Sequence record: MT150133.1
Direction: 5' to 3' (one strand)
Origin: Enterobacteria phage vB_EcoM_IME540
DNA length: 64,000 nucleotides
Shown here: positions 1 to 64,000 of the stretch, one piece after another
How positions within the stretch are numbered: the stretch's first letter is position 1
How the letters are laid out: each line of letters begins with the position of its first letter
Program-made: the position numbers and the translations under genes
Notes under the pieces: generated by a model
Seen by the model: only the letters and a program-made list of their open reading frames with translations
Told to the model about the DNA's origin: nothing
Databases searched by the model: none

Positions 1-877
1 AGATTTTGATGTTATTTCTGAAGCTTTTATAACGTATATAAATTCTATACCGGCCAATAGAATAGTTTGTTTAGTATCTTCTGGTAGATTAAATGCTTCA
101 CAAAAACTTATCGATTGGTTCCGTGCAGCAGGAAGTACCGCATTCCCGACTAAATGGTTAATAGACCGGTTTGAGCCATCTTATTCTGCATTTTATGTTT
201 CAGGAAGGAATGCTATAGTAATGGAACATGTGCTTTATAATGATGGGGTGCTTGTCGAAGATGTTTCTACTCCATTAGAAGTGGTATTTGATGATATCAG
301 CGACGTCGGTGGTACAGGATATCCTGTCAGAATTGTTGAAGACGAAAGCACTTATCTAAGCAATGAGGGAGATGAAATTAAGCGATTTCCTACCGAATCT
401 CCTACCACCCCATTAACAGATTATAACATGAAGCCAGGTGAATTCTTTTACCTTAAGTTTCAATTAATGTGTGACCAAGCTTTAAAAGACGTCGGGACCT
501 CTCAGATGTCTGTTAGATTTTTTAATGCCTCAGGTGCTTTAACCGGGACAGTTAATATGGACGTTCCTTCCAACGTTCCTGCTGGTGCATGGATGACATT
601 TGAACGGGTAGTAATGGTTCCTGAAGGTACTACAGACTTTACCCTTTATGCCAGAAAAACAGCTTCGGCCGGACAAGGTGGAGTTCGAAATGTTATGTTC
701 GGTGAGATATCTGAATCAGAACCTCAGCCAAAACCCGCTGAATTTGGTGTTAACGGTATTCGTATGAACTTTGGTACGGAAACTAAAAATATGGGTACTA
801 CCATAGCCCAGCTATATGATAAAACAGGCACTAAACCCGGTCAGGTTTGGGTCGCTGAATTTAGAGAAAAATATTAA
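1..877 (+). CDS. 35: long tail fiber hinge protein gp35, C-terminal part (5' end lies outside window)
   Basis: Frame of track ORF 221..877 stays open back to position 2 with no stop; sits directly upstream of gp36-gp37-gp38 as in T4-like tail fiber operons; identity is by position only. Confidence 0.5.
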   Translation, partial: DFDVISEAFITYINSIPANRIVCLVSSGRLNASQKLIDWFRAAGSTAFPTKWLIDRFEPSYSAFYVSGRNAIVMEHVLYNDGVLVEDVSTPLEVVFDDISDVGGTGYPVRIVEDESTYLSNEGDEIKRFPTESPTTPLTDYNMKPGEFFYLKFQLMCDQALKDVGTSQMSVRFFNASGALTGTVNMDVPSNVPAGAWMTFERVVMVPEGTTDFTLYARKTASAGQGGVRNVMFGEISESEPQPKPAEFGVNGIRMNFGTETKNMGTTIAQLYDKTGTKPGQVWVAEFREKY

Positions 878-905
878 GGAACCTTCGGGTTCCTTTTTCG
901 TTTTT
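878..905 (+). terminator. intrinsic terminator (GGAACC-TTCG-GGTTCC hairpin plus T-run)
   Basis: Perfect 6-bp GC-rich stem with TTCG loop immediately after gp35 stop, followed by TTTTTCGTTTTT. Confidence 0.6.
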
Positions 906-951
906 ACGGCCATAAATATATAAAAGGCTATAACTCCCAAAGGAAACTCAA

Positions 952-1599
952 ATGGCAGATTTAAAATTAGGTTCTACAGCAGGAGGTTCGGTATTATGGC
1001 ACCAAGGTAATTTTCCCTTAACGCCTGTATCAAACGACCTTCTTTACAAAACATATAAAGTTTACACTGAATATAATAAACCACAAGCCGCTGATAACGA
1101 CTTTGTTTCAAAAGCAAACGGCGGCAATTATAAGAATAACGTGTATTTTGAAAAAGGTTTGACCTTTAATGATACCAATGGATATGGTATTAAATTAGGA
1201 GCAAGAACTGGCGGAGCCCCGTTCACAGCTTCTTTCCGTATTAAAGGTGCTTTTGGATATGAAACGGAAGATGGTACACCGTTCGTTATATTTGACCCAA
1301 GTACAGTAGTGGGTGCTAAACGCCTCACAGTAATGGGTGATTCATTATTCCGCCAAGTATATGACGAATCAGGTCGTGTATTCAGCCCAGGCAACACCCC
1401 TACTAAAGCCCAAGTAGGATTATCGTTAGTAGATAACGCAAAACAGGTCCAAATAAATAATACTAACATGCAAACAATGACCGGAGTACTTGCTGCTCCT
1501 AACTTTATTTCGCTGAATCCGGCCTCTGACGCAGGACACGTTCCTCGTTTTGACCAGATTGTTATTAAAGATTCTATTCAAGATTTTGGTTATTATTAA
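952..1599 (+). CDS. 36: long tail fiber distal subunit gp36
   Basis: N-terminus MADLK.GST.GGSV.WHQGNFPL and C-terminus HVPRFDQIVIKDS.QDFGYY match recalled T4 gp36; 215 aa; gene order 36-37. Confidence 0.9.
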   Translation: MADLKLGSTAGGSVLWHQGNFPLTPVSNDLLYKTYKVYTEYNKPQAADNDFVSKANGGNYKNNVYFEKGLTFNDTNGYGIKLGARTGGAPFTASFRIKGAFGYETEDGTPFVIFDPSTVVGAKRLTVMGDSLFRQVYDESGRVFSPGNTPTKAQVGLSLVDNAKQVQINNTNMQTMTGVLAAPNFISLNPASDAGHVPRFDQIVIKDSIQDFGYY

Positions 1600-1607
1600 G
1601 AGGCATT

Positions 1608-4600
1608 ATGGCTACTTTAAAGCAAATCCAATTTAAAAGAAGTAAAGTAGCCGGTGTACGTCCGACACCGGCCCAGTTGGCTGAAGGCGAACTGGCTATT
1701 AACTTAAAGGACCGATTACTTTTTACTAAAGACGATACCGGAGCGATTATCGACCTTGGCTTTGCTAAAGGTGGTAATATTGACGGCAATGTTATTCATA
1801 CCGGTAACTACAATCAAACCGGTGATTATACCCTAAATGGTACCTTTACCCAAACAGGTGATTTTAATTTAACCGGTATTGCTCGCGTAACTCGTGATAT
1901 TATTGCTGCAGGTCAGATAATGACTGAAGGCGGAGAACTTATTTCTAAGAGTGCTTCAACTTCTCATTTGAGATTCTTTGACGGTGCATCACGTGAACGT
2001 GGTATTATCTTTTCTCCTAATAATGCAGGGTTGACAACTCAGGTAGTTAATATCCGTGTTCAAGATTATGCCGCTGGTAGCGAAAGCACTTATGCATTTT
2101 CAGGCAATGGTCAATTTACTTCACCTGAAGTATCGGCATGGAAATCTATTTCATCCCCACAAATTCTGACCGATAAAGTTATTACAAATGGTAAGAAAGC
2201 TGGCGATTATGATATATCTTCATTAGCAAATAATAATTCTGCCACGGATAAAAACTATTTGCGCGTTGTACGTACCGACCCGGCGTCTGCAATGCTCCAT
2301 GAAATTTGTGAAAATAACGGTATCAGTTGGTATTCTGGTTCAACCCCTACTGATTATATGTTGTCTTTTGCTTATTCTGGCGGTTTTCAAGCTGGACATT
2401 CGATTGCAGTAGGTATGGAATCAGGGCCTATGACATATTCAGCCTTAGGTAAAGGTTCTATTGCTTTGGGTGATAATGATACCGGATTAAAATGGCATCA
2501 AGATGGATATTATTTCAGCGTTAATAACGGCACAAGAACTTTACTGTACGGCCCTGCAGAAACAACTAGCCTAAGAAAATTTGTGGCCGGTTATTCTGTA
2601 AACGGTACCGATTTAACCACTCCTCCGTCGGAAAACTATGCATTAGCCACTGTTGTTACTTACCATGATAATAACGCGTATGGTGATGGCCAAACTCTTT
2701 TAGGTTATTATCAAGGTGGTAATTATCACCACTATTTCCGTGGTAAGGGTACTACAAACGTTAACACTGCAGGTGGTCTGTTAGTTACTCCTGGTAATAT
2801 TGATGTTGTTGGTGGTTCGGTTAATATTGACGGCCGCAACAATGCTTCTACTCTGTTTTTCAGAGGAAATACTACAGGAAATAGTTCAGTTGATAACATG
2901 TCTATCAACGTTTGGGGTAACACCTTTAGTACAGTAGATGGCTTTCGTAAAAACGTGATGGAAATATCTGATGATATTAGTTGGATGCATTATATCCAGC
3001 GCAATAAAGATAATACCATTGAGGCTGTATTAAATGGGCAACAAACTATTAACGAAAATCTTGTTGTTAAAAAAGATATTTTGGTTGATAGAGCGGTCCA
3101 CACCGCTGGTGAAATTACTACAAATGCTGTTAACGGGCTCCGCATCTGGAACAACGATTACGGGGTCATTTTTAGACGTTCAGAAGGAAGTCTTCACATT
3201 ATTCCTACTGCATTTGGTGAAGGTAAAAATGGTGATATCGGACCACTTCGTCCATTTAGTTTGGCTTTAGATACCGGTAAGGTTGTTATTCCTGACTTGG
3301 ATTTGAGTTATGCTTCTTTTGCAGCAAACGGCTATATTAAATTCGGTGGACATGGTGCAGGTGCAGGCGGTTACGATATTCAATATGCACAAGCAGCTCC
3401 TGTTTTCCAAGAAATTGATGATGATGCTATAAACAAATATTATCCTATTGTTAAACAGAAGTTTTTAAACAGCAAAGCTGTTTGGTCTTTAGGTACTGAA
3501 ATTAATTCAGGTACATTTGTTTTACACCATATCAAAGAAGATGGTTCACAAGGCCATACATCAAGATTTAACGCTGATGGTACAGTTAACTTTCCGGATA
3601 ACGTTCTGGTCGATGGTGGTATTAACATGAAAGGCGTGATGACTTTTGACGCCGGACATTTAGGATCACAAGATTATTTTAAATTTAACCATTTGGGTGA
3701 TAGTAATAATGCTCGTGATAACATCATCCAGTTAGAAGATAGTCAAGGCGCTCATTTTTCCACTGAACGTACTTTAGCGACAGGTGCAATTAAAACTCGT
3801 TTCTTTGGCGAAACATCCACTGATGGTACATTATACCTAAATCAGATGAATAATAGCTCTGAACGATTCTCTATTAATAATTGGGGAAATTCAGAAGTTG
3901 GTCGCGCGGCAGTGATGGAAGTCAAAGATTCCAAAGGTTATCACTTCTATACTGAACGCAGGACAGATAACAGTTTGAATTTTGATGTTGGTGGCAATTT
4001 TACTGCGCATGGACCTTCCGGAATAACCATCAAAAACTCTGCTGGCGCTCGCCACATCTGGTTTAAAGATGATAGCGAATCGGAAAAGGCTGTTATCTGG
4101 GCTACAGATGAGGGTATTTTACATATACGAAATAATTATGGGGGTTCATTTAGTCATCACTTCCGGGGTGCAATGATTCTAGCGGAAGAGCGTGTTCCAT
4201 ATAATAGTGAATACGCTCTTATCCGTGGTAATATTTCCGGTGGTGCATGGGTAGACTGGCGAGATCGTCCGGCTGGATTGTTGGTAGACTGTCAGGACTC
4301 ACGAAATCAAGCATATAACATTTGGAAAGCTACTCATTGGGGCGAACAGCACATTGCGGCGATGGGTGTTCATGCCGGCGGTGGTAATCCTCATGTTGTA
4401 TTGCATGTGGGTGGGAGTGATTACGCATTTGGATTTAACGGTGATTTTACTGCTGGTGCTGCTGTATATTGTAACGACGTTTATATTCGTTCTGACCGTC
4501 GTCTGAAAATTAATGTTGAAGACTACGAAGAGAATGCGGTGGATAAGGTAAATAAACTCAAAGTTAAAACCTATGATAAAGTTAAATCTCTTTCTGACCG

Positions 4601-4844
4601 CGAAGTTATCGGCCATGAGATTGGTATTATCGCACAGGATTTGCAAGAAGTATTACCGGAAGCTGTTAGCACTTCTAGTGTCGGATCTCAGGATAACCCA
4701 GAAGAAATTTTAACAATTTCTAACTCCGCTGTGAATGCTCTTTTAATTAGGGCCATTCAGGAAATGAGTGAAGAAATTAAAGAATTGAAAACGCCTTTCT
4801 TCACTAAAATTGCTCGCAAAATTGGTAAATACTTTAAATTCTAA
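1608..4844 (+). CDS. 37: long tail fiber distal subunit gp37 with C-terminal intramolecular chaperone-like domain
   Basis: N-terminus MATLKQIQFKRSK.AG.RP...AEGELAINLKDR matches T4 gp37; 1078 aa; C-terminal ~120 aa (DRRLKINVEDY...IGHEIGIIAQDLQEVLPEAV) resembles the self-cleaving chaperone domain of fibers and endosialidases; SD AAGAGG. Confidence 0.93.
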   Translation: MATLKQIQFKRSKVAGVRPTPAQLAEGELAINLKDRLLFTKDDTGAIIDLGFAKGGNIDGNVIHTGNYNQTGDYTLNGTFTQTGDFNLTGIARVTRDIIAAGQIMTEGGELISKSASTSHLRFFDGASRERGIIFSPNNAGLTTQVVNIRVQDYAAGSESTYAFSGNGQFTSPEVSAWKSISSPQILTDKVITNGKKAGDYDISSLANNNSATDKNYLRVVRTDPASAMLHEICENNGISWYSGSTPTDYMLSFAYSGGFQAGHSIAVGMESGPMTYSALGKGSIALGDNDTGLKWHQDGYYFSVNNGTRTLLYGPAETTSLRKFVAGYSVNGTDLTTPPSENYALATVVTYHDNNAYGDGQTLLGYYQGGNYHHYFRGKGTTNVNTAGGLLVTPGNIDVVGGSVNIDGRNNASTLFFRGNTTGNSSVDNMSINVWGNTFSTVDGFRKNVMEISDDISWMHYIQRNKDNTIEAVLNGQQTINENLVVKKDILVDRAVHTAGEITTNAVNGLRIWNNDYGVIFRRSEGSLHIIPTAFGEGKNGDIGPLRPFSLALDTGKVVIPDLDLSYASFAANGYIKFGGHGAGAGGYDIQYAQAAPVFQEIDDDAINKYYPIVKQKFLNSKAVWSLGTEINSGTFVLHHIKEDGSQGHTSRFNADGTVNFPDNVLVDGGINMKGVMTFDAGHLGSQDYFKFNHLGDSNNARDNIIQLEDSQGAHFSTERTLATGAIKTRFFGETSTDGTLYLNQMNNSSERFSINNWGNSEVGRAAVMEVKDSKGYHFYTERRTDNSLNFDVGGNFTAHGPSGITIKNSAGARHIWFKDDSESEKAVIWATDEGILHIRNNYGGSFSHHFRGAMILAEERVPYNSEYALIRGNISGGAWVDWRDRPAGLLVDCQDSRNQAYNIWKATHWGEQHIAAMGVHAGGGNPHVVLHVGGSDYAFGFNGDFTAGAAVYCNDVYIRSDRRLKINVEDYEENAVDKVNKLKVKTYDKVKSLSDREVIGHEIGIIAQDLQEVLPEAVSTSSVGSQDNPEEILTISNSAVNALLIRAIQEMSEEIKELKTPFFTKIARKIGKYFKF

Positions 4845-4877
4845 TAACAAGGGGCAATGCCCCTTTGGAGATAAATT

Positions 4878-5681
4878 ATGGCAGTAGTTGGTGTTCCTGG
4901 TTGGATTGGAAGTTCAGCCGTAAATGAAACGGGCCAGCGCTGGATGAGTCAAGCGGCTGGTCAATTAAGATTAGGTGTTCCTTGCTGGATGAGTCAATTT
5001 GCAGGTCGCTCAAGAGAAATTATTCATACACTTGGAGCGGACCACAACTTTAACGGACAATGGTTTAGAGACCGTTGTTTTGAAGCCGGTGCTGCACCTA
5101 TTGTGTTTAATATTGTAGGCGATATAGTATCTTACGACCGTAACGTTCCGCTGTTCTTTATGAATGGTGATACTCCTAATGAATATGTTACTTTGAATAT
5201 TCATGGTGGGGTTCATATGTGGGGACGTGGTGGTCATGGCGGTTGGACCCACTCAGGTGGAGACGGTAACGGTCAATGGGGTGGCGATTGTATAGTCAAC
5301 CATATAGGTCATAGACTACGTATTTGGAACTATGGGGTTATCTGTGGCGGTGGCGGTGGTGGTGGTGGCATTGCGTATCGTCCTCACTCAGGTGCTAACT
5401 GGCAAGATATCGGTGGTGGTGGTGGACGTCCATTTGGTCCTGGTGGCGGTGGTGGATACTCCGGTGGTGGTGCTTCTTATGAAAGCCCTGGTGGTGGATA
5501 CGATTATGGTAATGCCCACTCAGGTCGTGGCGGTGATGCTGGCGGCGCTGGCGGCAACGCATGGAATGATGGTGGTAAAGTTCTTAAAGTTGGGGCTGGG
5601 GGCGGTTCTGGAGCTGCTGTTGCCATTTCTGCTCCTGCATGGGGCGCGACAGGTACGATTTACGGTCCTTGGCTTAGTTAA
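4878..5681 (+). CDS. 38: tail fiber tip adhesin gp38 (T2/T6-type, glycine-rich motifs)
   Basis: 267 aa directly after gp37; several poly-Gly stretches (GGGGGGGG, GGGGG) separated by short variable segments, as in T2-type receptor-binding gp38; SD GGAG. Confidence 0.8.
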
Positions 5682-5686
5682 GAAAT

Positions 5687-5694
5687 TATAAATA
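5687..5694 (+). promoter_or_regulatory. T4-type late promoter core TATAAATA
   Basis: Exact TATAAATA about 19 nt upstream of holin start, followed by SD AAGGAG. Confidence 0.55.
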
Positions 5695-5712
5695 TCTTTA
5701 AAGGAGAAAAGT

Positions 5713-6366
5713 ATGGAACCAAAAGTAGGAATATCATTATCAGACCTACTTTTTGGACTTCTTGATAGAATTTTTAAAGATACTTCTTCCGGGAAAGTAG
5801 TTTTTTCCCGGGTCCTAGTCGTGATATTATTGTTCTTTATGGCATTGGTTTGGTATAAAGGCGAGTATATTCTAAACTTTTATAAAGAGACAACTTATGC
5901 CTCTTATACTGAAATGATTAGACAAGACCAGGACAATAGATTTAAAATTGCGGCTATCGAGCAGCTCCGAATAGTGCATTCTTCTTCAGGCGCAGACTTC
6001 ACAGCAATATATTCTTTTAGACCAACCAACATGAATTATTTTGTGGATATGGTGGCTTACGAGGGTAAATTACCGGAAACGGTAGACGCAAAAAATACGG
6101 GAGGGTTTCCAATTGACAAAACGTCAGTAGAATATATGGTGGGAGTTAACGGGAACTATTTTGAATCAAGTACCGAAACTGTATTCCTTCCTACAAAGAA
6201 GAAAACACAATTCACGTATATGTTTTCGTGCCCGTTTTTTAATTTGGATAACGTCTACGCCGGCTCGATATCGTTGTACTGGTATGATATCAAACCGGAT
6301 TTAGGATTTCCTAGACTTTCGTCTATGTGCGGTCAGGCTGGGAGGACATTAGGTCGAACACGTTAG
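5713..6366 (+). CDS. t: holin T
   Basis: 217 aa; strong match to recalled T4 holin (LFG.LDR.FKD...GKV..SRV.VVILLF.MA.VWY, YSFRP.N.NYFVD..AYEGKLP, FLPTKK, YMFSCPFFNLDN.YAG). Confidence 0.95.
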   Translation: MEPKVGISLSDLLFGLLDRIFKDTSSGKVVFSRVLVVILLFFMALVWYKGEYILNFYKETTYASYTEMIRQDQDNRFKIAAIEQLRIVHSSSGADFTAIYSFRPTNMNYFVDMVAYEGKLPETVDAKNTGGFPIDKTSVEYMVGVNGNYFESSTETVFLPTKKKTQFTYMFSCPFFNLDNVYAGSISLYWYDIKPDLGFPRLSSMCGQAGRTLGRTR

Positions 6367-6638
6367 AAATTGGAGGTATACATCATTAAGTAACGGTGTA
6401 TATCTTCATACCCTTCATTAAATTGCTCAATAAGAGTGTCACGTTCATCTTCAGTTAATGACTTAAATAATTTGTTATAAGACAAACCATTAAGTTCCTT
6501 TCCATGTTCATTACGAATACCCAACTCATTCAAAAAGGCAATAAACTCATCACGACGTTGCATGATGTCTTCACAATCCGTTTTAATCAAAATGGAAACA
6601 ATAGTAGCAATTTCGGAAACAATTTCAATTTTAGTCAT
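6363..6638 (-). CDS. asiA: anti-sigma70 factor AsiA
   Basis: 91 aa; matches recalled T4 AsiA (ASILIK, FIAFLNE.G, LI.EFNEG.E...RYL.MYT); SD GAAGAGAA. Confidence 0.93.
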   Translation of the reverse strand: MTKIEIVSEIATIVSILIKTDCEDIMQRRDEFIAFLNELGIRNEHGKELNGLSYNKLFKSLTEDERDTLIEQFNEGYEDIHRYLMMYTSNF

Positions 6639-6681
6639 AATATTCTCTTCAATTCAGTACGTGTCATTATCTGATAGGGCT

Positions 6682-6710
6682 ATACTAACATATCCTTAGG
6701 GATTGTAAAC
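6682..6710 (-). promoter_or_regulatory. early sigma70-type promoter (-35 GTTTAC, 17-nt spacer, TGn-extended -10 TAGTAT)
   Basis: GTTTAC at 6705..6710 and TAGTAT at 6682..6687 on minus strand, 43 nt upstream of asiA ATG; leader starts AGCCCTATCA. Confidence 0.5.
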
Positions 6711-6854
6711 ATGTCCTTCGTTCTTTTTAACATATTCCTGATACATCTCTTCTATTGGTTCCTGGAACTTAAAATCAGCTCCCAGGAATTCCTCAAAGCA
6801 CTCCTGATCACGCGTACGCATGCCTGTTACGGTATTCTCTAAGTTATGACTCAT
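6696..6854 (-). CDS. hypothetical small protein (52 aa)
   Basis: Sub-threshold ORF MSHNLENTVTGMRTRDQECFEEFLGADFKFQEPIEEMYQEYVKKNEGHVYNP filling the gap between arn-region gene and asiA; SD-like AAGGGTAAAGG; speculative. Confidence 0.3.
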   Translation of the reverse strand: MSHNLENTVTGMRTRDQECFEEFLGADFKFQEPIEEMYQEYVKKNEGHVYNP

Positions 6855-6943
6855 AGCCTTTACCCTTATGTTTCTGTTTACGTTTAGACTCTTTAAAGTT
6901 TTTCTTCTTATCCTTATGGACAGAAGCCTTATTGAAATCGTGC

Positions 6944-7225
6944 TTAGCTACCAGATTGTTCACGTAATTTCCTTAATTGATATTCAAGAGAGCTGATAAT
7001 TTCTTTATTAGTTGCAATATACATATCACGTAGGAACGGCTTCAACCCTTCCATATTCCCATGGATTGTCTTGGAACTAATATTCTTTATATATTCATGG
7101 TCCAATGCATCCCAAGCTGGTTGGTTGACATAAGTTCCCCAGTTGTCTTCCACCATAACATTAAGACGTTTAATATGGTTAATATGGGCTTCGATTGCAT
7201 CAATCTGGAGTTGTTTAAGATTCAT
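6944..7225 (-). CDS. hypothetical protein (arn-region position)
   Basis: 93-aa ORF in gene string; start overlaps upstream stop (TAATG); T4 Arn is similar in size and position but sequence identity not verified. Confidence 0.6.
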   Translation of the reverse strand: MNLKQLQIDAIEAHINHIKRLNVMVEDNWGTYVNQPAWDALDHEYIKNISSKTIHGNMEGLKPFLRDMYIATNKEIISSLEYQLRKLREQSGS

Positions 7226-7713
7226 TAGTAAAGGTCCTCAGAGTAAAGTTCTTTTTCACTACCACCACGTTCAATACGTACTTGTCCGGCGTAAGTTGCA
7301 ATAATCATTGCTTCTTCACGGGTCCAATAGTTTGAATATTGGTCAATAAAGCCTTGGTCATCACCACAAACATGGTCTGATACAAGTTTATCACTTACCT
7401 GGTCAAGAACTTCAGCCATATCTTTAGAATAATGACGAGCGCCAGGAATAACCAGAGTCCCACCATCTTTTAACTTAAAGCGGTTGGCTGCACACACAAT
7501 TCGACGTTGATATTTTTCATTATTGTTCCAATAGGCAATCTGCCAACAGATTTCAGGAACCTCTTCTAAAACATCCTCTTCCGTATATTTGGTGTAGTCG
7601 CCATAGGCCTGTAATTTAGCTGCTAGACTTTCGGGCGTCTCACGAGAAAGAGCTTTATCTAATAAGGCCATTCGGTCTTTAAAGGATAATTCTTTACCTT
7701 TTAATGGATTCAT
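7225..7713 (-). CDS. hypothetical protein
   Basis: Track ORF begins at TTG; likely ATG start MNPLKGK at 7713 overlapping upstream stop (ATGA). Confidence 0.65.
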
Positions 7714-8039
7714 TTGAACCAACCTTTAACACGTTGCCACAGACTTTTCTGTTGAGCTTTATTAACACCAATTGAACGAATGACAGGTTGTGATTCCTGG
7801 TATTCTTTATAGTCTGCTTTATAAACTTCGTAAGCTGCGTCAACAAAGGAAGAAATAGCTGCCATATAATTTTTACGAATACCGAGTGGTGCTTTTCCAT
7901 CGTCACGATGAATAAAGTATGAACCGGCTTTAATCTTCACAATACTTCCGAGATAAGCACCATGATACCAAATGTCCCAACCTTCTTGAGTAGGTTCTGC
8001 ACAACGACGAAGTTCATTAACAATATTCAGCTTGTTCAT
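7710..8039 (-). CDS. hypothetical protein
   Basis: 109 aa; SD GAGGAAATT before ATG; co-directional in motA-asiA early cluster. Confidence 0.65.
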
Positions 8040-8049
8040 AATAATTTCC

Positions 8050-8682
8050 TCAGATTGCGTTAGTTACGGTTTTGATAACTTCAGATGATACATTTTGGAA
8101 GTCGATATAAGTATTCTTACCACCAGTCTTAATCTTAACATCAAGATTCAAGGAAGTAAACACTTGTTTTTCTTTATCAGTCATATTATAACCGAAGATA
8201 CGCATCATTCCGTCGCGACGGACTTCGATTTGACGAATACCATTGGTGCGTTTAGCGAATCGAACTTCAAGGTTGCTACGGTTTTCAGCAATTTCACGAA
8301 TCTCGATACGGTCTTCTAATAAAGCTTTAACTTCATCAGCCAGAGTTACCATTTCAGGAGTAACACCACGTGAACTGCGTGTTTTACGTTTTTCCAACAT
8401 CTCTGGAGCATTTTCAGAAGCGAACAGGTCGGCAGCTTTTTGAACTAGGTCCATTGCTTCACCTGTAGCCACTAAACCATCACCAGATTTTTCGATGAAT
8501 CCTTTCTTAATCAATACACCGATGTTAGAGTTAACTACCGCAGCACTAAATTGCTCACTCAGGGCTTCACGGACTTCGCCTGAAGTGATGAAGTTATGCT
8601 TGATGATATGTACTAAGATCGAAGCAGTTTTTTCATTCAGGACGTCTTCAGAAGCTTTGATGATATAAGTAATTTTAGACAT
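8050..8682 (-). CDS. motA: middle-transcription activator MotA
   Basis: Matches recalled T4 MotA (MSK.TYIIKAS.DVLNEKTA, VNSNIGVLIKKG..EKSGDGL..TGEA, KRTNGIR, MRIFGY.M); track start is GTG, true start ATG MSKITY with SD GGAGA. Confidence 0.93.
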   Translation of the reverse strand: MSKITYIIKASEDVLNEKTASILVHIIKHNFITSGEVREALSEQFSAAVVNSNIGVLIKKGFIEKSGDGLVATGEAMDLVQKAADLFASENAPEMLEKRKTRSSRGVTPEMVTLADEVKALLEDRIEIREIAENRSNLEVRFAKRTNGIRQIEVRRDGMMRIFGYNMTDKEKQVFTSLNLDVKIKTGGKNTYIDFQNVSSEVIKTVTNAI

Positions 8683-8720
8683 TTTGTATCTCCATTTCAC
8701 TCTATTGTTTTGATAGGTCT

Positions 8721-8749
8721 ATAGTATCATGTTTAAAGCAGAAGTAAAC
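8721..8749 (-). promoter_or_regulatory. early promoter (-35 GTTTAC, TGa-extended -10 TACTAT)
   Basis: Minus strand GTTTAC-TTCTGCTTTAAACATGA-TACTAT, then conserved leader AGACCTATCAA, 38 nt upstream of motA ATG. Confidence 0.6.
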
Positions 8750-8767
8750 ACTTTTTTCACTAAACCC

Positions 8768-8788
8768 AAAAAAGAACCCGAAGGTTCC
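8768..8788 (-). terminator. intrinsic terminator (GGAACC-TTCG-GGTTC hairpin plus TTTTTT)
   Basis: GC stem with TTCG loop and T-run on minus strand right after the micro-ORF that follows gene 52. Confidence 0.6.
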
Positions 8789-8893
8789 TTACTTTTTAAA
8801 GTGGGCCGCTATTAAACCTATAGCTAAGCCTGTCGCCAGGCCTAGAATAACAGCAAAGATACAGAGTAACAAGAACTCGACTCCAAGGCTCAT
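8789..8893 (-). CDS. small hydrophobic peptide (34 aa), translationally coupled to gp52
   Basis: ATG overlaps gp52 TGA stop (ATGA); sequence MSLGVEFLLLCIFAVILGLATGLAIGLIAAHFKK is a single predicted transmembrane helix; sub-threshold ORF. Confidence 0.45.
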   Translation of the reverse strand: MSLGVEFLLLCIFAVILGLATGLAIGLIAAHFKK

Positions 8894-10218
8894 AGAGCCT
8901 CCAAATCTTTAACATACTCAGTTACCACATCAGTGGTTTTCCAGTATTGATGCTCTTCTTTCTTAGCCTTGGCTTCGAGGGCCAGTTTCTTGGCTTCATC
9001 GGATGTGATATGGAAAATGTTCATGGCCACTAGTTTATCGGCATATTCGCCATAGACTTTATTACCAGCCAATTCCTCAGTTAAAACCTTACGGGTCTTA
9101 CCTTGGATAACTACAGTCCCATCAATAACATCTTTGATAAATGTAGCTTTAGCCAATGCTAGTTTAAAAGCTTCTTCGGTTTCGATGATTTTACCATCAA
9201 TACGTTTTTGTACAAAGGTCTTACGGACCTCAACGAAATCACGAATCAGTTCAACTGCATCTTCGTAAACCTTAAGCTTACCTTTTTCATTAATGACGGT
9301 CAGGTTTTGTGAACGACGTTCGATTAACCCGAAGTCCTTCATGAGTTTTTCGTGTTTCTTATCTTCATCAGTAGGCAATTCGTATTCTTTACGAATCTTA
9401 ACCTTGAAGCCAAAACCGTTCTCATCACAGTCATCATCATATGTGATATACCCTTTGTCTTCCAGAGGGTCTAATATCTTAGCCACATATGTTTCACGGT
9501 CATATTTGTACGGGATTTCCGTGATATGCATTTGGGTTCGGGATGTGAACTTATACGTTCCACGAATCTCATAACTACCAGGTTCAATCTCAACAACATC
9601 ACCGCGGAATTCAGGATAAGCCACTTTGGGTTTGGTTACTCGTTTTTCCTGAAGAATTTGCAGTACAGCTTTCTTAACAGAATCAAAACTATGAGGAAGA
9701 ATATTAGTTGCATAACCAGTTGCAATACCGGAAACGCCATTAAGAAGAACAGTAGGAATAATAGGCAGATAAAAAGCCGGTGGCTTATGTTCAACATCCG
9801 CATGAACCGGAGCATATTCTGTGTCCTTATAAACTTTTGCAAAGTTACTTCCAATACGAGCAAAAATATAACGAGAGGCTGCAGCTTTTTGAACCAATCG
9901 GGAACCAAAGTTACCTTGACCGTCTAACAATGGATAGTTGTTGTTCCATGTGTTAGCCATCAAAGCCCCTGCTTCCTGAGCAGAACCTTCACCGTGGTGA
10001 TATCCGAGGTCGGCTACACCACCAGCGATAGAAGCCAGTTTGTGGAATTTTTCTTTATTACCACGAGCCATATCAAGACAACGAGCCACTACAAAACGTT
10101 GTACAGGTTTAAAGCCATCAATCATATTTGGAATGGCTCGGTTTTCGACAGTATACATTGCATAAGCCAATGCTTCGTTGTCGATAATACTTTTTAAACC
10201 ACGAGATGTTAATTCCAT
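8890..10218 (-). CDS. 52: DNA topoisomerase II medium subunit gp52 (GyrA-like)
   Basis: 442 aa; near-identical over long stretches to recalled T4 gp52 (LKSIIDNEALAYAMYTVENRAIPNMIDGFKPVQRF, GNFGSR.VQKAAASRYIFAR). Confidence 0.97.
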   Translation of the reverse strand: MELTSRGLKSIIDNEALAYAMYTVENRAIPNMIDGFKPVQRFVVARCLDMARGNKEKFHKLASIAGGVADLGYHHGEGSAQEAGALMANTWNNNYPLLDGQGNFGSRLVQKAAASRYIFARIGSNFAKVYKDTEYAPVHADVEHKPPAFYLPIIPTVLLNGVSGIATGYATNILPHSFDSVKKAVLQILQEKRVTKPKVAYPEFRGDVVEIEPGSYEIRGTYKFTSRTQMHITEIPYKYDRETYVAKILDPLEDKGYITYDDDCDENGFGFKVKIRKEYELPTDEDKKHEKLMKDFGLIERRSQNLTVINEKGKLKVYEDAVELIRDFVEVRKTFVQKRIDGKIIETEEAFKLALAKATFIKDVIDGTVVIQGKTRKVLTEELAGNKVYGEYADKLVAMNIFHITSDEAKKLALEAKAKKEEHQYWKTTDVVTEYVKDLEAL

Positions 10219-10222
10219 AATT

Positions 10223-10363
10223 TTACCATACTAGTGAATGAATAGCCATAATAACATCGGAAATAAAAAGCACAACTTGGATAAGTCCGAACATTACTCC
10301 GTAATACAGCGCTACTAATAAAGCAGCAAGGGCTAACGAGTAGCCCAGGATTTTATTAATCAT
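10223..10363 (-). CDS. small membrane protein (46 aa)
   Basis: Track ORF starts at TTG; internal ATG gives MINKILGYSLALAALLVALYYGVMFGLIQVVLFISDVIMAIHSLVW, strongly hydrophobic; occupies the T4 ac/stp-like slot between 52 and ndd. Confidence 0.5.
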   Translation of the reverse strand: MINKILGYSLALAALLVALYYGVMFGLIQVVLFISDVIMAIHSLVW

Positions 10364-10517
10364 TTTTAATCGTCTTAAGTAAACCGACAAAAGTAGAAAG
10401 AACCCAACCAATAAGCAGAAAACTTAAGAATATCGGACCAGGGGTCCACACACCTAAAAAGAAGCAAACCGAACAGACTATAGCCGTAATAAGTTCAATA
10501 AAAACTACGATAATCAT
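10356..10517 (-). CDS. small membrane protein (53 aa)
   Basis: Sub-threshold ORF MIIVVFIELITAIVCSVCFFLGVWTPGPIFLSFLLIGWVLSTFVGLLKTIKND with SD GAGGAAAAT; stop overlaps next start (ATGATTAA); a GCGTC-TTCG-GACGC hairpin lies just upstream of its SD. Confidence 0.45.
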   Translation of the reverse strand: MIIVVFIELITAIVCSVCFFLGVWTPGPIFLSFLLIGWVLSTFVGLLKTIKND

Positions 10518-10604
10518 ATTTTCCTCATTAGCGTCCGAAGACGCCTTTAGTTTTAAGATTGTTACGATAGAACTGCATCACATGTTCGTTATGGAAATTA
10601 CTCA

Positions 10605-11054
10605 TTAGTAAGCCTGAAGGATGAATTTAAAGTTATCAGCCAACATACGGTTCATTTCTTCCAGTGTCTGGAGGTCGGAACTATGATTGCGAGTGAAAGC
10701 CATTGCAATTTGACCCTTACCAAAACCAGTAGTCAGAGGTTTCATCTTAGAAGCCGGTACATAAAGAACTTCATACACAACACCGTTCACTGCCATAGTG
10801 CGAGCTGATTGAGAACGTTTCTTACGAATGTTAGCCACGATACCATCGAGACCTTGAGCAGAACGTTGATTACCGACATAAAAACGAGCAGCTACGACAC
10901 GAGAATCAGCACCACCTTTAACAAAGAAGTAGAAGCCTGGTTGAGCAGAGATTTCTTTAGAAGGTTTACCATTTTGGTATTCACCGTTCTTAACATAAGC
11001 AACAGTAGTAGCACCAGCAGACAGAACGTTACGGCGAGTCATATAAGTATTCAT
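10605..11054 (-). CDS. ndd: nucleoid disruption protein Ndd
   Basis: 149 aa; matches recalled T4 Ndd ([52 protein letters not shown]); SD GAGGAAATT. Confidence 0.9.
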
Positions 11055-11103
11055 ATCAATTTCCTCAGTAGATTAATGTTTTGTTATCCGGTCAACGAGA
11101 ACC

Positions 11104-11132
11104 ATTATAACATGATTCTCGAGGTTGTAAAC
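11104..11132 (-). promoter_or_regulatory. early promoter (-35 GTTTAC, 17 nt, -10 TATAAT)
   Basis: Consensus hexamers on minus strand 49 nt upstream of ndd ATG; inverted repeat CGAGAA / TTCTCG brackets the -10. Confidence 0.65.
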
Positions 11133-11476
11133 TATTTTTGTAGCTGTTCTAAAATAAATCCGCTGGTGTAAAGGCTTGCATTATACAGGCGGTCAAGAGA
11201 TAACGAATCCAATCCATAAGCTTCACGAATTGCATTGATAGCACTCTCATAACTTGTATAATAAACATCGCGATAATCGCGGTCCATAGTCATGCGGAAC
11301 TTAATAAATTTGTAGAAACCAGTTTCAGGGTCCTGATAGAATGCAAATTCTGCAGACGCTAAATTTTTAAGGTTAACAGCTTTTGTGTCGCCTGAATAAC
11401 TTAAATCAAATGTTTCTGACATGCTAATCTGTTTAAAGAACATAATGTTGCGATTACCAAAAAATAATTTAGACAT
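11132..11476 (-). CDS. hypothetical protein
   Basis: Track ORF trimmed to ATG MSKLFFG with SD AAGGAAAAT. Confidence 0.6.
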   Translation of the reverse strand: MSKLFFGNRNIMFFKQISMSETFDLSYSGDTKAVNLKNLASAEFAFYQDPETGFYKFIKFRMTMDRDYRDVYYTSYESAINAIREAYGLDSLSLDRLYNASLYTSGFILEQLQK

Positions 11477-11486
11477 AATATTTTCC

Positions 11487-11699
11487 TTATTCAGCGTCAA
11501 CAGAAATAGCCATCAGTTCATCAACAGTAAGGCATTGCACACTAGGGCCTACACAAAAACGCTTAGTTGAATCATAAAGGTCTGTAGCATTAACAGGTTG
11601 TAATTCAGTCCCAACTTGCAAAGGAGAAATGCGAATCAGTTGTTGGCCATTATGCAATACAAAGCTCTCGCCGACTACCACATCTTTAAAAAGTTTCAT
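11487..11699 (-). CDS. hypothetical protein (70 aa)
   Basis: Track ORF starts at TTG; ATG MKLFKDVVV preceded by SD GAGGAAAAT. Confidence 0.55.
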   Translation of the reverse strand: MKLFKDVVVGESFVLHNGQQLIRISPLQVGTELQPVNATDLYDSTKRFCVGPSVQCLTVDELMAISVDAE

Positions 11700-11709
11700 A
11701 ATATTTTCC

Positions 11710-11820
11710 TCAGAAGTTAAAGAATACACGTACATGGTCAATCATAAAAACGATTGGGAAAATGCTCAATACCATTAACAACACAAACATGTTCCAAATT
11801 GCTTTAAGTAAGTTTTTCAT
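11710..11820 (-). CDS. small hydrophobic peptide (36 aa)
   Basis: Sub-threshold ORF MKNLLKAIWNMFVLLMVLSIFPIVFMIDHVRVFFNF directly downstream of an early promoter; SD GGAGA; its stop TGA forms part of the next gene's SD. Confidence 0.4.
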   Translation of the reverse strand: MKNLLKAIWNMFVLLMVLSIFPIVFMIDHVRVFFNF

Positions 11821-11846
11821 AATCATCTCCATTAGTTGATAGGTCT

Positions 11847-11875
11847 ATAATATCATGATTAATGGAGATGTATAC
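11847..11875 (-). promoter_or_regulatory. early promoter-like element (-35 GTATAC, -10 TATTAT with TGa)
   Basis: Same module and leader (AGACCTATCAACTAATGGAG) as other early promoters; spacer ATCTCCATTA is complementary to leader TAATGGAGAT. Confidence 0.5.
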
Positions 11876-11965
11876 TGATTTATGCCAATTTCCACAACAA
11901 TAAACTAAAACATACGCAAATCACTGGGATACAGGCCATCCAAATAAGGCACCACATTTTGCTAC

Positions 11966-12232
11966 TCAAAACACCACCTCTTTTATCTCAATTAATCCCC
12001 TGTGCAATGCAGTACGAAGGTCATAAAGAATATCTATGCCGTCAACATTATCCAGTTTTCCATCAATAAGCTTTTCTAAATCTTCCTTGGATGCGATTAA
12101 GGGGCGGAGAAATTTACATTCAGAAAGAGATAACTCTGTAGTAACATCATCACCTTCACCTGATGCATCATACATAGCGGCAACAACCATACCTGTAACT
12201 TTGTGTTTAGCGTAATATAATTTGATATCCAT
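11966..12232 (-). CDS. hypothetical protein (88 aa)
   Basis: Track ORF begins at GTG inside the promoter; ATG MDIKLYYAK follows SD GAGGAG in conserved leader. Confidence 0.6.
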   Translation of the reverse strand: MDIKLYYAKHKVTGMVVAAMYDASGEGDDVTTELSLSECKFLRPLIASKEDLEKLIDGKLDNVDGIDILYDLRTALHRGLIEIKEVVF

Positions 12233-12260
12233 TTTGTTCTCCTCATTAGTTGATAGGAAG

Positions 12261-12290
12261 ATAGTAACACCATCCATGGCGTATGTAAAC
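12261..12290 (-). promoter_or_regulatory. early promoter (-35 GTTTAC, 18 nt, -10 TACTAT)
   Basis: GTTTAC-ATACGCCATGGATGGTGT-TACTAT then leader CTTCCTATCAACTAATGAGGAG on minus strand. Confidence 0.55.
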
Positions 12291-12306
12291 ACCTATTTTA
12301 AAAAAA

Positions 12307-12864
12307 TTATAAGGCGAGATACCAGCCGTTGTAATTGCTCTTACGGACTAGCTTTGTGATGGCTTCTCTGTCACCAGAGAACTTAGGAGTGAACAGGACA
12401 TCGCCTGCCTCATTTACCGAAGTGTCGAATATAATTATACAATCTGCAACTTTATGATTCAAGAGCGGGCCCAGGTTAATCCCTGTTCCATAAGGGAAGT
12501 CACCGGAGTATCCTGTAGTGCAGGAAATCCACTTAGAATCCGACTGATGGGTCTTGACCTCTACGCGTAGTCCACAGTACATAGGATGAGCTAAAACATC
12601 CCATGCATAGGTATAAGGGTCGTCATGGTCTTCCAGACCACTGTTAACATATCCTTTCAACCAATCGGCAACCATGTACTCGGCGTACGTTGCAATGACA
12701 CACCGAGTCAATACTTCTTTCTTATCTTGGGACGGGTCTTGACTTAAGGAATACAATACGGTATCCTTAATCTTGACCTTCATTTCGCCTGTTAAATCAG
12801 ATGTCTTCAGGGTAAATGTCGGCATCGCTGCCAATCGGAGTAGTCCCGGGTTCGTCTTCACCAT
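12307..12864 (-). CDS. denB: putative endonuclease IV (DenB-like) by position and size
   Basis: From ATG with SD GAGG the product is 185 aa, the size of T4 DenB, and it lies between ndd and rIIB; sequence identity not recalled; start could also be 12825 or 12888. Confidence 0.5.
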   Translation of the reverse strand: MVKTNPGLLRLAAMPTFTLKTSDLTGEMKVKIKDTVLYSLSQDPSQDKKEVLTRCVIATYAEYMVADWLKGYVNSGLEDHDDPYTYAWDVLAHPMYCGLRVEVKTHQSDSKWISCTTGYSGDFPYGTGINLGPLLNHKVADCIIIFDTSVNEAGDVLFTPKFSGDREAITKLVRKSNYNGWYLAL

Positions 12865-13096
12865 AAATGCCTCGAATATGAAGTTCACCGTAATAAATTC
12901 GGTCGTCGGGTTCTAAAGTATCAGAATCTGCTAAAGGAAATTCGCCTTCGACCACCTCATCGCATTCTAGAAAAGCGTAATGAACATCACCCGGGTGTTT
13001 AACGAGCTTAGCACAATAAACAGTACCTGCTTTATGGAATCCACGCAAATTAGAAATCTTGATATCACGTTCACCGACATTCAGGTAATTAATCAT
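12797..13096 (-). CDS. hypothetical protein (99 aa)
   Basis: Track ORF starts at GTG; ATG MINYLNVG with SD GGTGAG; 3' end overlaps denB-like start. Confidence 0.5.
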   Translation of the reverse strand: MINYLNVGERDIKISNLRGFHKAGTVYCAKLVKHPGDVHYAFLECDEVVEGEFPLADSDTLEPDDRIYYGELHIRGIYGEDEPGTTPIGSDADIYPEDI

Positions 13097-13097
13097 T

Positions 13098-13295
13098 TTA
13101 CTCACCGAAATAAGAAATACGAACCTCTAAACAATGAGCATAAGCGCCCATCGCATCCAGTTGTGCAATCAGTAACCCTTGTTGACGGATATCAAGAGTT
13201 TCAAAAACACCACCTTCAATAAAGGTTTCTAGTGCGTTAATTTTAAGAACCAACTGGTCGTATTCTTCAACTACACGTGCTTGGTAACCTAACAT
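13098..13295 (-). CDS. hypothetical protein (65 aa)
   Basis: SD GAGGAATT before ATG; immediately downstream of rIIB. Confidence 0.5.
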   Translation of the reverse strand: MLGYQARVVEEYDQLVLKINALETFIEGGVFETLDIRQQGLLIAQLDAMGAYAHCLEVRISYFGE

Positions 13296-13307
13296 AATTC
13301 CTCATTA

Positions 13308-13323
13308 GGAGGCCGAAGCCTCC
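13308..13323 (-). other. RNA stem-loop (GGAGGC-TTCG-GCCTCC) abutting the next SD
   Basis: 6-bp GC stem with TTCG tetraloop between rIIB stop and downstream SD; no T-run, so more likely a processing or stability element than a terminator. Confidence 0.45.
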
Positions 13324-13332
13324 GTTATTGAT

Positions 13333-14301
13333 TTAGTATTTGTATTCGTTTGCGAACTGTTCGGTGACGTCTTCTAGAACTTCATAATAACATACACGCA
13401 TTTTAGCATCACCGTAATCGACCGGAATACTAACAACATCACGTGGGTTAACTTTACATGAAACCACTTTACAGCTTGAGTTACCAAAATGACCGATATA
13501 ACTACGAGAGCAAACGTGCAGACCACTTGAACAGGTTACTTCATCATCGTCATTTACACGAGAACGAGGCATTTTAACCGGTTTGCCTGGTGAGTTATCA
13601 AACGTACCGGTACGGCAGTCGGTGTAATCGGAGTTAACCACCTTCCACGTAATAAAGTGACCATCTTCAGTAATTTTGATGTCGTTTGCCACCAAGAAGT
13701 CGAACAAACGTTGTACAGCTTTTTCGCTTGGGTTTTCTAACAGGTTCTCAAGGAACGGCAGGTAGAATTCGAAGTCTTCACCGTTTTCCATTGAAGTGAT
13801 AATACGGTCAATCAACCCTGAACGCAATTCAATGCCTTGGTAAACCAGACGTCCACCTTCAATACGAACGTTGCCTTTAACAAAGGCCTTAACGGCTTCT
13901 TTAATGGAAATCAGTTTAATCGCGTCATCGAAACGAGATTCTTTAAGAGCCTGTACGATGGCATCAAAATGTTTGTTCTTATTAGTGGTGTTCCATACTG
14001 TACGACCTTCAGTGATGGATACGAATTTAGAACTCGCGTTCCAGATAATTTCAGGGCGAGAGCCGCCAATAGTAACTTCAACGGGAACTTCACGAGGCTC
14101 GTTAGGAACTGTTACTTTGATATTTCCGGTAATAACTACCTGGGCCTGTCCAGCTCCTTTAGCATTTTTCAGGACTTTACGGATTGTATCAACTGATACA
14201 CCGTACCAGTCAGCCAACTCATTCTGAGTATAATTACCAGAAATATATAACTTAACGATTTCAACTTGCTCAGCGGAGGTCAAACACTTAATATTGTACA
14301 T
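13333..14301 (-). CDS. rIIB: rIIB protein
   Basis: 322 aa; matches recalled T4 rIIB (MYNIKCLT..EQ.EIVKLY.SGNYTQ.ELADW.GVSVDTIR.VLKNA, SRLFDFLVANDI.ITEDG, CS.GLHVCS.SYI.HFG). Confidence 0.95.
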   Translation of the reverse strand: MYNIKCLTSAEQVEIVKLYISGNYTQNELADWYGVSVDTIRKVLKNAKGAGQAQVVITGNIKVTVPNEPREVPVEVTIGGSRPEIIWNASSKFVSITEGRTVWNTTNKNKHFDAIVQALKESRFDDAIKLISIKEAVKAFVKGNVRIEGGRLVYQGIELRSGLIDRIITSMENGEDFEFYLPFLENLLENPSEKAVQRLFDFLVANDIKITEDGHFITWKVVNSDYTDCRTGTFDNSPGKPVKMPRSRVNDDDEVTCSSGLHVCSRSYIGHFGNSSCKVVSCKVNPRDVVSIPVDYGDAKMRVCYYEVLEDVTEQFANEYKY

Positions 14302-14315
14302 AATATTTCCTTAGA

Positions 14316-16526
14316 TTAAGCCGCTTCCACGGCTTTCATGAATTTAACAATTTGAGCTACAGAAGCCTCGGTAATGGATGTTCCACGACGATACATGTAG
14401 TCCGAAACTAAATGGTAATCAGATTCAAACTGTACAGTCATTTTATCATTGTTGCTTGAAGCATTATCAGTCAACTTAAAAAAAGTATTGTTACAAATTT
14501 TCTTGATAACGGAAAGCTTATCATCAGTGATATAACCATGGAAATTCATATAACGGAATATATCATAGAAATTACTCAGACGAGTATATGCTTCAGTTAC
14601 CGGCTTATCACTGAAATACTTGGTCATGAAATTAAGCTGAGGGAACTTAGCAATGATTTCAAGGTAATACCTAGCTCGAGTATTGCTACCAAGGTAGTCA
14701 TCAACATCTACCGCGTCTAAGGCTTCAGCATAAGCTTCTAATGTAGCTTCCATCAAGCATTCGCATTGGCCTAACTTTTTAATCTTTTTGGCAATCTGAG
14801 GGCGAATGATATGGAATTCGGTAGAACCAATCAAATTAGCCATACGACACATGGTAGTGGTATTGATGTCAAAGATACCATAAGCTTCATCCATTCCCAT
14901 AATATCAGAACGACTGCCAAACAGAACATAACCTGTAATTTCTTCTGCTTCGGCAGCAGTCAAATACATGGTCTCTTGTTGCCAGCGCCCGTCTTTAATG
15001 AACCAACGATAAGCACTCGGTGTTTTAGGACGCGGTTCTGATGAACGGACAGTAACCGGAATCCATGGCTTAACAATTTTATTCAGTTCAGAGACTTTAT
15101 AAAAATGAATTGTGTCACCTTTAAAAAGTTCTTTAACCTTTTCAAGTTGTTGCATTTGCAACATTGAATTTGGGTCGACAAAAATAAGGTCAGTTCCGTA
15201 TTTAGGAATATTGTTCTCTTTAACAATTTTCTTAGCCGAAGCACTGTTGTCCATTGCCAGAGCCCAAAGACCTCGAACTAATGGCACACGACCTTTTTCA
15301 TCATCATAAACAACATGGATTTCTTTCTTATTAATGCCTAATAAATTACTAAGTCCTGCTACCGAAGAAGTATTACCACTTGACTTAATTCGTTTCAAAC
15401 GTGGGTCTGAAACGACTTCGTAAACCACACCTAAATTAATAAGGTCGTTTTGAAGGGTATAACGCTGGTATAATTTCTCATATGTCAATTTTTCTGTAGT
15501 AAACAGGCTAGTTCCACCTTTTTTGGTAAGATAGTCACGAGCACTGTAACCAAGGTTAGAAAGGTCACGATAAACATGGCGTGGATTATCAGATTCAACC
15601 CATTCCTGTGTATCGTTTTTAAAGACCACTGCATCCAGTGCTTCGATACGGGTTGCAATATTTTCCATCGTACGTTTATCAAGAGACAACACTTCACGAG
15701 AAGGAGCAATATCCAGTGAACCCATAGGGAACTTAATATAAACTACATCATGGCGAGTACGCATCCACGTGCCTTTATTATAGGCGGAATCCAATGGATA
15801 AACAATACCACCATAAACTGCATAAAGTCCTGAACGTTCGAAGCTGCCATAATTTGTAGTGGTTACAGGATGGTAATCGTCAAATTCAGGGAAATAATCA
15901 ACTTCAACACCGTCTACATCACCAAGACCAATGAAAGGCCGCATGATATAACGAACTTCAGTTTCAAACTTACGGAAATCTTCTTCATCAACAGGAACCG
16001 TGATTTCGATACCTGTTTTATCACCTGGCTGCATAGGTTCTACGAAAGTAGGTTTAATCTGCGGGCCATCACCATCCATATAAGCTACATAACCACGAAC
16101 TTCACCGTTATGCCATGAGGTGATATTAAACGTTTCGGTATAACTGAACGGAGATTTTGAACCAAGGCCAAAGCCACCGATGAAATCGTTAGAAGCCGTT
16201 TTGGATGATGCGAAATAAGAGTTGTACAAACCTGTTTCGTTTTCATCACCACGAATTTGGAAATCACTCATACCCGGACCGAAATCACGACATACAAAGC
16301 GAGGGTCTAGTTTACCAGGAACCTGTACTTTCCAACGTTCTTTATTACCATTTAGAATATGGGCATCAATCATGTTGGTAATTAGTTCACGAACTACGGC
16401 ACGTACTTTATTACTATAAAGGTCTGATGACAAAATTTTAAAGACCTTAGGCGATGCCTGAATAGTAAAGCCTGTGGACTTAGCACCATTACCAATGATT
16501 TGTTCTTTTTCGGTTTCAATAATCAT
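14316..16526 (-). CDS. rIIA: rIIA protein
   Basis: 736 aa immediately upstream of rIIB; GHKL-like N-terminus (VVRELITNMIDAH); conserved rIIA-rIIB arrangement. Confidence 0.93.
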   Translation of the reverse strand: MIIETEKEQIIGNGAKSTGFTIQASPKVFKILSSDLYSNKVRAVVRELITNMIDAHILNGNKERWKVQVPGKLDPRFVCRDFGPGMSDFQIRGDENETGLYNSYFASSKTASNDFIGGFGLGSKSPFSYTETFNITSWHNGEVRGYVAYMDGDGPQIKPTFVEPMQPGDKTGIEITVPVDEEDFRKFETEVRYIMRPFIGLGDVDGVEVDYFPEFDDYHPVTTTNYGSFERSGLYAVYGGIVYPLDSAYNKGTWMRTRHDVVYIKFPMGSLDIAPSREVLSLDKRTMENIATRIEALDAVVFKNDTQEWVESDNPRHVYRDLSNLGYSARDYLTKKGGTSLFTTEKLTYEKLYQRYTLQNDLINLGVVYEVVSDPRLKRIKSSGNTSSVAGLSNLLGINKKEIHVVYDDEKGRVPLVRGLWALAMDNSASAKKIVKENNIPKYGTDLIFVDPNSMLQMQQLEKVKELFKGDTIHFYKVSELNKIVKPWIPVTVRSSEPRPKTPSAYRWFIKDGRWQQETMYLTAAEAEEITGYVLFGSRSDIMGMDEAYGIFDINTTTMCRMANLIGSTEFHIIRPQIAKKIKKLGQCECLMEATLEAYAEALDAVDVDDYLGSNTRARYYLEIIAKFPQLNFMTKYFSDKPVTEAYTRLSNFYDIFRYMNFHGYITDDKLSVIKKICNNTFFKLTDNASSNNDKMTVQFESDYHLVSDYMYRRGTSITEASVAQIVKFMKAVEAA

Positions 16527-16533
16527 ATTTTTC

Positions 16534-16737
16534 TCAATTCAGGTTACGTTTAAAAATGTCTGCCACTTCAAGGAGCTCGTCCTTAGTAGCGATGTCGTTG
16601 AGTATTTTATATCTGATTTCTTTAAAGCGTTCTTTAAAATCCTCAGCCGCATTGATATCAAAAAATCGTTGGATTAACCGGAATTCTTTATGGACGGCTT
16701 TATCGAACAAATCAATATTCACTTTAAAGTTTGTCAT
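16534..16737 (-). CDS. hypothetical protein (rIIA.1-like position)
   Basis: 67 aa, SD GAGGTAG, directly upstream of rIIA. Confidence 0.55.
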   Translation of the reverse strand: MTNFKVNIDLFDKAVHKEFRLIQRFFDINAAEDFKERFKEIRYKILNDIATKDELLEVADIFKRNLN

Positions 16738-17047
16738 TTTTAACTACCTCATGTTGAACATATTCTCTGGTAGAACCTAGTTCAGCCAGAATTCTTCTCA
16801 TAGAACCCATTGTACTCTTGTGATCCCGATGGCGATACATTATCTCTAAAACCTTTTCCTGGACCACAGGAGAGAGCGCCTGGTTATCTTTAATCTTTAA
16901 GGCAATAGATTTTACAGCCTTAAGGTATTCAAGTCCCTTACCGCTTGTAGTCACTATTCCTTCGTCCTTACAATTTCGTATGGCTGTTTCCATAAAGGAT
17001 AGAGCCAGGTTGTCAGTGTTCACTATACTGTTATCTTGCATAATCAT
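16724..17047 (-). CDS. hypothetical protein (107 aa)
   Basis: Track ORF trimmed to ATG MIMQDNSIV after SD AGAGGTGAG. Confidence 0.55.
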   Translation of the reverse strand: MIMQDNSIVNTDNLALSFMETAIRNCKDEGIVTTSGKGLEYLKAVKSIALKIKDNQALSPVVQEKVLEIMYRHRDHKSTMGSMRRILAELGSTREYVQHEVVKNDKL

Positions 17048-17097
17048 ATTCTCACCTCTAGATAATCCTATCATAACCACGGGTCTTTGTAAACCCC

Positions 17098-17118
17098 GAA
17101 AAGGGCCCGAAGGCCCTT
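17098..17118 (-). terminator. intrinsic terminator (GGGCC-TTCG-GGCCC hairpin plus TTTT)
   Basis: GC-rich hairpin with TTCG loop just after the stop at 17125; a -35-like GTTTAC (17089..17094) follows. Confidence 0.6.
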
Positions 17119-17124
17119 ATTAGT

Positions 17125-17286
17125 TTAGTTACTTGAATCGACCTTATAGACTTGTCCGCGGGTTTGGTAAACTTCGCCGTCCCATGTCTCGACTGTAATA
17201 GTCACGTATTCTGCAAACTGAGGTCTAGTATCAGTCCAGATATAACCGTATTCACCGGTGACGAGCGTAACCCAGTACTTTCTCAT
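17125..17286 (-). CDS. hypothetical protein (53 aa)
   Basis: Track ORF trimmed to ATG MRKYWVTLV with SD AAGGAGA; directly downstream of gene 39. Confidence 0.5.
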   Translation of the reverse strand: MRKYWVTLVTGEYGYIWTDTRPQFAEYVTITVETWDGEVYQTRGQVYKVDSSN

Positions 17287-17330
17287 AAAGTCTCCTTTTG
17301 TATGGCACCAATTAGTACCATACATATTTA

Positions 17331-19148
17331 TTACGACATCCAGGCCTTACGGAGTTGAGGGTCATTACCAAGGAGCATTTCGAACTGTTCTTTCCAATCT
17401 TCAGGTAATTGAACAACATCAAATTTAGGGTCTTGAATCATTCGGCGGTATTCAGCTTTCTCAAGAGAACCTAGTCCTTTGATATACCGAATAGAATGTT
17501 TTGGTAGAGAGTCCTTAGCTTTGGTATAACTAGGAACATCATAGAACCATTCCTGTTCTTTACCGACCTGGGCAATAATTACCGGAGTTTTACAGAAACG
17601 TACTCGGCCTTGTTCGAACAATTCAGGCCATTGACTAAAGAAGGCTAGCAATGATGGATAAATCGAACCAGTACCATCCACATCGGCATCGGTCATAATA
17701 GCAATATTACGATAGTTGGTTTTCTCTGCGGGTTCACCAATAACCAATCCAGTGATTGCACAGATATCAAATAGTTCCTTGTTCTTCATGATATCTGTTG
17801 CTGTCATTCCCCAGGTATTCATAACCTTACCACGTAATGGATAGCCACCTTGAAGGTCTTTATTACGGACTTCAATGAAAGGACCCATAGCGGAATCACC
17901 TTCGGTTAGGAACAGGGTTGTATCAGCATCTTTGCCGTATAAGTTAGCTTTAATATGCTTATGGACCTTGGCTTTAGAAGCTTTCTTAGCGGCTTTAGTT
18001 TCAGCGGCCTTTTCAGCTGCTAATTTACGTGCTAAAGCAGCTTCAACGATAGGCATAATCAACCCATCGACCTTAAGAATAGCTGTGGCAATTTTCTTAG
18101 CATCAATTTGGATATGATTGCGAATCTCACCAAAAGGAGAGGTCAAACGTTCTTTAGTCTGTGAATCAAAACGCATGTTGCTCATATCACGAATGAACAT
18201 CACCATCGTAAGGCATTCTTTAACACGAGCTTTAGTTACTTCAATTCCACGGTATTTCTTTTTAATGCCTGGCAGAAGGTGTTCACAAATATCATCGAAT
18301 ACACATTCAACGTGGTGGCCACCATTCTTGGTGTGGATATTGTTTACATAAGTCAGTTGACGGAATCCATCCGGAGAAGGAGTGAACGCCATCGAAACAT
18401 TATCGGTTTCTTGGATTACAAAGTCTTCACCAAATTGCTTAGCATACTTTTTAAAGTTGCCATCTACTTTTTTACCATTAAAAGTAAATTGAATATCAGG
18501 ATAAACTACGGCCAGAGTTTGCAATCGGTCTAATGTAATATCCAGATAAATTTGTGACAGGCTATTTTCTTCGAAATGATTAAAGTCTGGGGTGAATATA
18601 ACCGAAGTACCCTTACCTTTAGATTTCTTAGTAGACCAACCTTTGTTTTCCATTCCGTTTGAACAGTTAACAGTAATCTCATTCTCACCATCAGAGGTGA
18701 TGCCTGTGAACAAAACAGAGAAGATATTAGTTAAACTACTACCGACACCATTCATGCCGCCTGTCTTACGCTCAGCGTCATCTCCAAAGTTACCACCTGC
18801 CTTTGGAATAGTCCATGCAGCTACAGGACCTGGAATCTGTTCACCATTTTGGTCGGTGACCATTGCTTGTGGAATACCACGACCATTATCAGAAACTGAA
18901 ACCTGGTTATTCTTAATTTGAACATCAATTTTATTTGCGAATTTAAAATTGGTACGAATAGCTTCATCGACAGAGTTATCAATGATTTCATCAATTAATT
19001 TAACCAGTCCAGGAACATAGTTTACCTGTGTAAAATTACCAAACAGGAATCGACCGTGAGCTTCATTAGCACTTGAGCCAATATACATCCCACTACGTTT
19101 TTTGATATGTTCAATGTCGGACAGTACTTTAATTTCATTCTTAATCAT
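17331..19148 (-). CDS. 39: DNA topoisomerase II large subunit, uninterrupted gp39+gp60 equivalent (GyrB-like)
   Basis: 605 aa with GHKL ATPase (NSVDEAI, DNGRGIP, GGMNGVGSS) and TOPRIM (LFLTEGDSA, IMTDADVDG) in one frame; SD GAGGAAATAAC. Confidence 0.95.
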   Translation of the reverse strand: MIKNEIKVLSDIEHIKKRSGMYIGSSANEAHGRFLFGNFTQVNYVPGLVKLIDEIIDNSVDEAIRTNFKFANKIDVQIKNNQVSVSDNGRGIPQAMVTDQNGEQIPGPVAAWTIPKAGGNFGDDAERKTGGMNGVGSSLTNIFSVLFTGITSDGENEITVNCSNGMENKGWSTKKSKGKGTSVIFTPDFNHFEENSLSQIYLDITLDRLQTLAVVYPDIQFTFNGKKVDGNFKKYAKQFGEDFVIQETDNVSMAFTPSPDGFRQLTYVNNIHTKNGGHHVECVFDDICEHLLPGIKKKYRGIEVTKARVKECLTMVMFIRDMSNMRFDSQTKERLTSPFGEIRNHIQIDAKKIATAILKVDGLIMPIVEAALARKLAAEKAAETKAAKKASKAKVHKHIKANLYGKDADTTLFLTEGDSAMGPFIEVRNKDLQGGYPLRGKVMNTWGMTATDIMKNKELFDICAITGLVIGEPAEKTNYRNIAIMTDADVDGTGSIYPSLLAFFSQWPELFEQGRVRFCKTPVIIAQVGKEQEWFYDVPSYTKAKDSLPKHSIRYIKGLGSLEKAEYRRMIQDPKFDVVQLPEDWKEQFEMLLGNDPQLRKAWMS

Positions 19149-19172
19149 GTTATTTCCTCATGTAGTAGGAGA

Positions 19173-19199
19173 ATATTATCCCATTTCACTTAAAGCATA
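19173..19199 (-). promoter_or_regulatory. MotA-dependent middle promoter (MotA box TATGCTTTA, 12 nt, -10 TAATAT)
   Basis: MotA-box consensus (a/t)(a/t)TGCTT(t/c)A at the expected distance from a TAnnnT -10, 24 nt upstream of gene 39 ATG. Confidence 0.55.
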
Positions 19200-19216
19200 A
19201 AAGGGCCGAAGCCCTT
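19199..19216 (-). terminator. intrinsic terminator (GGGC-TTCG-GCCC hairpin plus TTTT)
   Basis: Hairpin overlaps stop of lipoprotein gene; T-run merges into the MotA box. Confidence 0.5.
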
Positions 19217-19475
19217 AATCAAATCGAATGGTCGACTTTTTAAAGAATAAACCAGAACAAACAGTCCCTTCAACCCTTTTACCTGTCGGACCCACAGCAA
19301 TAAAGCCTGTACGTTGGAAATCATCTTCAGAACAGCCAAATAGGTTGTATCCTGTGATTTGGATTTGTTCGTAGCCATTTGCATCCAATACACGGGTAGC
19401 ATTATCGCCATCAGTACATCCAACCAACGAAACCGCTAATACGAGAGCTGCAATAGAACGATTAATATATTTCAT
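19215..19475 (-). CDS. predicted lipoprotein (86 aa)
   Basis: N-terminal signal MKYINRSIAALVLAVSLVGC with lipobox LVGC. Confidence 0.6.
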   Translation of the reverse strand: MKYINRSIAALVLAVSLVGCTDGDNATRVLDANGYEQIQITGYNLFGCSEDDFQRTGFIAVGPTGKRVEGTVCSGLFFKKSTIRFD

Positions 19476-19481
19476 AATTTC

Positions 19482-19658
19482 TCACTTAGTCAGCAGGTCG
19501 TAAAAACCGCCATTAACATGTTTAGGAGCCGAGACTAACCGAACAGCCAGCCGATGGCAATCAGGACAAACATCATTATCTCTTTCAGAGATTTTCTTGA
19601 TTTTTTCGTATTCTTTTGCACAGTCTTCAGATTGGCATTTGTAATCATAAAGTGGCAT
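19482..19658 (-). CDS. zinc-ribbon protein, FmdB-like (58 aa)
   Basis: Begins MPLYDYKCQSEDC ... CPDC, the FmdB-type MPxYxYxCxxC...CPxC signature; track ORF has an upstream alternative start. Confidence 0.55.
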   Translation of the reverse strand: MPLYDYKCQSEDCAKEYEKIKKISERDNDVCPDCHRLAVRLVSAPKHVNGGFYDLLTK

Positions 19659-19869
19659 TATAAGTTTCCTTCCAGAAGTCGGTGCCTTCAGCAGTGATTT
19701 CACGGAACACCGCATAGATAGGGTTTTTATCACCTTGATTTTCGTATACATAAACCGATGATAAATGAGAAAACATATCAGAATGTTCCTTTTGGACCAC
19801 GATTAAATCAGGGTTGAACAGAACATCTTCAAATTCTTCACGAGTCGAGTTCATAGTAACTTTAGCCAT
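19645..19869 (-). CDS. hypothetical protein (74 aa)
   Basis: ATG MAKVTMNST with SD GAGAGGAAAAT; downstream of an early promoter-like element. Confidence 0.6.
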   Translation of the reverse strand: MAKVTMNSTREEFEDVLFNPDLIVVQKEHSDMFSHLSSVYVYENQGDKNPIYAVFREITAEGTDFWKETYNATL

Positions 19870-19899
19870 TTTATTTTCCTCTCATTTGTTGATAGGGTA

Positions 19900-19929
19900 A
19901 TCTTATCACTACCCTACCATATTGTATAC
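19900..19929 (-). promoter_or_regulatory. early promoter-like element (-35 GTATAC, -10 TAAGAT, TGa)
   Basis: Weaker hexamers; inverted repeat GGTAGGGTA / TACCCTATC brackets the -10. Confidence 0.4.
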
Positions 19930-19942
19930 TGTTTTTTAAACT

Positions 19943-20509
19943 TTATGCAAAATGAATATCAGCATACTCAACGATAAAGCTCTCAGGAACAACCTTAAAG
20001 GTTCCAAGGAATACGATGTTATAGAGCTTAACGCCTTCTTCAACCCATTGGTCTGTGATGTAACCGGACATACTAGTGGTTTCATAAGTCGGACCATACT
20101 TGCAATTGTATTCAAACGGTTTAGGTGAAACGAAAAAGACACCTTTACCCAATTTCCATTTGAAATCAACACCAACATGAGATTGGTCAATAGTTTCAAC
20201 GTCTTGAGCTACTACGCCACGGATATCATTGCTTTCACATACATACCTATCATGGGATTCAACTTCTTCAACTACAGGAGCGATGTATCCGGTAAATTCA
20301 GTCGATTCCAAGAATTTAGCACGCACATAAGCGAATTGAGTTTCAGTCTGGCCATTTTTAGGAATGATACGCACTTTTACTTCAGAATTTTCTACACTGA
20401 CACCTTCTTTAAGTTGGATGCTAACAACTTCAACTAAACGGCCTGCAGCTTTTGAACGAGACTTTTTGGATACACGAACGATACCGCCGATATCGGAAAT
20501 AGTAATCAT
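19943..20509 (-). CDS. hypothetical protein, paralog of 20583..21338 (shared C-terminal domain)
   Basis: 188 aa; C-terminus GYITDQWVEEGVKLYNIVFLGTFKVVPESFIVEYADI aligns with CGWVTDQWVEDGVELLNVVHAGDFSVVPRSAVVNVLN of the upstream gene. Confidence 0.65.
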   Translation of the reverse strand: MITISDIGGIVRVSKKSRSKAAGRLVEVVSIQLKEGVSVENSEVKVRIIPKNGQTETQFAYVRAKFLESTEFTGYIAPVVEEVESHDRYVCESNDIRGVVAQDVETIDQSHVGVDFKWKLGKGVFFVSPKPFEYNCKYGPTYETTSMSGYITDQWVEEGVKLYNIVFLGTFKVVPESFIVEYADIHFA

Positions 20510-20551
20510 AATTTTTCTCTCTTGGTTAAAGGTTTATAATCCATGAGAGCC

Positions 20552-20580
20552 ATTATAACATGGCTCTCGATAAAGTAAAC
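20552..20580 (-). promoter_or_regulatory. early promoter (-35 GTTTAC, 17 nt, -10 TATAAT)
   Basis: Consensus hexamers; 7-bp inverted repeat GAGAGCC / GGCTCTC flanks the -10. Confidence 0.65.
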
Positions 20581-20582
20581 TA

Positions 20583-21338
20583 TTAATTCAATACATTAAC
20601 CACTGCACTACGAGGTACTACACTAAAATCACCAGCATGGACAACGTTCAGGAGCTCAACACCATCTTCAACCCACTGGTCTGTTACCCAACCACAGATA
20701 GGATTATCAAAAGGACGACGGATAGACACAGCAGCACACAACAGGTCGGTAGGGTCTTGTTCTTCAACTTCTTGGAACAGGATTAACTCTGCTTCATAAA
20801 CCAGGTTTTTCTCTACTTTGTTATTATCTAACCGGCGACCGTGGATGACATAAGATTTGGCAAACCAGTCACTTTTGGCAAATTCTTCAACAATAAATTC
20901 GCCTTCGCCAAAAACAGCAGTCAGAGTTTTATAACCAGAAATCAAGGCCTTAGTTTTAATTTCAGGTTCAACCAGTTTGTAGGTTTTGCCGATTTCGATA
21001 GTCTGAGTAGTCATAGGTGATTCCTTAATTTCCAGTGGTTTAACAGGGCATACATAAGTGCTTAAAACATCAAAATCAATTAGCTGGCTTGCCATTGGGG
21101 CCAAACGAATAAATGAATCAATTTCCCGTTGTGACAAGCGAATGGTGTGGATTTCCGGGACACCGCATTCTTGAACTGTTACAGATTTAATATTATCAAA
21201 CTCATCAGGTTCAATAGAAAGAATACGGAACTCGGTACCTTTAGTCATCTTTTTAAGGATGTCATAAGCTTGGTTGTGGAGCTTAAGGGCTGAAAACGGC
21301 GTAACAATATATTTGGCATTCGGATCAAAAGTGTTCAT
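20583..21338 (-). CDS. hypothetical protein, paralog of 19943..20509
   Basis: 251 aa; start overlaps upstream stop (ATGA); shared C-terminal motif TDQWVE.GV.L.N.V..G.F.VVP. Confidence 0.7.
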   Translation of the reverse strand: MNTFDPNAKYIVTPFSALKLHNQAYDILKKMTKGTEFRILSIEPDEFDNIKSVTVQECGVPEIHTIRLSQREIDSFIRLAPMASQLIDFDVLSTYVCPVKPLEIKESPMTTQTIEIGKTYKLVEPEIKTKALISGYKTLTAVFGEGEFIVEEFAKSDWFAKSYVIHGRRLDNNKVEKNLVYEAELILFQEVEEQDPTDLLCAAVSIRRPFDNPICGWVTDQWVEDGVELLNVVHAGDFSVVPRSAVVNVLN

Positions 21339-21844
21339 AATTTTCTCATTTCAATAAAATCTACAAGTTCGGCATGGGATTTGCGGAACATTACTTGGCG
21401 GCCGCCGATGACAACCTCATCTTCTGGTATTTCGTAAACAGCGAGGTAAAATCCTTTAGAAGATAATTCTTCACGCTCTTCACGAGTGAACCAGCGCATC
21501 ATATCATACTCGCTGGCAAAAGCAAAATGGTAGAGGTTAACAAACCAACCTGGAATATAATCATCAGAGCCTTCATAATCAGACCGTTTCCACTTGGTTC
21601 TAATGGCTTTATTAGAATTTTCTACCAACAACTTATCTTGACCTGGTAGCGGAATATTTTTATTAATGCTATGATGATGCCTAAAATTAGGTCTGTTGAA
21701 ACCTACTTCCAATAACCAACCTTCACTCCACGGGTCCATTGTACTTCTATATGGAGTCATTTGGATACAGAGGTCTCGACGTATTGTTACAGCATCTTCA
21801 TAATCTAGGATACTGAACGATGACTCCACTCGATAAATTTTCAT
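21335..21844 (-). CDS. hypothetical protein (169 aa)
   Basis: ATG MKIYRVESS after SD GAGGAG in conserved leader. Confidence 0.7.
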   Translation of the reverse strand: MKIYRVESSFSILDYEDAVTIRRDLCIQMTPYRSTMDPWSEGWLLEVGFNRPNFRHHHSINKNIPLPGQDKLLVENSNKAIRTKWKRSDYEGSDDYIPGWFVNLYHFAFASEYDMMRWFTREEREELSSKGFYLAVYEIPEDEVVIGGRQVMFRKSHAELVDFIEMRKL

Positions 21845-21871
21845 TTTGTTCTCCTCATGTTGATAGGGTAG

Positions 21872-21900
21872 ATAATATCATGTCATGAGGAGAAGTAAAC
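21872..21900 (-). promoter_or_regulatory. early promoter (-35 GTTTAC, TGa-extended -10 TATTAT)
   Basis: Spacer TTCTCCTCATG is the reverse complement of leader CATGAGGAGAA, which contains the SD. Confidence 0.6.
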
Positions 21901-21904
21901 ATTT

Positions 21905-22579
21905 TTATCGATTTTTTATACTTAATGGGTCAGGATTCTCAGGGACATCTTCCAGGCCCAAAGCGTATCGTTGGGCATATTTAAGCATCAGGATATCCTT
22001 AGCACAGTCATGGATGGAGTCATGGGCAACAAAGCCATTCAATGTTCCGTTAGGCAGAGGACACATGCTCAATCCACGAGTTAGTGAATATGCTTCAATA
22101 GCCGTACGGATATCGCGTTGGTTCCAGAATTTAACCGGTTCTAATTTACTGGTATCAATTTCATTCTCGGGAACACCTTCAGAACGATAAGCATCACGAA
22201 TAAGGTCGACTAAGATAGGAAAGTCAAATGACATTCCACGGCACCACATCTGTGATTTCCATTGGTCTACTTCGTTTTTACGGCAGTATTCCAGGAAATT
22301 GCCAAGGCCGATAGAAGTGGACACATCAATTTCGGATGGCGCCAGGTTTTTACGTGCTTCAGGCCCTTGCTCTTTCCACCACTGCAACGTGCTTTTAGAA
22401 AACAGTCGTCTATCACGTTGAGAAGCGAGGTCAAATTTAATACGAAGGCCTCGTTGAGTAAGCTCTTCAAACGTTTCTACAACCTCTGGATTAGGGTCAT
22501 AAGCAATTACCGCGAGGTCAATAACCGCCGCATTTTGGGTTGTGGCAAAGGTTTCGAAGTCGATAATTATATCTTTCAT
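21905..22579 (-). CDS. dexA: exonuclease A (DexA), DEDDh 3'-5' exonuclease
   Basis: Matches recalled T4 DexA (IIIDFET, AVIDLAVIA.DPNPEVVETF.EL, WCRGMSFDFPILVDLIRD, FVAHDSIHDCAKDILM.KYA). Confidence 0.9.
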   Translation of the reverse strand: MKDIIIDFETFATTQNAAVIDLAVIAYDPNPEVVETFEELTQRGLRIKFDLASQRDRRLFSKSTLQWWKEQGPEARKNLAPSEIDVSTSIGLGNFLEYCRKNEVDQWKSQMWCRGMSFDFPILVDLIRDAYRSEGVPENEIDTSKLEPVKFWNQRDIRTAIEAYSLTRGLSMCPLPNGTLNGFVAHDSIHDCAKDILMLKYAQRYALGLEDVPENPDPLSIKNR

Positions 22580-22815
22580 TTAACATACCTCATAAGGTCA
22601 CGGATTTGACCGACGGTGTAGTCTTCAATATAAACCGAAGAGATATTGTCGTCCATCAGTTTTTGTACAGCAATAAAATCACTTTCAATCTCTTTAAGAG
22701 AATGCAAGACCTTATGAGCCTTGCCACGAATATTTGTATCGTCTTGGTTGACCTTAATAATATATTCGGTTTCAAATTTCAACTTATAAAATTGGTCTTT
22801 AGTTACTTTAATCAT
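22576..22815 (-). CDS. hypothetical protein (79 aa, dda.1-like position)
   Basis: Track ORF trimmed to ATG MIKVTKDQ after SD GAGGAAAAT; stop overlaps dexA start (ATGA). Confidence 0.6.
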   Translation of the reverse strand: MIKVTKDQFYKLKFETEYIIKVNQDDTNIRGKAHKVLHSLKEIESDFIAVQKLMDDNISSVYIEDYTVGQIRDLMRYVK

Positions 22816-22822
22816 ATTTTCC

Positions 22823-24154
22823 TCAAACGTAATAAGCGTCAGTACGAGCACGAGTAATACTAACATAAGCCAGCTGTGAAGCTAAATTCACATCAGCCAT
22901 GTGCATACACGGGGTATAGATGAAACTGTTCTGGACTGTGAGGCCTTGTGATTTATGGACCGTGCTTACAGGAAGAGCTCGAACCTTAGTAAACATTCTC
23001 TTAGCTTTCCAAAAATCAGCCCACTTAGGTTTCTTACCCGTTCCACGCATGGCTTTGTACTCAGTAGCAACCTTAGCCAAGAAATAATGAAACTTCTCAA
23101 CTGAAGCCTCATCGATAACCTTTAAATGCTCTACGTAATACTCATCATCTTCATCGACGGATTCTACTTGAAGGTCCCAGTAATTAATCATTTGACGGGT
23201 GCCTACATCCTTAGCAGACAAGAACAATGAGGTGTGGTTCACATCCAGAATACGAACCATTTGTCCGTTATTAAAAATGGTTTCAGAGAATTTCTTACCG
23301 TCGTATTCAAGTTCCTTCATAAAAGGCTCTTGCATCACTAGGATTTCGCCCTTGATATAAGGCGCATCGGTTTCATAAAGCTTTTTACGAATAATACTAT
23401 TCAGCTTTTCAACCGATTTATTTGTATAAGCAAACATCCTATTTTCAAATAAGGCATCCGCGTCTTTTACGATGGAAAAATAATTCATCATAAAATCTTT
23501 TAAAGCAGTTTGAGATTTAAAGCCATGGACACCATGTCCTTCGAATACACAATCTCTAAACCATCCGCCATTACGGATTTCGGTAGCCACCTCAATGATA
23601 GGAGCATTACTACGCATTACTTCAGTCAAATGCAATTGCTTGATTTTTGGATGAGTAAAGAACGGAGACAACTGTGGACTACCATCACTTCCAGGTTCCA
23701 CTGGCTGTAGCTGAGCTCTGTCGCCAATCCCTAATACAGTACACCATGGCGGCACAGAAGATTCGATAATCTTAAACAGCTTACCGTCAATCATCGAGCC
23801 TTCATCAACGACCAGCACATTACATTTGCTCAAGTCAGGAGCTTCGCGTTGTTCAAAGATGTCCTGGTCTTCGTATGTGGTAGGGTTAATCTTTAAGATT
23901 CTATGGATTGTTGATGCTTCTTGACCTGCGAGTTTCGACAACACCTTTTTGGCCGCATGAGTAGGTGCAGTCAAAATAACTCCGAGTTCACCATTCTTGA
24001 CTAGATGGTCAAGAATAAATTTGGTAAGGGTTGTTTTACCCGTACCGGCAGGGCCATTCAATGTAATCCATTCGCCCTTACGTCGTTTAATGGCTTCAAT
24101 GATTTCTTTAAAAGCCGTCCTCTGGCCGATATTCAAGTCTTCAAATGTAATCAT
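22823..24154 (-). CDS. dda: Dda DNA helicase (SF1B)
   Basis: 443 aa; matches recalled T4 Dda (INGPAGTGKTTLTKFI, ILAAPTHAAKK.LSKL.G.EASTIH, NGQ.VRI, ALP.ST.HK.QG); Walker A present. Confidence 0.95.
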   Translation of the reverse strand: MITFEDLNIGQRTAFKEIIEAIKRRKGEWITLNGPAGTGKTTLTKFILDHLVKNGELGVILTAPTHAAKKVLSKLAGQEASTIHRILKINPTTYEDQDIFEQREAPDLSKCNVLVVDEGSMIDGKLFKIIESSVPPWCTVLGIGDRAQLQPVEPGSDGSPQLSPFFTHPKIKQLHLTEVMRSNAPIIEVATEIRNGGWFRDCVFEGHGVHGFKSQTALKDFMMNYFSIVKDADALFENRMFAYTNKSVEKLNSIIRKKLYETDAPYIKGEILVMQEPFMKELEYDGKKFSETIFNNGQMVRILDVNHTSLFLSAKDVGTRQMINYWDLQVESVDEDDEYYVEHLKVIDEASVEKFHYFLAKVATEYKAMRGTGKKPKWADFWKAKRMFTKVRALPVSTVHKSQGLTVQNSFIYTPCMHMADVNLASQLAYVSITRARTDAYYV

Positions 24155-24450
24155 GCCAATTTTACTCGCTTAACATATAAAGTGTCTAAAACTAATTTAA
24201 GTTCTCGGGCCCGTTCTTCAGTAGGATATACGGTTTTAGTTTCCCGCTTATCAAACCACCATTTTCTAGGTGTGTACACTGTTTCAATGCGTCCCTTACT
24301 TAAATATAGTTTTGTAGTGTATGAATACCCAGCGCATTCTAAATCAGCAGCGGCTTTTGTGGAATATAAGGTCACCTTTCCTTCATATTCCAATGGAATT
24401 TCGTACCCATCTTTGTCCTTGTGAACTAATACGTATGCATAGTACATCAC
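24151..24450 (-). CDS. hypothetical protein (99 aa)
   Basis: SD GAGGT before ATG; stop overlaps dda start (ATGA). Confidence 0.65.
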   Translation of the reverse strand: MMYYAYVLVHKDKDGYEIPLEYEGKVTLYSTKAAADLECAGYSYTTKLYLSKGRIETVYTPRKWWFDKRETKTVYPTEERARELKLVLDTLYVKRVKLA

Positions 24451-24451
24451 G

Positions 24452-25186
24452 TTAACCTCTAATCAGTGAAAAAATTGAAGCATTCAGCGGAAGACCTTTT
24501 TTCAACTTCATTTTGTCAATAAAAGAAAGGTGTTCTAAACGCTCCAGACCTTGAATAATTTTATCATACATATCGTAACGCGTTTCTGCTTCAGACAATT
24601 TAAACTTGACACGCCAATCAGGCCCACCAATTAAAGATTTAAGACCCTTTTCCATAGTACCTATTGAAGCGTTAGAACCGTGGATACGAGCTTTAACCGC
24701 GATAACAGAAGGGGTCTTATCAGTAGCTCCTGATTTAATAAGGTCTTTAAGACGTTTTTCACGCTTTTTAAGACCTCTTTGGGTATCTTTAATATTTTTA
24801 ACGATTTTACGAATTTTATAATAATTATCGGGGGTAACTTTAAAACTATTAGGCATTTTAGAACTACCTGAAATACGGACCGCTAAACGGGTCTGGGCTC
24901 GTTTCAATTCATCTAGAGACAAATCGGCACGTAAACTGTTGTACTTAACTTTAACTGGGATTACATTACCTTCAATATAACCAATATCGTTATTAAAACG
25001 TTCAAATGAAATCTTATCATTAACTGAATTCTCATCAAAGCACTCGCCTGAATAAGCACACACTTTTTGTTCGAGAAGTCTACGAACATACTTACTAGAT
25101 AGGTTGAAGTCCTTACCGCGTTTATAAGCAGAAGCTTTGGTGTGTTTGCGGCGGTTGTAAACCTTTAACTCAAATTCAGTAGTCAT
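24452..25186 (-). CDS. hypothetical protein (Srd-like position, 244-248 aa)
   Basis: Basic, K/R-rich protein downstream of an early promoter; T4 has srd between dda and modA but sequence identity not verified; start 25186 or 25198. Confidence 0.6.
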   Translation of the reverse strand: MTTEFELKVYNRRKHTKASAYKRGKDFNLSSKYVRRLLEQKVCAYSGECFDENSVNDKISFERFNNDIGYIEGNVIPVKVKYNSLRADLSLDELKRAQTRLAVRISGSSKMPNSFKVTPDNYYKIRKIVKNIKDTQRGLKKREKRLKDLIKSGATDKTPSVIAVKARIHGSNASIGTMEKGLKSLIGGPDWRVKFKLSEAETRYDMYDKIIQGLERLEHLSFIDKMKLKKGLPLNASIFSLIRG

Positions 25187-25224
25187 GATTTTTCTCATCT
25201 TACGGACGATTAGTTGATAGGTCT

Positions 25225-25253
25225 ATAGTATCATGTTGCTAGGTAAAGTAAAC
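25225..25253 (-). promoter_or_regulatory. early promoter (-35 GTTTAC, TGa-extended -10 TACTAT)
   Basis: Same module and leader AGACCTATCAACTAA as other early promoters. Confidence 0.6.
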
Positions 25254-25322
25254 ACTTTTTTGCTTTAAATTTTCGACGGTATAATGAATCAAGGACTTTG
25301 CCTTTCAATTAAACCGGGTGGT

Positions 25323-25937
25323 TCAGTAAGAAAGAACGGAAAGATTCCAAATGGTGTAATTATTCCATTTAGGATTTCTCTCAATAGAGTCTATGCGCAG
25401 CGTAGTTCCCGCAGGGAACATCATCTCATCTTCATCATTGATTAATTGTAAGTTTGCTACACGGGTAGATTCAGGAAATGCACCTGGGAACTCTTCAGGG
25501 GGCGCGGCACATAACATTTTAAAGATTTCTTCCTGATAATTGTACACAAATGGTGCATCATTAATACAAAAGATATTAAATGTGCCGTAGAAGTTATAAG
25601 ATGCGAAGTTACGAGCTACATTGAAATCTTTTGAGAAGCTCATTACTCGGTCGAATTCAATTACGGCACCTACACACATAGTAGATTCAAGATATGCCAT
25701 AGTCTTCTTAGAAATCCCACGGTACAACTTGTCAGGCACTGCAGAAGTCAGGTTCTTACGAATAATTTTGTTCAGAGTTTCCTGGATATTATCTGGTTTA
25801 TTTTCCATGCACTGCCAGAGGGTACTCTGTTCTAAATCAGAATACACCTCATCAATTTCTATCTGAGTATTCTCACGGAAATCATCGCATTTGGCATTGT
25901 TGATAAATTCTGCTAATTTATGGCTTGGATATAACAT
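25323..25937 (-). CDS. modA: ADP-ribosyltransferase, ModA-like
   Basis: 204 aa with R-S-E ART signature in order (LYRGIS ... MSFSKD ... YQEEIF); tandem with a second ART as in T4 modA-modB. Confidence 0.7.
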   Translation of the reverse strand: MLYPSHKLAEFINNAKCDDFRENTQIEIDEVYSDLEQSTLWQCMENKPDNIQETLNKIIRKNLTSAVPDKLYRGISKKTMAYLESTMCVGAVIEFDRVMSFSKDFNVARNFASYNFYGTFNIFCINDAPFVYNYQEEIFKMLCAAPPEEFPGAFPESTRVANLQLINDEDEMMFPAGTTLRIDSIERNPKWNNYTIWNLSVLSY

Positions 25938-25962
25938 ATTATTCTCCTCAGTTGGTAGAAAG

Positions 25963-25992
25963 ATAGTACCACAAGCTTCCTTGCCTGTAAAC
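25963..25992 (-). promoter_or_regulatory. early promoter (-35 GTTTAC, 18 nt, -10 TACTAT)
   Basis: Hexamers on minus strand 25 nt upstream of the modA-like ATG; SD GAGGAG. Confidence 0.55.
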
Positions 25993-26561
25993 TAAAAATC
26001 CAACATTTTTAAATGAATTGTTTTATACTCGATTTCGTACGGGTCTCTTTTGACGGTTTCGATTGCAACAATCTCAAATCGCGATTGGCTGGAGACCATG
26101 AACTCACATTCAGTTTCAACCATATCATAGAGGTCAATACGAGTTTCATCAATTTCAAGGTCGTCTACATTCCCTGCAAGAACAAGGTCGATAGCATGGT
26201 TGTAGTAGTCGAAAATGAACGGTGCATTCCTGAGACTTAAAATGGTTTTGGTTCCGTATTCCCATGCCCCTGCAAACTGACGAGCCTGAGAGTATTGTGT
26301 ACTAAAAGAAGTAACGCGACCAGGAGACCATTGACACCCAACAGAAAGAACTTCAAGTTGCTCAAGTTCTCTGGTGGTAATCCCACGATAAAGCTCTACC
26401 GGAACCGCTGAAGTAACATGCTTACGAACTAGCTTATCAAGGTCGTAATGTAAGTTAGGGTCTTTTTTGGCATCTAGACATTTTTCTAAAAGATTCTGTT
26501 CGTGTTTTGAGAATTTGGAATTGATTCGGTCTTGATAAAGACATTTTTGTTCGATGTTCAT
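25992..26561 (-). CDS. modB: ADP-ribosyltransferase, ModB-like
   Basis: 189 aa with R-S-E signature (LYRGIT ... TSFSTQ ... ETECEF); paralog of the downstream ART. Confidence 0.7.
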   Translation of the reverse strand: MNIEQKCLYQDRINSKFSKHEQNLLEKCLDAKKDPNLHYDLDKLVRKHVTSAVPVELYRGITTRELEQLEVLSVGCQWSPGRVTSFSTQYSQARQFAGAWEYGTKTILSLRNAPFIFDYYNHAIDLVLAGNVDDLEIDETRIDLYDMVETECEFMVSSQSRFEIVAIETVKRDPYEIEYKTIHLKMLDF

Positions 26562-26585
26562 ATGACCTCCAGTGATTTAGAGGTC

Positions 26586-26614
26586 ATTATAACATGAAGG
26601 GAGGAGGTGTAAAA
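26586..26614 (-). promoter_or_regulatory. early promoter-like element (-35 TTTTAC, -10 TATAAT)
   Basis: Spacer ACCTCC is complementary to the SD GGAGGT of the downstream gene. Confidence 0.5.
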
Positions 26615-26616
26615 CT

Positions 26617-26805
26617 TTATTTTACCCAAGGAGCCCAGGGTGGAGGGTCTAAGTAATAAGAAGCTAGGTCACTAAGAACATCTTTAGGCAACTTAAAACC
26701 ATGCTTCTGTATAATCATATCAAGTTCGTTGACGAGGTCAACAGGCGGCTCCTGAGTTGTTTCAGGCTCAGGGTCCGGAATGACAAACATATCAAATAAG
26801 TCCAT
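26617..26805 (-). CDS. hypothetical acidic protein (62 aa)
   Basis: ORF in gene string, start abuts upstream stop. Confidence 0.5.
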   Translation of the reverse strand: MDLFDMFVIPDPEPETTQEPPVDLVNELDMIIQKHGFKLPKDVLSDLASYYLDPPPWAPWVK

Positions 26806-27296
26806 TAGTAACCACCGATAGGACCGTAGCCATACATACGAGCTCGCGCCTTAGCATCGCAAATAGCGTCTTCAGTCATGGTAAAGCGCAATCCAATATC
26901 AAAGTGTTTCCAAATCTGACGTTCGACTTCAGTAAGGTCTTCGGTGGTGGAAATCAAATATGTATGACCTTTAAGACGCTCATTTGCCATTTTATCTCTA
27001 TCTTTATAGAAAATGTCCATTGTTCCTTCAGCATAAGGGTCTGCCGGATAACGATAACCCTTGATATGTAATGCTTCGGCCAGGCTAAAAGGACAACCTT
27101 CAGCAACATCAACATTTTTATTATGATACGCCTTCATTAGAATATTTTCTGGCGGCTTAATATCTTTTAATCGTGTTTCTAACTGGGTTATAGAATTCGT
27201 GCCATTATCGACAAGGATAAGACATGCCGTAGCATCATAAGGTCGCGTTTGTCCGGCAGAATCACGTACATGGAATTCGAGTTCATAGACTTTCAT
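26805..27296 (-). CDS. hypothetical protein (163 aa)
   Basis: Co-directional ORF between modB and soc; no motif recognised. Confidence 0.65.
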
Positions 27297-27449
27297 TATA
27301 TTTTCCTCTTTTTAGTTTACCTACTAAAGGACCATCCGGAATTTTATTTTCTTGGATGTATTTCTCGTTTTCTTCCATCATTTTACTACCAATTTTAAGA
27401 AGCAAATCCAGTGCCTCTTTAGCTTGTTTTTCGGCCTCTTCAGTAGTCA
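27291..27449 (-). CDS. hypothetical small protein (about 52 aa)
   Basis: Sub-threshold [39 protein letters not shown]... whose ATG overlaps the upstream stop (ATGA); fills an otherwise non-coding gap; coordinates approximate. Confidence 0.35.
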
Positions 27450-27650
27450 TGATTTATCCCCATAGATGTCACGCATAATTCTAAGAGCTTCGCGTTCTAA
27501 TTTCTTTTCGCGTTCTTCACGGATACCTTTAAGAATCCATTCTTCGGACTCGCGTTTCATTTCTGCATTAGCTTGGTCCAACCACCCGTCATCAAGATAA
27601 TCACCAGGACGGTCTAGCCAATCTTTAAGCCATGATAAAGGTTTCATCAA
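27447..27650 (-). CDS. hypothetical protein (67 aa)
   Basis: ATGA overlap with upstream gene. Confidence 0.55.
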
Positions 27651-27964
27651 TCACACGAGCCGGACGATGAGCCACAGCTTCCTGAGTCAGAATAAGACGA
27701 ATCGCCGGTCCATGAACTAACAGCAGCCGCAACCATAATAGGAGTACTATCAATATGGCTTGTGCGACGAGCTTCTAAATGTTCTTTAAACTTTTTAGAA
27801 TTCAAAGGAAGGGCACCCAGGCCCACATTACCTGCTTTTTCAGGTTGCCGTATAACTTCTTCCATCATACCATCGCCCACATAAACATATTCCTTCAGAC
27901 CTGAGATAGGAACCACCCCTTCACCAGGTTTGGTCTTGAAAAAATTCTTAAGCCAACGAATCAT
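27647..27964 (-). CDS. hypothetical protein (105 aa)
   Basis: ATGA overlap with upstream gene; Ser/Gly/Cys-rich C-terminus. Confidence 0.6.
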   Translation of the reverse strand: MIRWLKNFFKTKPGEGVVPISGLKEYVYVGDGMMEEVIRQPEKAGNVGLGALPLNSKKFKEHLEARRTSHIDSTPIMVAAAVSSWTGDSSYSDSGSCGSSSGSCD

Positions 27965-28170
27965 AGGAAACCTCGTTTAAATTCAACTTTATCAATATCA
28001 TCAGTCTCGTGACGGATTTCGGCATTAAATTCGATAGAACCGTCTTCATGCATCATAAATGAATGGACAATAACTTCGGTATACCAAGGCGTATAGAAGT
28101 ACTTTTTCAATACATGATTAGCGATAATTTCATCTAAAGTTTTATTTGGTTTAATCCAACGATTTAACAT
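27961..28170 (-). CDS. hypothetical protein (69 aa)
   Basis: Track ORF start lies inside the promoter; ATG MLNRWIKPN follows SD GAGGAG. Confidence 0.55.
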   Translation of the reverse strand: MLNRWIKPNKTLDEIIANHVLKKYFYTPWYTEVIVHSFMMHEDGSIEFNAEIRHETDDIDKVEFKRGFL

Positions 28171-28196
28171 AGCATTCTCCTCTATAAGATAAGACC

Positions 28197-28226
28197 ATCT
28201 TAACATAACCTTCTTAGAAAGTAAAC
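28197..28226 (-). promoter_or_regulatory. early promoter-like element (-35 GTTTAC, 18 nt, -10 TAAGAT)
   Basis: Immediately downstream of the soc terminator. Confidence 0.5.
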
Positions 28227-28236
28227 CCTTAAAACC

Positions 28237-28258
28237 AAAAAAGGAACCCGAAGGTTCC
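28237..28258 (-). terminator. intrinsic terminator (GGAACC-TTCG-GGTTCC plus TTTTTT)
   Basis: Same hairpin sequence as at 878 and 62683; directly after soc stop. Confidence 0.65.
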
Positions 28259-28264
28259 TTATAA

Positions 28265-28498
28265 TTAAACTACTGGGGTAGGCGTAAACATCGCCGCGTT
28301 CTTAGTTCGCCAATCGGCTGCATCAGTTACTACAGTAGTGTATGCCGCCTTTTCAGAAGGAAATGTCTGATAGTGTGCATTCGCAATACGATGCTCGTTT
28401 GAATAGATTTCAAACGGAACAGATACTTCAACACCTTTAACTTCTTTACCTTCACCAGCCGGATGCGTAAAGGTTTTGATATTAACGAAACCACCCAT
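28265..28498 (-). CDS. soc: small outer capsid protein Soc
   Basis: 77 aa; matches recalled T4 Soc (G.VNIKTF, AHYQTFPSEKAAY.TV); SD AAGGAG. Confidence 0.9.
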   Translation of the reverse strand: MGGFVNIKTFTHPAGEGKEVKGVEVSVPFEIYSNEHRIANAHYQTFPSEKAAYTTVVTDAADWRTKNAAMFTPTPVV

Positions 28499-28529
28499 AA
28501 TTAACTCCTTTGTTGTTTAATTACAGGTG

Positions 28530-28537
28530 TATTTATA
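28530..28537 (-). promoter_or_regulatory. late promoter core TATAAATA
   Basis: Exact TATAAATA on minus strand 31 nt upstream of soc ATG; soc is a late gene in T4. Confidence 0.6.
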
Positions 28538-28539
28538 AC

Positions 28540-29058
28540 TTAATAACCTCGGTCCTGGCGAGCAAAGTTCTCGGCATTTTTCAGATAATACAGTTTAAAG
28601 ATTTCTTCAGCAGTCAGACCAAGACCTTGGAACATATTCAGAACGAAATGGAGAATATCGATCATTTCAAATTTAATTTCGAGCTGGTCTTCAGGAGACA
28701 AATCGTTAATCAAGGTTTCACGACGTTCAGCATGCTGAGCTTTCCAAGGCTTCCATACTGCTGATGCATCTTTTTCACCATTGCTCATACCACCAAGAGA
28801 AGTCAGAAGTTCACGGAATTCATCATCAATATAATCTTTCTGATTACGCAGCCAATCAACAACTTCACCTGCAGTAGCCAAATCATCAGGATGACGGTTG
28901 TATTCAGGTTTATCTTTAGATAAACGGACCTGTAATGATTTCTGCATATCAAGCATAACCTGCAGAGGGTCTTTATCTTCATGAATCAGAGCATTAAAAT
29001 AAGCTTCCTCAGCTTTATCAACACCAGCAATTAGGTTTGCGCATTCGTTAAAGTGTGC
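28540..29058 (-). CDS. 56: dCTPase/dUTPase gp56 (MazG-like)
   Basis: Matches recalled T4 gp56 (MAHFNECA.LI.GVDKA, DPLQVMLDMQ, CIDDEFRELLTSLG, EEIFKLYYLKN.ENFARQDRGY); track ORF has an upstream alternative start. Confidence 0.92.
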   Translation of the reverse strand, partial: AHFNECANLIAGVDKAEEAYFNALIHEDKDPLQVMLDMQKSLQVRLSKDKPEYNRHPDDLATAGEVVDWLRNQKDYIDDEFRELLTSLGGMSNGEKDASAVWKPWKAQHAERRETLINDLSPEDQLEIKFEMIDILHFVLNMFQGLGLTAEEIFKLYYLKNAENFARQDRGY

Positions 29059-29151
29059 CATTATATTTTTCCTTTTCAATTCATTAGTAAGTTAGATAAT
29101 TATAAACTGTTAGATTAAAGCGAATAAATATTAATTTAACAGGAGGATAAC

Positions 29152-29352
29152 ATGGGCAGTATTTTTTACCAAATCTGGAAATTGGCCGAAAAGAAAGACA
29201 AGAAAATGATGTTAGGTTTTCTTGCGCTAGACGTATTCCTTTGGAATCTTTTAGTAGTCCCTGTAGCCGCTAGCCAAGGGATAATTTTACCAGCGGTTAC
29301 AATGGAACACGTATTAAGCATAATTGGATTCTTTAGCGGAATTCCTGCCTAA
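29152..29352 (+). CDS. small membrane protein (66 aa) on the opposite strand
   Basis: Strong SD AGGAGG 5 nt before ATG; hydrophobic segments (MMLGFLALDVFLWNLLVVPVAA, VLSIIGFFSGIPA); late-promoter-like AATAAATA about 22 nt upstream; 3' end converges on the primase stop. Confidence 0.5.
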   Translation: MGSIFYQIWKLAEKKDKKMMLGFLALDVFLWNLLVVPVAASQGIILPAVTMEHVLSIIGFFSGIPA

Positions 29353-30377
29353 ATTTTGGAATATTTCGAAAGTCTCATTTTAGCCATTAGACCTTGGGCT
29401 ATATTAGCTTTCATATATGCCAGTACATCATTTATATCAGCTTTATCTTTCATAATCATATCATTTATATCTTTAGAAGGCCATGGAGCCTTGTCCCAGA
29501 ATAGAACCCTTTCGCCGGCATCAACTAATCGTTGCATACGCTTAATTGTGTCAGGATGGCGGGGTTCATTGTCCATTACCCAGGCACGAGTTTCTTTACA
29601 TGGAACCATAGCCAAGTCCAACGACCCGCCAGTAATTGCTATTGCATTCGGTACGAATAATGAATCGATAGGACCTTCCATTACCCACACCAACTGACGT
29701 TCGTCGACAGTATCCATTCCATATATTTTTGTAGCTTGGTCATGAGCTTTTATTGTAATATATTTTTGTGGAGCATCTTTACGTAAGGCTCGACCCTGAA
29801 AACTTTCTATTTGTTTATCCTTATTGAAAATAGGAATAACCAAACGAGGCTCAGGCATTTCTTTAGAATAGGTCCCTGGATTGACAGAGTTCACCAATGC
29901 CGGCCATTCTTTAGTAAACCATAAGCGATTCCATTTGTTTTCAGGAATGCAACGTAGTGTTACATATTTGATAATAGGATGGTCCTTCGGCATTCTATCT
30001 AATCGTTCGCAGAAATTAAGCTTTTCGATAACGGGCATCTTAGCTTTAATTTTTTCAGATATCTCCACCTTAGGTGCAGCTTGTCTCCCGAACGATTGCT
30101 CTTTATGTTTCTCAAGAATATATTCTCGATATAAATCCGGCTCGTATTCGTATAGATACTTCTTAATTCCTGCCGAATAGTCGCAGTTAAAACAGTGCAG
30201 CATTACGGAGCCATCATTAGCCGGATAGGCCCAAAAACGAGCTTTGTTCTCATCTTTTTGGGAGTCGCCACATACACGACAACGACAGTTTAATTTAAAA
30301 TCACTACCAGTTACTTGTCTGAATTTAGGTTGGTAATTCAAGGCACGTACAGCAAATTCTCTATCGACATATGACAT
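29349..30377 (-). CDS. 61: DNA primase gp61
   Basis: 342 aa; matches recalled T4 gp61 (zinc ribbon CRVCGDS...NK.R.W, EPRLVIPI.N, FQGRALKKDAPQKYITI, LDNEPRHPDTIKRM.KLVDAGERV.FWDK, NIAQGLMAKMRLSKY.KI). Confidence 0.95.
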   Translation of the reverse strand: MSYVDREFAVRALNYQPKFRQVTGSDFKLNCRCRVCGDSQKDENKARFWAYPANDGSVMLHCFNCDYSAGIKKYLYEYEPDLYREYILEKHKEQSFGRQAAPKVEISEKIKAKMPVIEKLNFCERLDRMPKDHPIIKYVTLRCIPENKWNRLWFTKEWPALVNSVNPGTYSKEMPEPRLVIPIFNKDKQIESFQGRALRKDAPQKYITIKAHDQATKIYGMDTVDERQLVWVMEGPIDSLFVPNAIAITGGSLDLAMVPCKETRAWVMDNEPRHPDTIKRMQRLVDAGERVLFWDKAPWPSKDINDMIMKDKADINDVLAYMKANIAQGLMAKMRLSKYSKI

Positions 30378-30389
30378 TATTTTTCCTTG

Positions 30390-30415
30390 GGCTCTAAATT
30401 AATAGAGCCATTATA
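30390..30415 (-). promoter_or_regulatory. TGa-extended -10 TATAAT followed by 7-bp hairpin in primase leader
   Basis: TATAAT 32 nt upstream of gene 61 ATG, then GGCTCTA-TTAATT-TAGAGCC and SD AAGGAAAAA; no good -35. Confidence 0.4.
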
Positions 30416-30577
30416 TCATTCGTTTTCGGATTTTTCTTTACGCTTTTTAGATGGGATTTGTTCAGGCCCTTTGTTGACGACCGCGCCTGAGGTAGTTCCG
30501 GAGGCAATATTAGATGGGTTACCACCTGCATCGCCTGCGACCATATCTTCGTTCATAACTTCTTTAAAAGATTTCAT
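30416..30577 (-). CDS. hypothetical small hydrophilic protein (53 aa)
   Basis: Sub-threshold ORF MKSFKEVMNEDMVAGDAGGNPSNIASGTTSGAVVNKGPEQIPSKKRKEKSENE with SD AGGAG and a late promoter TATAAATA just upstream; a TTG-initiated plus-strand track ORF overlaps antisense. Confidence 0.4.
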   Translation of the reverse strand: MKSFKEVMNEDMVAGDAGGNPSNIASGTTSGAVVNKGPEQIPSKKRKEKSENE

Positions 30578-30590
30578 AGGCTCCTGGCCT

Positions 30591-30598
30591 TATTTATA
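30591..30598 (-). promoter_or_regulatory. late promoter core TATAAATA
   Basis: Exact TATAAATA on minus strand overlapping the stop of ORF 30594..30785. Confidence 0.4.
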
Positions 30599-30785
30599 TT
30601 ACGAAAATAGCTTTATCACCATTCGCATCAGTGACTTCATAGGTATCTTCATGATACAGTGGGATAATCCAAGTCACACCATCACCGGCAATAATATGGA
30701 TAGCTTCTTGGTCCTTTGATACGATTTCATACTCTTCGAATAATTCGAATACAGAAATCTTAGAGCCCGTACACATTGCACTCAT
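30594..30785 (-). CDS. hypothetical protein (63 aa)
   Basis: Co-directional ORF in gene string. Confidence 0.5.
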   Translation of the reverse strand: MSAMCTGSKISVFELFEEYEIVSKDQEAIHIIAGDGVTWIIPLYHEDTYEVTDANGDKAIFVI

Positions 30786-30981
30786 ATTGTTCCCTTCTTT
30801 TAATCAGTTTACGATGAGCCTTTTTAAGTTTACGAAGCTGGCGTTTAGTTGGTCGCGCAACATAAGCTTGAGTAGTTACTCGTCCAAAAACACCGTACTT
30901 AGGTGAAGGAGAATCGATAAAGACTTCCCACTGACAAGAGTAACTATACACTGCTTTAGAGAATTGGGTTAAGACAAACAT
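30760..30981 (-). CDS. small basic protein, PTKRQ-motif paralog family (copy A)
   Basis: 73 aa; C-terminal motif ARPTKRQLRKLKK shared with ORFs at 31769, 55872 and 62703. Confidence 0.55.
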   Translation of the reverse strand: MFVLTQFSKAVYSYSCQWEVFIDSPSPKYGVFGRVTTQAYVARPTKRQLRKLKKAHRKLIKRREQYECNVYGL

Positions 30982-30982
30982 A

Positions 30983-31423
30983 TTAACCTCGATTCATAAA
31001 AGCATTAAAAATTTGGTCATCAATTGAATAAACCGGGGCTTCCAGAATTTTCAACAGACTATTTTTGATATACTTGCTAGGGATATCCATGTTAATGCCG
31101 TCATTCAATTCATTGTCCGGGAGGATATCTTTAAATTCAAACCCATCAAACTCAACCCTATCAGGAATACCATCAGCGAAAAAATAAACCAATTGGTGCA
31201 TTGCATTGCACGAAAATAATTTAGACTTGACCGCAATAAGTTCTTGCCAATGGTTTAATTCTCTGTTAAGGAGTTTACGAGCAAATATAATTCTATCATC
31301 ACTATCAACAAGAAAATAACCTAGGTATTGGTGGTCGTCGCTCCAATACATCCTGTATGCTTGCGCATTTGGATTTTTACAACGAAGTTTTTTGATAACT
31401 AAATTTCTGTTAATCTTATTCAC
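30983..31423 (-). CDS. hypothetical protein (146 aa)
   Basis: ORF in 61-to-41 intergenic gene set. Confidence 0.65.
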   Translation of the reverse strand: MNKINRNLVIKKLRCKNPNAQAYRMYWSDDHQYLGYFLVDSDDRIIFARKLLNRELNHWQELIAVKSKLFSCNAMHQLVYFFADGIPDRVEFDGFEFKDILPDNELNDGINMDIPSKYIKNSLLKILEAPVYSIDDQIFNAFMNRG

Positions 31424-31709
31424 CTGTCACCTCTTTAACGATATTTTTGTTATCGAAATTGGCATCGCAATACAAAACATAGTTATATTGCATAACACCG
31501 CCTGAAGCTAATTGGTCTGACACTTCTTTAGCCATATCAGGGCGGTCGCGTTTAGTGATGTTCATTATATCAGCATAAATCTGATGTTCGACTGATTCTT
31601 GGTCTGCAGTCATAGACCATTCACAAAGGTCTTTATCCAATCCAGCCGTAACTGGAGCGGTGCCACATGATGCTACTGTAAGGATTGCTGCGATTAATAA
31701 CTTTTTCAT
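31416..31709 (-). CDS. sp: spackle periplasmic protein Sp (superinfection exclusion, lysozyme inhibitor)
   Basis: Track ORF trimmed to ATG MKKLLIAAILTVASC; matches recalled T4 Sp (DKDLCEWSMTADQ, IMNI.KRDRP.M, GGVMQYNYVLYCD.NF.NKNI); 97 aa. Confidence 0.85.
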   Translation of the reverse strand: MKKLLIAAILTVASCGTAPVTAGLDKDLCEWSMTADQESVEHQIYADIMNITKRDRPDMAKEVSDQLASGGVMQYNYVLYCDANFDNKNIVKEVTGE

Positions 31710-31737
31710 TTTTAACTCCTCGTTAGTTGATAGGTCT

Positions 31738-31767
31738 ATAGTATCACTACCATAGACCGTTGTAAAC
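31738..31767 (-). promoter_or_regulatory. early promoter (-35 GTTTAC, 18 nt, TGa-extended -10 TACTAT)
   Basis: Followed by leader AGACCTATCAACTAACGAGGAG; spacer GGTCTAT is complementary to leader ATAGACC. Confidence 0.6.
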
Positions 31768-31768
31768 A

Positions 31769-32008
31769 CTATTTCAACGAATCTTCCAAATAAATTTTAC
31801 GGAATTTACGTTTTGTCTGACGAATCTGACGCTTAGTAGGTTTCACAGGAAAATCGAAGAACTCTACGTATTCTTGTTCATAATCGTTGTGACCGACTGA
31901 AAGAACCAGTTCCCAGTTGCTTACGGTACGTTGGATAAACATGTTATGCTTACCAAAAGATTTATTCCAAAAAGAACTAGGAGTTGGTTTCATTAAGGTA
32001 ATATTCAT
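31769..32008 (-). CDS. small basic protein, PTKRQ-motif paralog family (copy B)
   Basis: 79 aa; motif VKPTKRQIRQTKRKFRK. Confidence 0.6.
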   Translation of the reverse strand: MNITLMKPTPSSFWNKSFGKHNMFIQRTVSNWELVLSVGHNDYEQEYVEFFDFPVKPTKRQIRQTKRKFRKIYLEDSLK

Positions 32009-32149
32009 TTATTCCTCACCTTCATGTTTATGAGCAATTTCTTCGAATTCGCTGTCACAGTCTAAACAGGTTGCGTTATCCCAAGCATCAAATACCGCTT
32101 GGTCTTCATAGACTGAACAACCACATACTACACATTCAAATTCTTCCAT
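32009..32149 (-). CDS. hypothetical zinc-ribbon micro-protein (46 aa)
   Basis: Sub-threshold ORF MEEFECVVCGCSVYEDQAVFDAWDNATCLDCDSEFEEIAHKHEGEE with two CxxC pairs; ATG directly after dmd stop, using SD GAGGAAAT at the dmd 3' end. Confidence 0.4.
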   Translation of the reverse strand: MEEFECVVCGCSVYEDQAVFDAWDNATCLDCDSEFEEIAHKHEGEE

Positions 32150-32344
32150 TTAGATTTCCTCAATGCGAGCATCATGTTCATAAACTTCTACGTCGTCGAC
32201 ATAGGCCTTGACTAGAATACTATTGACTTCAGCGAATTGGGTAGCCACCCACACAATATCGTTTTCACGCACTGAAGCTTCTTTGGTAGCGGTATCACCG
32301 TTGGCGAAATGGCCGACAAATTTTACTTTAATTGATTCAGACAT
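32150..32344 (-). CDS. dmd: Dmd antitoxin (inhibitor of host RnlA/LsoA RNase toxins)
   Basis: 64 aa; matches recalled T4 Dmd (VWVATQFAEVN..LVKA..DD..V versus T4 VQWATTQYAEVNKALVKAFIDDKKV); located between 61 and 41. Confidence 0.8.
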   Translation of the reverse strand: MSESIKVKFVGHFANGDTATKEASVRENDIVWVATQFAEVNSILVKAYVDDVEVYEHDARIEEI

Positions 32345-32662
32345 TTAGATTTCCTCGCAGAAGGCCCATTCAGCATGATAAACCGTAGCGCCTTTAGTAT
32401 CATTTAAACAAACCACATCCACCGGAGCAATTACACGATAAAGACGGGGTTCTCCTCCCACTGAACGAGCTGCACGTCCAGCATAAATCTTAGCCAAACC
32501 GATATCTTCAGTAAAGAACACACGATTTAGGTTTTTCTTACGACCGGTTTCAGACAGAACTCCTGTTTCCTCAGGAGGACAAAGCATATTACCGATATTA
32601 GCGACACTACAACTTCCATGGTAATACACTTTATATTCTGCTTTACAGTCGATGGTTTTCAT
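32345..32662 (-). CDS. hypothetical protein (105 aa)
   Basis: Track ORF begins at TTG; ATG MKTIDCK after SD GGAGAA; contains YYHGS and RLYRV motifs of unknown significance. Confidence 0.6.
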   Translation of the reverse strand: MKTIDCKAEYKVYYHGSCSVANIGNMLCPPEETGVLSETGRKKNLNRVFFTEDIGLAKIYAGRAARSVGGEPRLYRVIAPVDVVCLNDTKGATVYHAEWAFCEEI

Positions 32663-32686
32663 TTTGTTCTCCAAGTTGATAGGTCT

Positions 32687-32715
32687 ATAGTATCACGCCT
32701 ACAGGAGATGTAAAC
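32687..32715 (-). promoter_or_regulatory. early promoter (-35 GTTTAC, TGa-extended -10 TACTAT)
   Basis: Immediately downstream of the gene 41 terminator; leader AGACCTATCAACTTGGAG. Confidence 0.6.
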
Positions 32716-32719
32716 CCTT

Positions 32720-32745
32720 AAAAACAAAAAAGGAGCCGAAGCTCC
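32720..32745 (-). terminator. intrinsic terminator (GGAGC-TTCG-GCTCC plus TTTTTTGTTTTT)
   Basis: Hairpin begins at the gene 41 stop codon and is followed by a long T-run. Confidence 0.65.
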
Positions 32746-34185
32746 TTAAAATTTGATAGATGCTGCTAAATCGTCCAAATCACTTCTATTAACACGCGTC
32801 TGTCGATTGACCTCGGCCTGGCGATTCATCTCACCTGTAGCCTCACGAACAGTGTTCACTGGGCCTGGGTTGGAATCATCTTCAACTTCGTACCAACGTT
32901 GATTTCCTTTCTTAACGCCAATCTTAAATTTGTTGTAGTAGCTCTTATCGCCATAACGAGATTTAAGCTGCTTAACCATCTGCATACCCATCTGAGCGAA
33001 CTCTTCTGTCTCGACCACACCCAACATGAAGTCTGCAGTATGTGCAATACCAAAGGATTCAGCAATATCGGCCATATCGATTTCGGCTGCAACGTTCGCA
33101 CCACGAGTAGTCTGGGCTGCAGTCCACAACAGTAATTTCTTCTCTACTGCAAGTCCACGTAGTTCTTCAGCAACCATCTTAATCAATCCGTAACTGTTTT
33201 CAGAGAAAACTTTCGTACGAGACGATGCACAGATAGCCAAGTAGTCAACGATAACGACCTGTGGGACAAAGTTTTGTTTGAGCTTGTATTCGTTTAATAA
33301 TGCACGGAATGTATCGGCATTAGCACCGCCAGTAGGATACTGTTTAATCTTTAAACGACCCAAGGTAGCAGTTGAACGCCATTTATCCATCTTAGCTTTA
33401 TATTCAGGCCAAGAGACGTGACCATCGTCAATATCGTCTAGTGATACATCCAGAAGGTTGGCATCGATACGCTTAGCACATACTTCCTCTGCCATCTCCA
33501 TGGAGATATAAAGAACATCGTAACCCGATTGAAGATAATCAGCAGCCAATGAACACAGACCCAGAGACTTACCTACGTTTGTTCCTGCCAACAATACGTT
33601 TTCAGTACCAAACTCAGCACCACCCTTGGTAATCTTATTCAGAATATTAAGACGGAATGGAACCTTACGTGCTTTATCAGAATAACTTTTGAATCGTTCT
33701 TCATAGTCATCCATCCAGTCATGACCTAATTCAGAATCGAAACAAATCGATAATGCATCACGCATGATATCTGGAATAGCACCAATACCTGGAAGTTTTC
33801 TATTTTGTTGCTCAACTGGAAGGTCGGCATTAGTTTGGATTTCAATGATTTTTGAAGTTGCATTATACATCGCTGCTTTCTGAACGTATTTCTCCGTCTC
33901 TTTAACCAACCATTCTTGGTCTTCAGGCCCGGAGTTCAGCGAACTTAAAAGCTCTTTAGCGCCTTGATGTTCAACTTCTGAAAGCGTACTGTTATCTAAT
34001 GCAATGCTCAATGCGTTCTTAGAAGGCACTGCATTATATTCATTGACGTGTTTTTTAATTTCTTTGAAAAGGGTCTTTGCAGGACCCTGGTCAAAATAAG
34101 AATCATTCATATAAGGCCAGACCTTAGTGAAATAATCACTATTGCCTAGCAGTTGAGCCAAAATAGTTTCTACCACTTCCACCAC
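32746..34185 (-). CDS. 41: replicative DNA helicase gp41 (DnaB-like)
   Basis: 479 aa; matches recalled T4 gp41 over long stretches (WLVKETEKYVQ, NATSKIIEIQTNA, KARKVPF.L.ILNKITKGGAE.GT, NVGKSLGLCSLAADYLQ, YISMEMAEEVCAKRIDAN). Confidence 0.97.
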   Translation of the reverse strand: MVEVVETILAQLLGNSDYFTKVWPYMNDSYFDQGPAKTLFKEIKKHVNEYNAVPSKNALSIALDNSTLSEVEHQGAKELLSSLNSGPEDQEWLVKETEKYVQKAAMYNATSKIIEIQTNADLPVEQQNRKLPGIGAIPDIMRDALSICFDSELGHDWMDDYEERFKSYSDKARKVPFRLNILNKITKGGAEFGTENVLLAGTNVGKSLGLCSLAADYLQSGYDVLYISMEMAEEVCAKRIDANLLDVSLDDIDDGHVSWPEYKAKMDKWRSTATLGRLKIKQYPTGGANADTFRALLNEYKLKQNFVPQVVIVDYLAICASSRTKVFSENSYGLIKMVAEELRGLAVEKKLLLWTAAQTTRGANVAAEIDMADIAESFGIAHTADFMLGVVETEEFAQMGMQMVKQLKSRYGDKSYYNKFKIGVKKGNQRWYEVEDDSNPGPVNTVREATGEMNRQAEVNRQTRVNRSDLDDLAASIKF

Positions 34186-34499
34186 CTCTTAGATTTAATT
34201 TTATCCAGTTCTTCTTGTATTTGCATTGTAACACATTTTTCTACATGAAGCGCTAGCTCTTCTTTTCGGTCTTCGGAAGGTGTTCCGAAATCAACCGACA
34301 CTTTTCCATCTTTCTCAATAACAATATTCATCACATAAACGATGTGAGCAGTGCCATCGGGTAAAGTAAGCATAATTTCCTGCTTAACCGATCCCATTGA
34401 CTTACGGATTATATCTAATGATTTCTCATAATAACGAGGGTCACTAGGACCCTCTTCGGTATCTTTAACGAAATTATCTAAATCAGATAAATCAGTCAT
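34170..34499 (-). CDS. 40: hypothetical protein in the gene 40 position
   Basis: 109 aa between uvsX and 41, the T4 uvsX-40-41 arrangement; sequence identity to T4 gp40 not verified. Confidence 0.55.
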   Translation of the reverse strand: MTDLSDLDNFVKDTEEGPSDPRYYEKSLDIIRKSMGSVKQEIMLTLPDGTAHIVYVMNIVIEKDGKVSVDFGTPSEDRKEELALHVEKCVTMQIQEELDKIKSKRWWKW

Positions 34500-35664
34500 C
34501 TAAATCCATCTCTTCCAAATCGTTTTCGATATCAGCGGCGCTTTGGGCATTACCACCTAATTTAACAGCAACGTTCTTAGAGACACGAGAGTTAATAAGG
34601 TCGTTCACTGCATCGTCAACTTCTTTAATAGAATTAATTGCACCGAGCTTATACTTATTCTCGATTGCTTCACGGAACGGGGCATGTTTAAACAGCGGTC
34701 CCCAGAACTCGACACAATCGGTAGCTTTAGCACGCCATGCTTTTTCTTCTTGAACCATTTCGCCTGTGGTTTCGTCAAGGAATGCACGATTATACCAGCC
34801 AGCTTTAGGTTTCACGACAAAGCCAATATCAGTAGCCATTTCAAGCAATCCACTGAATGGGTCGATACCACCTTCGAAGTTAACGGTGATAGGGAACGTT
34901 GATTTCTCTTTAACCGTACGAGATTTCTCAGCCTTCAGTGTGAAGTCATAACCAGTGAGCTCGGTACCATCTTTAACCTGACGTTTAGAGATAAAGAACA
35001 CGGTAGAAGCAGAGTACAGAATACCAGTACCACCACCCATAATCTCTTTAGGATACATTCCACCAATTTCCATAGCCGTGTGGTTGATTGCTACACAAGG
35101 GATATCTTTGATAGTCAGATAAGGTGTTACGATACGGAACAGAGATTTCAGTGACTTAGCACGGGTCATATCACCTACAACTTTCTCGTTCAAAGCATCT
35201 TCGGTTTCTTTCTTAGAAGCAGTGTTACCAATGGAGTCGATAAAGATAATAACCTTTTCGCCACGAGTAATTTCTTCTAACTGGTTGGTCATATCAACTT
35301 TAAGCTGTTCGACTGACTGGATTGGTGTATGAACCACACGTTCCAAATCAACACCCATCGAACGGAAATAAGATTCTGAAGCACCAAACTCAGAGTCATA
35401 GAACAAACAAATTGCGTCTGGATATTTCTTCATATATGCCGCAACCATGGTAAGTCCAAACAACGTTTTAAAGTGTTTAGATGGAGCAGCAAAGATTGTC
35501 AAACCTGATTGTAAGCCTGCATTCAACGCACCGCCTAATGCAATATTCAGCATAGGGATACGAGTAGGAACTTCGTCACGACCATTAAACAATTTAGATT
35601 TGGTCAGGTCGGCGGTCATTTTAGAAGTAGAAGCTTTAATCAAACGGGATTTTAAATCAGACAT
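34492..35664 (-). CDS. uvsX: UvsX recombinase (RecA-like)
   Basis: 390 aa; near-identical N-terminus to recalled T4 UvsX (MSDLKSRLIKASTSK), Walker A region, NEKVV.DMTRAK..KSLFRIVTPY. Confidence 0.97.
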   Translation of the reverse strand: MSDLKSRLIKASTSKMTADLTKSKLFNGRDEVPTRIPMLNIALGGALNAGLQSGLTIFAAPSKHFKTLFGLTMVAAYMKKYPDAICLFYDSEFGASESYFRSMGVDLERVVHTPIQSVEQLKVDMTNQLEEITRGEKVIIFIDSIGNTASKKETEDALNEKVVGDMTRAKSLKSLFRIVTPYLTIKDIPCVAINHTAMEIGGMYPKEIMGGGTGILYSASTVFFISKRQVKDGTELTGYDFTLKAEKSRTVKEKSTFPITVNFEGGIDPFSGLLEMATDIGFVVKPKAGWYNRAFLDETTGEMVQEEKAWRAKATDCVEFWGPLFKHAPFREAIENKYKLGAINSIKEVDDAVNDLINSRVSKNVAVKLGGNAQSAADIENDLEEMDLDD

Positions 35665-35741
35665 TATATTTTTCCATAGGCATCATTATATTTTACTCAC
35701 GTTTTAAGATAGGGTAATTATATCACTTCACATTTACAGCG

Positions 35742-36635
35742 TTAAAGGACCACGTCCTCATAACTTGGCATTTCGTGCTCAGAATGGATGTGGGCACCGA
35801 AATAAATGAATTCAGCCAGACCAGGATGGAATACTAAACTGGGATTCTCATGATAAATGATATGAGGTCTTGATTTCAGAATCTGATAATATTCAACCTT
35901 ACTCGGTTTGAATTTAATAATCTCTACATCAGGACGATGGTCTTCACGCTTAAATGAATCATTCGGATCGGTGATATAAAGGCGAGAACCTTCAGCCGCA
36001 GCTTGGTCTACAACTCTTTCGAATTGATAGCATTTATCTGAGATACGGAATGGATGGAAAATACCATCAATTTTAATAGGCGCTAGACCTTCAGAGTAAC
36101 GCTCAATTACTGCGGGATTAATTACCTTTTGGTCTACAAAAATCTTATCAGAGGACGCACCTCGTGACACCAGGACGTCTTTCTGACATTGATTCAAGAC
36201 TGTAGTATAAATCGAACGTTCAACTGAGGACACGTCGGTATCAATAAACTCGTCGATATAATAACGAGGAACTTCAGGGTCCATTGTAATGTTAAAGTTG
36301 AATTGTACAGTCTGAGTGCCATCATAACCTGTGATATCGGTTACCAATCCTGAGCAGTCATAGTATTCGATTAACGAATCAACAACGAACTCGTTTTCAG
36401 ACCAAAAATGTTTACGAGTTTCATAAGCATTTTCTTTATACCAAAGCGGTACAAAATTCAGTTCAGGAAATAATTCAATGCATTCTTTGATATCGCTCGA
36501 ATTTCTAGGATAAGCCAGATAATCACCTGGGCAAGCACGGTTTAAATGGAGTTGAAAATTACCGTCCTTAAGGACGGCATATTCACCTGTTTCGTAACTA
36601 CGCATACTGAAAATAGGAACGATAAACAAACTCAT
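35742..36635 (-). CDS. hypothetical protein in the beta-glucosyltransferase slot; candidate DNA-sugar transferase
   Basis: 297 aa between uvsX and 42 where T4 has bgt; no similarity to recalled T4 beta-GT; ATG overlaps gp42 stop (ATGA); function inferred from context only. Confidence 0.4.
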   Translation of the reverse strand: MSLFIVPIFSMRSYETGEYAVLKDGNFQLHLNRACPGDYLAYPRNSSDIKECIELFPELNFVPLWYKENAYETRKHFWSENEFVVDSLIEYYDCSGLVTDITGYDGTQTVQFNFNITMDPEVPRYYIDEFIDTDVSSVERSIYTTVLNQCQKDVLVSRGASSDKIFVDQKVINPAVIERYSEGLAPIKIDGIFHPFRISDKCYQFERVVDQAAAEGSRLYITDPNDSFKREDHRPDVEIIKFKPSKVEYYQILKSRPHIIYHENPSLVFHPGLAEFIYFGAHIHSEHEMPSYEDVVL

Positions 36636-37330
36636 TTCAGGAATCCTCGAACGTAGTCAAAATCACGTTCAAATACGTGTGCACTAACCATAGTATGGGA
36701 ATACGTACCCAGACCAACACCACACTGTTCAGCAATAAAGGCCATCAGTTTACCCTGCAGATAGAAATCCAGCTGCATAACAATAGCACAGTTCTGTGAA
36801 CGCATATGGGTATGTGCATAAAGACGTCCATCACGAATATAATATGTCACTGAATCAGTACATGGATATTCTAAGGATTCGTCAGAATCAAGGAGGGCTT
36901 GGTCTTGTTCTTGGAGAATTTGGAACACAACTCGTCTTGAGTTAGGCTTCTCTTTAAGCTCTTTAAGTAAGGCTGGGAGTTGGGCCACAATTCTAGGTCC
37001 ATAGAAAGTGTTGAAGTTTGCAGGCAATACGTCACTTTTCGGCTTATCAATGAACTTAGCAACATTAGGGTATTCCTTAAATGCTTCGGCGGCGTCAGTA
37101 CCACCAGAAATCATAAACTTCCAGAAAGATTCGGCATAATCATAGTTGATACGATTAATACGAGGGTCGGTGAATTTATAGGTGCTTGCATCCAGTACTT
37201 CTACCGAAGCAGAACCAATTTCATAACAACAGCCGATACGAGAATCAACTGCAAACTGTGGAGCTTCCAGGATTTCTTCGTTCATTTGCTTAAACGCGTT
37301 TTCAAAACTAACAGCGGTAATGTGTTTCAT
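36632..37330 (-). CDS. 42: dCMP hydroxymethylase gp42 (thymidylate-synthase fold)
   Basis: 232 aa; TS-family core PCTDSVTYYIRDGRLYAHTHMRSQNCAIVMQLDF parallels T4 gp42 MCTNTVQYLIRDKKINAVVNMRSNDVVFGFRND; SD AAGGTGA. Confidence 0.8.
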   Translation of the reverse strand: MKHITAVSFENAFKQMNEEILEAPQFAVDSRIGCCYEIGSASVEVLDASTYKFTDPRINRINYDYAESFWKFMISGGTDAAEAFKEYPNVAKFIDKPKSDVLPANFNTFYGPRIVAQLPALLKELKEKPNSRRVVFQILQEQDQALLDSDESLEYPCTDSVTYYIRDGRLYAHTHMRSQNCAIVMQLDFYLQGKLMAFIAEQCGVGLGTYSHTMVSAHVFERDFDYVRGFLK

Positions 37331-37863
37331 TTATTCACCTTATTTTCAATATATTCATTCAGACGTTTTAATTCTACCATATCGACGTTAAGCAAGTTAT
37401 TATGGCCGTCGTGATTTAAGATTTTAAACACGTTTTCAAAACATGTTTCATATTGCCGGATAGTTAGGTTGAACTCATCTTTGGTTAATTTAATAAGGTC
37501 ATCTTCAAAGTCTTTATCCAGTGGATTACGGGTTAAAATAACCTCAATAATATTGAATTCAGATTTAAACCCTTTCCAATCTTCCAGTTCTACATAAGGG
37601 TCCATTTCACCACGAAGGAATCCAGAGTAAACAATATTACTAGGATACCCACGGTCTAAGATGTAGACAAAATTAGGGTCTAAAAACTTATACAACGTCT
37701 CGACTAAAGCCTTGTCATTATCAGTCCCTAATGAAATGCATTTGCCATTAATCTTTTTAGGGAAATCAATAAGACGATATTTCTTATCAGATAAAAGTGA
37801 TTCAATTAAAGTAGACTTCCCGGAATTATCCGGGCCGTCGATAACAATGATTTTTGGTTTCAC
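37327..37863 (-). CDS. P-loop kinase, thymidylate-kinase-like
   Basis: 178 aa; Walker A IVIDGPDNSGKST and TMPK-like LDRGYPSNIVYSG; GTG start overlapping the upstream stop (GTGA); no early in-frame ATG. Confidence 0.65.
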   Translation of the reverse strand: MKPKIIVIDGPDNSGKSTLIESLLSDKKYRLIDFPKKINGKCISLGTDNDKALVETLYKFLDPNFVYILDRGYPSNIVYSGFLRGEMDPYVELEDWKGFKSEFNIIEVILTRNPLDKDFEDDLIKLTKDEFNLTIRQYETCFENVFKILNHDGHNNLLNVDMVELKRLNEYIENKVNK

Positions 37864-38219
37864 GGATGATATGCCTTATAGGTTTCAAGAGTTCCTTCAC
37901 GAACCATTTCTTTAAAGTGGTCAGGACGGATTGCTCGGTCATCGATGATAAAAGTATAACTCGGCTTATGTGTAAGCAGATTGTGATATTTCAATCCAAT
38001 CTTTTCAAGGTTCTTAACTAATGCAGGAACTACTTCAACCAAGATTCGACCTGGGCCGCATGAAGTCATACCACGGGCAGTGAACAAGGTAATCTCGTAC
38101 CCTTCATCATAAAGCTTATTAATCACGGACACCATTTCGGTGTCCGGTTTAAAGTTTTCGTAATCACGGTCATCTTGCCAGTGAGTAATGGTATTATCGA
38201 TATCAAAACACAGATGCAT
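37860..38219 (-). CDS. HAD-superfamily phosphatase
   Basis: 119 aa; HAD motif I FDIDNTIT near N-terminus; ATG overlaps upstream stop (TAATG). Confidence 0.65.
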   Translation of the reverse strand: MHLCFDIDNTITHWQDDRDYENFKPDTEMVSVINKLYDEGYEITLFTARGMTSCGPGRILVEVVPALVKNLEKIGLKYHNLLTHKPSYTFIIDDRAIRPDHFKEMVREGTLETYKAYHP

Positions 38220-39892
38220 TAAATTTTCTTCCATTGTTTGTGGAGTTCGGTAGAACCTGTAGGTTTATATTTTACACCAGTTTCCTGGTCAAGCAAAACC
38301 CACTTATCAGGACAACGAGTGATAATTTGAGCCGTGATAGGGTCGCGAACTTCATCAACGAATTCACCTGTGATAAGCTTACGCTTACGAGGATGCCGCT
38401 TCAGCAGCACACTCAGTTGATATAGCCCATTGTAATAAGCGCCCAGAGCTTTCAGAGGGTTATTTTTAAAGTAACCTGCCAATGCCATCCAGATAACAGC
38501 AATCCAGAGCTTGTGCTTAAATGTACACATCGGAATATCATCTAAAGGCATAACCTTTTCAATATCAACGAATACACGAGTTCCGTTACGAGTTAAGCCA
38601 CCCCATAGAGGGTCAGAGTTAAATTTGTCATAACCATCGATAGAATAAAGCACCTTAGCTTCATCATAAATCGCAGGGCCTTTAGAACTATTACCAAAAT
38701 AACCACGTGGGTCGATGATTTTAATATTACCTTCGTCCGACAACATAATATTACTGTAGTGCGGGTCGCCATGAATAAGTTGGTACGGTTCTTTATGTTC
38801 AGACAGAATTTCTAAGGCGTGACGAAGAAGTTTTTCTGGGTCGCCTACCTTGAAGTCGTTAACATGGGTAATACCCTGTGGAGCAAAGCCTTCAATCAAT
38901 CCGGCAATAGAAGCATTACGAATAAGGACCTTGTCCAATACTTCTTTCTTAACATCAGAATACCATTGCTCATCGGATGGATTATCGATAGTTCCACCGA
39001 ATGAACGTAATGCACTAATGACCTTATAAACCATGAGGACTTTAGTTTCTTTAGACATAAACCGATAGGCGTCTGCCATGGTGCGACCAAAGATACGTTC
39101 CATTTTAATGAATTCACCTGGAGCAAAGTCTACAATGCTAGGAACGAATTCAGAATCAATAGAATTGTACCAATTGATTTCTTTAGATTGGATTTCTTTA
39201 CCTAATTCGTTTGTAGGTACTTTAATAGCTAGATTCTCAGTGAACTCTAATTTATTAAATTCACGGTTAATTTCAGAATCTTCATGGGCCTTAGCCAGTT
39301 TCAGTTTGTCACCAACATCAACTACAAAGTCTAACTTACGTTCAGTCAAATGGACCATTGAATCCAGGTTGTCAGCAAGGTCTTCACCATAATTAGAACG
39401 GTCGAAACCTGTCCAATTAGCCACCTGATACAAGCCAACTACGCCACCACCGGTACCAATTTCACGCAAGTACGGTTCTTCAAATGTAAAACGACAGTCA
39501 GTCCCATAGGTATAACAGTAGTCGTTATCCCACTCAACTTTATGACCTTCAGGAATAATATCACACCAGTTAAACAAGACATTGTGCCCAATGATATCTT
39601 CGGCAATGCAATCGATAGCATGAGCCGAACCATTGGCAACATCAACGTTACGAATAGTGAATTTAGGCTTATCACTATTAATCATGTTAATGGATTTAAT
39701 ATAGCCTTTAACGAGGTCGTTAAATTTGCTGTGAATAACCAGAATAATTTCATCTGATTGATTACTATACAAATCATACAAATGTTTTAATACAGTATGT
39801 TGTTTGTAGTTAACCAGTACCTTCGGGATTTCGTTGGTAATTGGATACAACCGTGAGCCAAGACCCGCGCCTAAAATAACAACCTTTTTCAT
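38219..39892 (-). CDS. bifunctional protein: N-terminal sugar-phosphate nucleotidyltransferase, C-terminal APH/choline-kinase-like kinase
   Basis: N-terminus VVILGAGLGSRLYPITNEIPKVLV fits the G-x-G-x-R-x-P...PK signature; C-terminus LIHGDPHYSNIML ... IKIIDPRG fits a protein-kinase-like fold; start at ATG MKKVVIL after SD GAGGAA. Confidence 0.7.
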   Translation of the reverse strand: MKKVVILGAGLGSRLYPITNEIPKVLVNYKQHTVLKHLYDLYSNQSDEIILVIHSKFNDLVKGYIKSINMINSDKPKFTIRNVDVANGSAHAIDCIAEDIIGHNVLFNWCDIIPEGHKVEWDNDYCYTYGTDCRFTFEEPYLREIGTGGGVVGLYQVANWTGFDRSNYGEDLADNLDSMVHLTERKLDFVVDVGDKLKLAKAHEDSEINREFNKLEFTENLAIKVPTNELGKEIQSKEINWYNSIDSEFVPSIVDFAPGEFIKMERIFGRTMADAYRFMSKETKVLMVYKVISALRSFGGTIDNPSDEQWYSDVKKEVLDKVLIRNASIAGLIEGFAPQGITHVNDFKVGDPEKLLRHALEILSEHKEPYQLIHGDPHYSNIMLSDEGNIKIIDPRGYFGNSSKGPAIYDEAKVLYSIDGYDKFNSDPLWGGLTRNGTRVFVDIEKVMPLDDIPMCTFKHKLWIAVIWMALAGYFKNNPLKALGAYYNGLYQLSVLLKRHPRKRKLITGEFVDEVRDPITAQIITRCPDKWVLLDQETGVKYKPTGSTELHKQWKKI

Positions 39893-39952
39893 TATCTGTT
39901 CCTCAAGTGAATGTAGGTACATTATACACTATTTTTAATAAATTGGTATTGC

Positions 39953-40453
39953 TTAAATCTTATCTTTACCGATTTCAATACACTGTTCTATTGCCGCCGG
40001 TGCTTTGGTCTTGAGCTTATCGATTTGTTTCTTATAATCACGAGCTTTACCGAAGCTCTCGGTTTCGAGCATTTCGTAATAACGAGCCTCGTGGATGGAA
40101 ATCTGTAGATTGATATGGTTTACGCACATCGCATACAGTTTCTGCTTTTTGTACAAATCATCTTGACGCTTCATTTCTGCCTGGTGTTTGGCTAGTACCG
40201 CTTCACGCTTGGACTCTTGTTCACGTTGGAATTCGATTTCTTGTTGAGCATATTTTGCACAGTTATTACCGCATTGATTATTAGCTCGGGTGTACACAAG
40301 TCCAGAACCTGCACGGAATTTCATTTCGCCATCGAATTGTTTCTGTTCAGCTGCGATACGAGCTTTACCAACTTCATCGGCCGAAACTGTATCACCATAT
40401 TGGACCGCGCAACCTGATAGGAGCATACTCATTGCGATAATTAACTTTTTCAT
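39953..40453 (-). CDS. predicted lipoprotein (166 aa), coiled-coil rich
   Basis: Signal MKKLIIAMSMLLSGC with lipobox LLSGC; lies two genes downstream of imm; SD GAGGA. Confidence 0.65.
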   Translation of the reverse strand: MKKLIIAMSMLLSGCAVQYGDTVSADEVGKARIAAEQKQFDGEMKFRAGSGLVYTRANNQCGNNCAKYAQQEIEFQREQESKREAVLAKHQAEMKRQDDLYKKQKLYAMCVNHINLQISIHEARYYEMLETESFGKARDYKKQIDKLKTKAPAAIEQCIEIGKDKI

Positions 40454-40460
40454 AATATCC

Positions 40461-40598
40461 TCAATTAAAACAGTTATACTTAATTTGTGCTATAAGAATA
40501 ATCCATCCAATGATGAGTGTCGGAATCATTGGGGGAATTGCCACTGCCCAATAAATGGTAAAGGCAGTCATTATAAGAAATAAAATAATTATTTTCAT
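40461..40598 (-). CDS. small hydrophobic peptide (45 aa), translationally coupled to imm
   Basis: ATG overlaps imm TGA stop (ATGA); MKIIILFLIMTAFTIYWAVAIPPMIPTLIIGWIILIAQIKYNCFN; its stop sits within the lipoprotein SD. Confidence 0.45.
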   Translation of the reverse strand: MKIIILFLIMTAFTIYWAVAIPPMIPTLIIGWIILIAQIKYNCFN

Positions 40599-40831
40599 TG
40601 CTTAACAATAATGATTTGTGCGTTTGATTTACGTTCAGCGACGATAGCCCAGATTAAAGCCACTACCCAACCAATCATCGTCCAGCCTAACAGGAGATTA
40701 AGGAAGAAAATTCCGACATTACTACGAGTGCCTCGCAGAAGAGCCAGAATCCATGGTAAAAAGTAACCGATGAACATAATAACCAGAGAACCGAATCCTA
40801 AAACACCAGCACTAACGATTAAAGCTTCCAT
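40595..40831 (-). CDS. imm: superinfection immunity protein Imm-like membrane protein
   Basis: 78 aa, two predicted TM helices, motif LLGWTMIGWVVALIWA; located between 42 cluster and 43 as T4 imm; call rests on motif memory and position. Confidence 0.65.
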   Translation of the reverse strand: MEALIVSAGVLGFGSLVIMFIGYFLPWILALLRGTRSNVGIFFLNLLLGWTMIGWVVALIWAIVAERKSNAQIIIVKQ

Positions 40832-40861
40832 TGTAATTTCCTCATGTAGTTGATAGGAAGG

Positions 40862-40891
40862 ATACTACCACGTTCCTTGTGGTATGTAAAC
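40862..40891 (-). promoter_or_regulatory. early promoter (-35 GTTTAC, 18 nt, -10 TAGTAT)
   Basis: Overlaps the 3' end of gene 43; leader CCTTCCTATCAACTACATGAGGAAATT. Confidence 0.55.
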
Positions 40892-40893
40892 AC

Positions 40894-43605
40894 TTAAAAG
40901 TCGAACATATCAAATAATGTTGCTTTTTTCTCGTAGTCGATTTTAGCAGACTCAGTAAAACCGGTCAGAGGTTTGATAAAGGTCTTTTGGAACAGTACGT
41001 TGTAGTCCATCCAACGGAGGACTTGGTCACGAATCTGAACCGGAAGTTCAATACCTGACGGCCATGCCATACAAGCTTCACCAAACGGGTTGCCTTCTTT
41101 AAGTGGCAGTACATATACCTTTTCACCATCAACGATACGAGGCATAGTCAAATCACCTGCAGAAGCACGCATGTAAGCTAAGCAACCTTTGATGTGGTAT
41201 GGACATTTAGAACCCGGGAATCCACCTTCATTATATTTCTCGATGTTGTTAGCACTGGATACTGCTGCAATGCTTACATAATCGAGTTCGTTAAATTCCT
41301 TATTAAACTGTTTGAAATATTCTTGCAAAGATGCCTCGCCTTCCTGAAGCATACGACGGATACATTCCTTCAGAGCTTTCTGAACTGCTTTAGGTGTACT
41401 TGATTTCTGAGTTTCGAGACCCATGATTTTCAAGTGTGGTTCAGCATAACGAGTACCTTCCATGTCCCAAACGTTAAGTGCATAACGTTTCTTGCCTGTC
41501 CAGAATCCACCAAGGCCTTTAGAACCAAGTGGAGGACCTGCGATAGCTTCTCGGTCCATGAACATCAAGTGTTGTTTGTTGTTCATGTATTCGCACATCT
41601 CACGGAAGCCTGCATCAATAGCTGGTTCCATACGTTCACGTGCAAATTTATCTAAGAAGTCTACCCAGTGGTTAGTATCACGGAATTTATCTTCGCCTAC
41701 TTTATTGATGATTGCATCTGCCTTAACATAAATGGAGTCAGTATCACCGTAGAGCACGAACTTCTGGTTTTCAGTCTTACACACGCTATTCAGATATTCG
41801 TTAACCTTACGTTCAATCCATTGGAGGGCCATTTGACCAAACAATGTGATTGCAGTTGCGTTCCTGAGGTCATAGTAACGGAACCATACGTTACCAAGTG
41901 CACCATAAAGGGAGTTGATAAGCAACTTACGGTTAATCTGAGCAGTGTTACCTGCAACTTCAGTGAGCTCGGCTTTCTTCAACATTTCTCTTAAAGAAGG
42001 CGCTGACAGTGCTTTAATCTGGGCTTTTATTTCGTCAGAGAAGTCAAAACGATAATCGATATCCAGTGGACTATCAACTGAGAGATTAGGATTTTCCAAT
42101 GCTTCTTTAATTAACTCACCATTACGTTGAGCTGCAAGCATGTAACCTTTATGTTCTTTACGCTGCAAGAATACCTTGGTGATTTCTGTCGGAATCACAC
42201 CTTCACGGTCTTTATAGTACATCATGCCGTTAGGAGAGCAACTGTAGGTGTCGCTAGGACGCTGAGCAGTTCCGGCAATATATTCATGTATCGGTGCGTT
42301 AGCGAATGTCCCTGCGATGGTCTCTGGGCTTATATTCACTTGTCGAATGATACTCGGATACAGAGATGTAAGGTCGAAACTCATTACATATTTGTAAGCG
42401 TTAGGAATCGGTTCCTTAACGAAAGCACCAGGATAAGGTTGGACCACGTGCGAACGAGCTTGTGGAATTACCTTGCCTTGTTCTTTAAGGCTATTAAAGA
42501 TAATAGCGTCCCAAGTCTTAATTGGGCTGAACACCGACTGAATCTGCATCTTGGCATAATAACCCATGTCCAAACTCAGAAGAATGAACTGACGCTTCAT
42601 ATCAATCTGCACTACACGATATACGTCGATAATGTTATAGGAAATATATCGTTGGTGGTTCGTCTCACGTAACTTGGAGATTGGGCCATCATATTTCAAC
42701 TTACCTACTTTCAATTCATATTCAGAAACATAATCCAGAGAATAAGAAGGCTGGTTGGTGAAGCTGAATTTTTTATAGAGGTCGATATAATCCAGAACAG
42801 AGATACCGAACAATGTAATGATTTCACGAGCACCGTACATGTTCTCAATAACTTTAACACGAGTTTTACGATGTGGGCTTAATCGCTTAGCAGTGTTCTC
42901 ACCGAACAGATTTTTCAGACGGTTATAAACGTACGGTACGTCAAACGACTCAACGTTCCATCCAGTCAAAATCACAGGAGTTTTCTGTTGCCAGAAATTC
43001 AAGTACTCAAGCATCATTTCTTCTTCAGAATTAAACGGAAGATAAACGATTTTGTCAATGATTTCCTGTGGAACTTCGTCACCACCTTCGTCTTGGAGTT
43101 TCTCAGCGATTTTAATCGACCACTCTTCAACAGTACCATAAGGCGAAACTAAAAGGTCGAATACATAGAATTTATCGTCAATCGAGTCGTAGTGGGTAAT
43201 GGCATCGATAGGATGTTTAGCCTGAGCTGGTTCAGGGAATCCATCAGGAGATGTTACCTCGATGTCGAAGTTAGCAATACGAATCTTAGAAGAATCATAT
43301 TTGATTTCTTTACGATAGGTATCAGACAAATAGGCTAATTTATAGTCGTCCATACCCAGGGCTTCGAGACCCATATCATCCATACGTTTCATCCATTGGG
43401 ATGCATCACGCATAGAATCGAATTCTTTCTTAACACAACCCTTACCATAGATATCAATGTATTTTACGGCTTGCTCTGGATTAGCATGCATAAACATTGT
43501 AGGCTTGTATGGAACTTCACGACTACGTTCGTTACCATTTTTATCGATGTAACGTTCGAGAATATTATCACCGATTTGTTCGACTGTCAAATAGAATTCT
43601 TGCAT
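40894..43605 (-). CDS. 43: DNA polymerase gp43 (family B)
   Basis: From ATG MQEFYLTVEQIGDNILERY; long near-identical stretches to recalled RB69/T4 gp43 (FDIEVT exo motif, SLYPSIIRQVNISPETI, YGDTDS, KKRYALNVWDMEG); track ORF extends 20 codons further upstream. Confidence 0.97.
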   Translation of the reverse strand: MQEFYLTVEQIGDNILERYIDKNGNERSREVPYKPTMFMHANPEQAVKYIDIYGKGCVKKEFDSMRDASQWMKRMDDMGLEALGMDDYKLAYLSDTYRKEIKYDSSKIRIANFDIEVTSPDGFPEPAQAKHPIDAITHYDSIDDKFYVFDLLVSPYGTVEEWSIKIAEKLQDEGGDEVPQEIIDKIVYLPFNSEEEMMLEYLNFWQQKTPVILTGWNVESFDVPYVYNRLKNLFGENTAKRLSPHRKTRVKVIENMYGAREIITLFGISVLDYIDLYKKFSFTNQPSYSLDYVSEYELKVGKLKYDGPISKLRETNHQRYISYNIIDVYRVVQIDMKRQFILLSLDMGYYAKMQIQSVFSPIKTWDAIIFNSLKEQGKVIPQARSHVVQPYPGAFVKEPIPNAYKYVMSFDLTSLYPSIIRQVNISPETIAGTFANAPIHEYIAGTAQRPSDTYSCSPNGMMYYKDREGVIPTEITKVFLQRKEHKGYMLAAQRNGELIKEALENPNLSVDSPLDIDYRFDFSDEIKAQIKALSAPSLREMLKKAELTEVAGNTAQINRKLLINSLYGALGNVWFRYYDLRNATAITLFGQMALQWIERKVNEYLNSVCKTENQKFVLYGDTDSIYVKADAIINKVGEDKFRDTNHWVDFLDKFARERMEPAIDAGFREMCEYMNNKQHLMFMDREAIAGPPLGSKGLGGFWTGKKRYALNVWDMEGTRYAEPHLKIMGLETQKSSTPKAVQKALKECIRRMLQEGEASLQEYFKQFNKEFNELDYVSIAAVSSANNIEKYNEGGFPGSKCPYHIKGCLAYMRASAGDLTMPRIVDGEKVYVLPLKEGNPFGEACMAWPSGIELPVQIRDQVLRWMDYNVLFQKTFIKPLTGFTESAKIDYEKKATLFDMFDF

Positions 43606-43663
43606 TTCATTTCCTTTATAGACGAGTGATTGTCTTTTGTTTGTTGATGAATCATTATACTCC

Positions 43664-43681
43664 AAAAGGGACCGAAGTCCC
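43664..43681 (-). terminator. intrinsic terminator (GGGAC-TTCG-GTCCC plus TTTT)
   Basis: Hairpin after the small ORF downstream of regA; a TATAAT at 43654..43659 and a 48-nt leader precede the gene 43 ATG. Confidence 0.6.
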
Positions 43682-43686
43682 TTTGC

Positions 43687-43902
43687 TTAAATTTCTATTG
43701 TCTGACGTTTAATAGTTGAATTACCATCTTCGTCTTTAGTTTTAATCATAGCCTGGAAGACTTGCTGGCCAGGATGTAGTAACTTTTGGAGGTCCTTTTG
43801 AAATTCTATTTGGAGCTCTTCGGAAAGGTCAAAAATCGTTTGAGTTGGAGAAAGTCCGTATACCTCTTTAAGACGTTCACACGTTTCAATTTCAAGAATC
43901 AT
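43687..43902 (-). CDS. hypothetical protein (about 71 aa) between regA and 43
   Basis: Track ORF trimmed to ATG overlapping regA stop; no recalled T4 counterpart at this position. Confidence 0.4.
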   Translation of the reverse strand: MILEIETCERLKEVYGLSPTQTIFDLSEELQIEFQKDLQKLLHPGQQVFQAMIKTKDEDGNSTIKRQTIEI

Positions 43903-43903
43903 A

Positions 43904-44266
43904 TTAATTACCAATGGTATACTTAGACAGTAGTTCCCAGTCATTTTTCTGCTTAAAGGAAATGACACGGAAATTATTAGTGATTTCGAACAGCTCAGAG
44001 TCGTCTACTATATCAATCAGTCCCCACTCCTTAAGAAGCTGGGCAATTGAATCACGACGTTGGTAGTCTTCACCATCGATATCAACTTGGCGGCCATCCA
44101 TACGTAACATCTCTTTAAAGTGGACGATATAATATAGCCCTTGCTTTTGCAGAATGTGGCAGGATTGATATAGTTTCTTTTCTTTATTATTAGCGATACC
44201 CATACGAGTTAGGGTCTCTTTCACTTTCAAGAAGTCTTCAGGTTGTTTCAGAGTAATTTCAATCAT
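43904..44266 (-). CDS. regA: translational repressor RegA
   Basis: 120 aa; near-identical to recalled T4 RegA (MIEITLK.PEDFLKVKETLTRMGIANNK, LYQSCHILQK.GLYYIVHFKEMLRMDGRQV, NNFRVISFKQK). Confidence 0.95.
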   Translation of the reverse strand: MIEITLKQPEDFLKVKETLTRMGIANNKEKKLYQSCHILQKQGLYYIVHFKEMLRMDGRQVDIDGEDYQRRDSIAQLLKEWGLIDIVDDSELFEITNNFRVISFKQKNDWELLSKYTIGN

Positions 44267-44272
44267 TTTAAT

Positions 44273-44845
44273 TTACCATTCCAATGCTTTCTTTTTCAAG
44301 TCTTTTTGTTCTTTAACATTTTTGGTTACGGATTTCAGGAACTCGTCCGTAACCAACCCTTTCATCTTCTTAAGCATCGCCGGAAGATGGCCTTTAATTT
44401 TATAAGTCTCGAGATAACGATAAGCGTCATCATTATTAATTGAATGGTATTTCATCAATAAACGAGTAATAAAAACTACACTAACTTCATCATCATGGGC
44501 CTTAGCCCATTTACCAAATCTCTTACCCTTAGGAACCGCGTGTAAAAGATAGTTAAAATGACTTTGGTCATCAAGTTTCAAACAGTTAACCATTGCAGCT
44601 TGCATAATGCAATCCACATGTTGGCTCAAACTATTATCGAGCCAAAATTGATTGTAGTTTTCCGACTGAGCCAAGTTACGTTGGTTCTTACCATATGTGA
44701 TATCGTTCATAATGGCAAACAATTCGTTTTCAGCCTTTTCTTTAAATGAATCGGCCAAGGCTTGAATAGCGGCATCGTTACGTTGTTTCCAAGCAACTTC
44801 ATGTTCGTTCAGTTCGACGTCATCATCAAAAAGACTTATAGCCAT
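44273..44845 (-). CDS. 62: clamp loader small subunit gp62
   Basis: 190 aa; matches recalled T4 gp62 (LNEH.VAW, ADSFKEKAENE.F, GKR.GKWAK, LKGLVTD.FLK.VTKNVKEQK.LKK.ALEW). Confidence 0.93.
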   Translation of the reverse strand: MAISLFDDDVELNEHEVAWKQRNDAAIQALADSFKEKAENELFAIMNDITYGKNQRNLAQSENYNQFWLDNSLSQHVDCIMQAAMVNCLKLDDQSHFNYLLHAVPKGKRFGKWAKAHDDEVSVVFITRLLMKYHSINNDDAYRYLETYKIKGHLPAMLKKMKGLVTDEFLKSVTKNVKEQKDLKKKALEW

Positions 44846-45795
44846 TGGAGCTCCAGAGCAAGTTGGATGAACAGATAAGTCATGTGAATTTCTGGGTTAG
44901 CCGCAATACCGTGGTATTGGTTATTTTCACCGACAATTTCATACATTCTAACAATGCTTGGCCCAGGCAATTTACCATAGAGTTCGTTAGCCAGCGCCAT
45001 AATAAAGTTGGAATAGTCATTGACATGGCGTGGAGCTAATGCACGGAGTTCTTTAAAGTTTTTATCTTTAAGTGCAGCCACTACTTCATCAATAGGCGAA
45101 TTGGTATTCATTACAATACTCAAAATGCCTGTATCGATTTTACCACTGGATGAGTAACGGTCTAGTTGGTTAACTGTTTTACGGAAGTCAGGAAAGTTTT
45201 GTTTAACTAAGGCAGCAATAACTTTAAGGTCTTCGACTTCGATATTTTCGTTTTTACAGATTGCTACAGCACGATGAATCATTTCTTTCATCATGGATGT
45301 TTGGTCGGCCGGAGTGGCTTCACCAAATTTAATAACACGACAACGGGATTGAAGTGGACCGATAATACCATCAATATTGTTTGCTGTAATAATTACAGAA
45401 CAGTTTGAGGAATAGGCTTCTAAGAACGAACGAAGGTGACGTTGAGCTTCAGCAACACCGGCGCGGTCGAATTCGTCGATAACAATTACCTTACGCTTAC
45501 CTTCGATAGATTTGGAAGATGCAAAACGAGTAAGTTCATTACGAACGAAATCAATACGGCAGTCAGAACCGTTAACAAACAACATGTCTGAATTTGTATC
45601 AGCACACAATGCTTTAGCTACGGTAGTTTTACCTGTGCCTGGTGAAGCAGAGACTAGGATAATGTTAGGGATTAGGCCCTTATTAACAATGGCTTGGAGG
45701 GTTTCTTTATCATGCGCAGGCAGAATACACTCAGATAAAGTACCTGGACGATATTTCTGTTCGAACATGAATTCATTATTGTTTACTGTAAGCAT
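44836..45795 (-). CDS. 44: clamp loader large subunit gp44 (AAA+)
   Basis: 319 aa; matches recalled T4 gp44 (EQKYRP, SPGTGKTTVAKALC, KVIVIDEFDR, RSFMEAYSSNCS.IITANNIDGII.PLQSRCRVI, MYEIVGENNQYHGIAAN). Confidence 0.97.
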   Translation of the reverse strand: MLTVNNNEFMFEQKYRPGTLSECILPAHDKETLQAIVNKGLIPNIILVSASPGTGKTTVAKALCADTNSDMLFVNGSDCRIDFVRNELTRFASSKSIEGKRKVIVIDEFDRAGVAEAQRHLRSFLEAYSSNCSVIITANNIDGIIGPLQSRCRVIKFGEATPADQTSMMKEMIHRAVAICKNENIEVEDLKVIAALVKQNFPDFRKTVNQLDRYSSSGKIDTGILSIVMNTNSPIDEVVAALKDKNFKELRALAPRHVNDYSNFIMALANELYGKLPGPSIVRMYEIVGENNQYHGIAANPEIHMTYLFIQLALELQWL

Positions 45796-45857
45796 ATTAA
45801 TTTCCTCAGGTTTGTTTTTACATTATACTCCAAGGGAGGAATATTCCTCCCTATGCT

Positions 45858-46556
45858 TTAGAACGAGTGGCTTGAGCCTGCTTCCATAGCCAATACATAA
45901 GAAGCTTGTGAACCTTCAAACTTGGCTGCGAAACGAGCGTCCTGGCCTTCACCACGGGCCCATAACAATACATGGTAATCGGCAGGCATCATTTTCATAT
46001 TAGTTTTGTTGATAATGAATTTGAATTCAGGGCCATCATGGTCTGCAACCACTAAGGAATACAATGGACGGGCCAGGTCCTTATCATCAACTTGTTTGTA
46101 GCCATTGATTACAATTTTACCATTGTCTACAGTAATAGCAAATGTATCAATACTCAGTCCAGAGGACACACGCATCAACTGTTGGTAATCTTCGGCTTTA
46201 AGGTCAAAAATAACTTCAGCCACCGGGAACGGAATAGCTTTGCTTGGGAATGCAATTGTACTTGGGTCGGCAATAGGCCACTTAATAGTTGAACGTTGGT
46301 CTTTAATAATTAGAGTGGTTTGGTCTTCACTTACCGAAACTTCAGCACTATCAGATACCAATGACAGAATACTTAAGAAGCCGTTCAAATCATAGATTGC
46401 GGCTTCGATATCAAAGGTATCACTTACAGTAGCTTCACCATAACTTGCACCCGTTACTGAACGAGTTAGAATAGTGTTACCAGGCTTAAGCATGATACCT
46501 GGGTTAATACTGGAGAAGTTTTTCAGAATGTTCAGAGTTTCTTTAGAGAATTTCAT
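45858..46556 (-). CDS. 45: sliding clamp gp45
   Basis: 232 aa; matches recalled T4 gp45 (AIYDLNGFL.ILSLV.D.AE.S, ST..WP.ADPST, LRVS.GL.IDT.AITV, FKF.INK.NMKM.P..Y.LLLWA). Confidence 0.95.
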   Translation of the reverse strand: MKFSKETLNILKNFSSINPGIMLKPGNTILTRSVTGASYGEATVSDTFDIEAAIYDLNGFLSILSLVSDSAEVSVSEDQTTLIIKDQRSTIKWPIADPSTIAFPSKAIPFPVAEVIFDLKAEDYQQLMRVSSGLSIDTFAITVDNGKIVINGYKQVDDKDLARPLYSLVVADHDGPEFKFIINKTNMKMMPADYHVLLWARGEGQDARFAAKFEGSQASYVLAMEAGSSHSF

Positions 46557-46580
46557 AATGTTTCCTTATCAAGTCAAAAA

Positions 46581-46994
46581 TTAAGCAATAACGATCATTT
46601 GTTTACGAATGGATTCAGGCAGAGATTCAATATACTCTGGAATCTGGGAAGCAACAATAGCACCAGCTTCAAGCAGTTGTTCGTCAAAATCTACACAATA
46701 ATCATCTTCGAGACGTTCAGAACCATCACGGTCGATAACCAGTTTAGCACCTGCGGCCAGTGAATCATTATAGTGGCGACGCATAATTTCTACCCACTTA
46801 TCGGATACGTCGTTATCAATGATACCGTAGAGCATGAACTTAGTTTCTTGTGGAAGAGACTGCAGACGACGTGCAGAGTCGGTATCAATATTCAGTACCC
46901 ATGATTTACGGATACGGTTTTGATTATGTGGGTTGGAATCAGTACGAATGGTTTTAACTTGGATATCTTTAACAGTAATAGCGTTAGCAAACAT
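46581..46994 (-). CDS. rpbA: hypothetical protein in the rpbA position (RNA polymerase binding protein A-like)
   Basis: Located between 45 and 46 as T4 rpbA; trimmed to ATG MFANAITVKD with SD-like AGAGA; sequence identity not verified. Confidence 0.5.
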   Translation of the reverse strand: MFANAITVKDIQVKTIRTDSNPHNQNRIRKSWVLNIDTDSARRLQSLPQETKFMLYGIIDNDVSDKWVEIMRRHYNDSLAAGAKLVIDRDGSERLEDDYCVDFDEQLLEAGAIVASQIPEYIESLPESIRKQMIVIA

Positions 46995-47024
46995 AATATT
47001 TTCTCTCATTTGGTTGGTAGATGT

Positions 47025-47050
47025 ATTATAAATCAATATTTTAAAGCACT
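47025..47050 (-). promoter_or_regulatory. candidate MotA-dependent middle promoter (MotA box AGTGCTTTA, 11 nt, -10 TATAAT)
   Basis: MotA-box-like 9-mer at the expected spacing from a consensus -10, 30 nt upstream of the rpbA-like ATG. Confidence 0.45.
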
Positions 47051-47054
47051 TAAT

Positions 47055-47246
47055 TTAATCAAAGTATTCATAAACGAACCAGGCAGGATTCCTGTTCGAC
47101 ATGATTCTATCATACTCTGACTTAAAAGCATTTCGGAGATAATCTTCAGTAACAAGATGTTCGTCTCCAGAGAAGTTATTAACTAAAACATACCGCTTTA
47201 GTTCAGGAACGGCCAACAAATGCTGGCCTGTTATAAAATCACTCAT
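47055..47246 (-). CDS. hypothetical protein (63 aa)
   Basis: ORF between 46 and rpbA-like gene. Confidence 0.55.
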   Translation of the reverse strand: MSDFITGQHLLAVPELKRYVLVNNFSGDEHLVTEDYLRNAFKSEYDRIMSNRNPAWFVYEYFD

Positions 47247-48925
47247 TCCAACACCGTGAATCGTCCAACTTTCTTCATTTGAAGATGTTGGCCATAAGCT
47301 TGTGGGTCATGGTCTCGGTGAGAGATAATGAACACGTTCGTATCCTCAAGGCTATTCAAGATGGTTGCAATGGTCTTAACGCCTTCAGCGTCAGTAGCAC
47401 TGTCAAATACCTCATCAAGAATTAACGTGCTGATATTAACACCTGATACCTTAGAAGCAATATCGCGCCATGTAAAAAGTAGTGCGATATCAATACGTGC
47501 TTTCTCACCCTGTGAAAATGAAGCATAACTAAAGTCTTCACGTCCACGTGATTTAATCGTCTCATTGAACTCTTCGTCTAGTGTAAAGACGTAGTCAGCT
47601 TCCATAATCTTCAAATAAGAATTTATCTGCTTATTAAAGATAGGAATGTATTTCTTAATAATGGAACCTTTAATACCAGTATCCTTCAACATTTCTGTCA
47701 GAATTCCACGATGATATTTTTCCATTACTAAGGACGATTTGGTAGAGACGATTTTATCAAGCTCTGCTTGAAGCGCGGCAATCTCTTCGGCATTACTTAC
47801 GAACTCAGCAGCTGCTTGGTCAATTAATACCTTAACTTTTTTGGCTTTCTCTACAGCAGTAATAGCTTGTTGCTTATGAGTAGCTATCTGAGATTTAATA
47901 GCCAGCGCTTTATTACGTTGTTCGGTTACTTGGTCCTTAATGAGCTTGAGTTCTTGGTACTGCTCATTAATCTTATCCAAAGATTTTTGAAGCTCAAAAT
48001 TCTTATCCTTAATTTTAGTAAGGATATTTCCATGCTCTTCCAATCCTTGCATACATGTAGGACAACTACCACCGGTTTCGTATAACTTAACAACCTTAGT
48101 AAAGGTCGCCATATCATTCTTGATTGCAAATCCTTTATTGCTCAGGTCACTCATAGAGTCGCTAGGGTCATCATCGACGATGACATTGAGTAATTCATCA
48201 GTTAGTTTTTCTATATTGCCCTTCGCAGTCCTGGCTTCTTTAACGAGCTCGTCATACATTACTTGTAGACGTGCTGCGTTCTCGCCGGATAATTTACGCT
48301 GTCGTTCTTCGTTATCATTATAAATTTTAATTTGCTGGGTAATAGAATCCTGTTTAACATCGATTACTTGGATTTGGCTATTAGTCTCACGAATCAAAGA
48401 TTTGTTCAACTTATCCATATCCGCTAATACAGAAACCTCTAAGAGGTCTTCGACGAGTTTTCTTCTTGCAGGAGTGGATAGGCCCATAAAAGGGGTATAT
48501 CCAGCTGTGCCGAGTACGACAATCTGTTTGAAGCTTGTGTAGGACATTCCGATAAGCTGTTCAAATTCCGCTTGGAAGTCTTTACTGCTGGCAGATTCAT
48601 CAAGACGTTCACCGTCACAAGAGATTTCAAAAACGTTGGGTTTTTGCCCGCGTTTGATGTAGTATTCTTTGCCATCATATTCCATCCACAGTTCGACCAA
48701 AAGGTCTTTCTTATTACTTGAGTTAATCAACTGCCCTTTCTTAACATCACGAAAAGGCTTACCGAACAGAGCAAATGTAACGGCTTCAAGGAACGTAGAT
48801 TTCCCTGCGCCGTTTTTACCCGTGACTAAGGTCTTTTGGACCTTATCAAGTTGGATTGTAATAGGTTGCTGGCCTACCGACATAATATTTTTATATGTTA
48901 CTTTCTTTAACTTAAAAGTCTTCAT
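47243..48925 (-). CDS. 46: recombination endonuclease subunit gp46 (Rad50/SbcC-like ATPase)
   Basis: Walker A TGKNGAGKST near N-terminus; matches recalled T4 gp46 (KYKNIMSVGQ, IQLDKVQKTL); start at ATG MKTFKLKK with SD AAGGA. Confidence 0.93.
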   Translation of the reverse strand: MKTFKLKKVTYKNIMSVGQQPITIQLDKVQKTLVTGKNGAGKSTFLEAVTFALFGKPFRDVKKGQLINSSNKKDLLVELWMEYDGKEYYIKRGQKPNVFEISCDGERLDESASSKDFQAEFEQLIGMSYTSFKQIVVLGTAGYTPFMGLSTPARRKLVEDLLEVSVLADMDKLNKSLIRETNSQIQVIDVKQDSITQQIKIYNDNEERQRKLSGENAARLQVMYDELVKEARTAKGNIEKLTDELLNVIVDDDPSDSMSDLSNKGFAIKNDMATFTKVVKLYETGGSCPTCMQGLEEHGNILTKIKDKNFELQKSLDKINEQYQELKLIKDQVTEQRNKALAIKSQIATHKQQAITAVEKAKKVKVLIDQAAAEFVSNAEEIAALQAELDKIVSTKSSLVMEKYHRGILTEMLKDTGIKGSIIKKYIPIFNKQINSYLKIMEADYVFTLDEEFNETIKSRGREDFSYASFSQGEKARIDIALLFTWRDIASKVSGVNISTLILDEVFDSATDAEGVKTIATILNSLEDTNVFIISHRDHDPQAYGQHLQMKKVGRFTVLE

Positions 48926-49175
48926 CGTTATAAGCATCCTTGATGCATGATTCAGCCATATGAATTAATGTTTCTGGAGTATCATCTACCATTACATTAA
49001 AGCTAAATTCCACAGCCCAATCGGTAGCAACATAGACTTTAATAAGCTCGTTGGTATCGCGAGTGCTCACGGCTTCAAACCAGAACTTGATTGTACTAGG
49101 CTGTCCATCGTCATCAATAACGATACAGTCGTGTTCTAGTTCGAGGCCTGATTTTTTGAATTCATCTAAAGTCAT
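48912..49175 (-). CDS. hypothetical protein (87 aa)
   Basis: ORF between 47 and 46. Confidence 0.6.
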   Translation of the reverse strand: MTLDEFKKSGLELEHDCIVIDDDGQPSTIKFWFEAVSTRDTNELIKVYVATDWAVEFSFNVMVDDTPETLIHMAESCIKDAYNDEDF

Positions 49176-50194
49176 CGTGTAACCTCATTATAAAGTTGTG
49201 CAGCCATGGTCTTAAGGGCTTTAACATCGTCTTCAGTGTGGCCGTCAGGAAGGGCATCGATATAATCATACATCATATCCAAGAGGGACTTGACTTCATC
49301 TTCCTCTTCAGAATCATCGATATCAACACTGTTATCTACCTTAGACACAATACGTAAAGAATGGACGACCTTTTCAAGCTCTGATTCGAACTTGGTAAGC
49401 CCGTCATCAATTTTATCGACTATAACACGAACCGCAATATTTGTAAAATCTTTGTAATCGATAGTCGCATTCGGATAATGAATCTTACGATGCCAACAAG
49501 TTTCATTGATGATGAAATCCATTTTATGGGTTTCTGTATCGAAAATCCAGAAGCCACGAGGGTCGTTCTCATCACCTGCAGTCAGGGTCCATGGCGTACC
49601 AATATACTTAACGTTTGCTGCATCAGAAATAGTGTGGAAGTGCCCAGACCATACCTGCTTATACTTCTTAAGGAAATCAGGTTCTAAACCATGAGATTTC
49701 ATTCCTTTATAGAAATAGAAACCATTTAATTCCCAGTGACCTATACAGAAATCTGCTGTGGTATTTTTGATATGGTCCATGATATCGGTCGTGTTTTCTT
49801 CACACATCCATGGAATCAAATCAATTTCGGTGCCATCAAAGTTAACCGTAGTGGGTTTCTCAATAACCTTGATATGGTCATATTTACCCAGAACTTCAGA
49901 AGCAGCGTTCGGTGTCAAGGTATTTTTGTAGTGGGCATCGTGGTTGCCTACGACAGTATACATGGTAATGCCGTTGGTTTTAAGCAAATCTGAAATATGT
50001 CTAGCAAATTCCATGCACTTATGAGTAATTGCTTTACGAACATCAAATATATCACCGTACTGAATCCATACAGTAATGCCATTTGCTTTAGAATAATTGA
50101 TGGCATCTTTGATGCCGGCCAATTGGATGTTTTGCACCCAAGGGTCGTCGTTCTTCACTCCAAGGTGCCAGTCACCCGTATTAAGAATTTTCAT
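49172..50194 (-). CDS. 47: recombination endonuclease subunit gp47 (Mre11/SbcD-like)
   Basis: Calcineurin-like phosphoesterase motifs (ILNTGDWHLG, GDIFD, VVGNHD, GHWE); track ORF extends 24 codons upstream of the likely ATG MKILNTGD. Confidence 0.92.
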   Translation of the reverse strand: MKILNTGDWHLGVKNDDPWVQNIQLAGIKDAINYSKANGITVWIQYGDIFDVRKAITHKCMEFARHISDLLKTNGITMYTVVGNHDAHYKNTLTPNAASEVLGKYDHIKVIEKPTTVNFDGTEIDLIPWMCEENTTDIMDHIKNTTADFCIGHWELNGFYFYKGMKSHGLEPDFLKKYKQVWSGHFHTISDAANVKYIGTPWTLTAGDENDPRGFWIFDTETHKMDFIINETCWHRKIHYPNATIDYKDFTNIAVRVIVDKIDDGLTKFESELEKVVHSLRIVSKVDNSVDIDDSEEEDEVKSLLDMMYDYIDALPDGHTEDDVKALKTMAAQLYNEVTR

Positions 50195-50798
50195 TACGTA
50201 TTCGTTCCCACATTTTGGAGGCTGCTTTAGAAGCAGAGCCAGGAAGTTTACCTTTGACCCACCCATCAGGAATATTAGATGGGTTAATCAGTTTATGTTC
50301 TATTCCGTTATTATACCACTTCCTGCCCTTATTATGACTAGATGCTTTATAATTAGGTGAACGACCTTCTACGTATCCTTCCGGGACTGTAGGTGCAAAG
50401 GTTTGTTCCAATGTAACAGGATTATAGGAATGAATATACCCTTTAGCATTATGAGAGCCGTAAAGAGGGTGTTGCTCTTTAGGTAGCGAAAGCCCAAAGA
50501 ATCCTTTAGGAGCTGCGACAGCCCTATTAAAGAATAGAGGATTTTGGGCCGCATCGGTTCTTAACTGGTACATTCTTTCAGCTTCTAAAGCCTCTTCTCT
50601 TGTAGGGTGTTCACTTACAATACACGAGTCAAATAATTCTGGATGCTCTAAAAGCTCATTTTTATAGATTTCTTTATATGCTTTAGAAAGGACACTCCCG
50701 TGATATCCTTTTAAATGCTTCTCTAAAGTGGTAGACCCTATATAAAACGGTGGAAGCTTAGTCCCGGAATATATTGTCAGGTATGTGATGTATTTCAT
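50181..50798 (-). CDS. GIY-YIG family homing endonuclease (Seg-like)
   Basis: N-terminal YITYLTIYSG...PFYIGST with downstream conserved R/E and N; C-terminal NUMOD3-like NKGRKWYNNGIEHKLINPSNIPDGWVKG. Confidence 0.65.
   Translation of the reverse strand: MKYITYLTIYSGTKLPPFYIGSTTLEKHLKGYHGSVLSKAYKEIYKNELLEHPELFDSCIVSEHPTREEALEAERMYQLRTDAAQNPLFFNRAVAAPKGFFGLSLPKEQHPLYGSHNAKGYIHSYNPVTLEQTFAPTVPEGYVEGRSPNYKASSHNKGRKWYNNGIEHKLINPSNIPDGWVKGKLPGSASKAASKMWERIRNENS
50181..50798 (-). mobile_element. free-standing homing endonuclease gene inserted between genes 47 and 55
   Basis: Seg-type endonuclease ORF at a locus that in T4 carries a-gt and mob/seg elements; bounded upstream by a terminator. Confidence 0.5.
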
Positions 50799-50826
50799 AG
50801 ATTTATTTTATCATCCATTCAGAAAG

Positions 50827-50847
50827 CAAAAAAGGAGCCTAAGCTCC
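50827..50847 (-). terminator. intrinsic terminator (GGAGC-TTAG-GCTCC plus TTTTTT)
   Basis: Hairpin with T-run upstream of the homing endonuclease gene; overlaps stop of a small ORF. Confidence 0.55.
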
Positions 50848-51012
50848 TTTACCAACTAATACACCATACAGAGGTTCATGAGAAGACCTGAACTTAATAG
50901 GCTTATATGTAATAGTACCTTCATTTTCTGCTTTAATACGAGCGGCTTCAAATTGAAGAATCATCTCGTTTTTGTCAGATTTAATCTTATCAAAATCCAT
51001 CGAATTCGTCAT
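50839..51012 (-). CDS. hypothetical small protein (57 aa)
   Basis: Sub-threshold ORF MTNSMDFDKIKSDKNEMILQFEAARIKAENEGTITYKPIKF... with SD AAGAGG; stop lies in terminator loop; coordinates approximate. Confidence 0.35.
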   Translation of the reverse strand: MTNSMDFDKIKSDKNEMILQFEAARIKAENEGTITYKPIKFRSSHEPLYGVLVGKGA

Positions 51013-51070
51013 TCATACAACCTCTTAAACTTTTTCGTATTCGTCTTTCATTAGCCGCCTGTCCACGTTA

Positions 51071-51271
51071 TCATCGTTGCCACCATTTCTTAAGTTGATG
51101 AGAATCTACCCAAACCTTGGCTACGGGCTCAATCCGAAAAATTCCATCGGAATACTGGCCGACCATTTTATATTCGGTTTCGGACTGCTTAATACAGATA
51201 TTACCGTATGAGCGAAGTCTAAAGGCGGCTCCAATAAGAAGCCGTTTAAAGGGTTTATTTACTAGGGCCAT
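51071..51271 (-). CDS. hypothetical protein (66 aa)
   Basis: Track ORF in gene string, overlaps 3' end of upstream ORF; weak support. Confidence 0.35.
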   Translation of the reverse strand: MALVNKPFKRLLIGAAFRLRSYGNICIKQSETEYKMVGQYSDGIFRIEPVAKVWVDSHQLKKWWQR

Positions 51272-51566
51272 TGACGATTTCCCAAATTTGTTTGCGGGTA
51301 GATTCCCACATCAATTGAACAAGTTCATCAGTAACAGGTTGACGGTAAATACCACGTAATTTAATTAAAGCGTACTTATATGCTTCAAAGTTGTTTTCAA
51401 GTACAGCGCCTTGGGCATGGAGATTTAAACGACGGATTTCACGAGCATTCTTCTTAAGAATCTTGGCCGCTTGAGAATTAGCTTCTTTAATATTGTGCTC
51501 TTCTAAACGTTGCTGGGCTTCTTCAATTTGCTCATCAGTCAATTGAGAAATGTCATGGCTTTGCAT
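51255..51566 (-). CDS. hypothetical protein (103 aa)
   Basis: ORF downstream of gene 55. Confidence 0.6.
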   Translation of the reverse strand: MQSHDISQLTDEQIEEAQQRLEEHNIKEANSQAAKILKKNAREIRRLNLHAQGAVLENNFEAYKYALIKLRGIYRQPVTDELVQLMWESTRKQIWEIVNGPSK

Positions 51567-51567
51567 A

Positions 51568-51798
51568 TTAATCCTTTGGAGTCAATTCAATAGTGAAGTA
51601 GAAATTAGCGTTCTCAACATGATAACGGTAATCTACGTTATTGTCAGGAGAAGTGAATTCAATATTCCTGACGTTAAGTGGGTCAATATCAATAGGAAGA
51701 CCTTTAACATCCCGTAATATCAATTTAATAAAATAAGGGAGTGCTTCAAAGTCTTCCATTCCATCTAAAAGTGGAGTGATATTAATCTGATGTTCCAT
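51568..51798 (-). CDS. hypothetical protein (76 aa)
   Basis: Track ORF trimmed to [11 protein letters not shown], which overlaps the gp55 3' end. Confidence 0.55.
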
Positions 51799-52339
51799 AT
51801 AAAAAATCCAGTTCACCAACTTTAGGTTCGGCACTCTTATCAGACCCTGGCGCTTTAGTTAAAGAGGTTTCATACTGTGTCATTTTATCGTAGATATCTT
51901 GGATAAAGGTTTCATCTGCAATACCTACCATATCGTCATCATTACTGTCATAGACATTATGGACGAAGTAGCTATATTTCTTTGCCATTTCTTTACGTTC
52001 TTTTTTGATACGCTGAACGAAGGCATTAAAACAAGCCATAGTGATATATGCATGCGGGTTGTCGTATTTTGTTTCGTCGAAGTTGTGAAGACCTTTAATC
52101 GAAGCTTCGATTCCATCAGCAATCATTTCTTGCTTCCAAGATTGGGTATATCCTGAGAAGTTGAAACGTTTACTTAGTCCTTCAGCAATGAGCATAATAG
52201 CCAAGCCGATAACGTCGTTCTGGCGAACTATTTTATTAGGATCGGTATTTTCTCTAAGCTCTGTTTTCCATTGGGTAATAGCTTTCAGAAGCTCCTTATT
52301 ATTTACATAGTTATTTTTAGTCAGTTTAATTTCGGTCAT
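51782..52339 (-). CDS. 55: late-transcription sigma factor gp55
   Basis: 185 aa; near-identical to recalled T4 gp55 ([81 protein letters not shown]); SD GAGGT. Confidence 0.95.
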
Positions 52340-52370
52340 TGTTACCTCAGATAACTCAAATCATAGGTCT

Positions 52371-52379
52371 ATTATATCA
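52371..52379 (-). promoter_or_regulatory. TGa-extended -10 TATAAT upstream of gene 55
   Basis: TGATATAAT followed by AGACCTATGA leader; no convincing -35 or correctly spaced MotA box. Confidence 0.35.
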
Positions 52380-52405
52380 TAGTATTTGAAGACCCTTTTA
52401 AAGCA

Positions 52406-52669
52406 TCAACGGAGTAAGCAATAAGCCTGAAATACGGTTTCAAGGATTTGTGTGAACTCGGAATAAGAAATTGTATCAGTACATCCATGTTCAGACATAT
52501 ATCCACAAAATTCTTTAAAAAGACCTGGATATTCGCGATGGTTGTATTTGGAAATATGAGACTTCCATACTAAAGAAGTCTCACCACAAACAAACTCAAC
52601 ATCCATACAGTTATCTATTAAGAAAAATCCGAGACCTTCGTAGGCGAGGGTGGTGGATATGGGTTTCAT
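52406..52669 (-). CDS. hypothetical protein (87 aa)
   Basis: ORF in small-gene array upstream of 55. Confidence 0.55.
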   Translation of the reverse strand: MKPISTTLAYEGLGFFLIDNCMDVEFVCGETSLVWKSHISKYNHREYPGLFKEFCGYMSEHGCTDTISYSEFTQILETVFQAYCLLR

Positions 52670-52932
52670 TGTAGGAATCGAGCTCCTTCCAAGGCATCAT
52701 CTAGGTTATCGAACTCGTCGACGTAATCAACACCGCCAACCTCATCTTTTGCATACAGCCAATACTGTTTAAACTCGTATTCAATAATAAAGTGGTCGCC
52801 TTCAATTTGAAGAACCCCATCACCATTAAATTGAACTGCATAACCTGTAAAGCGGACATCATTCAAGAGTTCTTCTTTCATAGCAATCATTTCCAAGTTT
52901 TTATCGTAATTAGAGAGTTTTATTTTAATCAT
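52666..52932 (-). CDS. hypothetical protein (88 aa)
   Basis: ATGA overlap with neighbours. Confidence 0.55.
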   Translation of the reverse strand: MIKIKLSNYDKNLEMIAMKEELLNDVRFTGYAVQFNGDGVLQIEGDHFIIEYEFKQYWLYAKDEVGGVDYVDEFDNLDDALEGARFLQ

Positions 52933-53258
52933 TTCGCTGCCTTAACAATTTTCAGGTCAACGAATTTTTTCTTACGTTGGTTTTTCATACGACGGATAGT
53001 TTTATCAGAGATTTCACCAGGGGCCCAAGCTTTAGATTCTACACCAAAGGCAGCGACATCGAATTCATCGAGGATATATTGAACCAGAATTTCACGAATA
53101 CCGTTCTTACCAATTTTCTGGTCTTTAGAGTGCATGATAGGTAACAGTTCAGCAACCCATTGGTCAAGAACCTGAGGAGTTACAAAACCAGTTTTCATCA
53201 GTTCGTTTACTTTATCGAAAGCGAAAGAGTTCAGTACGTTTTTAATAGCTTGTGACAT
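52929..53258 (-). CDS. hypothetical protein (109 aa)
   Basis: Track ORF start lies in the promoter -10; ATG MSQAIKNV follows SD GAGGAAATT. Confidence 0.6.
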   Translation of the reverse strand: MSQAIKNVLNSFAFDKVNELMKTGFVTPQVLDQWVAELLPIMHSKDQKIGKNGIREILVQYILDEFDVAAFGVESKAWAPGEISDKTIRRMKNQRKKKFVDLKIVKAAK

Positions 53259-53297
53259 AATAATTTCCTCAGTTTTAAATTTATAATCCGTAGGACC

Positions 53298-53327
53298 ATT
53301 ATACTCTGGTCCCAAGAGTTTGTAAAC
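53298..53327 (-). promoter_or_regulatory. early promoter (-35 GTTTAC, 18 nt, -10 TATAAT)
   Basis: Consensus hexamers; -35 overlaps upstream stop codon; inverted repeat GGACCA / TGGTCC brackets the -10. Confidence 0.65.
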
Positions 53328-53527
53328 TATTTTTGTGTTTTGGCGCCTTTCCAACCTTCATACATCATTGCTGCGGAAATTAACAAAGCACCTGAGCAAC
53401 TTGAATATTTGTGATTCCAAAACCAGTTCAGAAAAACTTCATCATCAATACCTTGGGCCATCATATTTTCAAAGAACTGACGACGGGCTTCAGCAATTCG
53501 CTGTGATAATTTAGATTCAGGATTCAT
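53327..53527 (-). CDS. hypothetical protein (66 aa)
   Basis: ORF in gene string. Confidence 0.5.
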   Translation of the reverse strand: MNPESKLSQRIAEARRQFFENMMAQGIDDEVFLNWFWNHKYSSCSGALLISAAMMYEGWKGAKTQK

Positions 53528-53659
53528 TTAAATTTTCCAATTGCCATTTTCATCAATGAATTTAACCCAGTCATTTACTGACCACTTGGTTGTATCGCCT
53601 TTTGGAGCAGAATTTAAAGTATATAGTCCTTGCTTAAAAAGCATTCGTTTGATATTCAT
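53528..53659 (-). CDS. hypothetical protein (43 aa)
   Basis: Track ORF trimmed to ATG MNIKRMLF after SD GAGGAAAAT. Confidence 0.45.
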   Translation of the reverse strand: MNIKRMLFKQGLYTLNSAPKGDTTKWSVNDWVKFIDENGNWKI

Positions 53660-53666
53660 ATTTTCC

Positions 53667-53960
53667 TCAGCTGTAACGATAGCACTCGTTTGATTTACGT
53701 TTTGCAACTCGATGAGAAGTATTGTAATCAGGTTCATCATCGTTGTAAACATCTTTTTTCAGCTTTCTTACTTCTTTACGAAGCTGTCGATTCATTTCAT
53801 TCTTAACTTCAGAATCAACGCCTCTCATACGTTTCCACTTGTCAGAACGGAAGATATTTTCTTCAACCAAATCCTGACTTACGCCGTCTGGTGCTTTACG
53901 ACGTCCGGAATAATAAAAATCTTTTACAGACAATTCTTTACGACGGATAGTTTTACCCAT
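53667..53960 (-). CDS. hypothetical basic protein (97 aa)
   Basis: K/R-rich ORF in gene string. Confidence 0.55.
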   Translation of the reverse strand: MGKTIRRKELSVKDFYYSGRRKAPDGVSQDLVEENIFRSDKWKRMRGVDSEVKNEMNRQLRKEVRKLKKDVYNDDEPDYNTSHRVAKRKSNECYRYS

Positions 53961-53962
53961 AG

Positions 53963-54217
53963 TTACCTCAGCAGTTTGTATCCAATAAGATTTTTAATGT
54001 ATTGGACATCTTTGACATCCAAATCCAACTTAATATCTTTCAGGCGTTCAGCCAGAGTAAGAAATGTTACACGTTTCCAATTCTTAACAGGACAGCAATA
54101 AGTTTTTGGGCCGTTAGCGATTTCAATATTTTTATCAGTGATGGTGAGAAAAATCAGGCGCTCATCATCCAGATTAAGGGTGACGATATTTTTCATTGAA
54201 TGTAATTTCAGGCTCAT
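53963..54217 (-). CDS. hypothetical protein (84 aa)
   Basis: SD AAGGAAAT; ATG overlaps upstream stop. Confidence 0.55.
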   Translation of the reverse strand: MSLKLHSMKNIVTLNLDDERLIFLTITDKNIEIANGPKTYCCPVKNWKRVTFLTLAERLKDIKLDLDVKDVQYIKNLIGYKLLR

Positions 54218-54390
54218 AATTTGATTTCCTTAGCTATCGAACAAAATACACCACGGTCACAAATCATTTTAATATTAAGATCAATTATGATATACCACAC
54301 ATCCAGGCTAGATATTTCAGTTACTAGAACAGCTTTGCCGTTGATTGAATAATACTGGTCGACTTTAATTTCTTTATCTTGGATAGTCAT
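54214..54390 (-). CDS. hypothetical small protein (58 aa)
   Basis: Sub-threshold ORF MTIQDKEIKVDQYYSINGKAVLVTEISSLDVWYIIIDLNIKM... after SD GAGGAG in conserved leader; stop overlaps next ATG (ATGA). Confidence 0.4.
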   Translation of the reverse strand: MTIQDKEIKVDQYYSINGKAVLVTEISSLDVWYIIIDLNIKMICDRGVFCSIAKEIKL

Positions 54391-54419
54391 AATGTTCTCC
54401 TCATGTGTTGATAGGATAG

Positions 54420-54448
54420 ACTATAACACATGAGGAGAGGAAGTAAAC
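54420..54448 (-). promoter_or_regulatory. early promoter (-35 GTTTAC, TGt-extended -10 TATAGT)
   Basis: Spacer CTCCTCATGTG is complementary to leader CACATGAGGAG, which contains the SD. Confidence 0.55.
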
Positions 54449-54449
54449 A

Positions 54450-54815
54450 CTAATCTTCAATTAAATCTCGGTCATAACCAAGTTCAATCAAAAGTGACTT
54501 AAAGGCAGGAATATTTTCTATTTTCTTATTATCGACAAAGATGACAGGATAGCGTATCGCTAAGCTCTTGAAACCGGCGCGTTTGGCCAATGATACTATA
54601 AGAGGCTTGTCATATACTGCGCCTGACGGCGTCTGGTTAATCACAGGATAGAAAGTATGTGGGATAGAAAGGGAATTTAGGAGCGATAGAACTGCAATGC
54701 ACCCTGGACAGCGCATGACTGTCTCAGGGATGCCATAGATTTCGATTTTAGTTAACTTTTGGTCCACAGGAAATAACTCCTTGGTAGTCCCAAGTTTTGA
54801 TAACTTCGTCTTCAT
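54450..54815 (-). CDS. thioredoxin-fold redox protein with CPGC active site (NrdH/glutaredoxin-like)
   Basis: KIEIYGIPETVMRCPGCIAV resembles a glutaredoxin-type beta1-CxxC-alpha1 start; start uncertain (ATG at 54815 without SD, or GTG at about 54767 after SD AAGGAG). Confidence 0.55.
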   Translation of the reverse strand: MKTKLSKLGTTKELFPVDQKLTKIEIYGIPETVMRCPGCIAVLSLLNSLSIPHTFYPVINQTPSGAVYDKPLIVSLAKRAGFKSLAIRYPVIFVDNKKIENIPAFKSLLIELGYDRDLIED

Positions 54816-55044
54816 TAGTTCTGTATGGGACGTAAATCTGTACAAGGAAACCTGTGTCATCAAAAGAGAAGTAGACAGTAGGTTTAATACCATGAATCTC
54901 TGACAGAGCATAGATGTCTTTAAGGTCTTCTTCCTTACCTTTAAAGAATTCAGGGTTCAGGTCACAGTCATGGAAGTACCAGTCATCACCGAACTTTTCC
55001 CAAGTGGTCCAATTCAAAGCTACATACTCTTCAAAACGTTTCAT
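54748..55044 (-). CDS. hypothetical protein (98 aa)
   Basis: ORF in gene string; 3' end overlaps next gene. Confidence 0.5.
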   Translation of the reverse strand: MKRFEEYVALNWTTWEKFGDDWYFHDCDLNPEFFKGKEEDLKDIYALSEIHGIKPTVYFSFDDTGFLVQIYVPYRTNEDEVIKTWDYQGVISCGPKVN

Positions 55045-55268
55045 TCTTTCACCTTCATCATTTTTGCAATAACACTATGAACAGCCTGGATTCGTTTGTC
55101 GAACTCGGCCCCTTCAAGACCTTTTTCAGTACTCAGAGCACCAATAATCATGAACAGCAATCCAAACGGAATAGCCAGGATTAAAAGGCATACGATAAAC
55201 AGAACCAATGTTATATTAGCCAGGATATCAGAAACAGCATTACGAAATTTATTCATACGATAGTCCAT
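55041..55268 (-). CDS. hypothetical membrane protein (75 aa)
   Basis: Central hydrophobic stretch ITLVLFIVCLLILAIPFGLLFMIIGAL. Confidence 0.55.
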   Translation of the reverse strand: MDYRMNKFRNAVSDILANITLVLFIVCLLILAIPFGLLFMIIGALSTEKGLEGAEFDKRIQAVHSVIAKMMKVKE

Positions 55269-55362
55269 GTATTAGTTACAACAAATAACCATTGAGCAGG
55301 ATACTCAACACCCATGCGCCGGATAATATCATTCATAGATTCGGTTAAGCCATAAAAATTAA

Positions 55363-55836
55363 TCATTTAAGCGATTTCCTCAGTTGTTTTTTGAATGAAT
55401 CCACCATTTGTTTCTTAGTGTCAGATTCATTATAAGTCATTCCATGTGAAAGCATTTCAGCAATCATTTCTTCCTTACCCAACCTGCTGAACTCTTTGGT
55501 TTTATCAGGAACGAAATTAGGATGAATATTGTTTTCAGTATAATCAGCTTTCAGATAGACCAGCAAATTCTCTAACCATTCGAGGTAGTCAACGTTTTGA
55601 CCTTTAAGACCAGAACGGTTGAACTTATGCTTCATTTGTCCTTCTGCAGCATTGCACAGGTTACATAGTAAACCACGAACCTTACCGGCTTTTGGCCCGT
55701 TTAACTCGTGGTCGTGGTCAAGGTGGTTACTTTGAACATCAGGGTTTAATTCACGTTTACAAATCAAACACTTACCACATTGTGCATCATAAAGTTTTTG
55801 TTTTTCTTCTTTGTATAATTTGCCGGTCAACAACAT
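55363..55836 (-). CDS. 49: endonuclease VII gp49 (Holliday junction resolvase)
   Basis: 157 aa; near-identical to recalled T4 gp49 (MLLTGKLYKEEKQK.YDAQ.GKCLIC.RELNPDVQ.NHLDHDHELNGPKAGKVRGLLCNLCNAAEGQMKHKFNRSGLKGQ). Confidence 0.95.
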   Translation of the reverse strand: MLLTGKLYKEEKQKLYDAQCGKCLICKRELNPDVQSNHLDHDHELNGPKAGKVRGLLCNLCNAAEGQMKHKFNRSGLKGQNVDYLEWLENLLVYLKADYTENNIHPNFVPDKTKEFSRLGKEEMIAEMLSHGMTYNESDTKKQMVDSFKKQLRKSLK

Positions 55837-55841
55837 AATAA

Positions 55842-55873
55842 ACCCTTACCATTATTAGATAAGGGTATTTATT
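55842..55873 (-). promoter_or_regulatory. gene 49 leader: late-promoter-like AATAAATA abutting a hairpin that contains the SD
   Basis: Minus strand AATAAATA then ACCCTTA-(11 nt)-TAAGGGT; the 3' arm includes the SD; resembles the T4 gene 49 early-versus-late translational control. Confidence 0.4.
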
Positions 55874-56057
55874 ATTTTTCAAATGTACTATAAAACGAGC
55901 GATGCAACCGTTTAAATTGTCGAAGCATCTTTTTAGTAGGACGGGTGTATAATCCTACACAGGTGGCCATAAACTGGTCGGTAGGACTTCCTTTAATAAG
56001 AAGTTTCCAGACCTTACCACCGTTTAACTTTTCGGTATAAATCAATTCAGTTTTCAT
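55872..56057 (-). CDS. small basic protein, PTKRQ-motif paralog family (copy C)
   Basis: Track ORF begins at TTG; ATG MKTELIY; motif TRPTKKMLRQFKRLHR. Confidence 0.55.
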   Translation of the reverse strand: MKTELIYTEKLNGGKVWKLLIKGSPTDQFMATCVGLYTRPTKKMLRQFKRLHRSFYSTFEK

Positions 56058-56103
56058 AGTAAAACCCAAACTCCATATCAATTAAATCATTGTTTGAAGG
56101 TTC

Positions 56104-56133
56104 ATTATACTCTATTTCGGAATCGTTGTAAAC
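56104..56133 (-). promoter_or_regulatory. early promoter (-35 GTTTAC, 18 nt, -10 TATAAT)
   Basis: Consensus hexamers upstream of paralog copy C. Confidence 0.6.
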
Positions 56134-56179
56134 AGGTTCCTCTGGCTCGACAGTTTCCCATCGAGCGGTATACCATGGC

Positions 56180-56488
56180 TTAACGGTCACACCACCAACT
56201 ACTTACTTCAAAATCAGGTTCACCGTGTTCCCAGTACCAAGGGCCGACTGGATGCCAATCACCGTGTTCATCTTCTTCAAATTCTTCAGATTCAAGCCCA
56301 ACGTATTGCCATTGGACTTCATAAGCAGTACCACCGATTACAACGGTGTTCTCGCCATATGGATGGGCTACAACAAAGTCAATACCTTCTGCTTTGGCTA
56401 ACCAAACCATATATTCGTATAGTTTATATTCCAGGTCATCTTCGGTGCCATCACCTAGAAAAATGGTTTGTTCGTTTAATTCAATCAT
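56180..56488 (-). CDS. hypothetical acidic protein (102 aa)
   Basis: ATGA overlap with upstream ORF; Trp- and acid-rich. Confidence 0.55.
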   Translation of the reverse strand: MIELNEQTIFLGDGTEDDLEYKLYEYMVWLAKAEGIDFVVAHPYGENTVVIGGTAYEVQWQYVGLESEEFEEDEHGDWHPVGPWYWEHGEPDFEVSSWWCDR

Positions 56489-56673
56489 AACTCCACCATA
56501 AATTCAAATAGCTGGCCATGTACACAGGTATCAGTCCAACCCCATTCGTTGGCTTCTTCTTTTAACCAATCCGGGAGATTTGCCAATACGGTTTCTTTAC
56601 TAGGCGCAGGAGTATTAAACTCACTTGCAAACTCTCTTGCGCAGGTTTCATAAGCTGTATCAAATTCGGTCAT
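56485..56673 (-). CDS. hypothetical protein (62 aa)
   Basis: ATG overlaps stop of upstream micro-ORF (ATGA). Confidence 0.55.
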   Translation of the reverse strand: MTEFDTAYETCAREFASEFNTPAPSKETVLANLPDWLKEEANEWGWTDTCVHGQLFEFMVEL

Positions 56674-56831
56674 TTAAAGTTCCAGAATGAAGCACCAACC
56701 AGAAATAAAGGCCAACAAATCATAGACGTCAGCCACCAACAAAAATCACCGGAATCATCTAATTTAGCTAGGGTCTTAGCATAACCAATACCGATGATAA
56801 GATACAAAACAACCAACATTAATTCAATCAT
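56670..56831 (-). CDS. small membrane peptide (53 aa), translationally coupled to nrdC
   Basis: ATG overlaps nrdC TGA stop; MIELMLVVLYLIIGIGYAKTLAKLDDSGDFCWWLTSMICWPLFLVGASFWNFK with two hydrophobic segments; sub-threshold ORF. Confidence 0.45.
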   Translation of the reverse strand: MIELMLVVLYLIIGIGYAKTLAKLDDSGDFCWWLTSMICWPLFLVGASFWNFK

Positions 56832-57091
56832 TTGAAATAAGCTCGCAGTCGGTCAAAGCCACCAATAGAAGTTCCGTCCGGAGCAAATACCTGAGGCATA
56901 GTCAAACCTACCTGAGATTCGCGACCAAGAGCAGTCAAGAGTTCAGCAATCTTCTCATCATCAAATACACCTTTTTCCGGCATCACGTTAATGAATTCGT
57001 AAGGTTGTTTCTTAACATCAAGCAGACGTTTGGCATTATCACAGAAAACACAACGGTGGATATTTGAATCGTAACCATAAACTTTAAACAT
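56828..57091 (-). CDS. nrdC: glutaredoxin NrdC (T4 thioredoxin)
   Basis: 87 aa; near-identical to recalled T4 NrdC (MFKVYGYDSNIH.CV.CDNAKRLL.VKKQP.EFIN.MPEKGVFDDEKIAELLT.LGR, GLTMPQVFAPDG); CxxC = CVFC. Confidence 0.88.
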   Translation of the reverse strand: MFKVYGYDSNIHRCVFCDNAKRLLDVKKQPYEFINVMPEKGVFDDEKIAELLTALGRESQVGLTMPQVFAPDGTSIGGFDRLRAYFK

Positions 57092-57092
57092 T

Positions 57093-57332
57093 TTAAATTC
57101 CTAATATTTGTTTGAATGCTTCAGAACGGTCGAGTTCTGTTCCATATTTTTCCATGTGCTCATATTTTAAATTATACACATCAGATAGTATATTATTATA
57201 CGAGCGAGTTAAAGCAGATTTTAAAACTGAATAACTGTCTGGGAATTTACCATGCTCTTTATAATAAGCTAGGGTAAGTTCGCGGACCGCCTTATCGGCC
57301 GCCTCTACATATTCTTTGCGCTTTGCCATTTT
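57093..57332 (-). CDS. hypothetical protein (80 aa)
   Basis: Track ORF trimmed to ATG MAKRKEY; still overlaps the upstream ORF by about 40 nt, so one of the two boundaries is uncertain. Confidence 0.45.
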
Positions 57333-57627
57333 CGTCTCGCTCAAATCGGTGTTTACAATGACGGCATTTGTAACGAAGATTACTAGTCTGCCAATGGACC
57401 AATTGGACCTGTTCTGTACCGCACTCAGGACAGTTAGGAACATCCTTAGAAGCTTGTTCTCGTCGTGCGACCATAGCCATTACAGCATCCCAATTAACGG
57501 CATCACCATAATCATCACAACCATGAATTTTACCAACCAATTCAACTTCAACATCCTCGGCTTTAATAAATTTCAATAAACCAGTATTAGATGCTGAAGC
57601 AATATCTTCAGCTAAACGTTGTTTCAT
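57292..57627 (-). CDS. hypothetical zinc-ribbon protein (111 aa)
   Basis: C-terminal CPECG ... CRHC cysteine pairs; ATG overlaps upstream stop (ATGA). Confidence 0.5.
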
Positions 57628-58634
57628 TTCAGCAGCTCCAGAGCCTGTTCAAGACGGTCTAAACGATTGGTAGACTCTTCCCAAAGTTTCTTGGCGGCGG
57701 TATATTGGCCAGTCAGTTTTTTGTTGATAGCAAGGGCGTCTTTATACGCTTTTTCCAAGGCAACGACTTCCGGTAACTTGGATTTAGTAATTGGTGTAGG
57801 GGCCATGATAGGGCTGTTCAAGTCGTTAATCAAGTCTTCTAATGTAGCAGGCTCTTTATCAGTGTTCACAATTTCCTCACATTTTTCTTTGTAAATTTCA
57901 GCATCAGTTTTTGGAACGGTACATTTGATTTCACGGACTGTTACTAAGACCTCATATCCTTTCCAGCCTAAGTGGTGTTTAACTTCTTGGGTCTCATATT
58001 TCTCTACGGTATCCATCAGAGCTAAAGCTTGTTCGATAGTATTCAAGGTATCGTAAGCAATATCTTGATACTTTACAACTTCCGCATCATCTTTAGGTTT
58101 CCTATTAGGTGACCAAATAACAGAAATAATAGCTTTTCCTTTATAACTATTTGTTTTAATCATGCAATTAGCCATCGGGTGAATAGTACGACAATCACCG
58201 GAAACTATAGTTTTAGAGGCCGCTTTGAGAATTAATGCAGAGTTAGCCTTGAATTCGCTAACCCAACGTTGCGGAAATAAACTATTAGGGTCCATACCTT
58301 TAATTTTGATATAACCTTTTATGGTATCACCAAACCATTTGTAGCTAACAACACGGTTGGAACCTGGATATTTCTCTTTACCGAACTCAGAAAGGATGTC
58401 CTTATTGACCAGGCGCGAAAGCAGTCGAGAACCTTTAAATGTTTTAATGATATCATGAATGCACAAACGGCCTGCAATCTTTTCGATTTCAGCTTTGAAA
58501 CAGCGCGATAATGCATCATCAATTTGGTCGACCCATTTATTGATATTAGAAACTATTACCTCGTATGGGGTTAACGGAGGGGTGTTGGTAGTGATATACG
58601 TAGTAAAGGCATTGATGTATTCAGTACGAGTCAT
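57624..58634 (-). CDS. hypothetical protein (336 aa)
   Basis: Track ORF start lies in the promoter -10; ATG MTRTEYINAF follows SD GAGGAG; no motif recognised. Confidence 0.7.
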   Translation of the reverse strand: MTRTEYINAFTTYITTNTPPLTPYEVIVSNINKWVDQIDDALSRCFKAEIEKIAGRLCIHDIIKTFKGSRLLSRLVNKDILSEFGKEKYPGSNRVVSYKWFGDTIKGYIKIKGMDPNSLFPQRWVSEFKANSALILKAASKTIVSGDCRTIHPMANCMIKTNSYKGKAIISVIWSPNRKPKDDAEVVKYQDIAYDTLNTIEQALALMDTVEKYETQEVKHHLGWKGYEVLVTVREIKCTVPKTDAEIYKEKCEEIVNTDKEPATLEDLINDLNSPIMAPTPITKSKLPEVVALEKAYKDALAINKKLTGQYTAAKKLWEESTNRLDRLEQALELLK

Positions 58635-58661
58635 GATATTCTCCTCAGTAGATTTAAAAAG

Positions 58662-58691
58662 ATTATACTCCATCCGTCCTTGGATGTAAAC
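58662..58691 (-). promoter_or_regulatory. early promoter (-35 GTTTAC, 18 nt, -10 TATAAT)
   Basis: Consensus hexamers; leader CTTTTTAAATCTACTGAGGAG. Confidence 0.6.
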
Positions 58692-58692
58692 A

Positions 58693-59574
58693 TTATTTTA
58701 GAGCTAATACTGCCGCGCTAAGCTTGTCACGCTGGATTTCCATGTTCTTGATGCGAATCAATACGTCTTGAATACTCTTTTTCTCATCTTCGATCTGGCC
58801 GTTTAAACGGTGGATTGATTCCTGGAGGTGGTCCTCATGATACTTCTCGATAGGTTTCATCGTAGGGTTAGTAACAACCAAAGAATTATCAGGTTTAATT
58901 TTCCAATGATACGGTTCAGAATTGAATGGACTCGGTACAGCCGTGGTTTTGAATCTGTCATAGGCTGCATACTGGCCTACGCTGTCACATGATACTGCAG
59001 AGATACGTCGTTCCATTTCCGGTTCCTTTTGTTGGGATTGATAAGGGGCATAAGACAAAAGATATTCACGAGTTAGTTTAACATTAAAATACACTGCATC
59101 GGGCCGTCCGGAACAATCAGCATATTCATCTGTTGTAACCTTATATGATTCTACAGCCTTAATACGGGTCATTGCTTCCCTGAATAAGGTTTCAAATGCT
59201 TCACGAAGGGCCTTATTACCTTTTGAGGTAGGACGGAAACGAACTTGAATGCCGTCATTCAGAATATTAATGACTAGGTTACGAGCCGTAAAATTAATAT
59301 TCTTGATATTGACAGGAACCGTAGAAATACGTCCCGCGGTAGCCAAGAGGTCTTTGATATTAGCTCGCAATGTTACACCAAACAGGTGGGCTGGGCCACG
59401 GCAATAATCGTTCAAAGAACTAATATAAGTCCCTTTACGACCTACACCATAAGTATAATTACCATTACAAATATGGCCGAAGTCGGCCAGCCGATCGATA
59501 GCGATACGCTTGGTTACACCAAAATCATATCGGGAATATTCTTTACGTGTTTTAATGTTCATATTAAAGTCCAA
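58693..59574 (-). CDS. hypothetical protein (293 aa)
   Basis: Co-directional ORF with C-terminal coiled-coil-like region. Confidence 0.7.
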   Translation of the reverse strand: MDFNMNIKTRKEYSRYDFGVTKRIAIDRLADFGHICNGNYTYGVGRKGTYISSLNDYCRGPAHLFGVTLRANIKDLLATAGRISTVPVNIKNINFTARNLVINILNDGIQVRFRPTSKGNKALREAFETLFREAMTRIKAVESYKVTTDEYADCSGRPDAVYFNVKLTREYLLSYAPYQSQQKEPEMERRISAVSCDSVGQYAAYDRFKTTAVPSPFNSEPYHWKIKPDNSLVVTNPTMKPIEKYHEDHLQESIHRLNGQIEDEKKSIQDVLIRIKNMEIQRDKLSAAVLALK

Positions 59575-59779
59575 ATAATTTTTTATAGAATTTAGCCATA
59601 GGCCACACTATAGCCAGAACAATACCTGTAACCCAGAATATAGGCCAGGCGAGAGTAGTGAACACTGCATCATACTCATCACCTTTTTCAAAACAGCTGT
59701 CAAATTTGTGGATTAATACAGTAGTAATGAATCCTATCACAAGGTATCCAAAAATAGAACCAATAATTAAAGTAGCCAT
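59564..59779 (-). CDS. hypothetical membrane protein (71 aa)
   Basis: Two hydrophobic segments (LIIGSIFGYLVIGFITTVLI, AWPIFWVTGIVLAIVW). Confidence 0.6.
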   Translation of the reverse strand: MATLIIGSIFGYLVIGFITTVLIHKFDSCFEKGDEYDAVFTTLAWPIFWVTGIVLAIVWPMAKFYKKLFGL

Positions 59780-59780
59780 A

Positions 59781-60620
59781 TTAATCCTTAAGAAGATTTA
59801 GGATATCGATATATTTCTGGCGTTCAGCCTTGGCTTTAGCATTCAAACCAGAGAGTCGGAAAATCTCATCATCTTGTTGCTGAATTGTAACATTCAAGCA
59901 AGTAAGCAAATTGCTAAAATACTCGATTTGAGCTTGATGCTTCTCATTGCTGCGCACTGGTACAGGTTCCGGTTTAGGAGCTTCTGAATGACTCTTAACT
60001 TCATTACCTGGCTTAACAAGTTTAATACGCCAGCCTGTACTGGTATTAACATTATCGAAGGTAAGAATACCGCTACGTTCGAGTTCAGACAAAGCCAATC
60101 GAAGATGGAATTTCCAGTTGTCATATTGACAACCACTAAAAGTTGAAGTAAGATACTCGTTTTCGTTACCTGGTTGGTTGACAATATTAAAGATAATCCA
60201 ATCGCCTGAACCATTAGTCTTAAATGGCATTTGCTTATCTTTACCTAAAGCTAGACGAGCACCCAGTGCTAGTAAACGTCGTTGGTTAGTACGAAGGTCT
60301 TTAACAACTTCATCAAATGACATCGCCGGGATTAAACGACCATAGAGGTCATAGCCTTTGTTATAATTTCTAAGAATAATTCTGGCGTTAGCACGAGTCA
60401 ACATACCGGCCCTGTGAAGAGATTTCATGACTCGGTCTTCTAACGTAAACATCCTAGTCTTGTCAAAGATTTTAGTGAATTCATCTACAGAAATACAAAC
60501 TTCAAACTTTTCCCACATCATGGCCAAAACCTTTTCAACCACTTCTTTAGAACTCGGAATACGTCCGAATTTAACAACTTTTTTAACTTCAGAACGAATT
60601 TGATTAATTGCCTGTGACAT
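59781..60620 (-). CDS. hypothetical protein (279 aa)
   Basis: Co-directional ORF; no motif recognised. Confidence 0.7.
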   Translation of the reverse strand: MSQAINQIRSEVKKVVKFGRIPSSKEVVEKVLAMMWEKFEVCISVDEFTKIFDKTRMFTLEDRVMKSLHRAGMLTRANARIILRNYNKGYDLYGRLIPAMSFDEVVKDLRTNQRRLLALGARLALGKDKQMPFKTNGSGDWIIFNIVNQPGNENEYLTSTFSGCQYDNWKFHLRLALSELERSGILTFDNVNTSTGWRIKLVKPGNEVKSHSEAPKPEPVPVRSNEKHQAQIEYFSNLLTCLNVTIQQQDDEIFRLSGLNAKAKAERQKYIDILNLLKD

Positions 60621-60683
60621 AATAATTTCCTCAGTAAGTAATTAAGAACCTAGAACCATTATACCATCCTTGGTATAAAGCGT

Positions 60684-61208
60684 TTATGCGAGAACCGTCT
60701 TTAAACGCTCTTCAAATTTCTGAAGCAGAGCTTGGCGTTCAGCTCGTTGTGATTTGTACTGCTCGATACGACCTGAAGTGAGGGCGTACTGTTCGTTTAC
60801 TGATTCCCGCATGAATTCAGGAATCTCTTTACAAGCTTTGATTTCGTCAAACTTATCAATAACAGCTTGTTGTTCAGCAATCAGATTATCGAAATAAGCG
60901 ATATCAGATTTAACGTTTGCCAGGTCGGATTCGGTAGGCATTAAACGTTTGTTACGTTCAGCTTGATAAGCTTGATTGGTTTCACGGCTCCAGTGAAGAG
61001 TACGTTTTTTGTTGGTGTTTTTATAGAGCTCTACAATACCAACTGAATCGATGATAACAATCCAGTTCCAACGGCTTTTGTAAATCTCTCCTCCAGATAC
61101 AGTAATCTCATTACCACAAGCAACGTCGTTAAAGAACTTGCTTTGTTTTTCAGATTTGAAATTACCGTTGTTGAAATTAATCAGTGAAAAAATATCTTTA
61201 GCGTTCAT
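60684..61208 (-). CDS. hypothetical protein (174 aa)
   Basis: ATG after SD GGAGG in conserved leader. Confidence 0.7.
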   Translation of the reverse strand: MNAKDIFSLINFNNGNFKSEKQSKFFNDVACGNEITVSGGEIYKSRWNWIVIIDSVGIVELYKNTNKKRTLHWSRETNQAYQAERNKRLMPTESDLANVKSDIAYFDNLIAEQQAVIDKFDEIKACKEIPEFMRESVNEQYALTSGRIEQYKSQRAERQALLQKFEERLKTVLA

Positions 61209-61234
61209 GATAACCTCCAGTAGTTGATATGTCT

Positions 61235-61263
61235 ATAGTATCATTTCTACTGGAGATGTAAAC
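61235..61263 (-). promoter_or_regulatory. early promoter (-35 GTTTAC, TGa-extended -10 TACTAT)
   Basis: Spacer CTCCAGTAG is complementary to leader CTACTGGAG, which contains the SD. Confidence 0.6.
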
Positions 61264-61265
61264 AA

Positions 61266-61607
61266 CTAATAGAAACTTTTTTCACCTGCTTGTCCACTAA
61301 ACCACGCTGATTGGGTCACAGTTTTCCTTTGTTGAGCGATACGCTCTTGATAATCACTACGAATGGCGCGCTGCTTATCTCTGAAGTCGCCTGCCAACTT
61401 TACCTGCTTGCGGTCTAGATTTATTAAGGCCTGGGTCTTCGCGGCCAAGAGCAATCTCCTGTAGTCTCCTTCTTCGGATTCAGTTTTATAAACTCTATTA
61501 GTATATCCGTCGACAACTTCTTTATCATAGTCCTCGACGGACTGTTTCATGGCATCACGATGGGCCAAACCTGCGTTATAAAGATTGTAAATAAATTGTT
61601 CGAACAT
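61266..61607 (-). CDS. hypothetical protein (113 aa)
   Basis: Co-directional ORF. Confidence 0.65.
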   Translation of the reverse strand: MFEQFIYNLYNAGLAHRDAMKQSVEDYDKEVVDGYTNRVYKTESEEGDYRRLLLAAKTQALINLDRKQVKLAGDFRDKQRAIRSDYQERIAQQRKTVTQSAWFSGQAGEKSFY

Positions 61608-61616
61608 AATTTATCC

Positions 61617-62597
61617 TTATTTCAGAAGTGTAACTTCAGAGATTTCACCCCAGTCATTTTTATCGGTGGCAATGAAATCCGCCAGATAAAGAGCTGTACG
61701 TAATGATACGTTACGAAGACGAGATACATTAGCCTTCATCCATGCTAAAGCTTGGTAAGTCTCGGCGTCAGTCAGACCACGGTTTTGCATCATATCAGTG
61801 GACAGGATAACGTCTTCAACACGAACCATAATCTCTTCGTTCGAGTGAACTCCGAGGTCTAAGTAAACTGAACGCGATACTAAAGCCTGGAGGTGTGGAG
61901 CAAGTTTAGTTCCACGCTCTAATTCACGGTCGATATCAACGTTGGTGATGAACACGATGGTGCCTTCGTATTCGAATTCTTTATCGATGTTTTTATCATC
62001 GAGATAAGAACTTGAAGTGCTCCAGCACACCTTACGTTTTTCACCGGTATCCAATGCCGCTTTCAGAAGGTTCAGGATATCCATATCAGAGAATACATCA
62101 ACATCATCGATAAGAAGAACACTATTAGGGCCGCGGTTATTCCAAAGCTGCTCGTAAAGACCGATTCCACTAATCTTTCCGTTGATTGATTTATATTCGA
62201 TAGTTTCATTTTCGTGGGCATTCTGTAATGCTTTATCCAAAGAATACGTTTTACCAATACCTGCGGCACCAGAGATGATAAGGGAACGAATTTTACCATC
62301 GATGATTCCGTTGGTCATCATGTTCATTACTTTAAAACGTTTGTTGATGCGATGTTTCATTTCTTCAGCGGATTCAGTAACAACTGCAGGAGCTTCAGCA
62401 CCTTCGGTTTCGATATCACATTTGAACACCCATACACCACGTTCAACACCATCAATCTGTACGAATACCTTGCCATCACCGAGGTGAGCTTCGGATTCAT
62501 GAATTTTATTAGGGAACCAGGTTTTACCTGAACTCATGAACGTACCAGAGATTACATTACCGCGATAGATACCTTTGTTGATTTTGATAGTTAACAT
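61617..62597 (-). CDS. AAA+ family ATPase (327 aa)
   Basis: Walker A GAAGIGKT and Walker B LLIDDVD; track ORF extends upstream through the promoter, true start ATG MLTIKINKG after SD GGAGAA. Confidence 0.7.
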   Translation of the reverse strand: MLTIKINKGIYRGNVISGTFMSSGKTWFPNKIHESEAHLGDGKVFVQIDGVERGVWVFKCDIETEGAEAPAVVTESAEEMKHRINKRFKVMNMMTNGIIDGKIRSLIISGAAGIGKTYSLDKALQNAHENETIEYKSINGKISGIGLYEQLWNNRGPNSVLLIDDVDVFSDMDILNLLKAALDTGEKRKVCWSTSSSYLDDKNIDKEFEYEGTIVFITNVDIDRELERGTKLAPHLQALVSRSVYLDLGVHSNEEIMVRVEDVILSTDMMQNRGLTDAETYQALAWMKANVSRLRNVSLRTALYLADFIATDKNDWGEISEVTLLK

Positions 62598-62634
62598 TAT
62601 ATTCTCCATTTCACTCAGTAGATTTGATAGGTCC

Positions 62635-62663
62635 ATAATAACATGCTCTACGAGAGTGTAAAC
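62635..62663 (-). promoter_or_regulatory. early promoter (-35 GTTTAC, 17 nt, -10 TATTAT)
   Basis: Directly downstream of terminator at 62683; leader GGACCTATCAAATCTACTGAG. Confidence 0.6.
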
Positions 62664-62682
62664 TCTTTTTTGCACTAAACCC

Positions 62683-62703
62683 AAAAAGGAACCCGAAGGT
62701 TCC
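62683..62703 (-). terminator. intrinsic terminator (GGAACC-TTCG-GGTTCC plus TTTTT)
   Basis: Same hairpin sequence as at 878 and 28237; starts in the stop codon of the upstream gene. Confidence 0.65.
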
Positions 62704-62891
62704 TAAATTGCATTCCAATAATTATGGAAGCGGATATTATTAATGGCCCACTCAACAAATCGTCTTATCTGTTTAGGCGTTGGTTTACATACGTACTTGA
62801 TATTGCCGCGGCGTCCAGTTTCTTTACATACTGCTTCAAGATACCATCGGCGAGTTTTATGAGGCCTTCCATATGATAAAAAGACCTTCAT
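62703..62891 (-). CDS. small basic protein, PTKRQ-motif paralog family (copy D)
   Basis: Track ORF begins at TTG; ATG MKVFLSYGRPHK; motif CKPTPKQIRRF. Confidence 0.55.
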   Translation of the reverse strand: MKVFLSYGRPHKTRRWYLEAVCKETGRRGNIKYVCKPTPKQIRRFVEWAINNIRFHNYWNAI

Positions 62892-62898
62892 TTCTTCG

Positions 62899-63909
62899 TT
62901 ATCGATAATAAGCGTTGTGATTGTCAAGGTATACCTCTTCAACAAACTTGTCCCAGAACTTCATATCTACCTTCTCAGGCATACCGTTCTTAGCAGCCTG
63001 GATGGCTAGGACTTCAACCAAATCAACAGTATCTTCAAGAAGTTCTTGAACTTCTTTAAATGGTAATTCACCGGCTTTAATAAGCTTAATGATAGAGGCT
63101 TCGCGCAATGGGAACACCAGGTCGCCTGTTTGGTAGATTTCCAACAATTGATACCCTGCGCGATAAGCATGGCTCAGAGCTTTCCAGTCAATACCTTCGT
63201 TAGCTTCAGCTTTACGGGCCCGTTCACCATATTCCGCATCGAGCTTATTCAGAGATTGCTTGAGCTCGATTAAAGATAAAGTAGTTTGGTACTTACGTCC
63301 GAGAACAGTATAGAACGTTTGAGGGCCTGTTTTCTCATGGTTATGGAATACCCATTCACAGAACTCGTTTTCAGGGAGTCGATGTTTAATATCTTCTACA
63401 CGAGTACGACGTTGCTTAGTCGAACCATCTTCTTGATAATCGACCCACTGTTCAGGAATCTGGTTGACTATTGCCAATACACCACGCAGAGCAGCCAGAC
63501 GAGAACCCTTAACACCATATTTAGAAGCTTGCTTGCGGACGTACCCTAAATAGGCTTTCATGTTGGTTGTATAGAACCGTGAACGGTTGTCTTGGATAAA
63601 TTTCCATACATCAGGTAAATCAGATTTAACCACCATTTCGGGTGGAGTGTGGAGCATATCCAGAGCAACGGTTTCGCCATCAGCAGCCAGTTTAAAGAAA
63701 TATTTCAGGCTATAAAGCTCATGGTCAACATCATCTTTAGTGTTTTTGGAAGCAGTGTTATTCGTGTTCAGGTTGGTATGGTTCATAGCCGTACCTAACA
63801 GAATATCACGCGGATGCGGAACAAAGATTTCTTTAAAATCGACATCAGATTCCGGAGTACTTGTTCCATAAAGGTGGCTACCGAAGTAGCCCTTCATAAT
63901 TGTTCTCAT
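62899..63909 (-). CDS. Pol-beta-superfamily nucleotidyltransferase of unknown substrate
   Basis: N-terminal GS-x(10)-DVD motif (YFGSHLYGTSTPESDVDF) with a later acidic residue (VALDML); track ORF begins at GTG at 63939, likely ATG at 63909 or 63897. Confidence 0.65.
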   Translation of the reverse strand: MRTIMKGYFGSHLYGTSTPESDVDFKEIFVPHPRDILLGTAMNHTNLNTNNTASKNTKDDVDHELYSLKYFFKLAADGETVALDMLHTPPEMVVKSDLPDVWKFIQDNRSRFYTTNMKAYLGYVRKQASKYGVKGSRLAALRGVLAIVNQIPEQWVDYQEDGSTKQRRTRVEDIKHRLPENEFCEWVFHNHEKTGPQTFYTVLGRKYQTTLSLIELKQSLNKLDAEYGERARKAEANEGIDWKALSHAYRAGYQLLEIYQTGDLVFPLREASIIKLIKAGELPFKEVQELLEDTVDLVEVLAIQAAKNGMPEKVDMKFWDKFVEEVYLDNHNAYYR

Positions 63910-64000
63910 TCTTTGTTCTCGAAGTGGATTACAGGACACATCTTAGATTTACGAGCTTTAATGTATTGAATAACGATATTTTCTTTAATTTCCTTTCCTT

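What the first reader, a model, noticed from the sequence alone, without database searches (positions are those of the whole stretch)
39953..40831. Imm-like membrane protein, coupled hydrophobic peptide and a 166-aa lipoprotein as a possible superinfection-exclusion module
The Imm-like gene is followed by an ATGA-coupled 45-aa hydrophobic peptide and then a lipoprotein with a clear lipobox (LLSGC) and a long charged, helical C-terminal region. Spackle, another exclusion protein, is also present at 31416. A periplasmic or outer-leaflet lipoprotein beside imm would be well placed to block DNA entry by incoming phage.
Basis: inference. Interest (0 to 1): 0.4.

Follow-up and report, generated by a model that had tools for sequence, protein, structure and literature searches.

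The report
T4 imm / 42.1 / imm.1 trio, permuted
The three small genes are real and are this JS98-like phage's versions of the T4 genes imm, 42.1 and imm.1. The lipoprotein belongs to an uncharacterised family that sits beside the superinfection-immunity gene in T4-like phages from at least ten lineages, so a role in blocking secondary infection is plausible but untested.

Summary
On the minus strand, just downstream of DNA polymerase gene 43, lie Imm (78 aa, Pfam PF14373), an ATGA-coupled 45-aa hydrophobic peptide and a 166-aa lipoprotein with lipobox LSGC. Spackle is also present near 31416-31709.

The window is a Dhakavirus (JS98/JS10 group). The trio is not new. T4 carries the same three families as imm.1 (lipoprotein, phrog_1754), imm, and an ORF missing from the T4 RefSeq record (42.1, phrog_3610). 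Only the order differs.

The lipoprotein family lies next to imm in at least ten T4-like lineages, in three arrangements. In Mosigvirus the pair has moved to sit next to spackle.

Against a strict module:
- Phage PEi20 keeps the lipoprotein and the peptide but has no detectable imm or spackle.
- The peptide often sits among arabinose-modification genes instead.
- One Dhakavirus lacks the peptide.

The lipoprotein is predicted to have a conserved beta-hairpin/CxxxC head and a long helical hairpin containing two invariant cysteines. The hairpin is swapped as a cassette between near-identical phages. No structural or sequence relative has a known function.

The most likely role is an early periplasmic factor that protects or excludes at the envelope. 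Family identity is about 0.9 certain; the function about 0.4.

The parts
40862..40890 (-). Early-type promoter-like site (GTTTACA, 17 nt spacer, TAGTAT, with TG) between the gene 43 stop and the imm start
   Evidence: (9 of 12 matches, TG present) and the sequence read. This is a consensus match only. The resemblance to T4 early promoters is from my own knowledge.
40595..40831 (-). imm: 78-aa two-span inner-membrane superinfection immunity protein
   Evidence: Pfam PF14373 at 65 bits and phrog_1039 at 3e-32. 43% identity to T4 Imm. Two hydrophobic spans, and 6-9 synonymous against 0-2 non-synonymous codon changes within Dhakavirus.
40461..40598 (-). 45-aa hydrophobic peptide, homologue of T4 42.1 (Y02C). 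Its ATG overlaps the imm stop (ATGA)
   Evidence: phrog_3610 at 1.4e-21. The T4 49-aa ORF between imm and gene 42 belongs to the same PHROG at 1.2e-25 and has the same ATGA overlap. Conserved tail motif MIPTxI..W...Q.KY.C[FI]N. Homologues carry PF26865 in precomputed hits.
39953..40453 (-). 166-aa lipoprotein of the Imm.1 family (phrog_1754)
   Evidence: phrog_1754 at 5.7e-52. T4 imm.1 hits the same PHROG at 6.1e-43. There is no Pfam hit. A search of 1.84 billion representatives finds 18 clusters. AF2 model with pLDDT 79.6.
40409..40453 (-). Signal peptide and lipobox (MKKLIIAMSMLLSGC). Cys15 is the lipidation site and residue +2 is Ala
   Evidence: Read from the sequence. G14 and C15 are nearly invariant in the family. 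No member has Asp at +2. Outer-membrane sorting is inferred from the Lol-avoidance rule, which is my own knowledge.
39953..40200 (-). Cassette-like hypervariable segment encoding the distal helical hairpin (about codons 85-166) of the lipoprotein
   Evidence: Locus L036 is 93-100% identical to the window over 5.5 kb. Identity falls to 66, 40 and 73% only in this gap-free patch. At protein level, P0004 is 96% identical over residues 16-97 and 26% over 98-166.
31416..31709 (-). spackle (sp), periplasmic inhibitor of the gp5 tail lysozyme. This is context and is not adjacent to the trio
   Evidence: phrog_1586 at 1.2e-42. ORF listing. Function as described in PMC7677548.
40894..43665 (-). Gene 43 DNA polymerase, the upstream anchor of the conserved interval
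   Evidence: annotation of JS10 and close relatives.
38219..39922 (-). 567-aa nucleotidyltransferase/kinase, the first gene of the cytosine-arabinosylation cluster and the downstream neighbour of the trio
   Evidence: Pfam NTP_transferase plus APH and phrog_4098. RB69 gp52:53 has the same domain architecture (PMC13326640). I did not compare the window protein with RB69 gp52:53 directly; it is 43% identical to the counterpart in Mosigvirus phage mogra. No terminator lies between it and the lipoprotein gene.

Best explanation
The three ORFs are genuine genes, probably co-transcribed early. They are the Dhakavirus versions of T4 imm, 42.1 and imm.1, which occupy the plastic interval between gene 43 and the gene 42 analogue.

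Shown:
- The 166-aa protein is a secreted lipoprotein of the Imm.1 family.
- It has a short linker, a conserved head and a predicted helix of about 70 residues that folds back on itself. The head is a beta-hairpin with the motif G-x-G-x-x-Y, followed by Q-C-G-x-N-C.
- The helical hairpin contains two invariant cysteines, C110 and C158.
- The hairpin sequence is replaced as a cassette between otherwise near-identical phages.

Inferred:
- The protein is made within minutes of infection and exported.
- It is lipidated on Cys15 and sorted to the inner leaflet of the outer membrane.
- The two cysteines form a disulfide that staples the hairpin.
- The protein projects its hairpin towards the peptidoglycan.
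- There it acts as a periplasmic protection or exclusion factor against further T-even attack. It works in parallel with Imm (inner membrane, blocks DNA transfer) and Spackle (periplasm, inhibits the gp5 lysozyme), not as an obligate subunit of Imm.
- The variable hairpin is the likely specificity surface.

The 45-aa peptide is a separate inner-membrane micro-protein. It is translationally coupled to whatever gene lies upstream of it, and its role is unknown.
For: Identity:
- phrog_1754 is hit by the window protein (5.7e-52), T4 imm.1 (6.1e-43), the Mosigvirus imm.1-like protein (8.8e-29), Melville (4.2e-46), PEi20 (1.1e-45), KM16 (1.1e-46) and KP1 (1.9e-15).
- The N-terminus after the lipid Cys is shared: CAVQYGDTVSADEVGK in the window and CVAQGPVVNQSDVGK in T4.
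- The two C-terminal Cys are invariant, with a spacing of 31-48 residues.

Linkage to imm:
- Gene 43, lipoprotein, imm, gene 42 in T4, Melville, Ursula, KP1 and KM16; MHG19 has a motif-bearing relative without a lipobox at the same position.
- Gene 43, imm, peptide, lipoprotein in Dhakavirus, Gaprivervirus and an uncultured lineage whose lipoprotein is only 26% identical.
- imm.1-like, imm, spackle at a different locus in Mosigvirus.

Timing: an early-type promoter-like site lies upstream of imm and no terminator is found in the cluster.

Periplasmic site of action:
- Lipobox present and no Asp at +2 in any member.
- Two members have an ordinary signal peptide instead of a lipobox.

Arms-race signature: cassette replacement of the hairpin.

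The family is restricted to T4-like phages, apart from one copy in a mobile-element context.
Against: - No experiment or paper on imm.1 or this family was found.
- PEi20 has the lipoprotein but no Imm or Spackle, so the lipoprotein cannot depend on them.
- Imm occurs in 1664 phage records, while the two lipoprotein searches found 127 and 657 records. Most Imm genes therefore have no such partner.
- T4-like genomes are strongly syntenic, so adjacency is partly inherited rather than selected.
- Homology of the mature region to T4 Imm.1 is not independently significant. hhalign gives probability 10% without the signal peptide, and the window protein does not hit Pfam DUF5481.
- Fold searches return only generic helical hairpins.
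- T4-type Imm.1 is at least 95% identical in 502 Tequatrovirus records. There it shows no arms-race variation.
Confidence: 0.4

Rival explanations
1. The genes are neighbours by descent only. The gene 43 to gene 42 interval is a plastic slot for small accessory membrane genes. The lipoprotein has a periplasmic role unrelated to superinfection, such as host-specific envelope adaptation. Imm, the peptide and the lipoprotein are then functionally independent.
For: PEi20 keeps the lipoprotein and peptide without Imm or Spackle. The peptide sits between arabinose-pathway genes in Mosigvirus, Kanagawavirus, Winklervirus, Kagamiyamavirus and Mosugukvirus. One Dhakavirus lacks the peptide. Most Imm-bearing phages lack the lipoprotein.
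Against: The lipoprotein-imm pair survives an order flip. In Mosigvirus it has also relocated to sit next to spackle. A lipoprotein only 26% identical keeps the same arrangement.
Confidence: 0.25
2. The lipoprotein stabilises the envelope or controls lysis timing. As an outer-membrane-anchored rod, it would alter outer-membrane to peptidoglycan coupling, or take part in lysis inhibition or resistance to lysis from without, without blocking DNA entry.
For: A predicted helix of about 70 residues is anchored by a lipid, an architecture that recalls Braun's lipoprotein (my own knowledge). The protein is predicted to be periplasmic, its gene follows an early-type promoter-like site, and Spackle is linked to lysis from without and to lysis-inhibition collapse.
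Against: There is no sequence or significant fold match to Lpp, Pal or the lysis-inhibition proteins. Cassette-like variation of the hairpin is unexpected for a purely structural strut.
Confidence: 0.2
3. The lipoprotein masks a receptor, like T5 Llp or Cor. It would bind the phage's outer-membrane receptor from the periplasmic side, preventing superinfection and loss of progeny on cell debris.
For: It is a predicted early-expressed outer-membrane lipoprotein in a lytic phage, as Llp is in T5 (PMC9586334 appeared in the search but was not read; the Llp details are my own knowledge). The hairpin is variable.
Against: There is no similarity to any annotated exclusion lipoprotein family in Pfam, PHROGs or NCBIfam. 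T4-type Imm.1 is at least 95% identical in 502 Tequatrovirus records, although T2, T4 and T6 use different receptors (my own knowledge). Two family members are not lipoproteins.
Confidence: 0.1
4. The lipoprotein is the outer-membrane spanin subunit and acts in lysis.
For: It is a lipoprotein with a helical periplasmic domain.
Against: There is no partner with an N-terminal membrane anchor and a periplasmic coiled coil; the neighbouring gene encodes a wholly hydrophobic 45-aa peptide. The gene lies in the early region behind an early-type promoter-like site. It matches no spanin PHROG. PEi20 annotates separate pseT.2 and pseT.3 genes as well as this lipoprotein; their identity as the T4 spanin genes is from my own knowledge.
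Confidence: 0.03

Closest known systems
T4 Imm.1 (gene imm.1, Pfam DUF5481 / PF17578, phrog_1754), an uncharacterised predicted lipoprotein between genes 43 and imm
   Same: Same PHROG. Both have a lipobox at Cys15, and the residues just after the lipid Cys are similar. Both have two C-terminal cysteines with the last one 5-8 residues from the end. Both lie in the gene 43 to gene 42 interval next to imm.
   Different: 166 aa against 125 aa. There is no Pfam DUF5481 hit. BLASTP is not significant, and hhalign on the mature parts gives probability 10%. T4 lacks the GxGxxYxRxxNQCGxNC motif. Gene order relative to imm is inverted. The T4 type is nearly invariant within its genus, whereas the Dhakavirus-type hairpin is swapped.
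T4 Imm (PF14373, phrog_1039)
   Same: The 78-aa gene is a clear orthologue. It scores above the Pfam threshold, is 43% identical, has two membrane spans and lies in the same interval.
   Different: It directly follows gene 43, whereas in T4 imm.1 comes first. Its phenotype has not been tested in this phage.
T4 42.1 / Y02C (phrog_3610, PF26865), a 49-aa ORF between imm and gene 42. It is annotated in T4T (HM137666) but not in RefSeq NC_000866.4
   Same: Same PHROG. Same ATGA overlap with the imm stop. Same C-terminal motif.
   Different: 45 aa against 49 aa. Here it is followed by the lipoprotein gene rather than gene 42. In other lineages it is coupled to an arabinose-5-phosphate isomerase gene instead of imm.
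T5 Llp and Cor-type exclusion lipoproteins
   Same: They resemble this protein only in general kind: small lipoproteins that protect the infected cell at the envelope.
   Different: No sequence or family match. The predicted architecture is a different, long helical hairpin. There is no evidence of receptor specificity.
T4 Spackle (phrog_1586)
   Same: It is an early periplasmic exclusion factor. It is present in this window at 31416-31709 and is adjacent to the imm.1-like/imm pair in Mosigvirus.
   Different: It is unrelated in sequence, is soluble rather than lipid-anchored, and lies 9 kb away in this phage.

Membership tests
Imm superinfection immunity protein (PF14373 / phrog_1039) | Profile match above the curated threshold | tested here: met
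   65.1 bits against a cutoff of 27.9 (E 5.1e-18). phrog_1039 at 3e-32.
Imm superinfection immunity protein (PF14373 / phrog_1039) | Protein of about 80 aa with two hydrophobic membrane spans | tested here: met
   78 aa. Hydropathy peaks are centred on residues 9-26 and 46-60.
Imm superinfection immunity protein (PF14373 / phrog_1039) | Blocks DNA transfer by a superinfecting T-even phage | not testable with these tools
   Needs plating and DNA-entry assays.
Imm.1 family lipoprotein (phrog_1754) | Match to the PHROG profile that also contains T4 imm.1 | tested here: met
   Window protein 5.7e-52 over residues 1-163. T4 imm.1 6.1e-43 over residues 1-124.
Imm.1 family lipoprotein (phrog_1754) | Match to Pfam DUF5481 (PF17578), the model built on T4 Imm.1 | tested here: not met
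   No hit at E up to 10 for the window protein, P0006 or P0010. T4 imm.1 scores 5e-72. The window protein is therefore a member of the wider PHROG, not of DUF5481 as Pfam defines it.
Imm.1 family lipoprotein (phrog_1754) | Independent profile-profile similarity to T4/Mosigvirus Imm.1 beyond the signal peptide | tested here: inconclusive
   Full length: probability 95.5%, E 1.5e-8, but only the first 50 columns align. Mature parts only: probability 10%, E 0.003 over 17 residues.
Imm.1 family lipoprotein (phrog_1754) | Signal peptide with a lipobox Cys, and no Asp at +2 | tested here: met
   The window protein has LSGC followed by A. G14 and C15 are at least 90% conserved. The exceptions P0024 and MHG19 have an ordinary signal peptide.
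Imm.1 family lipoprotein (phrog_1754) | Two conserved cysteines bracketing a C-terminal helical hairpin | tested here: met
   C110 and C158 are invariant in 26 sequences. They fall in helices 62-131 and 134-162 of the model. Equivalent pairs occur in T4, Mosigvirus, Melville, KP1, KM16 and MHG19. The disulfide bond itself is inferred.
Imm.1 family lipoprotein (phrog_1754) | Position immediately downstream of gene 43 and/or next to imm | tested here: met
42.1 / Y02C micro-protein (phrog_3610, PF26865) | Profile match and the C-terminal motif KY.C[FI]N | tested here: met
   phrog_3610 at 1.4e-21. The T4 ORF scores 1.2e-25. The motif is seen. PF26865 was not reported by the local Pfam scan but is on record for a homologue.
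Llp / Cor receptor-blocking lipoproteins | Sequence or profile similarity to a known exclusion lipoprotein | tested here: not met
   No such hit in Pfam, PHROGs or NCBIfam. PADLOC was not searched.
Llp / Cor receptor-blocking lipoproteins | Binds and masks the phage's outer-membrane receptor | not testable with these tools
   Indirect evidence is against it. T4-type Imm.1 is at least 95% identical in 502 Tequatrovirus records, although these phages use different receptors (my own knowledge).
Two-component spanin (outer-membrane subunit) | Adjacent or embedded inner-membrane partner with a periplasmic coiled coil, in a late lysis cassette | tested here: not met
   The neighbouring gene encodes a fully hydrophobic 45-aa peptide. 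The gene is in an early-region context behind an early-type promoter-like site. There is no spanin PHROG hit.
Spackle (phrog_1586), the claim about 31416 | Profile match | tested here: met
   1.2e-42 over residues 1-97 of the protein starting at the internal ATG.

The most novel reading that the evidence does not exclude
The Imm.1 family is a third, so far unrecognised T-even superinfection-exclusion factor. It would be an outer-membrane-anchored periplasmic rod whose exchangeable, disulfide-stapled hairpin determines which incoming phages are stopped. It might do this by engaging a tail-tip or tube component as that component crosses the periplasm. It would act together with Imm in the inner membrane, Spackle in the periplasm and possibly the 42.1 micro-protein, giving layered exclusion across the envelope. 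The single copy found in a mobile-element context (P0029) would then be a phage exclusion gene captured for host defence.
Probability: 0.2. Interest if true: 0.65.

Novelty: new member of a known kind. Interest (0 to 1): 0.4.

Why it matters
Superinfection exclusion by T-even phages has been attributed to two proteins, Imm and Spackle. How Imm works is still unknown.

This work shows three things:
- A lipoprotein family travels with imm through several rearrangements, in T4-like phages from at least ten lineages.
- T4 itself carries all three genes, one of which is missing from the T4 RefSeq record.
- The lipoprotein has a cassette-variable hairpin.

Together these give concrete candidates for the missing periplasmic part of the exclusion mechanism. 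They also give a cheap experiment in the best phage model available: delete or express T4 imm.1 and 42.1.

If the function turns out to be unrelated, the result is still useful for annotation. These genes are variously labelled 'immunity protein', 'capsid and scaffold protein', 'iduronate sulfatase' or 'recombination endonuclease' in public records.

Tried and rejected
- **Direct homology to T4 Imm.1.** BLASTP was not significant. hhalign on mature sequences was not significant. I therefore rely on PHROG membership, the shared N-terminal motif, the cysteine pattern and gene position.
- **Literature.** Seven searches aimed at imm.1, DUF5481, JS98 or an exclusion lipoprotein found nothing on this family, and the pair 'imm.1' plus 'dda.1' returned no paper. 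The T4 genome review was not held.
- **More loci from public collections.** IMG/VR gave only 7 loci, from known isolates. Broad alignments were too divergent to seed a scan. Two scans of GTDB species genomes found no bacterial copy.
- **Plasmid search for the mobile-element copy.** It found no informative match.
- **Weak family hits.** MTBP_mid, FlgB and 'T6SS immunity lipoprotein' all score far below their thresholds and were dismissed.
- **Spanin and Llp/Cor readings.** Both were considered and rejected for the reasons given under the rival explanations.
Full report
**What is there.**

The window is from a Dhakavirus, a T-even phage of the JS98/JS10 group. The 1.2 kb around the finding is 99.9% identical to Salmonella phage vB_SalD_ABTNLS3 and 94-99% identical to about 50 Dhakavirus records.

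All genes in this region are on the minus strand:
- Gene 43 DNA polymerase, 40894-43665.
- A 78-aa ORF, 40595-40831.
- A 45-aa ORF, 40461-40598, whose ATG overlaps the preceding TGA.
- A 166-aa ORF, 39953-40453, with a GAGGA ribosome-binding site.
- After 30 nt, a 567-aa nucleotidyltransferase/kinase gene.

A site resembling a T4 early promoter (GTTTACA, 17 nt, TAGTAT with TG) lies between gene 43 and the first small ORF. No terminator-like structure occurs in the cluster.

**The three proteins.**

The 78-aa protein is Imm:
- Pfam PF14373 scores 65 bits against a threshold of 27.9. phrog_1039 scores 3e-32.
- It is 43% identical to T4 Imm.
- It has two hydrophobic spans and is under strong purifying selection within the genus.

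The 45-aa peptide belongs to phrog_3610.

The 166-aa protein:
- It begins MKKLIIAMSMLLSGC, a canonical lipobox.
- It has no Pfam or NCBIfam match and belongs to phrog_1754, annotated 'unknown function'.
- The mature form is 152 aa, 17.4 kDa, pI 8.5.

The ORF at 31416 is indeed Spackle (phrog_1586, 1.2e-42). It probably starts at the internal ATG at 31709.

**The trio exists in T4.**

T4 imm.1 lies between genes 43 and imm and encodes a 125-aa protein. It is also a lipoprotein, starting MKIAILVIALGLAGC followed by VAQGPVVNQSDVGK. It hits the same phrog_1754 at 6.1e-43. Pfam places it in DUF5481.

A local tblastn with the 45-aa peptide hit the supposedly intergenic 153 nt between T4 imm and gene 42. 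That region holds a 49-codon ORF, MKSKIIAALLLILMIIISIYYSVTVPLMIPTIILGWSLLLLQVKYECIN. Its ATG overlaps the imm stop exactly as in the window, and it hits phrog_3610 at 1.2e-25.

This ORF is absent from RefSeq NC_000866.4 and from MT984581.1. It is annotated '42.1' in T4T, and tblastn finds it in 765 phage records. Homologues carry PF26865 (Phage_T4_Y02C) in precomputed tables.

T4 therefore reads 43, imm.1, imm, 42.1, 42. The window reads 43, imm, 42.1-like, imm.1-like, followed by the arabinosylation genes and the gene 42 analogue (a ThyA-like ORF at 36632-37330).

**How far the homology to T4 Imm.1 can be trusted.**

- PHROG membership is clear for both proteins.
- My own tests are weaker. 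BLASTP is not significant.
- hhalign of a 26-sequence family alignment against T4 Imm.1 gives 95.5% probability, but only over the signal peptide and the next 35 residues.
- With signal peptides removed, the probability is 10%.

What remains is circumstantial support:
- A shared motif just after the lipid Cys.
- Two cysteines near the C-terminus in every member. Their spacing is 31-48 residues, and the last one lies 3-8 residues from the end.
- The same genomic slot.

I therefore file the protein under the Imm.1 family in the PHROG sense, not under Pfam DUF5481.

**Distribution and synteny.**

A profile search of 1.84 billion representative proteins finds only 18 clusters. tblastn finds the window type in 127 phage records and the T4 type in 657, and all the listed hits are T4-like phages.

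| Arrangement | Lineages |
|---|---|
| 43, lipoprotein, imm, 42 | Tequatrovirus, Gelderlandvirus (Melville), Ursula, Jiaodavirus (KP1), Moonvirus (KM16), Yersinia phage MHG19 |
| 43, imm, peptide, lipoprotein | Dhakavirus, Gaprivervirus, and an uncultured lineage whose lipoprotein is only 26% identical |
| 43, lipoprotein, arabinose-5-P isomerase, peptide, nucleotidyltransferase/kinase | Kanagawavirus (PEi20, CIP9), Winklervirus (CHI14), Kagamiyamavirus (EcS1), Mosugukvirus (PM2), and two metagenome contigs in which no peptide gene was called |
| 43, isomerase, peptide, nucleotidyltransferase/kinase; and at a separate locus dmd, one ORF, imm.1-like, imm, spackle | Mosigvirus |

The pair lipoprotein plus imm thus survives an inversion of order. 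It also survives a relocation that places it beside the other known exclusion gene. This is the best evidence for a functional link.

**Evidence against an obligate module.**

- I assembled the whole PEi20 genome from four fetches. I searched all stop-to-stop ORFs with Imm and Spackle profiles, with filters off. The best E-value was 0.2. PEi20 therefore keeps the lipoprotein and the peptide without Imm or Spackle.
- Imm occurs in 1664 phage records, including siphoviruses and mycobacteriophages. Most of these lack the lipoprotein.
- Dhakavirus vB_EcoM_005 has imm directly followed by the lipoprotein gene, with no peptide gene.
- From my own knowledge of Lu and Henning (J Virol 1989), which is not held in the library, imm alone on a plasmid excludes T4.
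- The background on Imm and Spackle that I could read is in PMC7677548.

**Structure.**

Two AlphaFold2 runs agree. The better one used 26 sequences and has mean pLDDT 79.6. It shows:
- A low-confidence region (pLDDT below 50) at residues 9-23, covering the end of the signal peptide and the linker after the lipid Cys.
- A short helix, residues 27-39.
- A beta-hairpin, residues 42-56.
- A 70-residue helix, residues 62-131.
- A return helix, residues 134-162, with pLDDT above 90.

The invariant or nearly invariant residues (G49, G51, Y54, Q60, C61, G62, N64, C65, A69) cluster in the beta-hairpin and at the start of the long helix. C110 and C158 are invariant. They sit 22 and 25 residues from the turn, so a disulfide staple is likely; this is an inference.

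No member has Asp at +2, so outer-membrane sorting is expected; this uses the Lol-avoidance rule and is also an inference. Two members have an ordinary signal peptide rather than a lipobox. This points to a periplasmic site of action.

Fold searches give nothing specific.

**A variable cassette.**

A metagenomic Dhakavirus contig (L036) is 93-100% identical to the window in every 100-nt window across 5.5 kb. The exception is one gap-free patch at about 40200-39950, where identity falls to 66, 40 and 73%.

The patch is codons 85-166 of the lipoprotein gene and ends at its stop codon. At protein level, identity is 96% over residues 16-97 and 26% over 98-166. The protein was seen on two contigs, so an assembly artefact is unlikely.

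Another allele, P0005, shows 77% against 39%. The distal hairpin is therefore exchanged while the anchor and head stay constant. This is the pattern expected of a specificity determinant, although weak constraint on a coiled-coil scaffold combined with recombination could also produce it.

By contrast, T4-type Imm.1 is at least 95% identical in 502 Tequatrovirus records.

**One copy outside T4-like phages.**

P0029 hits phrog_1754 at 3.6e-18 and is 37-39% identical to Moonvirus lipoproteins. It lies beside a divergent HTH regulator, an acetyltransferase and serine recombinases on two metagenome contigs. Scans of GTDB species genomes found no further bacterial copies.

**Verdict.**

I put about 0.9 on the identification of the families. 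I put about 0.4 on an envelope-level exclusion or protection role for the lipoprotein that is independent of, but allied to, Imm. The remaining probability is spread over inherited neighbourhood without shared function, envelope or lysis-timing roles, receptor masking and, very unlikely, a spanin.

The downstream genes belong to the cytosine-arabinosylation pathway described for RB69 (PMC13326640). They are not part of the finding.

Noticed in passing
L002 4228-4377 (-), which is NC_000866.4 26227-26376: The T4 RefSeq record and MT984581.1 lack a conserved 49-codon ORF between imm and gene 42. It is phrog_3610 at 1.2e-25 and overlaps the imm stop as ATGA. T4T (HM137666) annotates it as 42.1, and tblastn finds it in 765 phage records.
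   Followed up: yes
window 39953-40200 compared with L036 2750-3000: A sharply bounded, gap-free patch of 40-73% nucleotide identity lies inside an otherwise 93-100% identical 5.5 kb. It covers only the C-terminal helical hairpin of the lipoprotein, which looks like a cassette exchange.
   Followed up: partly
window 35742-39922 (-): Downstream of the trio lie a 567-aa nucleotidyltransferase/kinase with the same domain architecture as RB69 gp52:53, two small ORFs, a ThyA-like 232-aa ORF and a 297-aa ORF, before uvsX. This fits the arabinosyl-5-hydroxycytosine DNA modification cluster described in PMC13326640. No arabinose-5-phosphate isomerase gene is adjacent here, unlike in Mosigvirus or Kanagawavirus.
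   Followed up: partly
L020-L023 (Edwardsiella phage PEi20, whole genome): No Imm or Spackle homologue is detectable anywhere in the 177.6 kb genome (best E 0.2). The Imm.1-family lipoprotein and the 47-aa peptide are both present downstream of gene 43.
   Followed up: yes
L009 3755-4498 (Escherichia phage vB_EcoM_005): This Dhakavirus lacks the 45-aa peptide gene. The imm stop is 10 nt before the lipoprotein start codon.
   Followed up: partly
L032 3001-3459 and L033 1633-2091: A family member, P0029 (phrog_1754 at 3.6e-18), lies outside any T4-like context. It sits next to a divergent HTH regulator, an acetyltransferase and serine recombinases, so it may have been captured by a mobile element.
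   Followed up: partly
L008 2495-3530 (Shigella phage SHSML-52-1, Mosigvirus): The imm.1-like gene, imm and spackle are contiguous, between dmd and the primase gene. This is about 10 kb away from gene 43, where the arabinose genes and the peptide remain.
   Followed up: partly
window 31416-31769 (-): The longest Spackle ORF starts at a GTG at 31769. The signal peptide, MKKLLIAAILTVASC..., begins at the internal ATG at 31709, which is the more likely start.
   Followed up: no
public records listed: Annotation of these genes is inconsistent. The lipoprotein is labelled 'capsid and scaffold protein', 'recombination endonuclease subunit-containing protein' or 'immunity protein'. T4 imm.1 is labelled 'iduronate sulfatase' in RefSeq. 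The peptide is often unannotated, and JS10 annotates a shorter 36-aa version.
   Followed up: no
L027 1582-1962 (Yersinia phage MHG19) and P0024: Two family members have an ordinary cleavable signal peptide instead of a lipobox. They keep the GxGxxY motif and the two C-terminal cysteines, so the lipid anchor appears dispensable in some lineages.
   Followed up: no

Follow-up and report, generated by a model that had tools for sequence, protein, structure and literature searches.

The open reading frame (ORF) directly upstream of recombination gene 47 in Enterobacteria phage vB_EcoM_IME540 is very probably a homing endonuclease gene (HEG), free-standing and functional. Sequence comparison and the predicted fold assign it to the Seg type, with SegE of phage T4 as its nearest counterpart. 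Its product is a new, uncharacterised member of this known class, and by analogy with its relatives it would be expected to cleave DNA. The DNA analysed here, hereafter the window, is a stretch of 64,000 nt from sequence record MT150133.1; the phage belongs to the Dhakavirus group (JS98-like coliphages), and the gene order at the locus is 55, a-gt.5/.4/.3/.2, the endonuclease ORF, 47, 46.2 and 46. A first-pass annotation of the window had placed a free-standing GIY-YIG homing endonuclease gene between genes 47 and 55, which is borne out by the ORF, its flanking genes, the fold, the kinship with SegE and the sporadic presence of the gene among relatives. The genes at the locus are as follows.

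50181..50798, minus strand: free-standing Seg-type GIY-YIG homing endonuclease gene (205 aa plus stop, ATG start; PHROG 10820)
49172..50194, minus strand: gene 47 (SbcD/Mre11-like recombination nuclease subunit), intact, 340 aa
50181..50194, minus strand: overlap of 14 nt in which the endonuclease 3' end (…NENS*) shares sequence with the opening codons of gene 47, read from the sequence
50839..51012, minus strand: a-gt.2 homologue (DUF5486), the upstream neighbour (Pfam, 2.5e-20; QL01 annotation)
51782-52339: gene 55

The ORF listing gives one endonuclease ORF at this position, and by tblastn it is the only copy in the window. It is not a chance ORF, because it matches PHROG 10820 at 1.5e-92 in a profile search, has 249 homologues at E<=1e-3 and shows dN/dS ratios of 0.05 (against NC-G, at dS 0.32) to 0.11-0.15 (against EI, G4507 and FBB1), values which indicate that the whole protein is under purifying selection. 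At the amino acid level it is 100% identical to the copy in phage IME08 and 99% identical to that of QL01. The length of 205 aa given on first reading is confirmed; in the interval then assigned, 50181-50847, the part outside the ORF (50799-50847) holds a terminator-like hairpin. The equivalent interval of T4 contains 47.1, a-gt and mobB, in agreement with the earlier remark that T4 has alpha-glucosyltransferase and mob/seg elements at this location. The gene 47 start is an ATG at 50194-50192 with the conserved start MKILNTGDWHLG, and the overlap arises because the endonuclease stop codon, TAA at 50183-50181, falls 11 nt inside gene 47, so that the stop does overlap the gp47 start and leaves the neighbour undisrupted, as had been noted. 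An overlap of the same kind is found in QL01, NC-G, EI, G4507, FBB1 and L9-6. Gene 47, whose product matches Metallophos (3.7e-8) and PHROG 100 (2.4e-134), is the presumed target gene in HEG-less phages.

The protein can be divided into three parts.

50499..50798, minus strand: N-terminal GIY-YIG nuclease domain, aa 1-100 (predicted strands 3-10, 18-24 and 56-64; predicted helices 25-29, 42-51 and 67-80)
50442..50498, minus strand: low-confidence linker, aa 101-119, with a 'HPLYGSHN' remnant (pLDDT 62-65; alignments and family HMM)
50244..50441, minus strand: putative DNA-binding region, aa 120-185, with two SegE-like hairpin repeats, YIHSYNPVTLEQTFAPTVPEGYVEGR and KWYNNGIEHKLINPSNIPDGWVKGK (BLASTP/HMM alignment)

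Structure comparison of the predicted model revealed the three-stranded beta-sheet with flanking helices that defines the GIY-YIG fold, and its matches were GIY-YIG nucleases only. Together with a GIY motif ('YITYL', Y6) and a YIG motif ('FYIG', Y19-I20-G21), this supports the GIY-YIG catalytic module proposed earlier. The conserved residues of the domain are Y6, Y19-I20-G21, Y32, E74 and N91; among 107 homologues, Y6, Y19 and G21 are each found in 106, and E74 and N91, which correspond to the metal-binding glutamate E75 and the structural asparagine N90 of I-TevI, in all 107. Of the catalytic Arg/Glu pair, the glutamate is thus invariant; for the arginine, R27 of I-TevI, the family shows no residue that is. 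The alpha-1 segment, on which R27 and H31 lie in I-TevI, is a gap in the endonuclease alignment, and the same helix is missing from T4 SegA-G, to which the protein is otherwise related through both domains in the case of SegE. Because SegA-G are mostly proven nucleases (PMC2988022), lack of the R27 helix does not refute activity. Position 27 of the family is K in 81 of the 107 homologues, R in 14 and N in 10, with none invariant, and R67 is present in 97; one idea is that K27 or R67 might stand in for the missing arginine, a point on which PMC1564403 makes no statement for the Seg proteins.

Sequence profiles place the domain less clearly. The Pfam GIY-YIG model (PF01541) scored 16.9 bits (E 0.0078), below its gathering score of 22.6, and 16 of 26 family members match it, with a best E of 5.5e-4. 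Profile comparison of the family with I-TevI was weak (E 0.016), and hhalign against I-TevI alone gave a probability of 2.8%, too low to place catalytic residues. Neither the protein by itself nor the family profile found anything relevant among PDB sequences (only YaiA and titin, E>0.2), and an NCBIfam search with the endonuclease gave no match.

The C-terminal region does not fit the NUMOD3-like DNA-binding motif that the first-pass annotation had seen there. PF07460 (NUMOD3) has no match in the endonuclease even at E<=1 in Pfam; the model is carried by paralogues that share the N-domain only, and 'HPLYGSHN' is the only short stretch that aligns with the NUMOD3 start in those paralogues. Instead, the C-terminal motifs are two SegE-type 'WYNNG...PxGWxKG' beta-hairpins (predicted strands 122-125/132-135 and 160-163/168-171, with pLDDT of ~87-93 in the blocks that hold them), which BLASTP and HMM alignments also recover in T4 SegE and SegB. 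The missing PF07460 match and these two hairpins rule out a NUMOD3 C-terminus. The PADLOC 'HEase' model matches weakly over aa 137-192 (1.2e-5). Since structure comparison found no solved structural analogue of the C-terminal region, its putative DNA binding is deduced from the similarity to SegE only.

Among the T4 proteins, SegE is the nearest. BLASTP aligned it at 6e-11 over aa 19-192, spanning both domains at 28% identity, and the family HMM ranked SegE (4.9e-15) before SegC (7.6e-9) and SegG (8.4e-8; phmmer, 3.8e-7). The T4 SegE gene lies between inh and uvsW, and its product cuts uvsW of HEG-less relatives. Both proteins have 205 aa, a GIY-YIG domain of the form YIG…GY-x-GS…F…E…N without the I-TevI R27 helix, and two C-terminal 'W/Y-x-N-G…P-x-G-W/F-x-K-G' hairpin motifs; both genes are free-standing and directly upstream of a conserved DNA-metabolism gene. 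They differ in locus and presumed target (uvsW versus gene 47), and unlike SegE the window protein has near-invariant, family-specific residues (Y10, K27, H33, S38 and R67) and its gene overlaps the downstream gene. T4 SegG (gene 32.1) cleaves gene 32, with co-conversion from a distant site, and the gene cut by SegF is 56. The N-domain of SegG resembles that of the window protein ('PPYYYIGS' and 'IEAERKYQL…NPDYFN' against 'PPFYIGS' and 'LEAERMYQL…NPLFFN'), and SegG and SegF follow the same logic of intronless homing, with a co-conversion tract in an adjacent essential gene (PMC2993671, PMC2988022), whereas their C-terminal DNA-binding regions are unlike that of the window protein. SegF and SegA end in a helix-turn-helix-like tail, which resembles a 251-284-aa Dhakavirus variant and not the 205-aa form in the window. 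I-TevI differs as well: it is encoded in the T4 td intron, whereas the window gene is outside any intron and its product lacks the alpha-1 segment with R27/H31, the zinc finger and the helix-turn-helix DNA-binding domain.

The distribution of the gene is sporadic and not universal among relatives, as expected of a mobile element. Of 522 Tequatrovirus records, 66 contain it, cleanly inserted between 47.1 and 47, and the remaining records, such as T4, RB32, HY03 and IsaacDaniel, have a clean empty site; in Dhakavirus-type phages, about 12 of 100 records carry it, but there, by comparison with HEG-less relatives, it replaces the small gene 47.1 and is not a pure insertion. Among the 100 records obtained with the window as query, 7 have the short form, 5 the longer variant and the others neither; JS98 has been listed as being without HEGs (PMC2993671). 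Apart from Dhakavirus and Tequatrovirus, a Marfavirus, a Roskildevirus and a Biquartavirus also carry the gene in the position immediately 5' of gene 47. Recent movement is implied by this single locus in five genera together with clean presence and absence in 522 near-identical Tequatrovirus loci. A scan of IMG/VR mostly yielded N-domain paralogues at unrelated loci, and the only full-length additions to the family were copies of QL01, 005 and KPV15. Decay is also evident: the 005 copy has a 33-aa internal deletion, the KPV15 copy a frameshift, and Bp7 only a relic left by near-complete deletion between 9-bp repeats.

Two further features connect the gene with the 5' end of gene 47.

50177..50188, minus strand: gene 47 codons 3-6, with four synonymous differences between HEG-carrying and HEG-less phages; candidate part of the recognition/immunity site
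49860..50312, minus strand: mosaic block covering the last ~40 endonuclease codons and the first ~112 gene 47 codons, where the window departs from relatives that are otherwise almost identical (sliding identity)

Codons 3-6 read ATT CTT AAT ACG in the window and ATA TTA AAC ACA in the HEG-less Dhakavirus WG01; in Tequatrovirus they read ATA CTA AAC TTG in G4507 and Killian, which carry the gene, and ATT TTA AAT TTA in T4, IsaacDaniel, HY03 and RB32, which do not. Past codon 6 the sequences no longer differ for ~24 nt in the Dhakavirus pair and for 50 nt or more in all of the Tequatrovirus comparisons, the identical stretch of G4507 and T4 being 78 nt long. The four silent changes thus track the presence of the HEG in two genera, in a small sample of 2 HEG-carrying versus 4 HEG-less Tequatrovirus and 3 versus 1 Dhakavirus genomes, and because these codons lie in the overlap, the changes could partly reflect constraint from the endonuclease frame and not immunity.

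The mosaic block, which we read as a co-conversion or recombination tract, is delimited by identity to 005: 97-100% upstream of ~50312, 37-75% over 50312-49860 and ~90-100% beyond. Identity to Bp7 is 42-77% in the 5' part of gene 47, and window positions 50201-50372 are 85-88% identical to Klebsiella phage EI. The switch falls within the conserved 'WYNNG' motif: up to this break point the window gene agrees with the 251-284-aa Dhakavirus variant at 97-100% identity, and past it comes a short tail, 85-88% identical to the Klebsiella Marfavirus copy, with the 5' allele of gene 47 switching at the same place. One might speculate that the C-terminal recognition module and the 5' end of gene 47, its presumed target and immunity region, were exchanged as one ~450-bp cassette (49860-50312), a reading that we put forward tentatively and hold to be rather unlikely. 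If co-transfer did occur, the locus would be a natural record of the retargeting of a GIY-YIG homing endonuclease with self-immunity kept.

By analogy with SegA, SegE, SegF and SegG, we propose that the N-terminal GIY-YIG domain would cut DNA and that the C-terminal pair of SegE-like hairpins would recognise the site. During co-infection with a HEG-less relative, the enzyme may cut the 47.1/47 junction itself or DNA close to it, right at the start of gene 47, and T4-type recombination-dependent repair would then copy the endonuclease gene together with some gene 47 flank (intronless homing with co-conversion). Two things would protect the genome of the carrier, the interruption of the site by the insertion and the silent substitutions in codons 3-6 of gene 47. 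It has been suggested that the gene 47 product is itself involved in resection during homing. Such a scheme agrees with previous work in which SegE, SegF, SegG and SegA each cut a conserved gene adjoining their own locus (PMC2988022); a literature search found no experiment, biochemical or genetic, on cleavage or homing in the gene 47-adjacent family.

Some observations would also fit a catalytically dead or domesticated remnant, kept for another role, such as regulation, binding to DNA or the coupling of its translation with that of gene 47, as the canonical Arg27/His31 helix is absent, the Pfam score is sub-threshold and the 3' end carries the gene 47 translation-initiation region, which could alone select for retention. 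However, the T4 Seg proteins do without that helix too, Y6, Y19, E74 and N91 are kept in all or nearly all of the 107 sequences, in a nuclease domain far from gene 47, purifying selection extends over the whole protein, and the distribution implies recent movement; we regard such a remnant as improbable. A nuclease for competition or defence against co-infecting phages, satellites or foreign DNA, like T4 EndoII or the PD-T4-3 type, seems very improbable, given that architecture and sequence are of Seg and not EndoII type, that PADLOC returned only its weak 'homing endonuclease' match and no defence system, and that the family always occupies one conserved locus, where co-converted flanks and decay relics are the signature of the HEG life cycle.

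Database labels point in yet another direction. Orthologues at the same site immediately upstream of gene 47 are called 'SegE homing endonuclease' in EI and 'homing endonuclease' in Killian, but 'HNH endonuclease' in QL01, 005 and G4507 (RefSeq), and PHROG 10820 bears the HNH label as well, from which the RefSeq names were apparently inherited. An HNH identity has next to no probability and is refuted by the fold and motif data: the structural matches are confined to GIY-YIG nucleases, both the GIY and the YIG motif are present, and no Pfam HNH family matches the endonuclease even at E<=1. The RefSeq label is thus wrong, and the IME08 copy, which is unannotated, can be named.

As a Seg-type HEG, the gene is an ordinary representative of a well-documented class, and it changes no concept. 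When T4-like phages co-infect a cell, Seg-type endonucleases give rise to localized marker exclusion and to mosaicism, and the present family adds occurrence at one shared site in five genera or more, with hosts in Escherichia, Klebsiella, Erwinia and Aeromonas; a natural series at gene 47 (intact gene, C-terminal variant, internal deletion, frameshift and near-complete relic); and a narrowly delimited candidate target, namely the 47.1/47 junction with gene 47 codons 3-6. It is also relevant to therapeutic Dhakavirus/Tequatrovirus cocktails, as such genes bias recombination outcomes.

Upstream of the gene, two signals can be recognised.

50821..50850, minus strand: intrinsic-terminator-like hairpin plus T run at the end of a-gt.2, a backbone element identical in WG01 and Bp7
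50805..50828, minus strand: T4 middle-promoter-like site (MotA box TGCTTTC, 11 nt, -10 TAAAAT; pattern search)

The hairpin (50850..50831; 8-bp stem and 4-nt loop, then the T run) overlaps the a-gt.2 stop, and the G4507 annotation has a terminator at this position. A terminator just upstream had been noted on first reading; the hairpin is indeed there, but it belongs to the backbone and is common to phages without the endonuclease gene. The middle-promoter-like site ends 6 nt before the endonuclease ATG, and the MotA-type pattern occurs 21 times in the window, where 5.3 would be expected. The site is likewise a backbone element, retained in HEG-less WG01 as TGCTTTA-N11-TAAAAT, and may function as a promoter. 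There is no T4 late promoter (TATAAATA) near the endonuclease gene (three occur in the whole window, fewer than chance), generic sigma-70 promoter matches are at chance level, and the gene has no Shine-Dalgarno sequence. Seg genes have middle or late promoters, often without a ribosome-binding site (PMC2988022). Lying downstream of the a-gt.2 terminator and the middle-type promoter and without a Shine-Dalgarno sequence, the gene would probably be weakly expressed, on transcripts shared with 47 and 46. Minimum free energy folding also suggests a possible long-range RNA pairing that may hide the start codon in read-through transcripts.

The homing endonuclease reading of the 205-aa ORF holds and is supported, with corrections regarding NUMOD3, the catalytic arginine, the fact that 47.1 is replaced in Dhakavirus, and the terminator, which belongs to the backbone. 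The ORF, its flanking genes, the overlap with gene 47 and the terminator were all found where the first-pass annotation had placed them, and the features of the locus are as follows.

Features of the endonuclease locus
51782-52339, minus strand: gene 55, late sigma factor (PHROG 234, 8.9e-69)
between gene 55 and a-gt.2, minus strand: the small genes a-gt.5, a-gt.4 (DUF2654) and a-gt.3
50839-51012, minus strand: a-gt.2 (DUF5486)
50850..50831, minus strand: terminator-like hairpin (8-bp stem, 4-nt loop, T run), overlapping the a-gt.2 stop
50828..50805, minus strand: TGCTTTC-N11-TAAAAT, a T4 MotA-dependent middle-promoter pattern between the hairpin and the ATG
50181..50798, minus strand: endonuclease ORF, 205 aa
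ATG at 50194, minus strand: gene 47, SbcD-like (PHROG 100, 2.4e-134)
after gene 47, minus strand: 46.2, then 46, as neighbours of the ORF

Because the conserved gene 47 N-terminus MKILNTGDWHLG begins at the ATG at 50194, the endonuclease stop (50183-50181) lies 11 nt within gene 47, giving an overlap of 14 nt. Over 3.4 kb, the region matches the Dhakavirus (JS98-like) coliphages QL01 and IME08 at 96-97% identity, and their copies of the protein are 99% and 100% identical, respectively. The equivalent interval of T4 holds 47.1, a-gt and the HNH gene mobB, but no Seg gene of its own.

The Pfam GIY-YIG match of the protein is sub-threshold (16.9 bits against a cut-off of 22.6, E 0.0078). A search of a large protein collection returned 249 homologues; those that are close and full-length are listed without any Pfam domain, and many others have only the first ~115 residues in common and carry NUMOD3 C-termini instead. 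Among 107 homologues, Y6, Y10, G12, Y19 and G21 are kept in 106, and Y32, E48, F56, E74 and N91 in all, a set that includes both motif tyrosines, the metal-binding glutamate and the asparagine. An AlphaFold model built from the 107 sequences (pLDDT 85.7 overall, >96 for residues 1-90) gives the order beta-beta-alpha-alpha-beta-alpha. Absence of the catalytic Arg or Glu, named beforehand as a refutation, has to be judged with care: the glutamate is invariant, but no invariant arginine occurs among the 107 homologues, position 27 being K in 81, R in 14 and N in 10. The R27/H31 helix of I-TevI falls opposite a gap in the alignment, and the same gap is found in 7/7 T4 Seg proteins, of which SegA, B, C, E, F and G have been proven by experiment to be endonucleases (PMC2988022); this argues that the absent helix marks the Seg branch rather than loss of activity. 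K27 or the near-invariant R67 are candidate basic residues in place of R27.

It would be tempting to see a catalytically dead remnant in a protein lacking the arginine, and this we consider of low probability. Nei-Gojobori estimates of dN/dS (0.05 against phage NC-G, dS 0.32; 0.11-0.15 against the Klebsiella, Tequatrovirus and Erwinia phage copies) point to purifying selection on the protein. A competition nuclease is likewise given a low probability, as is an HNH enzyme. The last would agree with the label of PHROG 10820, 'HNH endonuclease', which the protein matches at 1.5e-92; it is apparently from this label that the RefSeq naming of GIY-YIG orthologues stems. GenBank names are inconsistent ('SegE homing endonuclease' in EI, 'homing endonuclease' in Killian, 'HNH endonuclease' in RefSeq, for example NC_028847 (QL01), NC_055783 (005) and NC_054919 (G4507)), and the gene is unannotated in IME08 (HM071924). 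Nearby, the a-gt.2 homologue of EI is mislabelled 'prohead core protein protease' and the a-gt.4 homologue of 005 'hemolysin'.

The gene is instead very probably a Seg-type GIY-YIG free-standing homing endonuclease gene. When the T4 seg genes were compared with the protein by BLASTP and the family HMM, SegE was clearly the closest (BLASTP 6e-11, 28% identity over residues 19-192; HMM 4.9e-15), followed by SegC and SegG; the likeness in sequence is to SegE and SegG, and the architecture is shared with SegE. The two are alike both in the nuclease domain ('YIG…GY-x-GS…F…E…N') and in the C-terminus, where each has two copies of a hairpin motif (CYTNGTKNIFIKPGELVPEGFVKG and FWVNNGAINKLIQPDGIIPDGFIKGRL in SegE, YIHSYNPVTLEQTFAPTVPEGYVEGR and KWYNNGIEHKLINPSNIPDGWVKGKL here), both modelled by AlphaFold as beta-hairpins in our protein (block mean pLDDT about 87-93). 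The NUMOD3-like C-terminus proposed in the first-pass annotation is not supported, as Pfam returned no NUMOD3 match in the protein and only 'HPLYGSHN' aligns with the initial NUMOD3 residues of paralogues. Structure comparison found no solved structure resembling the C-terminal part. Orthologues are already deposited in GenBank, and we found no paper characterising the endonuclease, which is uncharacterised though of the known Seg class.

The same gene is clearly not present in all relatives, in keeping with its proposed mobility. JS98 was reported to be without any homing endonuclease genes (PMC2993671), and among the close Dhakavirus relatives several states occur.

States of the locus among close Dhakavirus relatives
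205-aa form: window, IME08, QL01, NC-G, Esco_phi_B-01, Ec2-ASingh
284-aa variant with a different, longer C-terminus: KIT01, LQ5, SHP1 type (P0001)
internally deleted copy of the 284-aa variant: vB_EcoM_005
no endonuclease, small gene 47.1 present: WG01, MX01, others
neither endonuclease nor 47.1: Bp7, E33, PSD9

Compared with P0001, the vB_EcoM_005 copy (L013, 1392-2147) lacks 33 aa through an in-frame deletion. In Bp7, the opening 11 nt of the endonuclease (ATGAAATACAT) are fused to the terminal part of the long variant (TATAAAGGTAGATTATGA), at a junction within the 9-bp repeat GAAATACAT that is found at both ends of the long gene; this is the relic of a deletion between the two repeats. A 15-codon mini-ORF, MKYIIKVDYENFEYR, is left there from the long variant (L003, ~2696-2740). 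The copy of Klebsiella phage KPV15 (L018, 3004-3608), annotated in RefSeq as two 'HNH endonuclease' pieces, is frameshifted after about residue 127 and its ORF ends at 162 aa, reflecting either decay or a sequencing error.

In Tequatrovirus the gene occurs in 66 of 522 records, the others giving a two-piece match across 500 bp, an empty site. Alignment of G4507 with T4 places a clean ~600-bp insertion exactly at the 47.1/47 boundary, with flanks 98-100% identical; the 47.1 TGA overlaps the endonuclease ATG in G4507, and likewise the gene 47 ATG in T4. Comparison with endonuclease-free relatives bore out a clean insertion in Tequatrovirus but not in Dhakavirus, where 47.1 is replaced. Members of the family also occupy the position directly 5' of gene 47, and overlap its start, in Klebsiella phage EI (Marfavirus), Erwinia phage FBB1 (Roskildevirus) and Aeromonas phage L9-6 (Biquartavirus).

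Possible footprints of homing lie around the 47 junction. Against WG01, Bp7 and 005, identity is 95-100% on both sides of a divergent block running from ~50312 (inside the second hairpin motif) to ~49860 (gene 47 codon ~112), within which it is 68-95%, 42-77% and 37-75%, respectively; upstream, it recovers to 90-100% at the endonuclease ATG itself. The 3' end of the gene (50201-50372), which megablast recovers across genera, is 85-88% identical to the EI copy while the rest is 45-77%, indicating that the gene is itself recombinant. The C-terminal module and the gene 47 5' allele may have been exchanged jointly. In two genera, genomes with the endonuclease differ from those without it by four synonymous substitutions, all of them within gene 47 codons 3-6: ATA CTA AAC TTG (G4507, Killian) against ATT TTA AAT TTA (T4, IsaacDaniel, HY03, RB32) in Tequatrovirus, and ATT CTT AAT ACR (window, QL01, NC-G) against ATA TTA AAC ACA (WG01) in Dhakavirus. 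Directly 3', at least 50 nt are identical in all Tequatrovirus comparisons (78 nt for G4507 and T4), and about 24 nt in the Dhakavirus pair. SegF, SegG and SegE cut the conserved gene adjoining their own (PMC2988022), and these changes are a candidate immunity or target polymorphism of that kind; since the sample is small and the same nucleotides also lie in the endonuclease reading frame, this is suggestive and not proven. Such a gene is nothing unusual in a T4-like phage; what lends it modest interest is the clean natural series of states, a candidate target with sharp limits and the apparent co-exchange.

The upstream terminator is present, but its tie to the mobile gene fell away: the hairpin is identical in WG01 and Bp7, which lack the endonuclease, and is therefore backbone. 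A transcript from the putative middle promoter, in whose place WG01 has the perfect box TGCTTTA, would begin at about the endonuclease ATG. The pattern TGCTTY-N12-14-TANNNT is four-fold enriched in the 64-kb window (21 sites against 5.3 expected), which suggests that middle promoters of the T4 type are numerous. No Shine-Dalgarno sequence was found at the endonuclease start, which, with the predicted transcript start, is consistent with the typically weak, middle or late expression of T4 free-standing endonucleases (PMC2988022). The search of the window gave no late promoter near the gene and three matches to TATAAATA in all (6.9 expected), consistent with mostly early and middle genes. In the minimum free energy fold of 50780-50870 (minus strand), the start region AUGAAAUACAUCACAUAC pairs with the a-gt.2 3' end UGUAUGGUGUAUU around the terminator hairpin (z -3.5); this predicted pairing could mask the start codon when transcripts read through the terminator, an effect known from some T4 endonuclease genes.

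Two further observations concern neighbouring genes. The 3' part of 47.1 is nearly identical in nucleotides between WG01 (L002, 2692-2835) and T4 (L008, 10445-10585), including the 24-nt stretch atttcaataattttattttgcatt, and is far more conserved between the two genera than the surrounding genes; it may belong to the recognition region of the endonuclease or be a regulatory element. Gene 46.1 (~210 bp), present in QL01, WG01, Bp7 and T4, is missing from the window, as from NC-G and vB_EcoM_005, so that 46.2 (48912-49175) directly overlaps gene 46 (47243-48937; junction ~48924-48940), a second presence/absence polymorphism ~1.3 kb from the endonuclease.

Follow-up and report, generated by a model that had tools for sequence, protein, structure and literature searches.

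Endonuclease VII, encoded by gene 49, is a junction-cutting nuclease needed for DNA packaging, and in T4 a switch that delays the full-length enzyme to late infection was described in 1988. The question raised by the window (the whole stretch of DNA analysed here, 64 kb long) is whether the short leader of its own gene 49, whose sequence is nearly the same as that of T4, controls translation in the same manner. From the data presented below, the window leader is an orthologue of the T4 gene 49 leader and very probably works as a promoter-dependent translational switch. The element belongs to the class of late promoters joined to a ribosome-binding-site hairpin (genes e, soc, 49 and I-TevI), which is already known; only the family-wide covariation picture is mildly new. 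In this regard, we describe the sequence anatomy of the leader, its near-identity to T4, the thermodynamic contrast between two transcript forms and the covariation found throughout the family.

The gene 49 locus and its leader

By its sequence, the window is assigned to a Dhakavirus (JS98-like) T-even phage. The best DNA matches to the gene 49 locus were JS98-like phages annotated with endonuclease VII, and the locus is 92-98% identical to the Dhakavirus phages PSD2002, LHE83, JS98 and JS10. Moreover, the gene order (nrdC, 49.3, 49.1, a small ORF and gene 49) corresponds to that of JS98 and T4. The small ORF directly upstream is a 61-aa DUF7279 ORF in the window and the 161-aa pin in T4, and the two products resemble each other in the last 18 residues only (KRLH..FY). 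Since the upstream gene differs among lineages while the gene 49 leader stays, the module travels with gene 49. Elsewhere on the minus strand, gene 55 is separated from the genes that follow it by a 205-aa ORF (50798-50181), which begins with MKYITYLTIYSG...FYIGST and, as judged on the ORF list only, resembles a GIY-YIG (seg-type) homing endonuclease. The features on which the following text depends are:

56132-56104, minus strand: candidate early promoter, (G)TTTACA-17-TATAAT, with 11/12 consensus positions (from a consensus scan only)
56057-55872, minus strand: upstream ORF of 61 aa (DUF7279, phrog_3272), whose TAA stop codon at 55874-55872 overlaps the late-promoter box
55875-55869, minus strand: 5' strand of the outer A-U helix, AUAAUAA, overlapping the box as well as the upstream stop codon
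55873-55866, minus strand: late-promoter box AATAAATA, a gp55-type -13..-6 element in its A(-13) variant
55866-55860 paired with 55848-55842, minus strand: stem as first described, ACCCTTA with TAAGGGT, 7 bp
55866-55858, minus strand: 5' arm of the core stem, ACCCUUAUC, from RNAfold and covariation
55860, minus strand: predicted late +1 (an A), inside the 5' arm and 6 nt past the box, from the published -13..-6 geometry
55857-55851, minus strand: hairpin loop UAAUAAU, the sole location of differences from T4
55850-55842, minus strand: 3' arm of the core stem, GGUAAGGGU, holding the gene 49 Shine-Dalgarno (SD) sequence in the RNAfold structure
55848-55844, minus strand: gene 49 SD, UAAGG, in the 3' arm and 7 nt from the AUG
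55841-55835, minus strand: 3' strand of the outer A-U helix, UUAUUAU, comprising the spacer between SD and start codon together with the A and U of the latter
55836-55834, minus strand: AUG of gene 49
55836-55363, minus strand: gene 49, recombination endonuclease VII, 157 aa (Pfam PF02945 and PF09124; phrog_423)
52339-51782, minus strand: gene 55, the late sigma factor reading TATAAATA-type promoters (phrog_234, "late sigma transcription factor", E = 9e-69)

The leader region reads 5'-TTTGAAAAATAATAAATACCCTTATCTAATAATGGTAAGGGTTTATTATGTTGTTGACC-3' on the minus strand. The preliminary description of this site had placed AATAAATA next to a stem with the gene 49 SD in its 3' arm, and this arrangement was confirmed at 55873-55842. 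It had further stated that the box abuts a 7-bp stem, which holds as regards adjacency, but the two elements share a base, the last A of the box (55866) being also the first base of the hairpin core. The seven pairs likewise exist, although the true structure is larger: RNAfold gives a core of 9 bp, including one U.G pair, with a 7-nt loop, and a 2-nt bulge separates this core from the outer helix of 7 bp, by which part of the AUG is also paired.

Predicted transcripts and the late-promoter box

The 44-nt hairpin is predicted to fold at -15.5 kcal/mol, compared with -5.25 +/- 2.31 kcal/mol for dinucleotide shuffles (z = -4.4), and none of 200 shuffles folded as stably. Among the 91 SD-preceded ORF starts in the window, that of gene 49 has the third highest predicted opening cost (16.9 kcal/mol, the median being 5.8). 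Opening the stretch from SD to AUG (55850-55834) costs 15.5-16.6 kcal/mol in RNAs starting at 56300, 56098 or 55900, whereas in predicted late RNAs starting at 55859-55862 no hairpin forms and the cost is 4.3-5.1 kcal/mol; correspondingly, the SD is unpaired with a probability of ~0 in the read-through form, as against 0.3-0.7 in the predicted late form. An RNA initiated at 55860 would keep three of the nine bases of the 5' arm (AUC only). The earlier proposal that the SD is hidden in transcripts from upstream and free in a late transcript is the best-supported reading of the site, with in silico opening costs of ~16-17 and ~4 kcal/mol, respectively.

According to this switch, early and middle promoters located upstream would give rise to transcripts carrying the whole leader folded into the hairpin, and full-length endonuclease VII would be poorly translated before late times, since the hairpin pairs the SD and part of the AUG. 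These early read-through transcripts, which would cross the 61-aa upstream ORF, are plausible because a candidate early promoter lies upstream and a terminator scan of the minus strand found no terminator-like site between it (56132-56104) and the hairpin; this promoter, whose activity is presumed from its consensus match, could supply transcripts with the whole hairpin. Late in infection, RNA polymerase carrying gp55 would recognise AATAAATA at the foot of the hairpin and initiate about 6 nt past the box, inside the 5' arm, at the predicted +1. The resulting RNA would lack the 5' arm and could not form the hairpin, and would therefore be translated. It is in this sense that we infer the start sites, the early read-through RNA of the window phage and the size of the effect on translation.

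Regarding the box itself, T4-type late boxes span positions -13 to -6 (PMC1524935), and among the 50 T4 late sites listed in PMC2988020 a perfect TATAAATA occurs in 32 and an A at -13 in nine, A(-13) being the commonest variant of the T4 late promoter. Furthermore, T4-like phages show little conservation of the T at this position (PMC1524935). The sequence AATAAATA at 55873-55866 is thus an accepted variant of the gp55-type box and constitutes a predicted promoter.

Over-representation of the motif was considered as evidence and rejected, as neither form is enriched in the window: AATAAATA was seen four times against 8.5 expected from shuffles and TATAAATA three times against 6.9, both being under-represented, so that placement alone is informative. 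On both strands of the window, (T/A)ATAAATA occurs seven times, compared with ~15 expected from shuffles, and six of these seven boxes are followed, after 13-38 nt, by a same-strand SD-ATG start (binomial P ~9e-9), half of the six being of the A(-13) form. The motif seems, from these counts, to have been purged from the window except where it is used. Two of the boxes are on the plus strand (5687 and 29123), before small plus-strand ORFs in a mostly minus-strand early region.

The low count of AATAAATA also bears on the alternative that, by chance, an A/T-rich 8-mer fell beside a short inverted repeat here, neither having a regulatory role. The rarity of the motif in the window relative to shuffles does leave it without statistical weight when taken alone; yet the stability of the hairpin relative to its shuffles and the strong tie of box positions to gene starts argue against coincidence, as do the conservation of the architecture, with compensatory changes, in every leader compared and the single match of its covariance model in the window (both given below). 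Taken together, these observations make a chance origin extremely unlikely.

Conservation and covariation in T4-like phages

The comparison comprised 43 distinct leaders, namely the loci from two IMG/VR scans with gp49 together with T4 and the window, the IMG/VR loci being T4-like phages whose gp49 is 43-100% identical to that of the window. Each of the 43 leaders carries, at a distance of 19-33 nt from its start codon, an xxTAAATA box that stands beside a hairpin covering the SD and/or the AUG; with few exceptions the two elements share a base, the final A of the box opening the stem. The A at the predicted +1 and the T that follows are invariant in the alignment (A14 and T15). The thermodynamic contrast is similarly widespread, the predicted late RNA losing at least 5 kcal/mol of opening cost in 41 of the 43 leaders (medians of 14.6 and 3.8 kcal/mol for the two forms). 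The outer A-U helix, on the other hand, is confined to T4, JS98 and the window lineage and is not kept family-wide.

The core stem is maintained by compensatory changes, seen for example in the pairs of arms CCCTTA/TAAGGG, GGTTCA/TGAACC, CACTTA/TAAGTG, CTCTTA/TAAGAG, GATTCA/TGAATC, CCTCTATA/TATAGAGG and GAGTCAT/ATGACTC. In the unadjusted MAFFT alignment of 29 leaders, 89.6% of the cells are paired, a figure that falls to 38-44% on displacing the 3' partner by 1-3 columns; double-change cells number 51 in this alignment, and at four pairs between two and four of the standard pair types occur. The model-fitted alignment (37 distinct rows, taking in four weak reverse-strand hits) gives 90.7% paired cells, 67 double-change cells and 33-43% pairing after the same displacement. 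Among 500 shuffles of each alignment, none reached the observed pairing, the number of double-change cells or the covariation score. RNAalifold applied to the raw MAFFT alignment recovered six of the nine pairs with a weak energy (-1.3 kcal/mol), and only six because four loop-length variants were misaligned; pair counting on the named structure and the model-fitted alignment were therefore used alongside it.

One core pair is U.G in 25 of the 29 sequences of the MAFFT alignment. The opposite strand would have a C.A mismatch in its place, so that selection acts on the sense-strand RNA. A DNA cruciform or an autoregulatory target of endonuclease VII was also considered and rejected, given that the conserved U.G pair works on the sense RNA only and that an arm of 9 bp would not suffice for extrusion.

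When the alignment was turned into a covariance model, this leader was the single match in the 64-kb window and scored 41.1 bits, compared with 42.3 bits for T4. This model also recovered leaders outside its training set (L108, L111, L109, L107 and L110). In Rfam, no family matched the leader, the best score (22.9 bits, E = 0.84) falling far short of the gathering cutoff of 64. The module was absent from the distant, non-T4-like endonuclease VII and HNH relatives (L116-L128), which indicates that it is specific to T4-like phages.

In the Aeh1 group (L044-L047, of which L046 is Aeh1), including PX29, the box reads (A/G)CTAAATA, and the late consensus published for Aeh1 is CTAAATA (PMC1524935; PMC2988020). 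The two agree, and the box tracks the promoter specificity of its lineage. The leader could for this reason serve the annotation of late promoters and of lineage-specific consensus sequences and, if this holds true, the module would be a built-in reporter of late-promoter specificity across T4-like phages.

Two relatives depart from the common layout. In L104 (positions 940-990; IMGVR_UViG_2974770551_000001), whose gp49 is 57% identical to that of the window, TATAAATA lies in the hairpin loop instead of at the base of the 5' arm; the order of elements is TTCCTCCAAT-ATAAATAAAATTATT-ATTGGAGGAA and the SD is occluded. Read in this order, the locus is a rearranged version of the gene 49 switch and would have the same consequence for the late RNA. 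In L091 (positions 930-1003; IMGVR_UViG_3300033696_000004), there is a AATAAATA box with only ~4-5 bp near the SD; it is the one T4-like relative with a weak or unclear hairpin, and its start codon is uncertain (TTG or an upstream ATG).

The family also helps to judge two other roles for the hairpin. One is that it acts mainly as a rho-independent terminator of the early unit (49.3, 49.1 and the pin-like ORF), with the hiding of the SD incidental and gene 49 expressed from the late promoter only. A simple terminator scan does flag the structure (nine pairs with four G-C among them, a loop of 7 nt, the tail TTATTATGTT), and a late transcript begun inside the 5' arm would escape termination, giving a similar temporal outcome. 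Nevertheless, the run of U is broken (UUUAUUAU) and the core stem has a low stability (-11.7 kcal/mol); most relatives have UAUG and coding sequence directly after the stem, and what they conserve is an SD within the 3' arm and a box beside the 5' arm, not a U-run. In addition, the internal product gp49' is annotated as demonstrated in the T4 record, and Barth and colleagues reportedly found in 1988 that it is made from early read-through RNA. For these reasons, termination is an unlikely main role.

The other is translational coupling, in which ribosomes leaving the upstream ORF would melt the hairpin and gene 49 would be co-translated at all times. In its favour, only 2-9 nt separate the stop of the upstream ORF from the stem in 31 of the 41 lineages examined (5 nt in the window), and the outer A-U helix overlaps the upstream stop codon. 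However, a terminating ribosome would reach just 1-2 bases of the 9-bp core, and coupling leaves unexplained both the fusion of the late box to the 5' arm in every lineage and the match of the box to the late consensus of its lineage; T4 gene 49 is, moreover, classed among structure-repressed genes in reviews (PMC3014915). Coupling as the main function is thus very unlikely, although ribosomes that terminate so close to the core could loosen the outer helix and may, by opening part of the hairpin, permit some early translation or coupling.

Returning to the promoter-dependent switch, the fusion of promoter and hairpin has been kept, with compensatory changes, in every T4-like phage examined, and this constitutes strong indirect evidence, drawn from comparison of leaders, that early translation of endonuclease VII has been selected against throughout the T4-like family. 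Comparative accounts have been published for gene e and gene 25, but among the papers available we came across none for the gene 49 leader module. It seems more probable than its opposite, and this is as far as we would press it, that the gene 49 leader constitutes one deeply conserved, covarying promoter-plus-RNA module across T4-like phages, definable as an RNA family.

Relation to T4 gene 49 and to other hairpin-controlled genes

From box to AUG, T4 reads AATAAATACCCTTATCTATTTAAGGTAAGGGTTTATTATG and the window AATAAATACCCTTATCTAATAATGGTAAGGGTTTATTATG, 37 of 40 positions being identical, while the 40-nt leader of JS98 is identical to that of the window. The two phages share the downstream gene, AATAAATA, both stem arms, the SD, the spacer and the AUG; the three differences are all in the loop, where T4 closes one more pair. 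Predicted opening costs in read-through and late RNA are close, at 15.6 and 3.6 kcal/mol in T4 and 16.9 and 4.3 kcal/mol in the window. The preliminary description held that the regulatory logic was conserved even though the sequence differs, and this last point proved to be false. Its remark that the box is one mismatch from the late core was accurate in that there is an A at -13, but this marks no divergence, given that T4 itself carries AATAAATA.

Its match with the early and late control of T4 gene 49 agrees with the reviews, as far as their passages on this gene go (PMC3014915; PMC2988022). In T4 gene 49, the SD or AUG is sequestered in an RNA helix, as in e, soc and I-TevI (PMC3014915), and PMC2988022 cites for this gene Barth, Powell, Trupin and Mosig 1988 (Genetics 120:329). 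In the T4 records NC_000866 and AF158101, gene 49 has CDS features only, with no promoter features, and a literature search for modern T4 transcription-start-site data gave nothing usable. The 1988 work on T4 is said to have concluded that the first ribosome-binding site is sequestered in long early transcripts, whereas those made late are initiated inside the region of the hairpin.

The two phages do differ at the nested start of gp49', codon 53, which is GTG in T4 and GTT in the window (55680-55678, minus strand); the preceding bases are AGGAAAG in T4 and CCGGTAAG in the window. With GTT at this codon, the second product is probably not made in the window as it is in T4. Among the distinct sequences compared, GTG at codon 53 was found only in T4 and the Aeh1 group, and L008, a close relative of T4, has GTA; the nested 12-kDa gp49' form is thus, to judge from these codons, probably not conserved.

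Other leaders in the window have related layouts. The minus-strand starts at 21844, 61208 and 26561 share with gene 49 the top four opening costs in the window (16.8-19.2 kcal/mol). In their leaders (~21914-21845, 61278-61209 and 26631-26562, minus strand), the 5' arm that pairs with the SD overlaps or directly follows an early-promoter-like (G)TTTAC..TAxxxT sequence. RNA initiated at this sequence would lack the arm and read-through RNA would be blocked, that is, the gene 49 logic would operate with early promoters. Besides, a perfect TATAAATA at 28537-28530 (minus strand) is followed by a hairpin that encloses the SD and AUG (ATG at 28498) of a 77-aa ORF. The product of this ORF (28498, minus strand), which starts MGGFVNIKTF, is presumably similar to T4 Soc, and control of T4 soc by a late promoter and hairpin is a classic example.

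The gene 49 leader can finally be set beside the systems already known. For gene e of T4, late promoters located just 5' of the ribosome-binding site produce RNA without the 5' part of the structure, which is well translated (PMC3014915), and an equivalent account has been given for I-TevI, whose late RNA is without the inhibitory 5' strand (PMC2988022). The leaders of e, soc and I-TevI have an identical logic, in which read-through RNA of early or middle origin folds over the start of translation and the late RNA begins too far downstream to fold (PMC3014915; PMC2988022); their sequences and genes are, however, unrelated to the gene 49 leader, making them analogues and not homologues. The ribosome-binding-site hairpin of Aeh1 mobE (Gibb and Edgell 2007, 2009, as cited in a passage of PMC2988022) likewise shares the arrangement, there with the late consensus CTAAATA, but differs in gene and sequence; in the same phage, the gene 49 leader itself uses ACTAAATA fused to its hairpin.
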